Shown here: positions 1 through 7,154 of the stretch, piece after piece | How the letters are laid out: each line of letters begins with the position of its first letter | Position numbering within the stretch: position 1 is the stretch's first letter | DNA from: a virus | Taxonomy: Duplodnaviria; Heunggongvirae; Uroviricota; Caudoviricetes | Virus record (IMG/VR): IMGVR_UViG_2698536401_000005 | Length of the DNA: 7,154 nucleotides | Reading direction: 5' to 3' (one strand) | Position numbers and translations under genes: made by a program | The notes under the pieces: generated by a model | Database searches by the model: none | Told to the model about the DNA's origin: nothing | The model's input: the letters and a program-made list of their open reading frames with translations, nothing else

Positions 1-132
1 TTCAGGGGGCCAGTCTAGTATGCACCGACAATTCTGACGTCGGTAAAACCAGAGCAATATCTGCATTAAGTAATTAACCAGAGTTTTTAACGCGCTTAAT
101 CGTGCGGGGCTTCTTTTTGCCCGGAGAAAGTC

Positions 133-357
133 ATGCATACAGTTTCTGAAAATCAGTGCGGTAAATACGCATTACTGCTGCAACAGGCCAGAACCGAAGC
201 ACAGGCCGACGCTGCGACGCGCTTTTCTTCTCATCTTGACGCCATGATTCGCCACATCACAAAGGCGGAGTTATCCCGCGTGGAGATAGTCGAGCTGCTC
301 AGTCAGGAGTCGGAAAAATTTCACAATATCGGATTGTCTCGCGGGGAGGTGCTTTGA
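133..357 (+). CDS. Small early-operon hypothetical protein (74 aa), at the position of the P2 orf80-83 cluster upstream of gene A
   Basis: ATG at 133 preceded by GGAG at 122-125; stop TGA at 355-357 overlaps the next gene's ATG (TGATG); GC content resembles the phage backbone. No motif recognised. Confidence 0.55.
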
Positions 358-659
358 TGTCCTGTTCTCGTTCAGTTGTATTACTGAATAACGCCTTAAA
401 AATCGCCGTTATGGAAAATGGCGATTTGTCTCTTATTCAACTTGGTCTTGATAAAGAAAAGCGCGACATAACTGAATCTGTTATCGCGATTTATCAGAAT
501 GAATTAAACCTCCTGTCTGATGTGGTCAATTTACTTGTTAAACGCGCTGTATTTCACAAGCAAATCTCCTCCGTGGATGAACTGACGAAATTAACGACAG
601 AAATTGCCAGCTATTGCGCTGATGAATTTAAAAAACTTAACGACAAAAGGAGCTGGTAA
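357..659 (+). CDS. Small early-operon hypothetical protein (~100 aa), noticeably AT-rich
   Basis: The ORF track starts this ORF at TTG 354; the first ATG is at 357, overlapping the upstream stop (TGATG), with GGGAGGTG at 341-348 as a Shine-Dalgarno. Stop TAA at 657-659 overlaps the next ATG (TAATG). GC is lower than in neighbouring genes. Confidence 0.5.
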   Translation: MSCSRSVVLLNNALKIAVMENGDLSLIQLGLDKEKRDITESVIAIYQNELNLLSDVVNLLVKRAVFHKQISSVDELTKLTTEIASYCADEFKKLNDKRSW

Positions 660-883
660 TGCCGGACAACGTAGATTTTATTCAGGAACAACAGGCTGAA
701 TTACTGGAGCGTCAGATTAACGCGGCAAGGGTAAAACATTGCGGTGCTTCTGCGCTGGTTTGCGAAGAGTGTGACGCGCCAATACCTGCTGCCCGTCGTG
801 CGGCTTATCCGTCAGCCACGCGTTGTGTTTCCTGTCAGTCAGTCTTTGAAGCAAAAAACAAACATTACCGGAGAACGGCATGA
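659..883 (+). CDS. TraR/DksA-family C4-type zinc-finger protein (74 aa)
   Basis: CxxC-x17-CxxC motif (C35, C38, C56, C59; nt 761-835) in a ~70-aa protein, which is the TraR/DksA zinc-finger architecture. Sits in the early operon immediately upstream of the replication gene, as in P2-like phages. Start and stop are both translationally coupled to neighbours. Confidence 0.75.
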   Translation: MPDNVDFIQEQQAELLERQINAARVKHCGASALVCEECDAPIPAARRAAYPSATRCVSCQSVFEAKNKHYRRTA

Positions 884-1155
884 GTATTCGTATCGAAATT
901 GGCGAACGTTATGTTGTTACCAGTGACAGCTTTCAGTTTATTCTCCACGAGAAAAAGAGAGCGGAAAGCGGTAAAAACGCCGGTCAGGAATGGCTGGCGG
1001 TGGTTGGTTATTACCCGAAATTAAGCCAGCTCGTTTCCGGCCTGATGCATCACGATATTCTGACCGGAAGCGCAAAATCTTTTGCCGATTTAAACGCGCA
1101 GGTTGAGCAACTCAGCAGGCGTTGTTCAGAGGCTTTTGGCTCATATGGACGTTAA
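880..1155 (+). CDS. Small early-operon hypothetical protein (91 aa) immediately upstream of gene A
   Basis: ATG at 880 overlaps the upstream stop (ATGA); stop TAA at 1153-1155 overlaps the start region of the long replication ORF. No motif recognised. Confidence 0.5.
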   Translation: MSIRIEIGERYVVTSDSFQFILHEKKRAESGKNAGQEWLAVVGYYPKLSQLVSGLMHHDILTGSAKSFADLNAQVEQLSRRCSEAFGSYGR

Positions 1156-3235
1156 AGCCTCCGGGCGTTTTGTCCCTCCGTCAGCATTTGCCGCAGGCAC
1201 CGGTAAGGCGTTTACCGGTGCTTATGCATGGAACGCGCCACGCGAGGCTGTCGGGCGCGAAAGACCTCTTACACGTGACGAGATGCGTCAGGTGCAAGGT
1301 GTTTTATCCACGATTAATCGCCTGCCTTATTTTTTGCGCTCGCTGTTTACTTCACGCTATGACTACATCCGGCGCAATAAAAGCCCGGTGCACGGGTTTT
1401 ATTTCCTCACATCCACTTTTCAGCGTCGTTTATGGCCGCGCATTGAGCGCGTGAATCAGCGCCATGAAATGAACACCGACGCGTCGTTGCTGTTTCTGGC
1501 AGAGCGCGACCAGTATGCGCGCCTGCCGGGGATGAATGACAAGGAGCTGAAAAAGTTTGCCGCCCGTATCTCATCACAGCTTTTCATGATGTATGAGGAA
1601 CTCTGCGATGCCTGGGTGGATGCGCATGGCGANNNNNNNNNNNNNNNNNNNNNNNNNNNNNNNNNNNNNNNNNNNNNNNNNNNNNNNNNNNNNNNNNNNN
1701 NNNNNNNNNNNNNNNNNNNNNNNNNNNNNNNNNNNNNNNNNNNNNNNNNNNNNNNNTTTCTTAAATCGTGTGACCTTGAAAACAGGGAAACCGGCGAACG
1801 CATCGACCTTATCAGTAAGGTGATGGGCAGTATTTCTAATCCTGAAATTCGCCGGATGGAGCTGATGAACACCATTGCCGGTATTGAGCGTTACGCCGCC
1901 GCAGAGGGTGATGTGGGGATGTTTATCACGCTGACCGCGCCGTCAAAGTATCACCCGACTCGTCAGGTCAGAAAAGGCGAAAGTAAAACCGTTCAGCTTA
2001 ATCACGGCTGGAACGATGAGGCATTTAATCCAAAGGATGCGCAGCGTTATCTCTGCCGCATCTGGAGCCTGATGCGCACGGCATTCAAGGATAATGATTT
2101 ACAGGTCTACGGTTTGCGTGTCGTCGAGCCACACCACGACGGAACGCCGCACTGGCATATGATGCTTTTTTGTAATCCACGCCAGCGTAACCAGATTATC
2201 GAAATCATGCGTCGCTATGCGCTCAAAGAGGATGGTGACGAAAGAGGAGCCGCGCGAAACCGTTTTCAGGCAAAACACCTTAACCGGGGCGGTGCTGCGG
2301 GATATATCGCAAAATACATCTCAAAAAATATCGACGGCTATGCACTGGATGGTCAGCTCGATAACGATACCGGCAGGCCGCTGAAAGACACTGCAGCGGC
2401 TGTTACCGCATGGGCGTCAACGTGGCGCATCCCGCAATTTAAAACGGTTGGTCTGCCGACAATGGGGGCTTACCGTGAACTACGCAAATTGCCTCGCGGC
2501 GTCAGCATTGCTGATGAGTTTGACGAGCGCGTCGAGGCTGCACGCGCCGCTGCAGACAGTGGTGATTTTGCGTTGTATATCAGCGCGCAGGGCGGGGCAA
2601 ATGTCCCGCGCGATTGTCAGACTGTCAGGGTCGCCCGTAGCCCGTCGGATGACGTTAACGAGTACGAGGAAGAAGTCGAGAGAGTGGTCGGCATTTACGC
2701 GCCGCATCTCGGCGCGCGTCATATTCATATCACCAGAACGACGGACTGGCGCATTGTGCCGAAAGTGCCGGTCGTTGAGCCTTTGACTTTAAAAAGCGGC
2801 ATCGCCGCGCCTCGGAGTCCTGTCAATAACTGTGGAAAGCTCACCGGCGGTAATACTTCGTTACCGGCTCCCACGCCTTCTGAACACGCCGCAGCCGTGC
2901 TTAATCTGGCTGATGACGGTGTTATCGAATGGAATGACCCGGATGTCGTGAGGGCGCTCAGGGGCGCATTAAAACACGGGCTGAGAACGCCAAATCGTCA
3001 ACAAAGAAACGGAAGCCCGTTAAAACCGCATGAAATTGCACCATCGGCCAGACTGAGCCGGTCTGAACGATTGCAAATCACCCGTATCCGCGTTGACCTT
3101 GCTCAGAACGGTATCAGGCCGCAGCGATGGGAGCTTGAGGCGCTGGCGCGTGGCGCGACCGTAAATTATGACGGGAAAAAATTCACGTATCCGGTCGCTG
3201 ATGAGTGGCCGGGATTCTGGCATCAATTTGAGTAA
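1145..3235 (+). CDS. A: Rolling-circle replication initiation endonuclease, P2 gpA family (HUH superfamily); interrupted by an N-run
   Basis: Long ORF with an H-W-H (HUH) metal-binding motif at nt 2150-2158 (GTPHWHMMLF) and a paired-tyrosine motif YIAKYISK (Y at 2303-2305 and 2315-2317), the Y-x3-Y arrangement of phiX174/P2 A-type initiators. First ATG is at 1145; the ORF track's start at 1103 is a TTG. Stop TAA at 3233-3235. The frame is preserved across the N-run. Confidence 0.88.
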   Translation: MDVKASGRFVPPSAFAAGTGKAFTGAYAWNAPREAVGRERPLTRDEMRQVQGVLSTINRLPYFLRSLFTSRYDYIRRNKSPVHGFYFLTSTFQRRLWPRIERVNQRHEMNTDASLLFLAERDQYARLPGMNDKELKKFAARISSQLFMMYEELCDAWVDAHGXXXXXXXXXXXXXXXXXXXXXXXXXXXXXXXXXXXXXXXXXXFLKSCDLENRETGERIDLISKVMGSISNPEIRRMELMNTIAGIERYAAAEGDVGMFITLTAPSKYHPTRQVRKGESKTVQLNHGWNDEAFNPKDAQRYLCRIWSLMRTAFKDNDLQVYGLRVVEPHHDGTPHWHMMLFCNPRQRNQIIEIMRRYALKEDGDERGAARNRFQAKHLNRGGAAGYIAKYISKNIDGYALDGQLDNDTGRPLKDTAAAVTAWASTWRIPQFKTVGLPTMGAYRELRKLPRGVSIADEFDERVEAARAAADSGDFALYISAQGGANVPRDCQTVRVARSPSDDVNEYEEEVERVVGIYAPHLGARHIHITRTTDWRIVPKVPVVEPLTLKSGIAAPRSPVNNCGKLTGGNTSLPAPTPSEHAAAVLNLADDGVIEWNDPDVVRALRGALKHGLRTPNRQQRNGSPLKPHEIAPSARLSRSERLQITRIRVDLAQNGIRPQRWELEALARGATVNYDGKKFTYPVADEWPGFWHQFE
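1633..1756. other. Run of 124 N (masked or unsequenced bases) inside gene A
   Basis: Literal n characters in the sequence. The A reading frame stays open and in register on both sides. Confidence 0.99.
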
Positions 3236-3325
3236 TGATCTCATCTATACAGTATTAAGCAGTTTTGACTGTAATTGATTGTTTTTTATATGGTTGCATG
3301 CATTAAATCTACGTCAATATCATTA

Positions 3326-3334
3326 TGTTATAAT
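3326..3334 (+). promoter_or_regulatory. Candidate extended -10 promoter element (TGtTATAAT) for the cargo genes
   Basis: TG at 3326-3327 and a perfect TATAAT at 3329-3334, in a very AT-rich intergenic stretch (3236-3362) about 30 nt upstream of the DUF2158-like gene's ATG. A TTGACT hexamer also lies at 3265-3270, possibly part of a second promoter. Sequence pattern only. Confidence 0.4.
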
Positions 3335-3362
3335 GCATTACTTAAAAATGTTGGAGACAAAA

Positions 3363-3554
3363 ATGTTAAAGCCTGCAGATGTTGTTTGTTTGAAAAGCGG
3401 TGGATTTAAAATGACTGTATCTGACTCTACTGAGACTCATGCTAAATGTATTTGGCATGATAAAGAAGGAGTTTTGCACGAGGAGTCATTCTCCATTGAT
3501 TTACTGGAAATAGCAGAGAGTAAAAGTGGTATGCTGTGTCGTCCACGTAAGTGA
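3363..3554 (+). CDS. Small protein (63 aa) resembling the DUF2158/YodC-like family
   Basis: GGAG at 3352-3355 sits 7 nt upstream of ATG 3363. The N-terminal pattern 'KPADVVCLKSGGFKMTV' resembles the conserved G-D-x-V-x-LKSGGP-x-MTV signature I recall for DUF2158 proteins. The ORF track's start at 3279 lacks an RBS and is probably too far upstream. Confidence 0.55.
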   Translation: MLKPADVVCLKSGGFKMTVSDSTETHAKCIWHDKEGVLHEESFSIDLLEIAESKSGMLCRPRK

Positions 3555-3581
3555 ATCACAATAAAATTCACGGGGGAAAGT

Positions 3582-4262
3582 ATGAAACAATACAGCGAAT
3601 TAGAAAACAATGTTAAGAGATTCATTGTTGAGCATGAAAAAGGGATTTCTATTGATGATATTCATCATAAGTTCCGGATGAAGGATGGTCAGAATCGCAA
3701 GATGGCAGATTATCTTATTGATAATAAAAAGATAATTTTGGAGATGAAAAGTCTTTTTTCTGACAGGGTCAAGAATGTCAATGATAAATTGAATGAGTTG
3801 GTTAAAACTGATAGTTGGCTTGCAAAAAACTGGCATGGTGCTATTCATTTAGAAGAGTTGATAAAAAGACACCCAGACTCAAAGCGATTTAGAAATGATA
3901 TAATGAACTTTGCTTATGAAAATATTAAAACAAAGGTAGTTAAAGAAGCTAATAAGCAAATAAATGCAACAAAGGATGTTTTGGGTTTAAATGACTCGAT
4001 TGGCGGATTGATTTTGTTAAATGATAATGTCTTTTCACATGAGTTTAATTATTTGTCAGATGAAATATTATATTTGCTAGGCACAAAGAGATATTCGAGT
4101 GTTGAGTTTGTGGTTTATATTGCAAAATTGATTGATAAACAGGTTGATGTTTGTGTGCTACTTGACAGTCAATCTAAAAATAAAAATTATATTGAATGGT
4201 ATATGAATAATGTTTTTTTGTTGAACTGGGCGTCTTTTAATAAATATGCAATAAAGATGTAG
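3582..4262 (+). CDS. Unrecognised 226-aa protein, AT-rich cargo gene (candidate defence-associated)
   Basis: ATG at 3582 with GGGGGAAAG just upstream; lies 27 nt after the DUF2158-like gene, so probably co-transcribed. Very low GC and Lys/Asn/Ile-rich composition unlike the phage backbone. No catalytic motif recognised. Confidence 0.6.
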   Translation: MKQYSELENNVKRFIVEHEKGISIDDIHHKFRMKDGQNRKMADYLIDNKKIILEMKSLFSDRVKNVNDKLNELVKTDSWLAKNWHGAIHLEELIKRHPDSKRFRNDIMNFAYENIKTKVVKEANKQINATKDVLGLNDSIGGLILLNDNVFSHEFNYLSDEILYLLGTKRYSSVEFVVYIAKLIDKQVDVCVLLDSQSKNKNYIEWYMNNVFLLNWASFNKYAIKM

Positions 4263-4511
4263 TGGTGTGGATGGATATGAAATGAGTCAACCAAGATGCA
4301 CCTTGGTCAGTAATCTCATGTGAGATACCACATATAACACCAAAAGTGTCAGGTTGATGGCCATTGTTCACCGTTTACAGCAGATTATGGTCAACGAAAA
4401 TCTGACGCCCGATGAGCTAGTCGGGTGTGCCGAAATAGTCAGGGATAATTACGAACAGCTTAACTATATCGGTCAGTCCAGCCTTGCGCCGCCACCACGC
4501 AGACGATAGAG

Positions 4512-4554
4512 AACCCCGCCAGCAATGAAACATGTTTTCAGTGCTGGCGGGGTT
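4512..4554. terminator. Near-perfect 43-bp palindromic hairpin between convergent genes (candidate bidirectional terminator)
   Basis: Arms aaccccgccagca (4512-4524) and tgctggcggggtt (4542-4554) are exact reverse complements (13 bp). The loop contains a second palindrome aaacatgttt (4528-4537). It lies ~30 nt past the stop of the minus-strand 313-aa gene and directly after the small plus-strand ORF ending at 4509. No clean U-tract on the + side; a pyrimidine-rich tract follows on the - side. Confidence 0.5.
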
Positions 4555-4582
4555 GAACAACGAACGAAGTGAGGCGTTAGCA

Positions 4583-5524
4583 TTAAGTTAATTTTAATGA
4601 ATGGTACTCTCGTGAGTTGACCGAAGATTTGAGATAACCGCAATCATTAACCGACAGTATTGCCGCTAATAGGCGACAAACGAGTTTCTGCATTTGCAGT
4701 AATATATCGTTACCATATTGATTGTTGTTAACACTGGAAAAACCAAGTGGTTGGCCAAAAAAAATAGCCTCATGAAAATTATCATTGCGGATGCCAGAAA
4801 TGTTTTTTTTGCCTGATACCCATGTGGGGATTGATAACCCATAAATTCTGCACATCCACTTTAATCGCTTGGAATGATTTGGCTGGGTTTTATCAGGAGC
4901 CTTGTCATGCTCAGCCCACGATAAAGCAAAGCAACCATCAAGTGCCATGTAAAGGTACTGGAATTTTTCAAAAGGAAGGTATTGTGGGTTTTGAGATAAG
5001 AATAGCGCATGCACCACTGCCGCAATTCTTTTGGGGGAGTGCGCATCCTTTTGTTTGTTAGTTATATAATTAAGAGCCAGTTCTATGACTTCTTTTTCAG
5101 AGCATCCAACGAGAATAAAATCGGTTAACTTAGTGGGCTTGATAGTGGTTGCATCAAGAAAACCAGCGTCAGTGGTTGTCAATCTTATACCCTTGAAAAA
5201 AGAGAGGCACCACACAACAAAGTTGAGAGTTTCTAACGAGGATGTGTTTTTTAATTTTAGTGTGTGCGTTTTGGGCATGCCGAATACTCGGTAACTATAA
5301 GGCATTGTGCATGAGTCACCATTAAGGTTATATACCTTTCGATTCCCAGGGTATATCCAACCATTAACAACGTTTTTATCATTGTTAATACGTTCCACTT
5401 TCTCAATAAGACCGGGTAAAGTACGCAAAGAAAATTGTTCAGTCTCAATGTTAACTTCTACTGGATAGTATCCAAACTCCGAAATAATCTCATTTGGTTG
5501 CTGTTCGTCAACTTCGCCTTGCAT
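4583..5524 (-). CDS. Unrecognised 313-aa protein with a C-terminal R-N-x3-H (HEPN-like) motif; candidate abortive-infection/defence effector
   Basis: ATG at 5524-5522 (minus strand) preceded by GGAGAAAG; stop at 4585-4583. AT-rich like the other cargo genes. Residues R246-N-D-N-F-H251 (nt 4772-4789) fit the HEPN RNase signature R-[N/Q/H]-x3-H within a predicted helical C-terminal half. The family call rests on this single motif plus context. Confidence 0.6.
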   Translation of the reverse strand: MQGEVDEQQPNEIISEFGYYPVEVNIETEQFSLRTLPGLIEKVERINNDKNVVNGWIYPGNRKVYNLNGDSCTMPYSYRVFGMPKTHTLKLKNTSSLETLNFVVWCLSFFKGIRLTTTDAGFLDATTIKPTKLTDFILVGCSEKEVIELALNYITNKQKDAHSPKRIAAVVHALFLSQNPQYLPFEKFQYLYMALDGCFALSWAEHDKAPDKTQPNHSKRLKWMCRIYGLSIPTWVSGKKNISGIRNDNFHEAIFFGQPLGFSSVNNNQYGNDILLQMQKLVCRLLAAILSVNDCGYLKSSVNSREYHSLKLT

Positions 5525-5762
5525 AACTTTCTCCGTTCAAAAACAGGCACGATAATTCTCGTAAGCCTATCATGTTCGCAAAGTATCCATACCTGTGGAT
5601 TTTGTAAATTTAAGTTGGTTTGTCATTAAATAAGCCGTTGCATGCAACAAGTGAATGTTTTTGCATGCGTCGGGGATGTCCGTTCAGGCTGCGTGCGGTC
5701 AGGACTGGTGCGGATCCATAGTATCTATGCAACTGCATTAAAACCGCCCCATGAAGCGGGCG

Positions 5763-5781
5763 GGCGAGGCGGGGAAAGCAC
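5763..5781 (+). other. cos site: 19-nt cohesive-end sequence of P2-type phages (GGCGAGGCGGGGAAAGCAC)
   Basis: Exact 19/19 match to the P2 cohesive-end sequence as I recall it. It sits in a GC-rich non-coding stretch between the cargo island and the end of portal gene Q, which is where cos lies in P2. Confidence 0.7.
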
Positions 5782-5923
5782 TGCGCGCTGGCGGTGGTGC
5801 TGATTTTATTTTTTCAGCGTCTGAGCGCGTCGTGAAGGCGTTTACTTGGCCTGCTGGGGCGTTGGTGTGTCTGCGGGATTTTTTGTGCGGTGATGAGCGT
5901 GTGAGGGCGTGATGACGGGGTGT

Positions 5924-5945
5924 AAAAAAGCCGCCCGCAGGCGGC
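5924..5945 (-). terminator. Candidate intrinsic terminator downstream of portal gene Q
   Basis: On the minus strand: GC stem gccgcc/ggcggc (5930-5935 and 5940-5945) with loop cgca, followed by a 6-U tract (plus-strand A-run 5924-5929), beginning 6 nt after the Q stop codon. Confidence 0.5.
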
Positions 5946-5950
5946 GATGT

Positions 5951-6985
5951 TCAGCCGTTGTCAGTGTCCAGTGAGTAGTTTTTAAAGCGGATGACCTCCT
6001 GACCGAGCCAGCCGTTTATTTCCCGAATCCTGTCCTGTAACGGGATAAGCTCATTGCGGACAAAGACCTTTGCCACTTTCTCAATATCACCCAGCGACCC
6101 GACGTTCTCCGGCTTGCCGCCCATCAACTGAAAGGGGATGCGGTGCGCGTCCAGCAGGTCAGCGGCGCTGGCTTTTTTGATATTAAAAAAATCGTCCTTC
6201 GTCGCCACTTCACTGAGCGGGATAATTTTAATGCCGTCGGCTTTCCCCTGTGGTGCATAGAGAAACAGATTTTTAAAGTTGTTGCGGCCTTTCGACTTCA
6301 CCATGTTTTCGCGGAGCATTTCGATATCGTTGCGATCCTGCACGGCATCAGTGACGTACATGATGTATCCGGCATGTGCGCCGTTTTCGTAATACTTGCG
6401 GCGGAACAGCGTGGCCGACTCATTCAGCCAGGCAGAGTTAAGGGCGCTGAGATATTCCGGCAGGCCGTACAGCTCCTGATTAATATCCGGCTCCAGCAGG
6501 TGAAACACGGAGCCGGGCGCGAAGGCTGTCGGCTCGTTGAAGGACGGCACCCACCAGTAAATATCCTCTTCCACACCACGGCGGGTATATTTTTCCGGTG
6601 AGGTTTCCAGTCTGATGACCTTACCGGTGGTGCTGTAACGCTTTTCCAGAAATGCATTACCAAATACCAGAAAATCCAGCACAAAGCGGCTGAAATCCTG
6701 CTGGGAAAGCCATGGATGCGGGATAAATGTCGAGGCCAGAATATTACGTTTGACGTAAATCGGTGAGCTGTGATGCACGGCAGCACGCAGGCTTTTTGCC
6801 AGACCGGTAAAGCTGACCGGCGGCTCATACCATCTGCCGTTACTGATGCATTCGACGTAATCCAGAATGTCACGGCGGTCGAGCACCGGCACCGGCTCAC
6901 CAAAGGTGAATGCCTCCATTTTCGGGGCGCTGGCAGTCATTTTTTTTGCCGCAGGTTGCGGTGTTTTCCCTTTTTTCTTGCTCAT
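5951..6985 (-). CDS. Q: Phage portal protein, P2 gpQ family (344 aa)
   Basis: 344-aa ORF, the same length as P2 gpQ, positioned next to cos and immediately downstream of the terminase gene on the same strand. Its start ATG (6985-6983) overlaps the upstream stop as TGATG. Identification is by recollection of the family and by synteny. Confidence 0.85.
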   Translation of the reverse strand: MSKKKGKTPQPAAKKMTASAPKMEAFTFGEPVPVLDRRDILDYVECISNGRWYEPPVSFTGLAKSLRAAVHHSSPIYVKRNILASTFIPHPWLSQQDFSRFVLDFLVFGNAFLEKRYSTTGKVIRLETSPEKYTRRGVEEDIYWWVPSFNEPTAFAPGSVFHLLEPDINQELYGLPEYLSALNSAWLNESATLFRRKYYENGAHAGYIMYVTDAVQDRNDIEMLRENMVKSKGRNNFKNLFLYAPQGKADGIKIIPLSEVATKDDFFNIKKASAADLLDAHRIPFQLMGGKPENVGSLGDIEKVAKVFVRNELIPLQDRIREINGWLGQEVIRFKNYSLDTDNG

Positions 6986-7154
6986 CAGTAAAACTCCAGA
7001 ATGGTGGATGTCAGCGGGGTGCTGATACCGGCGGTGAGTGGCTCATTTAACAGGGCGTGCATGGTCGCCCAGGCGAGGTCGGCGTGGCTGGCTTCCTCGC
7101 TGCGGCTGGCCTCATAGGTGGCGCTGCGTCCGCTGCTGGTCATGGTCTTGCGGA
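6985..7154 (-). CDS. P: Terminase ATPase (large) subunit, P2 gpP family; C-terminal fragment, with the 5' end beyond the window
   Basis: Minus-strand frame is open from the window edge down to stop TGA at 6987-6985, which overlaps the Q start codon by one base. Hand translation of the C-terminus gives ...ATMHALLNEPLTAGISTPLTSTILEFY*. Assignment is by synteny (P then Q, adjacent to cos). Confidence 0.65.
   Translation of the reverse strand, partial: RKTMTSSGRSATYEASRSEEASHADLAWATMHALLNEPLTAGISTPLTSTILEFY

Follow-up and report, generated by a model that had tools for sequence, protein, structure and literature searches.

A P2-type replication origin very probably embedded in the 3' part of gene A of a P2-like phage genome

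Described origins and the genome context of gene A

Many rolling-circle replicons that depend on an HUH-type Rep protein have their nick in a hairpin loop and their origin in an intergenic region. In bacteriophage P2, nucleotide 29,892 is the experimentally determined origin, and the initiator gpA nicks this origin within its own open reading frame and then binds the 5' end (PMC8537503). The sequence of the nick site is conserved among the Peduovirinae (PMC8537503; PMC3986222), and the rep gene of a Vibrio phage contains a nearly identical ori while its protein is just 33% identical to P2 A (PMC3986222). Two active-site tyrosines are found in motif C of P2 A (Odegrip and Haggard-Ljungquist, 2001, as cited in PMC3986222). 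The viral-strand origin of phiX174, nicked at G4305^A4306, is likewise located within the gene of its own initiator, an HUH protein with two tyrosines, but phiX174 is a single-stranded DNA phage and its origin occupies the first third of gene A, whereas that of P2 is near the 3' end. The literature searched, which did not extend to the original mapping papers, describes neither which strand is nicked at the P2 ori nor a hairpin there. The ori and its conservation in P2-like phages are already published and constitute known biology; the covarying hairpin, the upstream TTGAC repeats and the domain-boundary position described below are refinements of this known ori, and the accepted picture of P2 replication is unchanged.

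The stretch of DNA analyzed in the current study (hereafter the window, 7,154 nucleotides in its full length) comes from a P2-like (Peduovirus) genome, of which it forms the right-hand end, and is approximately 96% identical to P2 around the gene A ori, with 95-97% nucleotide identity to P2, Wphi, L-413C and many further P2-like phages across positions 2500-3235. Homologues of P2 orf80-orf83 (133-1155) are followed by gene A (1145-3235, plus strand, with its start ATG at 1145), whose product gpA is a rolling-circle endonuclease of the HUH type that initiates replication (Pfam PF05840, Phage_GPA, E 2.4e-81), and a cargo region is placed after gene A and before the portal gene Q (5951-6985, minus strand, PF04860). 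The same order of orf80-83 homologues, A, cargo slot and Q is found in P2, from which the window differs in that the cargo downstream of A includes neither tin nor old and that its gene A is interrupted by 124 N at 1633-1756, an assembly gap. Within the PF05840 match, the translation contains the metal-binding HUH motif HWHMM (2150-2164, plus strand) and the two-tyrosine active-site motif YIAKY (2303-2317, plus strand), the latter equivalent to Y450/Y454 in a full-length 761-aa homologue, and the ori region is thus enclosed by a Phage_GPA-family initiator gene with both motifs. No solved structure for the gpA family was found by a sequence profile search.

The nick core and the adjoining hairpin

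The original prediction tentatively placed a P2-type ori in the interval 2780-2900 of gene A, and alignment with the mapped ori of P2 bore it out. In the P2 record AF063097, a rep_origin within gene A (nt 29892) is annotated as "nick site at ori", and an ungapped alignment brings this nucleotide to window position 2814 (L001:2815), inside both the predicted interval and CGCCGCGCCTCGGAGTCCTGTCAATAAC. The 50 nt at 2784-2833, spanning hairpin and 23-nt core, show 100% identity to P2 at the homologous position of a PF05840 gene; identity is unbroken over 2784-2847, and only two substitutions, at 2767 and 2783, separate the window from P2 across 2740-2839. The nick core CTCG^GAGTCCTGTCAATAACTGT (2811-2833, plus strand) encodes PRSPVNNC. 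In phage 186, the rep_origin at nt 28576 ("located by similarity with P2") corresponds to the next G of the same motif and, since the P2 and 186 annotations taken together fit at TCG^GAG, the nick is most likely between G2814 and G2815, a phosphodiester bond that we infer from two GenBank annotations and from analogy. The strand cut is probably the coding strand, by analogy with phiX174. When compared by eye, the phiX174 sequence CAACTTG^ATATTAATAACAC (in its longer form CAACTTG^ATATTAATAAC) appears to have CTYG^ and AATAAC in common with the P2 core, the spacing from nick to AATAAC being 5 nt in phiX174 versus 10 nt in P2. A direct repeat, CGCCGCATCTCGG (2700-2712) and CGCCGCGCCTCGG (2803-2815), was considered as a second nick-like site and rejected, since third-codon positions at 2700-2712 vary normally.

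Conservation of the core extends far beyond the P2 lineage. In 12 annotated phages (P2, YenM_201.16, SW3, PSP3, 186, P88, HP2, Burkholderia FUB21b, Mannheimia 1127AP1, Klebsiella phi14.1, Aeromonas A051 and the corticovirus PM2), rep genes were picked by protein similarity alone and not by the core, and in 12/12 of them the best core match was intragenic and on the coding strand, always with the same codon phase, 40-260 codons before the stop codon. The pre-ori protein identity of the distant rep genes was 35-71%. Alignment of 13 sequences (the window, the 12 rep genes and the unannotated Vibrio phage 919TP) gave the core consensus CTYGGAnnnnTGnCArTAACTGT, which the window matches at 2811-2833 with the same sequence as P2. 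Synonymous codons were fixed within this core, as AAC was used in 13/13 aligned sequences, TGT in 12/12 Cys codons and AAT in 11/11 Asn codons; wherever the residue was kept, the codons were always AAT-AAC-TGT, despite protein identities of 35-45%. The ori-like core of PM2 is at L090:3374-3403, and a "cleavage site" that its record gives for gene XII (nt 2253/2254) was discarded as a candidate core because it is within AAGCTT and bears no resemblance to it.

Two nucleotides 5' of the nick core, the window contains a GC-rich hairpin, GCGGC-ATC-GCCGC (2796-2808, plus strand), which encodes (S)GIAA and is supported by comparative stem and covariation tests. The hairpin of the window and P2 is replaced by GCGCC-TCT-GGCGC in YenM, GGGCGC-TTCT-GCGCCC in 186, GCGCAC-GCA-GTGCGC in HP2 and GGGGAGC-TT-GCTCCCC in Mannheimia. 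Further loci with the core were added by a pattern scan of IMG/VR, resulting in 94 unique sequences, and since the lengths of stem, loop and spacer vary, an alignment-free stem test and a count of pairs in a single geometry were used in place of a covariance model. Of the 94 unique sequences, 85% contained a perfectly paired stem, 5 bp or longer, whose end was 0-4 nt from the core on its 5' side, versus 6% of shuffles (maximum 14%). The stems comprised 22 different arm pairs, and approximately 10-15% of related sequences had no obvious hairpin. In the largest single-geometry class (36 sequences), both-sided changes were observed in 5/6 pairs and the covariation score was reached by 0/500 shuffles; this class was selected by pairing register, which inflates its percentage of paired positions, a bias from which the alignment-free stem test is free. 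The single-stranded DNA fold of the 81-nt region 2765-2845 was no better than shuffles (z = 0.36), and the support for the hairpin is comparative because a 5-bp stem is too small to stand out energetically.

These comparisons point to a conserved secondary-structure element adjoining the nick sequence, as in the origins of HUH-Rep systems such as plasmid dso and CRESS-DNA viruses, where a small hairpin likewise stands beside a short invariant nick sequence and varies while pairing persists. The window differs from many of those origins in that its nick would be 6 nt 3' of the stem and that the entire element is translated. Phage 186 and the window have in common the core (TCTCG^GAGTTCTGTCAATAACTGT in 186), with an identical codon phase, and a GC hairpin directly 5' of it, but the spacer of 186 is 1 nt instead of 2 nt and 186 has no A/T tract.

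Upstream of the hairpin, TTGAG (2775-2779) and TTGAC (2783-2787) occur on the plus strand (2775-2787 as a unit) and are followed by an A-tract at 2791-2795, inside the block of suppressed synonymous variation considered below. Of 55 non-redundant relatives, 21 had TTGAC upstream of the hairpin, frequently in 2-4 phased copies, versus 2.1 expected from shuffles, and shared ancestry could account for part of this excess. TTGAG/TTGAC is a possible auxiliary recognition element, a role suggested by position and recurrence. No sigma-70-like promoter was found in the ori interval, and Rfam 15 at the gathering threshold gave no match anywhere in the window.

Synonymous constraint and competing explanations

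A cis-acting site had been expected to leave its mark on synonymous variation, and synonymous changes in the interval were indeed not freely tolerated. Relatives of the C-terminal 461 aa of gpA were collected from 80 IMG/VR loci (69-98% protein identity) and used for a codon alignment, from which 64 non-redundant representatives (<97% nucleotide identity) were taken to obtain the ratio of observed to expected synonymous diversity in sliding windows of 15 codons, with 5000 column permutations. This ratio averaged 1.0 and fell to 0.05-0.15 in one trough, at approximately 2768-2845, being at least 0.7 elsewhere throughout the 1.4 kb of 1850-3232; a minimum as low as that of the ori trough was reached in 0/5000 permutations. 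Third-codon positions at approximately 2768-2838 were 93-100% invariant, excepting codons 2786 and 2801, while codons of equally conserved amino acids in the flanks varied at 50-70%. Moreover, most of the divergent relatives (74-82% identical before the ori) had an identity to the window of 0.86-0.94 in the ori block, which dropped to 0.54-0.75 past the ori; in L077 and L079, the most divergent loci of all, identity in the block was only 0.79 and 0.75. The pattern argues for a constraint on the DNA of the ori block beyond its coding need, and the block of suppressed synonymous variation (2768-2845, without strand assignment), as delimited by third-codon invariance and the observed/expected ratio, is taken as the putative functional extent of the ori in the P2 lineage.

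Conservation of this kind could also arise if the block encoded an essential peptide of gpA (...LKSGxAAPRSPVNNC), for example a contact surface, and the DNA had no cis role. In the P2 group, conservation of the residues PRSPVNNC is 99-100%, and NNC is retained in most distant relatives, and there may be some protein-level constraint on PRSPVNNC. However, protein constraint leaves unexplained why third-codon positions are approximately 100% invariant in the block when those of the flanks vary at 50-70%, the residues encoded by the hairpin change freely with base pairing retained, and the annotated P2 nick site falls in the block; we consider it very improbable that the peptide is what the block conserves. 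Alternatively, the block might be a patch homogenized recently through gene conversion or recombination among co-resident P2-like prophages, the DNA itself being under no selection. Recombination does occur nearby, and the identity to the window of at least one relative (L039) goes from 82% to 94% across the ori, but the core is retained in genera with 35-45% identical rep proteins and in a corticovirus, beyond the reach of homogenization, and a 70-nt patch common to 64 lineages with both flanks diverging indicates purifying selection, which makes this account extremely unlikely.

The hairpin itself could be read differently, since on the minus strand positions 2808-2796, with TTTTTAAAGT after them, are flagged as terminator-like by a consensus scan. 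The hairpin and T-run would then form an intrinsic terminator against antisense transcription from the leftward-transcribed cargo genes, or else a structure of the A mRNA. Against this, the T-run is restricted to the P2 lineage, whereas 186, PSP3, HP2, Klebsiella, Burkholderia and other relatives retain the hairpin without it; a terminator would leave unexplained why the 23-nt core that follows the hairpin is invariant, and neither an Rfam match nor a thermodynamic signal was obtained. A terminator or mRNA element in place of an origin therefore appears to us exceedingly improbable.

Altogether, we regard it as very likely that positions 2768-2845 are a P2-type rolling-circle replication origin located within the last (3') fifth of gene A. 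In the mechanism that we propose, the HUH, two-tyrosine enzyme gpA would recognize a composite site made of the hairpin (2796-2808) and the invariant core (2811-2833), cut one strand between G2814 and G2815 and become covalently linked to the 5' end of the cut, and the free 3'-OH would prime leading-strand synthesis. The role of the hairpin in origin recognition is one that we infer from its comparative pattern. Working from raw sequence alone, it was thus possible to locate a cis-acting origin concealed within a gene, and exact ori coordinates are now given for this prophage. Additionally, the origins within P2-like rep genes from many genera are found with the 23-nt pattern and a GC hairpin preceding it, which can be used for annotation.

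The encoded peptide and the C-terminal tail

The interval had first attracted attention for its encoded peptide, SGIAAPRSPVNNCGKLTGGNTSLPAPTPSEHAAAV (2795-2899, plus strand, in frame with gene A; aa 551-585 if the ATG at 1145 is residue 1), which was described as Pro/Ala/Ser/Gly-rich, low-complexity and linker-like. Its composition was as stated, the Pro/Ala/Ser/Gly/Thr fraction of 0.63 being the highest in the protein among 586 windows of 35 aa (mean 0.33, sd 0.10). Low complexity holds as a compositional bias and is weaker in the strict sense, with a Shannon entropy of 3.51 bits versus a mean of 3.71 (sd 0.19) and lower values in 83/586 windows (approximately the 14th percentile), and the peptide is compositionally biased and not repetitive. 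As for a linker, conservation agrees with this description for 2840-2870 only, where amino acids vary, and contradicts it for 2795-2838, where protein and DNA are near-invariant. The AlphaFold2 model of P0001, a full-length homologue with 97% identity to the window across 461 aa, was built with a 39-sequence alignment and had a mean pLDDT of 42 and a pTM of 0.27, and its residues 582-640, which include the ori-encoded peptide, had no predicted secondary structure and the lowest pLDDT (22-25), values that are no evidence for a linker since the whole model is poor.

The proposal that the unusual composition results from a constraint on the DNA fits the first third of the peptide, SGIAAPRSPVNNC, which is the translated hairpin and nick core, and fails for the remainder, KLTGGNTSLPAPTPSEHAAAV, where protein evolution is ordinary or faster. 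The Gly/Ala/Ser/Pro richness of the first part (SGIAAP) can be attributed to translation of the GC-rich hairpin. Since the same bases serve as codons, the DNA signal would fix the peptide, the hairpin giving SGIAA (Gly/Ala/Ser) and the core PRSPVNNC. The hairpin-encoded residues differ among lineages (SGIAA, SASGA, GASAP, SARSA and GELAP), and compensatory changes swap them, GCGGC/GCCGC giving G..A and GCGCC/GGCGC giving A..G. Because amino acids are swapped while pairing persists, the hairpin-encoded peptide appears to follow the DNA structure, and what the hairpin region conserves is, on this comparative evidence, the pairing of the DNA and not the peptide. The appearance of compensatory stem changes as paired Gly/Ala swaps further suggests that this peptide, odd and conserved as it is, arises as a by-product and is not a functional motif, providing a dual-coding example in which DNA structure would dictate protein sequence.

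From 2840 (LTGGNTSLPAP...), synonymous diversity recovers and amino acids vary, with majority fractions of 0.50-0.82 at 2840-2867. This position starts a variable Gly/Thr/Ser/Pro-rich segment, LTGGNTSLPAPTPSE (2840-2884, plus strand), which is outside the cis element and begins a lineage-specific C-terminal tail. Homology over the 315 aa that precede the ori extends to 12/12 relatives (E 1e-42 or better), whereas for the 133 aa after it no homologue outside the P2/YenM lineage was detectable among the 12 relatives compared, which puts the ori at the junction between a conserved replicase body and a lineage-specific tail. It may be suggested, tentatively and as a rather doubtful extension of these results, that a three-part ori module (phased TTGAC repeats, a lineage-specific covarying hairpin and the invariant core) was inherited in frame from a rep ancestor of Peduoviridae and the corticovirus, that the hairpin is a specificity determinant co-evolving with Rep, and that the nick marks, and may create through nick-induced recombination, the junction at which unrelated C-terminal tails of 40-260 aa are swapped. 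In phage 186, the post-ori tail has 83 aa and is not detectably homologous to the 141-aa tail of the P2 type. Among the close relatives of the window, L039 is recombinant at the ori, the point across which its identity to the window rises from 82% to 94%.

Sequence turnover across the replication origin

The P2-type origin (ori, window 2768-2845) lies inside gene A (window 1145-3235, + strand), which encodes the replication initiator gpA, and identity between the window and one of its relatives, L039 (IMGVR_UViG_2579778675_000004), changes across this site, from 82% before the ori to 94% after it. L039 is thus a mosaic with its junction at or near the ori. The part of gpA encoded downstream of the ori (window 2834-3232) comprises 133 aa in the window, and no similarity was detected between this tail and those of 186, PSP3, HP2, P88, Klebsiella, Aeromonas, Mannheimia, Burkholderia and PM2, across which tail length ranges from 40 to 260 aa.

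Repeats and nick cores in initiator genes

Pentamers of the TTGAC type are repeated upstream of the ori hairpin (window 2796-2808), at 2775-2787 in the window and also in relatives, often in 2-4 copies spaced by multiples of 3 nt (e.g., GTTGACGTTGACCTT). At least one copy was present in 21 of the 55 non-redundant relatives, as against approximately two in shuffled sequences. These pentamers could be binding repeats for Rep, the gpA-type initiator, or could simply encode a Val-Asp repeat in the protein that has been retained from a common ancestor.

The nick core was also observed in distant rep genes. In the HP1/HP2-like rep gene of L146 (IMGVR_UViG_2888359877_000003, approximately 5221-5260, minus strand), the start of the core occurs in triplicate (GCGCCTTGGACTTGGACTTGGACTTGTGTCAGTAACTGT), as a tandem 6-nt expansion located exactly at the predicted nick. 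Additionally, a P2-type nick core is found in frame near the 3' end of gene XII of corticovirus PM2 (AF155037, 3374-3403; CCCCTTGGAGCACTGAAAATAACTGT), and the 'cleavage site' annotated in the PM2 record (nt 2253/2254) is a separate place, within an AAGCTT sequence.

Gap within gene A and content of the A-to-Q slot

Gene A contains a run of 124 N at window 1633-1756, across which the gene is 189 nt shorter than that of P2, the offset to the P2 locus being +188 upstream of the run and -1 downstream of it; this discrepancy suggests that the run represents an assembly or masking gap whose length is arbitrary, and not a true deletion.

The slot between gene A and the portal gene Q has been described as an anti-phage hotspot (Rousset et al., 2022; PMC9122126). 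While P2 carries tin and old in this slot, the window harbors instead two AT-rich ORFs, of 226 aa (3582-4262, + strand) and 313 aa (4583-5524, - strand). Neither ORF had a match in Pfam or PADLOC, and therefore both may represent uncharacterised defence cargo. Besides, a small ORF matching DUF2158 in Pfam (PF09926, E 1.2e-7) is located at 3279-3554 (+ strand), a place occupied in P2 by orf91.

Follow-up and report, generated by a model that had tools for sequence, protein, structure and literature searches.

The question raised by this locus is what a P2-like phage carries between its replication gene A and cos, and whether the genes found there form one system or several. The window analysed here is a stretch of 7,154 nucleotides from a Caudoviricetes genome (IMG/VR record IMGVR_UViG_2698536401_000005), in which the cargo interval (positions 3236-5640) is flanked by P2 gpA, with its stop at 3235, and by cos. 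The left border of the hotspot, the gene for the gpA replication endonuclease (1103..3235, plus strand), is N-masked at 1633-1756; its RefSeq twin is annotated as 'replication endonuclease', and the Citrobacter gpA homolog matches Pfam Phage_GPA. The right border is an exact match to GGCGAGGCGGGGAAAGCAC (5763..5781), which we take to be the P2 cos core, and a cos-like core is found in 35 of 43 related viral loci. Beyond it lies the backbone gene for the portal protein gpQ (5951..6985, minus strand), assigned by Pfam Phage_portal (E 6e-14) and by RefSeq annotation. From the end of gpA, the cos core and the portal gene it follows that 3236-5640 is the A-to-cos slot, with gene A on one side and cos plus portal gene Q on the other as in P2-like phage, and an earlier note on this DNA had placed it in the same way.

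The interval has a GC content of 0.369, whereas the value is 0.514 for the left flank, 0.577 for the cos region and 0.526 for the portal gene. The low GC described before is therefore real, at 0.37 versus 0.51-0.58 in the flanks, and the third codon positions show the same difference (GC3 of 0.30-0.37 in the cargo genes and 0.61-0.64 in gpA and the portal gene). Three cargo ORFs are present, namely DUF2158 and ORF226 on the plus strand and ORF313 on the minus strand, and the two larger ones, ORF226 (3582-4262) and ORF313 (4583-5524), are convergent, as had been noticed. All three are under purifying selection (dN/dS 0.08-0.30), which indicates real genes. The earlier count of three genes holds for the cargo, but a fourth small ORF (4354-4509) lies in a backbone segment within the interval. 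The slot is that of P2 tin/old, which provide prophage-encoded exclusion of competing phages, and P2 old lies next to cos and reads leftward, in the same orientation as ORF313. OLD, with about 586 aa, combines an ABC-ATPase with a TOPRIM nuclease, whereas ORF226 and ORF313 have neither domain; Pfam matches to the ATPase and TOPRIM domains of the OLD family are absent from all three cargo proteins (63, 226 and 313 aa), in line with the earlier statement that no gene here resembles old.

The P2-like hotspot holds 1,650 gene arrangements among 18,150 loci, including many validated defence systems (Rousset 2022), which bears out its description as a known variable site. Gene content also differs among the related prophages compared here: ORF313 occurs in 93 of 5,426 complete E. 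coli genomes and DUF2158 together with ORF226 in 27, both rarer than the backbone segment (397 genomes), and the same slots of other prophages hold DinI-like, ImmA/IrrE, ASCH/DUF3850, methylase and other genes instead. In the first slot, next to gpA, the genes found elsewhere in P2-like phages are ASCH/DUF3850, gp91/gp92, DinI-like or ImmA/IrrE genes. The comparison with related P2-like prophages that the earlier note had proposed thus confirms a variable slot with alternating cargo, and its view of these genes as swapped cargo is upheld. The DNA itself has been recorded before. The interval is 99.5% identical over 2,405 bp to the TO-region of P2-EC67 (GenBank AM157369: ORF73, ORF226, ORF313), and Table S5B of Rousset 2022 lists ORF313 as cassette #11 (a single hypothetical protein, 218 loci) and DUF2158 with ORF226 as cassette #63 ('DUF2158', 67 loci); these entries are the same proteins or close alleles, with the two cassettes catalogued separately. 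The term 'undescribed' in the earlier note is therefore too strong as regards the sequences, but it stands as regards their assignment, since these records give the same DNA or proteins and the same position without a function or a nuclease or HEPN domain for ORF226 and ORF313. Peptide strings of the two proteins are present only in the catalogue (Table S5) and absent from the tested systems (Table S2) of Rousset 2022, which rules out identity with the validated three-hypothetical-protein system of that study; by the same comparison, neither protein is among its validated P2 systems (DUF4238, three-hypothetical-protein, DprA-PRTase, TIR+TM), and the DefensePredictor supplements contain no accession or peptide matching either cassette.

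The interval was described before as one island, but it is interrupted by a 259-bp segment (4322..4580) with a GC content of 0.494, which shows an identity of about 86-89% to Wphi, P2-like isolates and Yersinia phages and occurs in the 397 E. coli genomes mentioned above. As this segment is conserved P2-family backbone, the 'island' is in fact two sub-loci, and this split is new relative to the earlier sources, as are the assignment to nuclease and HEPN families and the broader contexts of these families given below. Sub-locus 1 (3236..4321) is AT-rich cargo (GC 0.32) between gpA and the segment. Within the segment lies a conserved ORF of 51 aa with a TTG start (4354..4509, plus strand), a backbone gene belonging to phrog_11386 (PHROG E 7.6e-26) with backbone-like GC3 (0.56); its RefSeq name, 'meiotically up-regulated 80 protein', is spurious. 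Behind it is a GC-rich hairpin (4512..4554; 19-nt arms, 5-nt loop, 95% complementary), with a dG of -31.4 and -30.9 kcal/mol on the two strands, which lies between the convergent transcription units and is a candidate bidirectional terminator, although a clear U-tract is absent. The earlier note had credited the interval with promoter and terminator signals of its own. For the terminators, this hairpin is the sole convincing terminator-like element, the scan of the interval being otherwise not above chance; a repeat search returned nothing besides it, and the Rfam scan gave no match. The promoter signals fared less well, since sigma-70-like hexamers are not enriched (13 observed versus 8.5 +/- 2.8 expected in shuffled sequence). 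The candidate upstream of DUF2158, TTGACT-18-TATGGT (3265..3294, plus strand; 9/12 consensus matches), is not above chance frequency in AT-rich DNA and so is weak evidence. On the other side, the leader or promoter region from cos to the ORF313 start (5525..5762, minus strand) is conserved, being near-identical even beside a 78% ORF313 allele, and it contains a promoter-like match of the scan, ATGACA-16-CAAAAT (5626-5599, minus strand).

The cargo of sub-locus 1 is a two-gene operon. Its first gene (3363..3554, plus strand; RefSeq WP_001547483) encodes a small protein of 63 aa belonging to DUF2158 (Pfam PF09926, E 1.2e-7, 31.8 bits against a cut-off of 22.3; phrog_3261), with a GGAG Shine-Dalgarno sequence 8 nt upstream and a dN/dS of 0.20 versus the Citrobacter copy; the previous 91-aa reading of this gene had taken a start that is too early. 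ORF226 (3582..4262, plus strand) follows 27 nt downstream and encodes a predicted nuclease of the PD-(D/E)xK type, that is, of the restriction-endonuclease fold. Among 31 sequences, down to about 20% identity, its only invariant residues are D43, E54, K56, Q126 and N147. The putative active-site codons D43...E54-x-K56 lie at 3708..3749 (plus strand; DYLIDNKKIILEMK), and in the structural model the three residues sit on strands 44-46 and 51-57. ORF226 thus carries the D...(D/E)xK motif by which the PD-(D/E)xK nuclease superfamily is recognised, and the model predicts the corresponding restriction-endonuclease-like alpha/beta fold. No curated profile in Pfam, NCBIfam or PADLOC matches it, the sole profile trace being a sub-threshold DpnII-MboI match (E 0.0028) in relative P0147. 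Other relatives are fused to Mrr_cat, adjoin a CI repressor and DUF4238, a validated defence gene, or lie within an integron-like cassette array, and in one longer relative there is translational coupling to a cyclase with a DAC domain. ORF226 has its fold and its D...ExK triad in common with NucC of CBASS, Can2/Card1 and type II/IV restriction enzymes, and the coupling of the longer relative to a cyclase-like DAC protein resembles the pairing of NucC with CD-NTases. Unlike those effectors, ORF226 has no adjacent cyclase, methyltransferase or recognisable sensor domain, only the 63-aa DUF2158.

ORF313 (4583..5524, minus strand), the stand-alone gene in the tin/old slot, encodes 313 aa with a predicted HEPN-like C-terminal domain. 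In the AF2 model, an orphan beta-rich N-terminal domain (aa 1-137) precedes a HEPN-like helical domain (aa 138-313). The latter contains R246-N-D-N-F-H251-E252 (codons at 4769..4789, minus strand), in which R246, N247, H251 and E252 are invariant among 32 family sequences; this RNxxxHE motif is retained in viral homologs down to 40% identity and agrees with the conserved Rx4-6H motif of the HEPN superfamily. Very divergent P2-like phages carry the gene in this slot too, and across the viral loci its identity is discordant with that of gpA and the portal protein. It also occurs in Aeromonas, in Acinetobacter, where it is a prophage moron, and in P. aeruginosa, where it shares an integrase island with a TIR-NACHT gene. 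Both large proteins show nuclease signatures typical of defence effectors. With PADLOC, Pfam and NCBIfam, the only match among all four ORFs was DUF2158, with no defence or HEPN match, PHROGs gave unknown-function families only, and profile searches against PDB sequences returned nothing for ORF226 or DUF2158. We take the PADLOC library to include a model of ApeA and the Pfam HEPN families to include PF18739 HEPN_Apea; neither PADLOC nor Pfam-A gave a match of ORF313 to ApeA (Gao_Ape).

Solo HEPN proteins encoded by prophages have been proven to act as anticodon nucleases in abortive infection, and three single-protein HEPN systems were compared with ORF313. HepS, a solo HEPN abortive-infection protein of the Gifsy-1 prophage, has homologs of less than 250 aa with R100-H105 and no extra domain, and it belongs to lambdoid phages, where its trigger is the siphovirus tail-tip protein J (Nature 2026, PMC13043305). 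ORF313 comes from P2-like phages and, with its 137-aa beta-rich N-terminal domain and its motif at 246-251, is set apart by this description. ApeA is closer in layout, as it is also encoded by a single gene and has non-HEPN N-terminal regions followed by a C-terminal, diverged HEPN domain with insertions (Gao et al. 2020; bioRxiv 2026.01.26.701840); it is a tRNA anticodon nuclease activated via a pocket outside the catalytic centre (bioRxiv 2026.01.26.701840). However, ApeA is larger (about 580 aa), its N and Mid domains are alpha-helical and it assembles into decamers or dodecamers, whereas ORF313 has a small, beta-rich N-terminal domain. DARNA, a HEPN immunity protein activated by ssDNA bound by phage SSB, has the reverse order, with an N-terminal HEPN domain (1-159) and a C-terminal helical domain in a dodecamer of 456-aa subunits (bioRxiv 2026.02.22.705581). 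On the architectures described for these proteins, identity of ORF313 with ApeA, DARNA or HepS was rejected.

The position, cargo status, modularity and purifying selection of these genes, as well as the modelled fold of ORF226 and the invariant catalytic motifs, are established by the comparisons above. We consider it probable that the cos-proximal hotspot holds two independent cargo cassettes here, one encoding the HEPN RNase ORF313 and the other DUF2158 with the PD-(D/E)xK DNase ORF226, and most likely both are autonomous abortive-infection or exclusion nucleases that block competing phages; nuclease activity, substrates, triggers and an anti-phage phenotype are what we infer for both of them. 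In such a scheme, ORF313 would be transcribed leftward from the conserved cos-proximal leader at the tin/old position as a self-contained HEPN ribonuclease, which in the lysogen would be made constitutively and held inactive. A superinfection cue could be sensed by the orphan N-terminal domain or by the highly conserved 101-137 segment, upon which RNA would be cleaved at a composite R246/H251 site that the HEPN domains form, probably in a dimer or a larger oligomer. The target would most likely be tRNA anticodon loops, by analogy with HepS, ApeA, DARNA and PrrC/RloC, and the cleavage would stop translation and thereby abort the infection. The effector of the two-gene operon would be the PD-(D/E)xK DNase (D43/E54/K56), acting on phage DNA as it invades or replicates or, once activated, on DNA of any kind, with DUF2158 as an accessory or regulatory partner that is dispensable in the wider nuclease family.

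Going further, we propose tentatively, and with somewhat more doubt than confidence, that ORF313 represents a new self-contained family of HEPN Abi nucleases, with the N-terminal domain and the 101-137 segment as an infection sensor of a new kind, long shuffled in the cos-proximal slot of Peduoviridae, and that ORF226 represents a new family of PD-(D/E)xK effectors, which in P2-like phages stand alone or with DUF2158 and elsewhere are wired to DAC cyclases. The wiring of ORF226 to DAC, if true, would point to an undescribed defence pathway with c-di-AMP-like signalling, and ORF226 contributes a compact family of nucleases linked to cyclase-based signalling. Among the E. coli P2-hotspot cargoes in Rousset's catalogue, ORF313 ranks 11th in abundance and is unseen by PADLOC and Pfam; should it prove to be an active solo HEPN nuclease, it would add a new sensor architecture to the small set of single-protein anticodon-nuclease systems (HepS, ApeA, DARNA, PrrC/RloC), and it would help to account for the phage resistance that prophages confer on clinical and livestock E. 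coli. In addition, one vague 'island' is reduced to two short constructs with named catalytic residues.

An unlikely but not negligible alternative is that the cargo does not serve defence, ORF226 being a homing-type endonuclease, or the genes forming a prophage-stabilising addiction or toxin module or acting on the P4 satellite or host RNA metabolism. Like homing endonuclease genes, ORF226 is a small, AT-rich and free-standing nuclease gene amid conserved backbone genes, and the persistence of ORF313 in one slot of very divergent P2-like phages could mean a phage-specific role; furthermore, in about a quarter of the P2 hotspot loci the cargo does not serve defence but consists, for example, of partition systems or cdt toxins, and only 3 of the 8 additional P2 systems cloned by Rousset gave protection (Rousset 2022). 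However, the ORF226 family is spread over unrelated contexts (a plasmid, the integron-like array, a lambdoid-type prophage end and the cyclase operon) and not tied to one homing site. ORF313, for its part, is found outside P2-like phages too and has no antitoxin partner: neither an MNT antitoxin of the HEPN-MNT type nor a conserved neighbour was seen in the window or in the E. coli, Yersinia phage, Pseudomonas, Aeromonas and Acinetobacter contexts. Moreover, among the defence systems newly validated in E. coli, HEPN and PD-(D/E)xK are the two effector folds that occur most often.

We regard it as quite improbable that ORF313 is not a HEPN RNase, its C-terminal domain being a generic helical bundle, with RNxxxHE used for ligand binding or other catalysis and the active centre in residues 101-137. 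That segment is the most conserved of the protein, and the AF2 model is least confident right around the motif (residues 246-263, pLDDT <50). None of the 32 family members matched a Pfam model, HEPN or other, at E <= 1, nor did five isolated C-terminal domains match anything in Pfam at E <= 10; Foldseek found no significant match in the PDB, and the profile search against PDB sequences gave only a weak match, probably by chance, to the N-terminus of NrdB (E 0.016). By name, HEPN membership is supported only in UniProt, where one family member is called 'Apea-like HEPN', and a test of ORF313 was not found in the searchable literature. The invariant R246/H251 pair is nonetheless consistent with the HEPN assignment, which we retain as the more probable.

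The least probable explanation is a single cooperative system of all three genes, as the earlier note had implied, in which one cassette senses and the other acts, or one regulates or immunises against the other. DUF2158 with ORF226 adjoins ORF313 in 27/27 E. coli occurrences, where the ORF313 alleles have nucleotide identities of about 99%, 85% and 83%, and ORF313 is likewise present on each of the 8 IMG/VR contigs that carry ORF226, so some functional link is possible; a naive Fisher test with the 397 genomes that contain the backbone segment yields p = 3.6e-19, a value that ignores shared descent. Conversely, ORF313 occurs without DUF2158 and ORF226, beside unrelated neighbours, in 66 of the 93 E. 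coli genomes that have it and at 35 of the 43 viral loci, the units are convergent with the conserved, hairpin-bearing backbone segment between them, and they are separate systems in Rousset 2022. ORF313 is thus an autonomous cassette. Finally, a Citrobacter P2-like prophage lacks ORF313 and has a different gene, of 250 aa, behind DUF2158 and ORF226, and the nuclease stands alone, without DUF2158, on Pantoea IncFII plasmids and in more distant ORF226 relatives, and the Citrobacter and Pantoea contexts rule out an obligate coupling of the two cassettes.

The window covers the right end of a P2-like (Peduovirus) prophage, where small early genes are followed by the replication endonuclease gene gpA (1103-3235, +), the interval 3236-5640, the core of P2 cos, GGCGAGGCGGGGAAAGCAC (5763-5781), and gpQ, which encodes the portal (5951-6985, -). 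Within gpA, 124 consecutive N (1633-1756) give a stretch of X in the translation and have no bearing on the cargo finding. The earlier note had described the interval as AT-rich cargo between gene A and cos, and base composition bears this out, with a GC content of 0.369 versus 0.514 in the left flank and 0.53–0.58 in the right, and a GC3 of 0.30–0.37 in the cargo genes versus 0.61–0.64 in gpA and the portal gene. The first cargo gene, DUF2158 (3363-3554, +), had been read as 91 aa from a start too far upstream, and both RefSeq and a Shine-Dalgarno sequence favour the ATG at 3363 (63 aa). ORF226 (3582-4262, +) starts 27 nt past it, a spacing by which the two are probably one operon. The third gene, ORF313 (4583-5524, -), runs toward them.

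The notion of a single island does not hold, since a segment of backbone at 4322-4580 divides the interval into two sub-loci. This segment has a backbone-like GC content of 0.494, is about 86–89% identical to its counterparts in Wphi, P2-like isolates and Yersinia P2-like phages, and was found in 397 of 5,426 complete E. coli genomes. It contains a strong hairpin (4512-4554, dG about -31 kcal/mol), which sits between the two convergent transcription units, and a 51-aa ORF (4354-4509, +) of the family phrog_11386, whose function is unknown. The phrog profile and a 68-aa annotation in phage vB_YpM_46 suggest that this ORF is longer in other phages, and its RefSeq name, 'meiotically up-regulated 80 protein', is evidently a spurious transfer. 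In Wphi, one P2-like isolate and vB_YpM_46, a first slot, from gpA to the segment, is occupied by gp91/gp92 or an ASCH/DUF3850 gene, and a second, from the segment to cos, by the main cargo, either a methylase with two genes or ORF313. Therefore, DUF2158 and ORF226 lie in the first slot and ORF313 in the tin/old slot, the P2 accessory position next to cos. The occurrence of different genes in the same slots of related prophages agrees with the variable hotspot proposed before.

ORF313 is present in 93 complete E. coli genomes, where its alleles fall at about 99, 93, 85 and 78% nucleotide identity, and DUF2158 with ORF226 in 27, every copy being at least 98.9% identical. The upstream neighbour of ORF313 is a DinI-like gene (and, toward cos from ORF313, an additional gene of 327 aa), ImmA/IrrE with a 199-aa gene, or ASCH/DUF3850. 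In IMG/VR, homologs of ORF313 (40–100% identity) occur on 43 contigs, 39 of which carry a co-oriented P2-type portal gene about 1.4 kb away, and only eight DUF2158 and ORF226. Moreover, the identities of ORF313 and the backbone are discordant in both directions: some contigs have ORF313 at 88–92% with gpA at 30–47% or absent, and others have ORF313 at 74% with gpA at about 90% and the portal at 99%. This discordance indicates that ORF313 is a cassette that P2-like phages exchange. From cos to the ORF313 start, the leader (5525-5762, with equivalents in comparison loci L003, L020 and L021) is nearly unchanged across alleles 78–100% identical; its conservation even beside the 78% allele puts the right-hand limit of recombination at the ORF313 start codon, and suggests a shared backbone promoter/leader driving whatever cargo occupies the slot.

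ORF313 accompanies DUF2158 and ORF226 in 27 of 27 E. coli genomes and in all eight IMG/VR contigs (L028-L035), and its alleles there span about 83% to 100% identity. This co-occurrence could reflect linkage by descent or functional preference. However, the linkage is broken in a Citrobacter P2-like prophage, where DUF2158 and ORF226 are followed by an unrelated 250-aa gene, and in Pantoea IncFII plasmids, where an ORF226 homolog stands by itself and lacks an upstream DUF2158 ORF. Thus, they are treated as two separate cassettes, as in Rousset et al. (2022), and of the earlier interpretation the hotspot and the cargo status stand while the idea of one system gives way to two independent cassettes. 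The Citrobacter prophage is the sole exception to the pairing among the DUF2158–ORF226 loci.

The cargo DNA is 99.5% identical to GenBank AM157369, 'P2-EC67 ORF226 and ORF313', which presumably stems from Odegrip/Haggard-Ljungquist work on the TO region. The gpA-gpQ hotspot was defined by Rousset et al. (2022), whose Table S5B gives system #11 as one ORF313-like protein with no domain (218 loci) and system #63 as ORF226 with DUF2158 (67 loci); neither was found among the systems cloned there. The genes are thus not undescribed, as had been supposed, since the sequences and the cassette listing were already known, but the fold assignments for ORF226 and ORF313 are absent from these records.

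ORF313 has more than 390 homologs of about 310–325 aa in Enterobacterales, Aeromonas, Pseudomonas, Acinetobacter and Stenotrophomonas, and its alleles show dN/dS of 0.15–0.30. Its AlphaFold2 model (pLDDT 79.8, pTM 0.82) consists of a beta-rich N-terminal domain (about residues 1–137), for which no relatives were detectable, and a helical C-terminal domain. The motif RNxxxHE (R246, N247, H251, E252) is invariant in 32 sequences and retained even by viral homologs with as little as 40% identity, and we consider it quite probable that ORF313 belongs to HEPN. Several observations count against this assignment: the motif loop has low confidence in the model, no Pfam HEPN model matched any family member or any isolated C-terminal domain, Foldseek against the PDB returned no significant match, the N-terminal domain is an orphan, and conservation peaks outside the motif. 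The most conserved block of the family, FVVWCLSFFxGxRLTTTxAGFLDATxIKP (residues 101–140, window about 5105-5224, -), lies at the domain junction outside the HEPN motif and could be a ligand/sensor site or a second functional centre. The family profile also weakly matches the first 44 residues of NrdB (E. coli ribonucleotide reductase R2), 'NDxLxExxFFxxP...', at residues 243–283 or so (window about 4676-4798, -; E values of 0.016 over the full sequence and 0.3 over the domain), probably by chance because the catalytic R and H are unmatched.

Outside P2-like phages, no conserved partner of ORF313 was found across the Acinetobacter, P. aeruginosa and Aeromonas contexts: the homologs are a moron within a P22-like prophage, part of an integrase/resolvase island that also has an HNH gene and encodes a 959-aa SEFIR/TIR-NACHT protein, and part of a two-gene islet, respectively. 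In P. aeruginosa (L009 6729-7969), a 73-aa XRE-family HTH gene, absent at other loci, lies 50 nt upstream of the homolog and might serve in local regulation.

Close homologs of ORF226 form a small family confined to Enterobacterales, and an exhaustive profile search gave 348 relatives. In a 31-sequence alignment reaching down to about 20% identity, D43, E54, K56, Q126 and N147 are the only invariant residues, and in the model (pLDDT 80.6) D43, E54 and K56 lie on adjacent beta-strands following an N-terminal helix, as in a predicted PD-(D/E)xK nuclease. Some relatives are fused to Mrr_cat and SEC-C, and another lies in an integron-like cassette array. At L016 4327-6539, a relative of 40% identity follows a CI/LexA-type repressor gene (HTH_3 and Peptidase_S24) by 33 nt in the same orientation and adjoins, at the end of a prophage, a serine recombinase and a gene for DUF4238, a single-gene defence validated by Rousset et al. 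(2022), with a BamHI restriction-modification system near. Furthermore, in metagenome contig SRR12816581_206457 (L022 3163-5696), a 346-aa family nuclease is translationally coupled to a 497-aa upstream protein with DACND/DACNH/DAC (diadenylate-cyclase-like) domains, its start being the last base of that gene (both 4656), and the pair resembles a signalling conflict system built from a cyclase and a nuclease. DUF2158, recognised by a Pfam match (E 1.2e-7), is paired with ORF226 only in P2-like phages.

Anti-phage defence is the most likely function of the cargo. ORF313 would probably be made in the lysogen from the conserved cos-proximal leader and stay inactive until its N-terminal or 101–137 region detects an infection signal, whereupon RNA cleavage by a composite R246/H251 site would make the infection abortive. 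ORF226 would cut DNA, perhaps as a restriction-like enzyme that depends on modification or structure, or as an abortive-infection nuclease once activated, and DUF2158 would be its putative modulator. We infer these RNase and DNase roles from fold, motif, context and analogy. ApeA (bioRxiv 2026.01.26.701840), DARNA (bioRxiv 2026.02.22.705581) and HepS (PMC13043305) demonstrate that single HEPN proteins, also those that prophages encode with no antitoxin, act as dormant anticodon nucleases until infection cues activate them. ORF313 differs from all three in size and domain order. DefensePredictor validated 13 PD-(D/E)xK and four HEPN systems in E. coli, and no trace of the ORF226 and ORF313 cassette proteins was found in its supplements. 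Both cassettes are well-defined, abundant and testable candidates, which would not surprise specialists. Two more cargo genes of the hotspot, both with no Pfam domain, are further uncharacterised candidates: one of 327 aa in E. coli strain 103, lying between ORF313 and the portal (L020 4918-5901, -), and one of 250 aa that takes the place of ORF313 in Citrobacter (L008 7305-8057, +).

What the first reader, a model, noticed from the sequence alone, without database searches (positions are those of the whole stretch)
3582..4262. Unrecognised 226-aa AT-rich protein co-transcribed with the DUF2158-like gene
No catalytic or binding motif is recognisable by eye. Composition (Lys/Asn/Ile-rich, low GC) differs sharply from the phage backbone. 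It lies 27 nt downstream of the small DUF2158-like gene and behind the extended -10 promoter, so the two probably form an operon. It could be a standalone defence protein, a partner of the convergent 313-aa gene, or a superinfection-exclusion factor. The N-terminal ~60 residues could form a winged-helix-like unit, but that is speculative.
Basis: inference. Interest (0 to 1): 0.6.

Follow-up and report, generated by a model that had tools for sequence, protein, structure and literature searches.

The report
Unannotated nuclease-fold gene in P2 hotspot
The 226-aa gene is real and most likely encodes a previously unannotated restriction-endonuclease-fold nuclease that travels with a tiny DUF2158 partner gene in the known anti-phage "hotspot" of P2-like prophages; this makes it a plausible but untested, already-catalogued candidate defence pair rather than a new kind of system.

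Summary
The ORF (3582-4262, 226 aa, 30% GC against about 54% in the backbone) is confirmed. It lies in a P2-like prophage between gpA and the portal gene, the established P2 defence hotspot. The island is 99.5% identical to the 2006 "P2-EC67 ORF73/ORF226/ORF313" deposit. Rousset et al. 2022 already list the pair as untested "system 63 - DUF2158" (67 occurrences, no function given).

New findings:
D43, E54-x-K56 and Q126 are 99-100% conserved across 141 distant relatives and sit in the canonical strand positions of a high-confidence model (pLDDT 93.5).
- The DUF2158 gene is strictly coupled to ORF226 in the P2-borne clade (27 of 27 E. coli genomes). It is absent from homologues at 65% identity or less, for example on Pantoea plasmids.
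- The convergent 313-aa gene is an independent cargo.
- The proposed N-terminal winged helix is not supported.

A defence function is plausible but untested.

The parts
3326..3334 (+). Extended -10 promoter element, TGtTATAAT. No good -35 is present. Candidate promoter of the two-gene cassette.
   Evidence: Read directly from the sequence. The consensus scan, which requires a -35, did not list it. The deposited ORF73 start (ATG 3333) overlaps this element, so ATG 3363 is the likelier start.
3363..3554 (+). 63-aa DUF2158 small protein gene, with SD GGAG at 3352-3355. Dedicated partner of ORF226 in P2-like phages.
   Evidence: Pfam PF09926 E 1.2e-7. Orthologues are 62 aa. dN/dS is 0.20-0.25. Strict co-occurrence with ORF226.
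3582..4262 (+). ORF226: a single-domain protein with a predicted PD-(D/E)xK (restriction-endonuclease-like) fold.
3708..3749 (+). Codons for the putative catalytic core: D43 (3708-3710), E54 (3741-3743) and K56 (3747-3749).
   Evidence: Invariant in 42 relatives at 21-41% identity. 99% conserved in 141 domain sequences. D43 precedes strand 44-46, and E54/K56 lie in strand 51-58.
3957..3971 (+). Codons for Q126 to T130 (QxxxT) on the long helix that precedes core strand 140-148.
   Evidence: Q126 is 100% and T130 96% conserved in 141 domain sequences. Helix 113-134.
4322..4580 (.). Conserved P2-backbone spacer that bounds the cassette on the right and separates it from the ORF313 cargo slot. 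It holds a 51-aa ORF (4354-4509) and an 11-bp inverted repeat (4514-4524 / 4542-4552).
   Evidence: About 86-89% identical in P2, Wphi and many other P2-like phages and prophages that lack the cassette. phrog_11386. The inverted repeat is read.

Best explanation
ORF226 is a divergent, previously unannotated member of the PD-(D/E)xK (restriction-endonuclease-fold) nuclease superfamily. It has an intact metal-binding and catalytic set: D43, E54-x-K56, plus an invariant Q126. In P2-like prophages of E. coli, Salmonella and Citrobacter it is carried as a two-gene accessory cassette with a dedicated 63-aa DUF2158 protein. The cassette has its own extended -10 promoter and sits in the left slot of the gpA-gpQ hotspot.

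The most likely role is anti-phage (inter-viral) defence: a methylase-less nuclease expressed from the lysogen cuts the nucleic acid of a superinfecting phage, or host DNA in an abortive response. The DUF2158 protein would be a clade-specific modulator (inhibitor, specificity factor or trigger adaptor), not an essential subunit.

Shown: gene reality, fold-level and motif evidence, co-occurrence, hotspot location. Inferred: nuclease activity, co-transcription, the defence role, and the role of DUF2158.
For: Motif: D43, E54, K56 and Q126 are the only invariant columns among 42 relatives at 21-41% identity. They are 99-100% conserved in 141 domain sequences.

Profile link: REase_DpnII-MboI is the only recurrent Pfam hit among 59 single-domain relatives (12 of 59). 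It aligns to the D...ExK segment. PDDEXK_3 and Tox-REase-9 each hit once.

Location: the gene lies between gpA and gpQ in a P2-like prophage, which is the established defence hotspot (PMC9122126; PMC13586616).

Contexts of relatives: next to DUF4238 and a BamHI R-M system in a recombinase-bearing element; in an island with GIY-YIG, DUF4145, Mrr_cat and SLATT genes; in an operon with an LmuA-like gene and a DAC cyclase.

Pairing with DUF2158. Rousset's Table S5B lists the same two proteins as system 63.

Selection: dN/dS 0.07-0.09.
Confidence: 0.55

Rival explanations
1. Toxin-antitoxin-like (abortive infection) module. ORF226 is a constitutively toxic nuclease. The small, more acidic DUF2158 protein (pI 6.3 against 8.9), encoded just upstream, is its antitoxin. 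Infection destabilises the antitoxin and the nuclease kills the cell.
For: The gene order (small gene upstream), the 27-nt gap and the shared promoter match type II TA architecture. Co-occurrence in the P2 clade is strict. TA-like Abi systems are common in these hotspots (PMC9122126).
Against: Homologues at 63-65% identity keep every conserved residue yet stand alone, with no DUF2158-like ORF nearby. These include Pantoea IncFII-type plasmids (24 contigs read that carry the gene) and L028. More distant relatives are also solo, or have unrelated upstream genes. In L027 the DUF2158 ORF is truncated to 39 aa while the nuclease gene is intact; this is a single assembly.
Confidence: 0.2
2. A nuclease with a non-defence phage or element function. 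Examples: a recombination, replication or packaging accessory; an anti-satellite or anti-host-defence function; or a selfish homing-type endonuclease that maintains the cassette in the hotspot.
For: The nuclease fold and motif. Occurrence on mobile elements of several kinds: P2-like phages, an IncFII-type plasmid, and an integrative element. Only about 21% of cargo protein groups in this hotspot match DefenseFinder (bioRxiv 10.1101/2024.10.15.618418).
Against: It is present in only 0.4-0.5% of P2 hotspots or E. coli genomes, so it is dispensable for P2 biology. It sits in the accessory slot with foreign GC content. Relatives repeatedly neighbour defence genes.
Confidence: 0.15
3. Not an active nuclease. 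The fold resemblance is generic alpha/beta, and the conserved D/E/K/Q residues serve ligand or protein binding, for example a regulatory or scaffold protein.
Confidence: 0.1

Closest known systems
Rousset et al. 2022 P2-hotspot 'system 63 - DUF2158' (Table S5B, PMC9122126); GenBank AM157369 P2-EC67 ORF73/ORF226/ORF313
   Same: The same two proteins in the same locus. The S5B entry gives an ORF226-type sequence that differs at a few residues, together with the identical 63-aa DUF2158 protein. The island is 99.5% identical to AM157369.
   Different: Those sources give no fold, motif, function or test. Here the larger protein is assigned to the PD-(D/E)xK fold, the pair is delimited from ORF313, and a wider superfamily is found.
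PD-(D/E)xK restriction-endonuclease-fold nucleases: BsmI catalytic domains (PDB 9EZD) and Pfam PF18742 REase_DpnII-MboI
   Different: No profile reaches threshold. A roughly 75-residue helical insertion (about residues 59-134) carries an invariant QxxxT. There is no DNA-recognition domain and no cognate methyltransferase.
P2 Old and Tin, the classical phage-exclusion genes at the same gpA-gpQ locus
   Same: Same hotspot position in P2-like phages. Accessory genes expressed from the prophage. Old is also a nuclease (PMC9122126; bioRxiv 10.1101/2024.10.15.618418).
   Different: No sequence or domain relationship. Old is an ATPase-TOPRIM nuclease, whereas ORF226 is a minimal single-domain REase-fold protein with a small partner.
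NucC / Cap4-type effector nucleases of CBASS and type III CRISPR
   Different: The window has no cyclase. ORF226 lacks the C-terminal extension of that relative. The PADLOC CBASS hits among relatives came from a SEC-C zinc motif, not from this domain.
P4 gop-beta-cII, a validated hotspot system
   Same: A small accessory cassette in a P2/P4 hotspot. One of its proteins gives HHpred matches to DpnII-MboI and PDDEXK families (Rousset Table S3, seen).
   Different: A different element and different proteins. There is no detectable homology to ORF226, and PADLOC carries those models but does not hit ORF226.

Membership tests
PD-(D/E)xK nuclease superfamily | Restriction-endonuclease-like alpha-beta-beta-beta-alpha-beta core fold | tested here: met
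PD-(D/E)xK nuclease superfamily | Catalytic D ... (D/E)xK motif, with D at the start of the second core strand and (D/E)xK in the third | tested here: met
   D43-x10-E54-x-K56 is invariant in 42 relatives and 99% conserved in 141 domain sequences.
PD-(D/E)xK nuclease superfamily | Significant sequence-profile match to a curated PD-(D/E)xK family | tested here: inconclusive
   ORF226 itself has no hit. REase_DpnII-MboI hits 12 of 59 relatives and the family consensus, always on the motif segment but at about 16 bits against a 27-bit cut-off. hhalign against FokI and against Mrr_cat-like domains was negative.
PD-(D/E)xK nuclease superfamily | Divalent-metal-dependent phosphodiester cleavage; active-site geometry superposable on a known enzyme | not testable with these tools
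Rousset 2022 P2-hotspot system 63 (DUF2158) | The ORF226-type protein plus the 63-aa DUF2158 protein between gpA and gpQ of a P2-like prophage | tested here: met
   Sequences were found in Table S5B.
Type II restriction-modification system | Cognate DNA methyltransferase encoded with the nuclease | tested here: not met
   There is no methyltransferase in the island or beside the homologues examined. The BamHI R-M system near P0027 is a complete, separate system.
Type IV (modification-dependent) restriction enzyme | A modified-base reader or NTPase module coupled to the nuclease, and cleavage of modified DNA only | tested here: not met
   The protein is single-domain and no reader or NTPase domain is detected. 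Substrate preference is not testable here.
Type II toxin-antitoxin pair | Obligate co-occurrence of toxin with its antitoxin; toxin lethal alone | tested here: not met
   Coupling is strict only in the clade at 76% identity or above. Homologues at 65% or below, with an intact motif, lack any DUF2158 ORF. The partner is truncated in L027. Toxicity was not tested.
CBASS / cyclic-nucleotide-activated effector nuclease | Cyclase partner and a nucleotide-sensing domain | tested here: not met
   There is no cyclase in the window. The PADLOC E2 and cyclase hits among relatives map to the SEC-C motif or to other regions. Only one distant 346-aa relative is next to a DAC cyclase.

The most novel reading that the evidence does not exclude
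DUF2158 plus ORF226 is a new two-component anti-phage system in which a 63-aa DUF2158 protein gates or targets a minimal PD-(D/E)xK nuclease. The ORF226-like domain (D-ExK-QxxxT) defines a new, widespread effector-nuclease family, with at least 349 representatives at 50% clustering. That family is reused in multidomain conflict proteins and in at least one operon based on a DAC (diadenylate cyclase) protein, which would point to a nucleotide-signalling defence class not yet described.
Probability: 0.3. Interest if true: 0.6.

Novelty: new member of a known kind. Interest (0 to 1): 0.42.

Why it matters
The finding turns a "hypothetical protein" that recurs in about 0.4-0.5% of E. coli P2-type hotspots, and also in Salmonella and Citrobacter, into a concrete hypothesis that can be tested by mutagenesis: a minimal nuclease with named catalytic residues. 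It delimits the functional unit as a two-gene cassette that excludes ORF313. It gives the first functional context for a phage-borne DUF2158 protein. It also exposes an unannotated nuclease-domain family with hundreds of representatives, none named by Pfam, NCBIfam or PADLOC, which defence-annotation tools currently miss. If validated, the family would add a compact system to the defence catalogue. If not, it remains an ordinary uncharacterised piece of hotspot cargo.

Tried and rejected
1. CBASS link. The PADLOC E2, E1-E2, cyclase and PDC-S12 hits among relatives map to roughly 30-residue C-terminal SEC-C zinc motifs, not to the ORF226-like domain. Rejected.
2. Mrr_cat hits in the 560-740-aa relatives lie in a separate N-terminal domain (residues about 3-115), while the ORF226-like domain is at about 350-520. 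hhalign between the two gave probability 0.6%. By eye those N-terminal domains appear to lack ExK. Uninformative.
3. hhalign of the family against the FokI cleavage domain (sequence recalled from memory): no alignment.
4. Foldseek against the PDB: no hit below E 0.3. The afdb50 library was unavailable.
5. PDB sequence and profile searches found nothing or only de novo designed helical repeats, which are spurious. DUF2158 and ORF313 also have no solved relatives.
6. PLSDB plasmids: no tblastn hit, although Pantoea plasmid contigs carry a homologue.
7. The genome-contig scan with the close-family patterns gave no confirmed locus. The broad alignment was too divergent for pattern scanning.
8. ORF313 as a partner: rejected on distribution.
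9. Winged helix at the N-terminus: rejected.
10. The original P2-EC67 paper (Odegrip et al. 2006, PMC1367236) is not held. No paper mentions the accessions or P2-EC67. The two papers that mention DUF2158 give no function.
11. The last large protein search returned only 'hypothetical protein' names (plus one 108-aa fragment that JGI labels 'transcriptional regulator of NAD metabolism') and no precomputed Pfam domains for relatives.

Full report
**Setting**

The window is part of a P2-like (Peduovirus) prophage. It carries a TraR/Ogr-type zinc-finger gene (659-883) and the replication gene gpA (1103-3235, interrupted by 124 masked N). A low-GC island spans about 3240-5640. The portal gene gpQ lies on the minus strand at 5951-6985. 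The gpA-gpQ interval is the classical "old/tin" variable locus of P2, now recognised as a hotspot of anti-phage systems (PMC9122126; bioRxiv 10.1101/2024.10.15.618418; PMC13586616).

**Observation**

- The ORF at 3582-4262 is real and encodes 226 aa.
- Its composition is K 11.9%, N 10.2%, L 10.2% and I 8.4%. Its GC is 0.30, against 0.54 and 0.53 for gpA and the portal gene.
- It starts 27 nt after the stop of a small gene that matches Pfam DUF2158 above threshold, and it is preceded by a GGGGGA ribosome-binding site.
- A perfect extended -10 (TGtTATAAT, 3326-3334) lies upstream. It is followed by GGAG and ATG 3363, which gives a 63-aa DUF2158 protein. That length matches the 62-aa orthologues.
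- The longer starts, TTG 3279 (the 91-aa ORF) and ATG 3333 (the deposited ORF73), are therefore less likely.
- Both genes are under purifying selection: dN/dS is 0.07-0.09 for ORF226 and 0.20-0.25 for DUF2158.
- Co-transcription is an inference from the spacing and the single promoter-like element.

**Prior record**

The island is 99.5% identical to GenBank AM157369, "Bacteriophage P2-EC67 proviral ORF226 and ORF313" from E. coli ECOR67, where the three genes are called ORF73, ORF226 and ORF313. Rousset et al. 2022, Table S5B, lists "system 63, Pfams: DUF2158, 67 occurrences in P2 hotspot". Its two proteins are the ORF226-type sequence and the 63-aa DUF2158 sequence, and the notes field is empty. 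Table S5A has rows "DUF2158 + hypothetical + hypothetical". The sequences are not in their tables of tested systems, and no paper in the library mentions the accessions. The pair is therefore catalogued but uncharacterised.

**What ORF226 is**

Curated libraries do not recognise it. Pfam, NCBIfam and PADLOC give nothing, and PHROGs gives phrog_20483 of unknown function. The close family is small: 26 clusters, all Enterobacterales, down to 63% identity.

An exhaustive HMM search of 1.84 billion representatives found 349 relatives at E of 1e-3 or better, and 74 at 1e-10 or better. Among the 150 best hits, which are the ones that could be examined, they include single-domain proteins of about 200-260 aa, a large group of about 335 aa with a C-terminal extension, and proteins of 560-740 aa in which the domain is C-terminal.

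Conservation:
- Across 42 relatives at 21-41% identity, the only invariant columns are D43, E54, K56 and Q126.
- Across 141 domain sequences, A42-D43, E54 and K56 are 99% conserved, Q126 100%, T130 96% and N147 97%.

Structure:
- With the 59-sequence alignment, AlphaFold2 gives a confident model (pLDDT 93.5, pTM 0.88).
- D43 immediately precedes strand 44-46, and E54-x-K56 lies within strand 51-58.
- A helical region follows, ending in helix 113-134, which carries Q126 and T130. Then come strand 140-148, a helix and two more strands.
- This is the canonical PD-(D/E)xK arrangement (established knowledge of the fold).

Fold and profile searches:
- Among 59 single-domain relatives, the only Pfam family that recurs is REase_DpnII-MboI (12 of 59). 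PDDEXK_3 and Tox-REase-9 each hit once.
- The DpnII-MboI match falls on the D...ExK segment: consensus residues 24-60 against profile positions 54-90.

Weaknesses:
- All profile hits are sub-threshold.
- Foldseek against the PDB finds nothing significant.
- I could not inspect a residue-level superposition.

I put the nuclease-fold assignment at about 0.8.

**Partners**

In complete E. coli genomes the DUF2158 gene and ORF226 occur in exactly the same 27 of 5,426 genomes, always adjacent. In 50,697 phage records each occurs in the same two records. The DUF2158 subfamily is as narrow as the P2-borne ORF226 clade.

The pair persists in Citrobacter and metagenomic P2-like phages at 76-83% identity, where the rest of the hotspot differs (a 250-aa unknown, or DUF2188) or is empty. 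An HMM screen found a DUF2158 ORF upstream of every homologue at 76% identity or above, although it is truncated in L027.

Homologues at 65% identity or below lack it. These are the Pantoea IncFII-type plasmids, L028 beside an MTES_1575/DUF559 gene, and more distant relatives. DUF2158 is therefore a clade-specific, long-linked partner and not an obligate subunit or antitoxin.

ORF313 is independent:
- It occurs in 98 E. coli genomes, about 70 of them without the pair.
- It occurs in other phages beside different left-hand cargo.
- It is separated from the pair by a backbone segment (4322-4580) that is conserved in P2, Wphi and others.
- In the 27 E. coli genomes that carry the pair, all three genes do travel together. 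That co-travel fits shared descent of the block, because the two modules are found apart elsewhere.

**Function**

No methyltransferase, reader domain, NTPase or cyclase accompanies ORF226.

Relatives sit in defence-type neighbourhoods:
- Beside DUF4238 and a BamHI R-M system, downstream of a CI-like repressor, in a recombinase-bearing element.
- In an island with GIY-YIG, DUF4145, Mrr_cat and SLATT genes.
- For one 346-aa relative, in an overlapping three-gene operon with an LmuA-like protein and a DAC-domain cyclase. This is a single instance.

Together with the hotspot location, this makes an anti-phage nuclease the best reading (about 0.55 overall). The rivals are a TA/Abi-type module (0.2), a non-defence nuclease function (0.15) and a non-catalytic protein (0.1). 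How self-DNA would be spared, and what DUF2158 does, remain unexplained.

**Novelty and score**

The gene pair is already catalogued and the hotspot is well known. What is new:
- the fold and motif assignment;
- the delimitation of the functional unit;
- the clade-limited partnership with DUF2158;
- an unannotated nuclease-domain family of hundreds of representatives (one search shows only 'hypothetical' names, apart from one fragment that JGI labels a transcriptional regulator, and no Pfam domains).

I classify it as a new member of a known kind: PD-(D/E)xK nuclease cargo in a defence hotspot. Interest is 0.42.

Noticed in passing
L029:2223-5696 (L030 is the same element): Three tandem, overlapping genes. 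The first is a 312-aa protein with PADLOC PDC-M58A and LmuA N-terminal hits. The second is a 497-aa protein with DACND, DACNH and DAC (diadenylate cyclase) domains. The third is the 346-aa relative P0044, with an ORF226-like nuclease domain plus a C-terminal extension of about 120 aa. This looks like an undescribed nucleotide-signalling defence operon. It is one instance only.
   Followed up: partly
window 4583-5524 (-): ORF313, a convergent 313-aa protein. It has no Pfam, NCBIfam, PADLOC or PDB match (phrog_5937, unknown function). It is present in 98 complete E. coli genomes and in Yersinia and Salmonella P2-like phages, independently of the DUF2158-ORF226 pair. It is a separate uncharacterised hotspot cargo.
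   Followed up: partly
window 4322-4580: A conserved backbone spacer holding a 51-aa ORF (4354-4509, phrog_11386) and an 11-bp perfect inverted repeat (4514-4524 / 4542-4552). It is about 86-89% identical in P2, Wphi and many prophages, and it splits the gpA-gpQ hotspot into two cargo slots. RefSeq PGAP labels the 51-aa ORF 'meiotically up-regulated 80 protein', an evident misnomer.
   Followed up: partly
window 1633-1756: A run of 124 N inside the gpA gene. It is masked or unresolved sequence, so the gpA translation contains a run of X.
   Followed up: no
P0043, P0046, P0047, P0055, P0062, P0114, P0130 (560-740 aa relatives): Multidomain relatives combine an N-terminal Mrr_cat-like domain with the ORF226-like domain at about 350-520. 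By eye the N-terminal domain appears to lack the ExK motif, and one gave a weak NA-iREase1 hit. Some also end in a SEC-C zinc motif. Their architecture and context are unexplored.
   Followed up: partly
window 3363-3554 vs 3582-4262, compared with L009, L010, L025: For the same genome pairs, synonymous divergence of the DUF2158 gene (dS about 0.65) is roughly half that of ORF226 (dS 1.2-1.7), although the two genes are adjacent. The cause could be composition or saturation effects, or recombination between the genes. It is unexplained.
   Followed up: no
L005-L008 (Pantoea ananatis plasmid contigs), gene at L005:6001-6723: The homologue at 63% identity (240 aa) stands alone on an IncFII-RepA plasmid. 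It lies next to a PLD-family (PLDc_2) nuclease gene and, in some variants, near a Macro-domain gene and a PemK toxin. PLSDB holds no copy.
   Followed up: partly

Follow-up and report, generated by a model that had tools for sequence, protein, structure and literature searches.

The question raised by this locus is what occupies a short, comparatively GC-rich spacer between two convergent cargo genes, and whether the palindrome at its right end is a relic, a terminator, a protein-binding site or something else. The stretch of DNA analysed here (7,154 nt, in the following called the window) belongs to a P2-like phage or prophage (Peduovirus), of which it forms the right end; its features are compiled in Table 1. 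An earlier note on this sequence had described a spacer of backbone-like GC content, a 50-codon ORF and a near-perfect palindrome at 4512-4554, and all of them were found. The GC profile of the window agrees with this description, with values of 0.48 to 0.50 in windows within 4301-4600 compared to 0.28-0.32 in ORF226 and 0.37-0.41 in ORF313. The palindrome, too, was aptly called near-perfect, since it consists of two 19-nt arms (95% complementary) and a 5-nt loop and begins 2 nt past the stop codon of the ORF. It is part of a structured element that is under strong constraint and has apparently not been described before. The observation holds and proves of more interest than the earlier note suggested; the function of the element we infer.

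Table 1. Features of the window and their positions (position 1 is the first nucleotide of the window).
Feature	Position	Strand	Remarks
orf80-83 and replication gene A (1103-3235)		+
DUF2158 ORF	3279-3554	+	left cargo block, AT-rich
ORF226	3582-4262	+	left cargo block (3279-4262); GC of block 0.28-0.38
Intergenic spacer	4263-4582		between the ends of ORF226 (4262) and ORF313 (4583)
3' flank of left cargo block	4263-4317	+	downstream of ORF226, AT-rich
Small 9+9 palindrome	4290-4307		within the AT-rich 3' flank of the left cargo block
Degenerate 5' remnant of small gene	4318-4356	+	from alignment with YpM46, P2-SIAC10 and Wphi
50-codon ORF	ATG 4357 to TAG 4507-4509	+	core and C-terminus of phrog_11386 protein
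Structured element, 72 nt	4509-4580	+	hairpin I and conserved tail
Hairpin I	4512-4554	+	arms 4512-4530 and 4536-4554
Conserved tail TTGAACAACGA-ACGAAGT-GAGGCGTTAG	4553-4580	+	28 nt
Linker GAACAA	4555-4560		within tail
Hairpin II	4561-4573		pairs C-G, G.A, A.G, A-U, C-G; triloop GAA
SD-like GAGG	4571-4574		within tail
ORF313, right-hand cargo gene	4583-5524	-	convergent; stop codon 2 nt past tail
cos cohesive-end sequence	5763-5781	+	identical to 19-nt P2 cosR; right limit of cos-proximal hotspot
Portal gene Q	5951-6985	-

The region from 3236 to 5600 matches the 'TO region' record of P2-EC67 (AM157369), with 99.7% identity across the spacer; in this record ORF73, ORF226 and ORF313 are annotated and the spacer carries no feature. 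The AT-rich flank downstream of ORF226 is matched only by P2-EC67 and 720R8, both of which have ORF226. Homology to other P2-like phages begins at approximately 4318-4322, and positions 4322-4580 are 85-89% identical to a segment in Wphi, P22H4, P24A7b, YpM46 and others, which is located there after gene A and small accessory ORFs and before variable cargo. At the right end, phages with other cargo are homologous up to and including GAGGCGTTAG (window 4580) and no further. ORF313 belongs to phrog_5937 (no match in Pfam, PADLOC or PDB) and is encoded by P2-EC67 as well as by Yersinia phage YpM46 (83% amino acid identity). On the left side, YpM46 harbors a 150-aa ORF and a full-length version of the small ORF in place of DUF2158 and ORF226. 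Since YpM46 shares ORF313 but has different left-hand genes, the left and the right AT-rich block were acquired separately, as the earlier note had supposed. By homology, the spacer is to be read as conserved P2/186-type backbone between two independently acquired cargo blocks. The suggestion that it is the remnant of an ancestral gene holds in so far as it is a relic of the conserved backbone; the proposed origin from old or tin (3' part of such a gene) does not. The spacer segment consists of the 3' two-thirds of a phrog_11386 gene followed by the structured element. P2 itself, in which orf91 adjoins tin with a gap of 38 nt, has no trace of the spacer segment.

The ORF, listed by the program with the start codon TTG 4354 and 51 aa, matches phrog_11386 with E = 1.9e-25 (residues 1-50 versus profile positions 19-69), a family to which PSP3 gp37 and the Wphi gp92 region belong. 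The family comprises 187 protein clusters, found in Enterobacteriaceae only and mostly 67-78 aa long. Its members are annotated as 'hypothetical' or, spuriously, as 'meiotically up-regulated 80 protein'. Full-length members (67-78 aa) start with MHRLPGEIPQHKTKSIKL-MAIVHRL and have a good Shine-Dalgarno sequence (SD). For the first 33 codons of 24 distinct homologues, pN/pS was 0.077 (pS = 0.54, pN = 0.042), and third codon positions were variable in 29 cases, first positions in 10 and second positions in 6. The low pN/pS points to strong purifying selection on the family and, together with the variation at third positions, marks it as clearly protein-coding. The core MAIVHRLQQIMVNENLTPxELVGCAEIVRDN is invariant in 26 aligned members including that of the window, which has kept this core (residues 19-49) and the C-terminus. 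The start codon and approximately the first 18 codons are lost in the window copy: a deletion of 1 nt leads to an in-frame TGA at 4321-4323, and the ancestral ATG and SD have given way to the cargo junction (approximately 4318), as they have in P2-EC67 and 720R8. The MHRLPGEIPQHKTKSIKL extension upstream is conserved in the in-frame translations of the 24 homologues and broken only in the window and these two phages. The window copy does not qualify as a full-length phrog_11386 gene (own ATG, SD and the N-terminal approximately 18 residues) and could be translated only from the internal methionine at 4357, behind a weak SD (AGG, 3 nt before the ATG). A two-helix hairpin (core pLDDT >90) was predicted by AF2, for which neither a structural neighbour nor a PDB match was obtained; among Pfam, NCBIfam, PADLOC, the PDB sequence search and Foldseek, the PHROG family was the only one found. 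The idea of a genuine small protein is well founded for the family (pN/pS 0.08) and less so for the window copy, which is 5'-truncated and without its start codon. The ORF is a truncated member of a known but uncharacterised phage gene family and as such ordinary.

The palindrome directly behind the ORF forms a stem of 19 bp with a single A.G mismatch at pair 14 and the 5-nt loop CAUGU (hairpin I). In the window its minimum free energy (MFE) is -33.3 kcal/mol (z = -5.4; 0 of 200 shuffled sequences fold as well), and it is equally stable on both strands. Related elements were collected by scanning IMG/VR with the tail pattern TTGAACAACGA-N7-GAGGCGTTAG, which was found on at least 120 contigs, all of P2/186 type; the 128 instances analysed represent 103 distinct sequence variants. 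In all 103 variants a 19-pair hairpin immediately precedes the tail, and its stem differs greatly in sequence from variant to variant. Between types, hairpin I is only approximately 50% identical. Compensatory changes were observed at 16 of the 19 pairs (336 cells, counted without correction for phylogeny). Paired cells amount to 92.5%, compared to 30-40% with slid partners, and none of 500 shuffles reached the observed scores. The loop is mostly 5 nt long (consensus CUNGY), and mismatches recur at pair 4 (usually G.G) and pair 14. G.U pairs, read in the + sense, occur 181 times across the variants versus 26 A.C, and the mean MFE is -23.9 on the + strand versus -17.0 on the - strand, approximately 7 kcal/mol apart. 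The geometry of the hairpin is fixed across the family, and the fold is on the + strand. The excess of G.U over A.C and the more stable + strand fold indicate selection on a single-stranded + molecule, not on a duplex palindrome. A palindrome bound by a protein as double-stranded DNA, which the earlier note had offered as an alternative, is contradicted by the free variation of the stem with compensatory changes and by the G.U over A.C asymmetry. An operator-like palindrome would have a conserved half-site and strand symmetry; here the stem varies freely and the strand asymmetry is strong.

The large variant set was gathered by an exact tail pattern, so that the invariance of the tail among the 103 variants is given by construction. 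A pattern-independent sample was drawn from GTDB species, namely 80 prophage loci anchored on the portal gene, in which a covariance model was used to find the element. In this unbiased sample the tails mostly had 0-4 substitutions, and a few degenerate copies had more or were shortened. The tail is conserved among phages with A proteins of only 31-47% identity; positions past GTTAG are variable. In the family, hairpin II consists of a C-G pair, tandem G.A/A.G, a G-C pair and a C-G pair, with the triloop left free. Covariation is seen at the two inner pairs, where the window has a compensatory A-U for G-C, and at two loci (L186 and L139) the G.A/A.G pairs are replaced by Watson-Crick pairs. 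Hairpin II is under structural selection, also in the window. More than 20 nearly invariant nucleotides in the tail suggest a sequence-specific partner, either a protein or the loop of hairpin I, which in most variants is complementary to GCGAG of the tail (39 of 87 loops fully, 36 of 87 in four-fifths of the positions) and is suggested by this as a possible partner. A pseudoknot between loop and tail, which would account for the constant length of the stem, is possible and is given low weight, since an invariant tail offers no covariation by which to judge it. No complementarity of the tail was found to the rest of the window, to the right ends of P2 and 186 or to satellite P4.

These constraints bear on the plainest explanation, according to which the spacer holds neutral leftovers, i.e. 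a decaying pseudogene and a chance palindrome without function in the window phage. An ORF without its native start and the loss or internal deletion of the element in some lineages (L168, L185) are what this explanation would lead one to expect. It does not account for the fold z-score, for the compensatory pair by which the window tail preserves hairpin II, for the 50 remaining codons being intact with the whole invariant core, or for the presence of the truncated 51-aa form on more than 200 contigs. For the element this explanation is already largely refuted, and we regard it as scarcely tenable.

In BLAST searches, window positions 4512-4581 were conserved on their own in 186 (right after orf97), PSP3 and phages of Klebsiella and Erwinia. 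At all IMG/VR loci with enough flanking sequence, the element lies on the strand of gene A between homologues of gene A (31-99% amino acid identity to the window's protein) and of the portal gene (58-99%). The distance from element to portal ranges from 364 to 4553 bp. Phage 186 has no cargo behind the element, only the canonical terminator and cos, and from such shortest arrangements it follows that the cos-proximal cargo hotspot opens directly behind the element. Among the 80 prophage loci the element was present in 17 (approximately 20% of P2-family prophages) and absent in 63, in which no alternative 19-bp hairpin with a different tail was found either. The 17 positive loci are all from Enterobacterales according to the record titles, except one labelled Chryseobacterium. 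Among 5426 complete E. coli genomes, at least 553 contain the 261-nt module according to blastn, and a P2-type portal is present in 3293. The element was not found in P2 or in satellite P4. Its absence from P2 and most relatives argues against an essential role in replication or packaging; it is dispensable for the core functions of the phage, as expected of a local cis element.

The element co-occurs with small rightward accessory genes, namely DinI-like/Tum (PF06183), the small ORF and the 186-type orf97. The hairpin begins 1-3 nt behind the stop codon of DinI-like genes and small ORFs, 4-8 nt behind that of orf97 and 1 nt behind that of gene A in one locus (L141), where the element directly follows gene A and is itself followed by an independent promoter with a LexA box. 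PSP3 and two further loci (L163, L148) have two copies with different stems; the first follows the DinI-like gene, the second the small ORF. On the other side, phrog_2100, a UmuD-like gene and phrog_16957, which are unrelated, start 1-3 nt past GTTAG and 8-10 nt past GAGG. At other loci the cargo is reversed, and the TAA inside CTAAC is sometimes its stop codon. In Wphi the cargo begins approximately 170 nt downstream of the element.

From this arrangement we infer that the folded molecule is RNA and that the element acts in stabilisation, processing and translation initiation. An mRNA element of this kind, i.e. a 3' or intercistronic stabiliser or processing site combined with a portable ribosome-binding region, is given about an even chance of being the correct explanation. 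It would fold in the rightward (early or SOS-operon) mRNA right after the last rightward stop codon. Hairpin I, as a 3' stabiliser and possibly as a site of processing or partial termination, would shield the upstream message or mark its limit, and the tail, with its SD partly held within hairpin II, would provide a ready-made translation-initiation region (TIR) for any cargo gene joined behind it. The GAGG appears to be reused as SD by unrelated cargo genes, to judge from its spacing. Cargo genes that start 1-3 nt past GTTAG leave no room for a promoter after hairpin I and must therefore be co-transcribed through the element. The region is transcribed in lysogens, since no RNA of the P2-like prophage BTP5 is expressed more highly than the tum transcript (PMC7067206). 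In the window no + strand gene follows, and the hairpin would probably also end the transcript of the convergent ORF313.

Several observations do not fit the mRNA element well. Neither a stabiliser nor a TIR obviously explains the near-invariance of more than 20 tail positions, and the fact that the tail is nearly invariant also where the cargo is reversed (as in the window) or approximately 170 nt away (as in Wphi) counts against both roles. The LexA-box promoter behind the element in L141 suggests that the element closes an operon rather than that it lies between cistrons. Folding as displaced single-stranded DNA (ssDNA) instead of RNA would likewise speak against an mRNA element.

The earlier note had proposed a terminator acting in both directions. 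As a bidirectional terminator or insulator, the hairpin would stop both the rightward operon and leftward cargo transcripts and prevent antisense run-in. The element is situated exactly where the convergent ORFs of the window meet, so that a transcript of ORF313 would run into it, and at other loci a reverse ORF ends no more than 80 nt from the tail, in some cases via the TAA in CTAAC. The hairpins of the window and of the Klebsiella phage are perfect or nearly so and equally stable on both strands, and elements abutting a convergent ORF tend to have fewer G.U pairs (1.09 versus 1.8, p = 0.045, in a small sample of loci that are not independent); their - strand fold is also more stable (p = 0.03). 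On the - strand the 10 nt after the hairpin contain 3.9 T on average, the window reading UUCUCUAUCG, which is moderately T-rich, and in L141 the A operon closes with the element, behind which a separate promoter follows. The element has the G+C-rich hairpin of an intrinsic terminator (19 bp, -33 kcal/mol) but not the U-rich tract: on the + strand 0.01 T was counted in the 10 nt after the hairpin (118 loci). Neither strand was called in a consensus scan. In the record of phage 186, t95b, the canonical terminator of the p95 transcript, is annotated 23 nt beyond the element, and the genes starting 1-3 nt past the tail require read-through. A fixed 19-bp stem and an invariant tail of 28 nt are not terminator features, and the G.U bias places selection mainly on the + strand fold. 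The missing T after the stem, t95b downstream and the read-through genes argue against an intrinsic terminator on the + strand, which favours an intercistronic or 3'-UTR module. Termination in both directions is doubtful, given the only moderately T-rich - strand, and as the main function of the element it is considered unlikely.

If the single-stranded molecule were DNA, the element might serve rolling-circle replication, for example as a signal for lagging-strand priming or primosome assembly approximately 1-2 kb past the nick set by the A protein. It folds on the strand of the ori nick and is always located downstream of the ori within gene A. Signals for initiation on ssDNA usually consist of a hairpin and a conserved single-stranded tail, an architecture which the element matches. 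However, P2 and most relatives replicate without it. The complement of the tail seems to resemble the P2 nick site (CGCCTCG), but in phages with other ori types this likeness is gone and the tail is unchanged. The tight spacing to the stop codon and the GAGG placed as SD point to mRNA. A role in replication is accordingly rated as highly improbable.

A further explanation takes the DNA itself as target, the tail (with or without an ssDNA hairpin) being a left homology arm or a site-specific crossover and cos the right arm for the swapping of cargo. Such a recombination anchor would agree with the homology between phages of different cargo ending exactly after GTTAG, with the variable distance from element to portal, with unrelated genes fused at +1 to +3 and with the two copies bracketing the small-ORF module in PSP3, L163 and L148, as if the module brought its own copy. 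The mechanism of exchange at the hotspot was called unknown by Rousset et al. 2022, who postulated a second homologous event besides the one at cos (PMC9122126). Against an anchor stands that only approximately 20% of P2-family prophages have the element, while the hotspots of P2 and P4 are equally variable without it. A length of 28 nt is marginal for RecA-type recombination, and a dedicated recombinase is not apparent. Single nucleotides would not be kept invariant by second-order selection for evolvability, the covariation in hairpins I and II indicates a folded single strand with a direct function, and the element deviates from attC sites as described below. An anchor of this type is held to be distinctly unlikely.

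Two related ideas are, taken together, rated as very unlikely. The element may be a docking site, i.e. a single-stranded, structure-specific recombination signal recognised in an integron-like manner by a putative enzyme, at which accessory or defence genes join the P2/186 backbone and the modules (DinI-like, small ORF, orf97) each bring their own copy. Alternatively, the element itself may be cargo, with a trans-acting 3'-UTR RNA that hits a factor of the host or of a competitor via the invariant tail.

In P2-like phages, the interval from gene A to cos ranks among the best-known hotspots of anti-phage defence genes, for which the mode of gene exchange and expression has yet to be settled (Rousset et al. 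2022, PMC9122126). The element marks the inner (left) edge of this cos-proximal accessory region and is a practical landmark to delimit cargo in P2-like prophages. Present in roughly a fifth of P2-family prophages, the 72 nt are a concrete target for mutagenesis with respect to expression, insulation and swapping of cargo. The element is a candidate for a new RNA family, with a hairpin that is a clear case of covariation and a tail conserved at the nucleotide level despite approximately 35% identity of the replication proteins. The hotspot literature covered here does not mention it; Odegrip et al. 2006, the deposit paper of P2-EC67, was outside this scope.

Compared to known systems, no match to the Rfam covariance models was obtained at E <= 1 for the window and five related loci. 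The conserved core of the P2 A-protein nick site (CTCGGAGTYCTGTCAATAAC) is absent; the likeness is confined to the P2-type flank CGCCTCG, read on the opposite strand, and is therefore regarded as coincidental. A sigma-70 promoter in the tail (TTGAAC ... TAGNNT) would have a 19-nt spacer and a -10 region that is not conserved, and on inspection this reading was rejected. By their generally known criteria, neither Chi, LexA box, DnaA box, IHF or boxA/boxB nor K-turn, SECIS or a gene-60-type bypass fits the conserved positions.

The RfaH ops element (GGCGGTAGCGTG) is more similar, the 3' end of the tail (GGCGTTAG) matching 7 of 8 core positions; two variants (L142 and L178) read GGCGGTAG. As with ops, the tail is on the non-template strand, and the genes downstream of it are AT-rich and of horizontal origin. 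The defining positions of ops are the invariant G5 and T6 and the pause-site T11, and G5A and T11G are among its most damaging mutations (PMC5995543). Position 5 is T in all 103 pattern-selected variants, where the pattern fixes GTTAG, and the unbiased set contains only two exceptions; the pause-site T11/G12 lacks conservation.

With integron attC sites the element shares the imperfect hairpin at the 3' end of a module, the AAC...GTT base, two copies that may bracket a module and the 3' flank GTTGAAC, which fits GTTRRRY. In contrast to attC, its length is fixed. The 5' flank (e.g. AGAGAAC, AAGAAAC) fits neither RYYYAAC nor pairing with GAAC, the fold is favoured on the coding (top) and not on the bottom strand (G.U over A.C, MFE), and there are at most two copies per locus and no array; the neighbours are A, accessory ORFs, cargo and portal, with no IntI among them.

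REP/BIME elements (e.g. malE-malF) are intercistronic or 3'-UTR hairpins that stabilise mRNA. They resemble the element in the imperfect palindrome right after a stop codon, the missing U-tract and the conserved structure, and differ from it in occurring in hundreds of copies per genome compared to one or two per phage; no likeness to the REP consensus is evident, and the fixed 19-bp length and the invariant tail with a second mini-hairpin are features of the element alone. The RNase III sites of phage early mRNAs (T7 R0.3-R1.3; lambda sib) are irregular hairpins of approximately 20 bp which separate cistrons and leave a protective 3' stem. The element is similar in its long hairpin between or after genes, and its 19 bp may correspond to the approximately two turns of double-stranded RNA with defined irregularities expected of such sites, the recurrent mismatches at pairs 4 and 14 being reminiscent of them. 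Unlike T7-type sites it has no internal-loop architecture, and its conserved tail would be unaccounted for.

The closest counterparts are those in the phages themselves, where the element is unannotated in the records of 186, PSP3, Wphi, Klebsiella phage ST147-VIM1phi7.1 and P2-EC67. The segment 30344-30413 of 186, between orf97 and t95b, is the same element with hairpin I and an identical tail; its hairpin contains three G.U pairs and a G.G mismatch, while that of the window is nearly perfect. The counterparts in PSP3, Wphi and ST147-VIM1phi7.1 are placed in the same way, between the last rightward accessory gene and cos.

Two copies of the element (a 72-nt unit of hairpin I and a conserved tail ending in GTTAG, window 4509-4580) are present per phage in PSP3 and in the loci L163 and L148, one after a DinI-like/TumB gene and the other after the small ORF. 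The stems of the paired copies are unrelated, and the tail of the inner copy is degenerate. In Enterobacteriaceae bacterium G50 (L141:11640-11790, minus strand), the element is located 1 nt past the gene A stop codon, and behind it come a LexA-box-like palindrome (TACTGTATGTATGTACAGCA) and, next, an 85-aa phrog_2100 gene. The phrog_2100 gene thus seems to have SOS control of its own in some phages and to be joined to the tail of the element in other phages. The L185 and L168 lineages retain the small ORF with the element damaged or lost: the former carries an internal deletion (AACCCCGCCAG|GCGTTAG, ~10056, minus strand), while in the latter a canonical terminator adjoining cos takes the place of the element (~8467, minus strand).

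The small ORF itself, in the window a 5'-truncated copy of phrog_11386, is labelled 'meiotically up-regulated 80 protein' by RefSeq/PGAP in its 51-aa form (window 4354-4509; NCBI clusters P0001, P0003 and P0004), which is certainly a mis-transferred fungal name. The Wphi copy (L003:3845-4263, gp92 region) has a 1-nt insertion (TTACCAGC) relative to all relatives, which makes a frameshifted hybrid of gp92 as annotated. The insertion is an error of sequencing, or else the gene is a pseudogene.

Coordinates of features in the window and of paired element copies in related phages
Feature	Position	Strand	Remarks
91-aa ORF	window 3279-3554	+	directly 3' of gene A; DUF2158, E = 1.2e-7; phrog_3261
ORF226	window 3582-4262	+	P2-EC67 TO-region ORF
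Second small palindrome	window 4290-4307		ACCAAGATG/CACCTTGGT, contiguous arms; ORF226-side part of spacer
ORF313	window 4583-5524	-	P2-EC67 TO-region ORF
Element, two copies	L007:3754-3824 and 4158-4229		PSP3
Element, two copies	L163:10717-10787 and 10312-10383
Element, two copies	L148:9806-9877 and 9409-9480

Searches of Pfam, PADLOC and PDB with the proteins of the cargo genes ORF313 and ORF226 gave no match for either. Both are candidate defence genes because of the locus in which they reside; an R-x4-H motif in ORF313 (RNDNFH, ~aa 246-251) resembles that of HEPN nucleases. The second small palindrome of the spacer is common only to the window, P2-EC67 and 720R8. The DUF2158 ORF sits where P2 has orf91, but the families differ, the latter being DUF3850. 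Gene A (1103-3235) is broken by a stretch of masked bases (N, window ~1630-1760), which appears as an X block in the translation and as an artefactual GC of 0.2 in the composition profile. Near cos, ~150 bp (window 5630-5781) are conserved with phage 186, and two terminator-like hairpins adjoin cos (5744-5763) and follow the portal gene (5930-5945).

The final 8 nt of the tail (window 4573-4580, GGCGTTAG) are one base off the core of the RfaH ops element GGCGGTAG, the exact core is found in two natural tail variants (L142 and L178), and the ops-like end is located upstream of AT-rich cargo. However, nearly all tail copies lack both G5, which is invariant in ops, and the pause T11.

Follow-up and report, generated by a model that had tools for sequence, protein, structure and literature searches.

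Many HEPN proteins are toxins of toxin-antitoxin systems. The HepT toxins of HEPN-MNT modules (PDB 7ae2, 5yep, 8xdj) carry an RX4HXY motif and have an adjacent MNT antitoxin as partner, while the RNase LS toxins RnlA and LsoA are defined by RnlA-domain similarity and a downstream RnlB-type antitoxin. Other HEPN proteins act in defence on their own. ApeA (~580 aa) is encoded by a single gene and has three domains, in which helical N-terminal and Mid domains are packed on a split C-terminal HEPN domain with insertions; it forms decamers, and its cleavage of tRNA is turned on through a conserved ligand pocket distant from the active site (bioRxiv 10.64898/2026.01.26.701840). DARNA (456 aa) is a HEPN tRNase with an N-terminal HEPN domain followed by a 300-aa helical C-terminal domain; it is activated by phage-SSB-bound ssDNA and works as an abortive anticodon nuclease (bioRxiv 10.64898/2026.02.22.705581).

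In P2-like phages, the hotspot between gpA and gpQ is a reservoir of anti-phage systems, occupied in P2 itself by tin and old, although non-defence cargo (partition systems, toxins) is also found in P2 hotspots (Rousset et al. 2022). P2 Old is expressed from the prophage and excludes other phages (Rousset et al. 2022), and the title of a 2026 preprint calls it an abortive tRNase. Here we describe a computational analysis of ORF313, a protein encoded in this hotspot, which we regard as a credible single-gene anti-phage candidate.

Results

ORF313 is the cos-proximal cargo gene of a P2-like hotspot

The window (the whole stretch of DNA that was analysed, 7,154 bases) is one end of a P2-like prophage, the one with the early genes. 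Its order is DUF2732, DUF5405, a TraR/DksA zinc-finger gene, a second DUF5405, gpA, a low-GC insert and the portal gene Q, with a GC content of ~0.30-0.44 in the insert against ~0.53 in the flanks. The borders and contents of the insert are as follows.

1103-3235, plus strand: replication endonuclease gpA, one hotspot border (Pfam Phage_GPA, E 2.4e-81)
3279-3554, plus strand: DUF2158 protein, cargo
3582-4262, plus strand: ORF226, 226 aa, cargo
4354-4509, plus strand: 51-aa ORF, cargo
4583-5524, minus strand: ORF313 coding sequence, 313 aa plus stop, ATG start (same CDS in RefSeq; named ORF313 in AM157369)
5763-5781, plus strand: P2/P4 cos core, 19 nt, GGCGAGGCGGGGAAAGCAC (0 mismatches; 0.01 expected by chance)
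5951-6985, minus strand: portal protein gpQ, the other hotspot border (Pfam Phage_portal)

We identified segment 3236-5950 as the gpA-gpQ cos-adjacent hotspot because it is bordered by gpA and Q and holds an exact cos core. Since this core separates ORF313 from the portal gene, no other gene stands between ORF313 and the right cohesive end, as was also found in Yersinia phage vB_YpM_46. The first-pass annotation had called the 313-aa minus-strand frame and placed it in a hotspot. Translation, RefSeq and GenBank AM157369 all agree with the frame, and the location was confirmed: ORF313 lies between gpA and gpQ, next to cos, in a segment of variable content. It takes the slot that old has in P2, as the cos-proximal gene of the hotspot, but Old is an ABC-ATPase and TOPRIM protein with no homology to ORF313.

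The hotspot arrangement was 98-99% identical to GenBank AM157369 ('Bacteriophage P2-EC67 ORF226 and ORF313') and was found at the same identity in prophages of 27 complete E. coli genomes. A literature search on P2-EC67, ORF313, Apea-like HEPN and HEPN in P2-like prophages found no characterisation of ORF313. Its sequence was not found in those parts of the supplements of Rousset et al. 2022 that were accessible, which included Table S2 of tested systems; the accessible part of Table S5 does contain a 'DUF2158 + hypothetical + hypothetical' arrangement. The 51-aa ORF is named 'meiotically up-regulated 80 protein' in RefSeq, a name from fission yeast that was almost certainly transferred in error. 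Inside gpA, positions 1633-1756 are a run of 124 N, and in the closest RefSeq prophage the upstream DUF5405 gene lies 189 nt farther from the gpA stop than it does in the window; the masked stretch may therefore stand for a longer sequence.

Three sequence elements were found around the gene.

4514-4552, no strand assigned: inverted repeat with 11-bp arms, CCCCGCCAGCA / 17-nt loop / TGCTGGCGGGG (read from sequence)
5531-5534, minus strand: GGAG ribosome-binding site, 7-10 nt 5' of the ATG (RBS of ORF313 per AM157369)
5599-5626, minus strand: sigma-70-like promoter candidate between cos and ORF313, ATGACA / 16 nt spacer / CAAAAT (consensus match only)

The inverted repeat lies 31 nt beyond the ORF313 stop, between ORF313 and the convergent 51-aa ORF, and probably acts as a bidirectional terminator; owing to its long loop it escaped the terminator scan. 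ORF313 is transcribed opposite to the neighbouring cargo and replication genes.

The R-N-x3-H-E motif is conserved throughout the family

The earlier reading of ORF313 as HEPN-like was built on a motif in its C-terminal half. Translation put R246-N247-D248-N249-F250-H251 at nt 4772-4789, exactly where it had been reported, and the conserved motif takes in one more residue.

4769-4789, minus strand: R246-N-D-N-F-H251-E252, candidate HEPN catalytic motif (family consensus R-N-x3-H-E)

For a protein of the length and composition of ORF313, chance alone is expected to give ~0.034 matches to R-[NQH]-x3-H and ~0.72 matches to Rx4-6H, so that the match by itself is only mildly unusual. What lifts RNDNFH above chance is its conservation among homologues. 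R246, N247, H251 and E252 were invariant in 34 homologues of 45-87% identity. When the comparison was extended to 48 homologues, down to 24% identity, the arginine was kept in 47/48, the asparagine in 45/48, the histidine in 48/48 and an acidic residue (E/D) in 47/48. The first-pass annotation had made its reading depend on such conservation, and the motif passed this examination. The family has the conserved R-x4-6-H with a polar residue after the arginine that is expected of HEPN domains. A second Rx6H in the protein (R166-H172) was rejected as a motif, its arginine not being conserved among the 48 homologues.

A two-domain protein with a HEPN-like C-terminal half

An AlphaFold2 model calculated from the 34-sequence alignment (mean pLDDT 81, pTM 0.83) gave strands and helices to about residue 138 and only helices thereafter, in line with what had been guessed from the sequence. 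The separate N-terminal domain, put earlier at ~150 residues, appears in the model as an alpha/beta domain of residues ~10-140.

5105-5497, minus strand: N-terminal alpha/beta domain, residues ~10-140 (near-invariant W56, R79, T86, H87, G112, R114 and D135)
4586-5098, minus strand: C-terminal helical HEPN-like domain, residues 143-313

The two domains were tightly packed on each other. Helices were predicted in the C-terminal half at 143-157, 163-176, 184-206, 217-228, 242-256 and 274-289, which include the all-alpha up-down four-helix core typical of HEPN domains. The structural check that had been proposed for the HEPN reading gave a divided answer: the C-terminal domain is helical and HEPN-like, with HepT toxins among the best structural matches, but a Foldseek search of the full model against the PDB returned no significant match. 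RNDNFH is close to the N-terminal end of predicted helix 242-256, where pLDDT is only ~48-62, and the motif region is the weakest of the model (mean pLDDT 62 for 241-250, 48 for 251-260 and 44 for 261-270). Taken with the conserved R-N-x3-H-E, the predicted fold supports the HEPN-like reading, and we take it as consistent and specific evidence for a HEPN fold in the C-terminal half.

We compared this half with the described families. ORF313 differs from HepT in an extra 140-residue N-terminal domain, in predicted insertions at ~207-241 and 257-273, and in the motif itself, which reads H-E-A, with A253 and not tyrosine two positions past H251; there is no MNT neighbour. ORF313 therefore has neither the adjacent antitoxin nor the RX4HXY of HEPN-MNT modules. 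Like ApeA, it is a single gene whose non-HEPN domain is packed on a C-terminal HEPN-like domain, but it has 313 aa and two domains. PADLOC, whose library we take to include an ApeA model, gave no match to ORF313, and the Pfam family HEPN_Apea matched 1/48 members with a negligible E of 0.15; by size, domains and these searches ORF313 falls outside the ApeA family. With DARNA it would share the plan of a single-protein HEPN defence in which a sensor domain is fused to the nuclease, but the domain order is reversed and there is no sequence relationship. No RnlA-domain similarity (hhalign probability <1% for the family against RnlA) and no downstream RnlB-type antitoxin were found.

Apart from that single HEPN_Apea match, neither ORF313 nor the 34 and 48 homologues matched a family in Pfam, NCBIfam or PADLOC. 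PHROGs gave only families of unknown function (PHROG 5937 for ORF313), and when PDB sequences were searched with phmmer and with profiles there were, besides a weak ryanodine-receptor (RyR) signal described below, only spurious matches (ribonucleotide reductase R2, rhinovirus VP2). One homologue, A0A3A8EY04, is automatically named 'Apea-like HEPN domain-containing protein' in UniProt, which we treat as a lead and not as a test. The lack of curated-library matches, together with the differences from characterised HEPN proteins, places ORF313 in a family of the HEPN superfamily that is absent from curated libraries rather than in any named one.

The same searches bear on the possibility that the motif arose by chance in a helical bundle of no special kind and that ORF313 is no HEPN relative. 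Profile similarity to a described HEPN family was not found, Foldseek was negative, and the motif helix is modelled with low confidence. However, HEPN families are very divergent, so the absent profile match is weak evidence, and the conservation of the motif exceeds what chance would give. We consider a coincidence extremely unlikely, and a catalytically competent HEPN domain in ORF313 probable.

Equal conservation of the N-terminal domain and the HEPN-like half

Mean information was 1.93 bits in the N-terminal domain and 1.91 bits in the HEPN half. Among the 48 homologues H87 and G112 were invariant, and W56, T86, R114 and D135 nearly so. In close enterobacterial alleles the variable positions clustered at 151-170, 201-240 and 291-313, that is, in the HEPN half and not in the N-terminal domain. 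A conserved N-terminal domain beside a varying HEPN half favours a conserved ligand or catalytic pocket over a fast-evolving recogniser of phage proteins.

Residues ~10-68 of the family profile (window ~5321-5497) weakly matched bacterial RyR domains (6ug5, 3nrt and 4n05, E 0.05-0.17) and the tandem RyR chimera 6uhi (E 5.5e-4). These matches rest on a common Y-x-P...GW-x-Y pattern, and the predicted secondary structure is unlike that of a RyR domain; homology to RyR was accordingly given little weight.

The invariant polar residues of this domain also raise a different possibility, that the HEPN fold is retained without nuclease function, as a regulator that binds a ligand or a nucleotide, and that any catalysis takes place in the N-terminal domain (T86-H87, D135, R114). 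Non-catalytic HEPN domains usually lack the motif arginine or histidine, whereas R, N, H and E are all kept across this family. Such domains do exist (Anantharaman et al. 2013, PMC3710099), and here conservation is no lower in the N-terminal domain than in the HEPN half, but in view of the intact motif we hold a regulator of this kind to be very unlikely.

ORF313 travels without a fixed partner

A first search found 390 relatives of ORF313, and an exhaustive profile search gave 641 cluster representatives at 50% identity. Relatives were present in 93 of 5,426 complete E. coli genomes (~1.7%), always on the chromosome. Outside P2-like elements the family occurs in Gamma-, Beta- and Alphaproteobacteria and in a handful of further phyla, with the ~300-aa two-domain architecture fixed throughout.

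We compared ~50 P2-like loci, taken from E. coli and further Enterobacteriaceae as well as from isolated phages and IMG/VR contigs. In all of them ORF313 was the gene nearest cos and Q, while the other cargo was variable or absent. The gpA-proximal position held DUF2158 + ORF226, ImmA/IrrE with a 199-aa protein, a DinI-like set, DUF3850 or an unnamed protein pair (~243-266 and 174-178 aa), and three loci (L004, L124 and L126) had no gpA-proximal cargo at all. ORF226 with its DUF2158 neighbour was considered as a partner of ORF313 and rejected, as it is just one among several alternative co-cargo sets.

ORF226 and the DUF2158 protein (3279-4262, plus strand) form a fixed pair, and ORF313 is often found without it. 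ORF226 occurred in 27 complete E. coli genomes and in two phage records, both of which also have ORF313; the whole hotspot segment including ORF313 was likewise present in 27 of these E. coli genomes. It matched nothing in Pfam, PADLOC or the PDB and belongs to PHROG 20483, of unknown function. In the accessible part of Table S5B of Rousset et al. 2022, ORF226 and the DUF2158 protein make up system 63, 'DUF2158', with 67 occurrences. The pair may be a second, separate cargo module.

Across prophages ORF226 was 98-99.7% identical, and the adjacent ORF313 alleles ranged from 83 to 100% identity. Such a range beside a near-invariant neighbour indicates modular exchange; considered with the variable positions of the HEPN half, it suggests either allele exchange or diversifying pressure.

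No conserved partner gene or antitoxin was found in 77 genomes, and on this basis ORF313 is an autonomous single-gene module. This result weighs against the view that ORF313 is a HEPN RNase toxin of toxin-antitoxin type, which would stabilise the element or serve in competition between elements and be neutralised by an unlinked antitoxin or by a small convergent ORF. That so many HEPN proteins are such toxins, and that HepT is among the best structural matches, speaks for a toxin, as does a small convergent ORF (51-111 aa) just downstream of ORF313 in most P2 loci. However, these small ORFs belong to two unrelated families: the 51-aa ORF is replaced by an unrelated ORF of 61-111 aa in other P2 loci, and none is present in some, namely L004, L124 and L126. 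Being convergent, they are not co-transcribed with ORF313, and neither an MNT-type nor any other antitoxin domain is encoded next to it. We judge a toxin-antitoxin role to be unlikely.

The family was also found on integrative conjugative elements and on chromosomal islands unrelated to P2. This argues against a further alternative, in which ORF313 processes RNA or counters defences to the direct advantage of the phage or element (it might, for instance, trim RNAs of the host or of a rival in the lytic cycle) and has no part in defence. The gene is present in functional phages, and the non-defence cargo of P2 hotspots gives such a role some precedent. ORF313, however, occupies the slot of old, a lysogen-expressed gene, and its transcription opposes that of the neighbouring cargo and replication genes, so we give this explanation little credence.

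The genes around ORF313 homologues include integrases, AlpA, type IV secretion genes, phage structural genes and transposases. Recognised defence genes were seen among them as well: type IIG restriction-modification, Avs3, Hhe, AriA, mads, DUF4238, several PDC candidates, a restriction-endonuclease-N/STAND NTPase gene and an AbiU2-like HEPN gene. The last of these is a 375-aa gene just 3' of the ORF313 homologue in Sphingopyxis and relatives (L034, L035, L041, L047-L054 and L069), sometimes with a 283-aa gene in between. It contains RNKSIAH and has a sub-threshold match to the Pfam AbiU2 HEPN family (E 7.8e-4), so that two different HEPN-like genes lie side by side there. Aligned with the ORF313 family by hhalign it gave a probability of 0.3%, a value that is uninformative as the neighbour alignment has almost no diversity. 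In Acidovorax, Polaromonas and Hydrogenophaga (L027, L028 and L079) a gene of ~800 aa lies directly 5' of the ORF313 homologue, and it recurs in Variovorax (L033). It combines an HSDR_N-type restriction-endonuclease N-terminal domain with a STAND/AAA NTPase domain and resembles an Avs-like defence gene in its own right.

Discussion

The conserved R-N-x3-H-E motif, the HEPN-like predicted fold and the position of the gene in a defence hotspot lead us to favour, on balance, an infection-activated HEPN RNase as the function of ORF313. We drew the mechanism from the way HEPN enzymes are established to work (Anantharaman et al. 2013, PMC3710099), as well as from the studies of ApeA and DARNA, and from these we infer dimerisation, RNase activity, an RNA target, a trigger and an anti-phage function. 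The prophage would express ORF313 protein, and the HEPN domains would pair, as in HEPN enzymes, so that R246 and H251 make up a composite metal-independent RNase site. In the lysogen the RNase would be kept inactive. When a competing phage infects, a cue relayed by the N-terminal domain or its interface would release the RNase, which would then cut tRNA or other RNA; translation would stop and the infection would be aborted.

A more specific idea concerns the N-terminal 140-residue domain, which matches no solved fold. This domain might be a sensor of a new kind, or else a second catalytic module, that responds to a conserved infection cue (a small molecule or a nucleic-acid feature, not a phage protein) and gates the HEPN nuclease allosterically. 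We regard this as doubtful, though if it were true ORF313 would be the founder of a compact and widespread class (the 641 clusters) of single-protein sensor-effector immunity with a new trigger logic.

If the defence function is confirmed, a compact single-gene HEPN defence, carried by P2-like phages and by mobile elements across Proteobacteria, would be added to the known repertoire. As the family goes undetected by PADLOC and Pfam, it would fill one "unknown cargo" gap of P2 hotspots. A specialist would expect a HEPN protein in a prophage defence hotspot, so no new principle would follow, and the practical gain would be modest: defence-system catalogues and the prediction of phage host range would each have a further candidate to draw on. 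With its small size, its conserved non-HEPN domain and its independence of partners, ORF313 would nevertheless be a tractable protein in which to study how a HEPN nuclease is held off and switched on.
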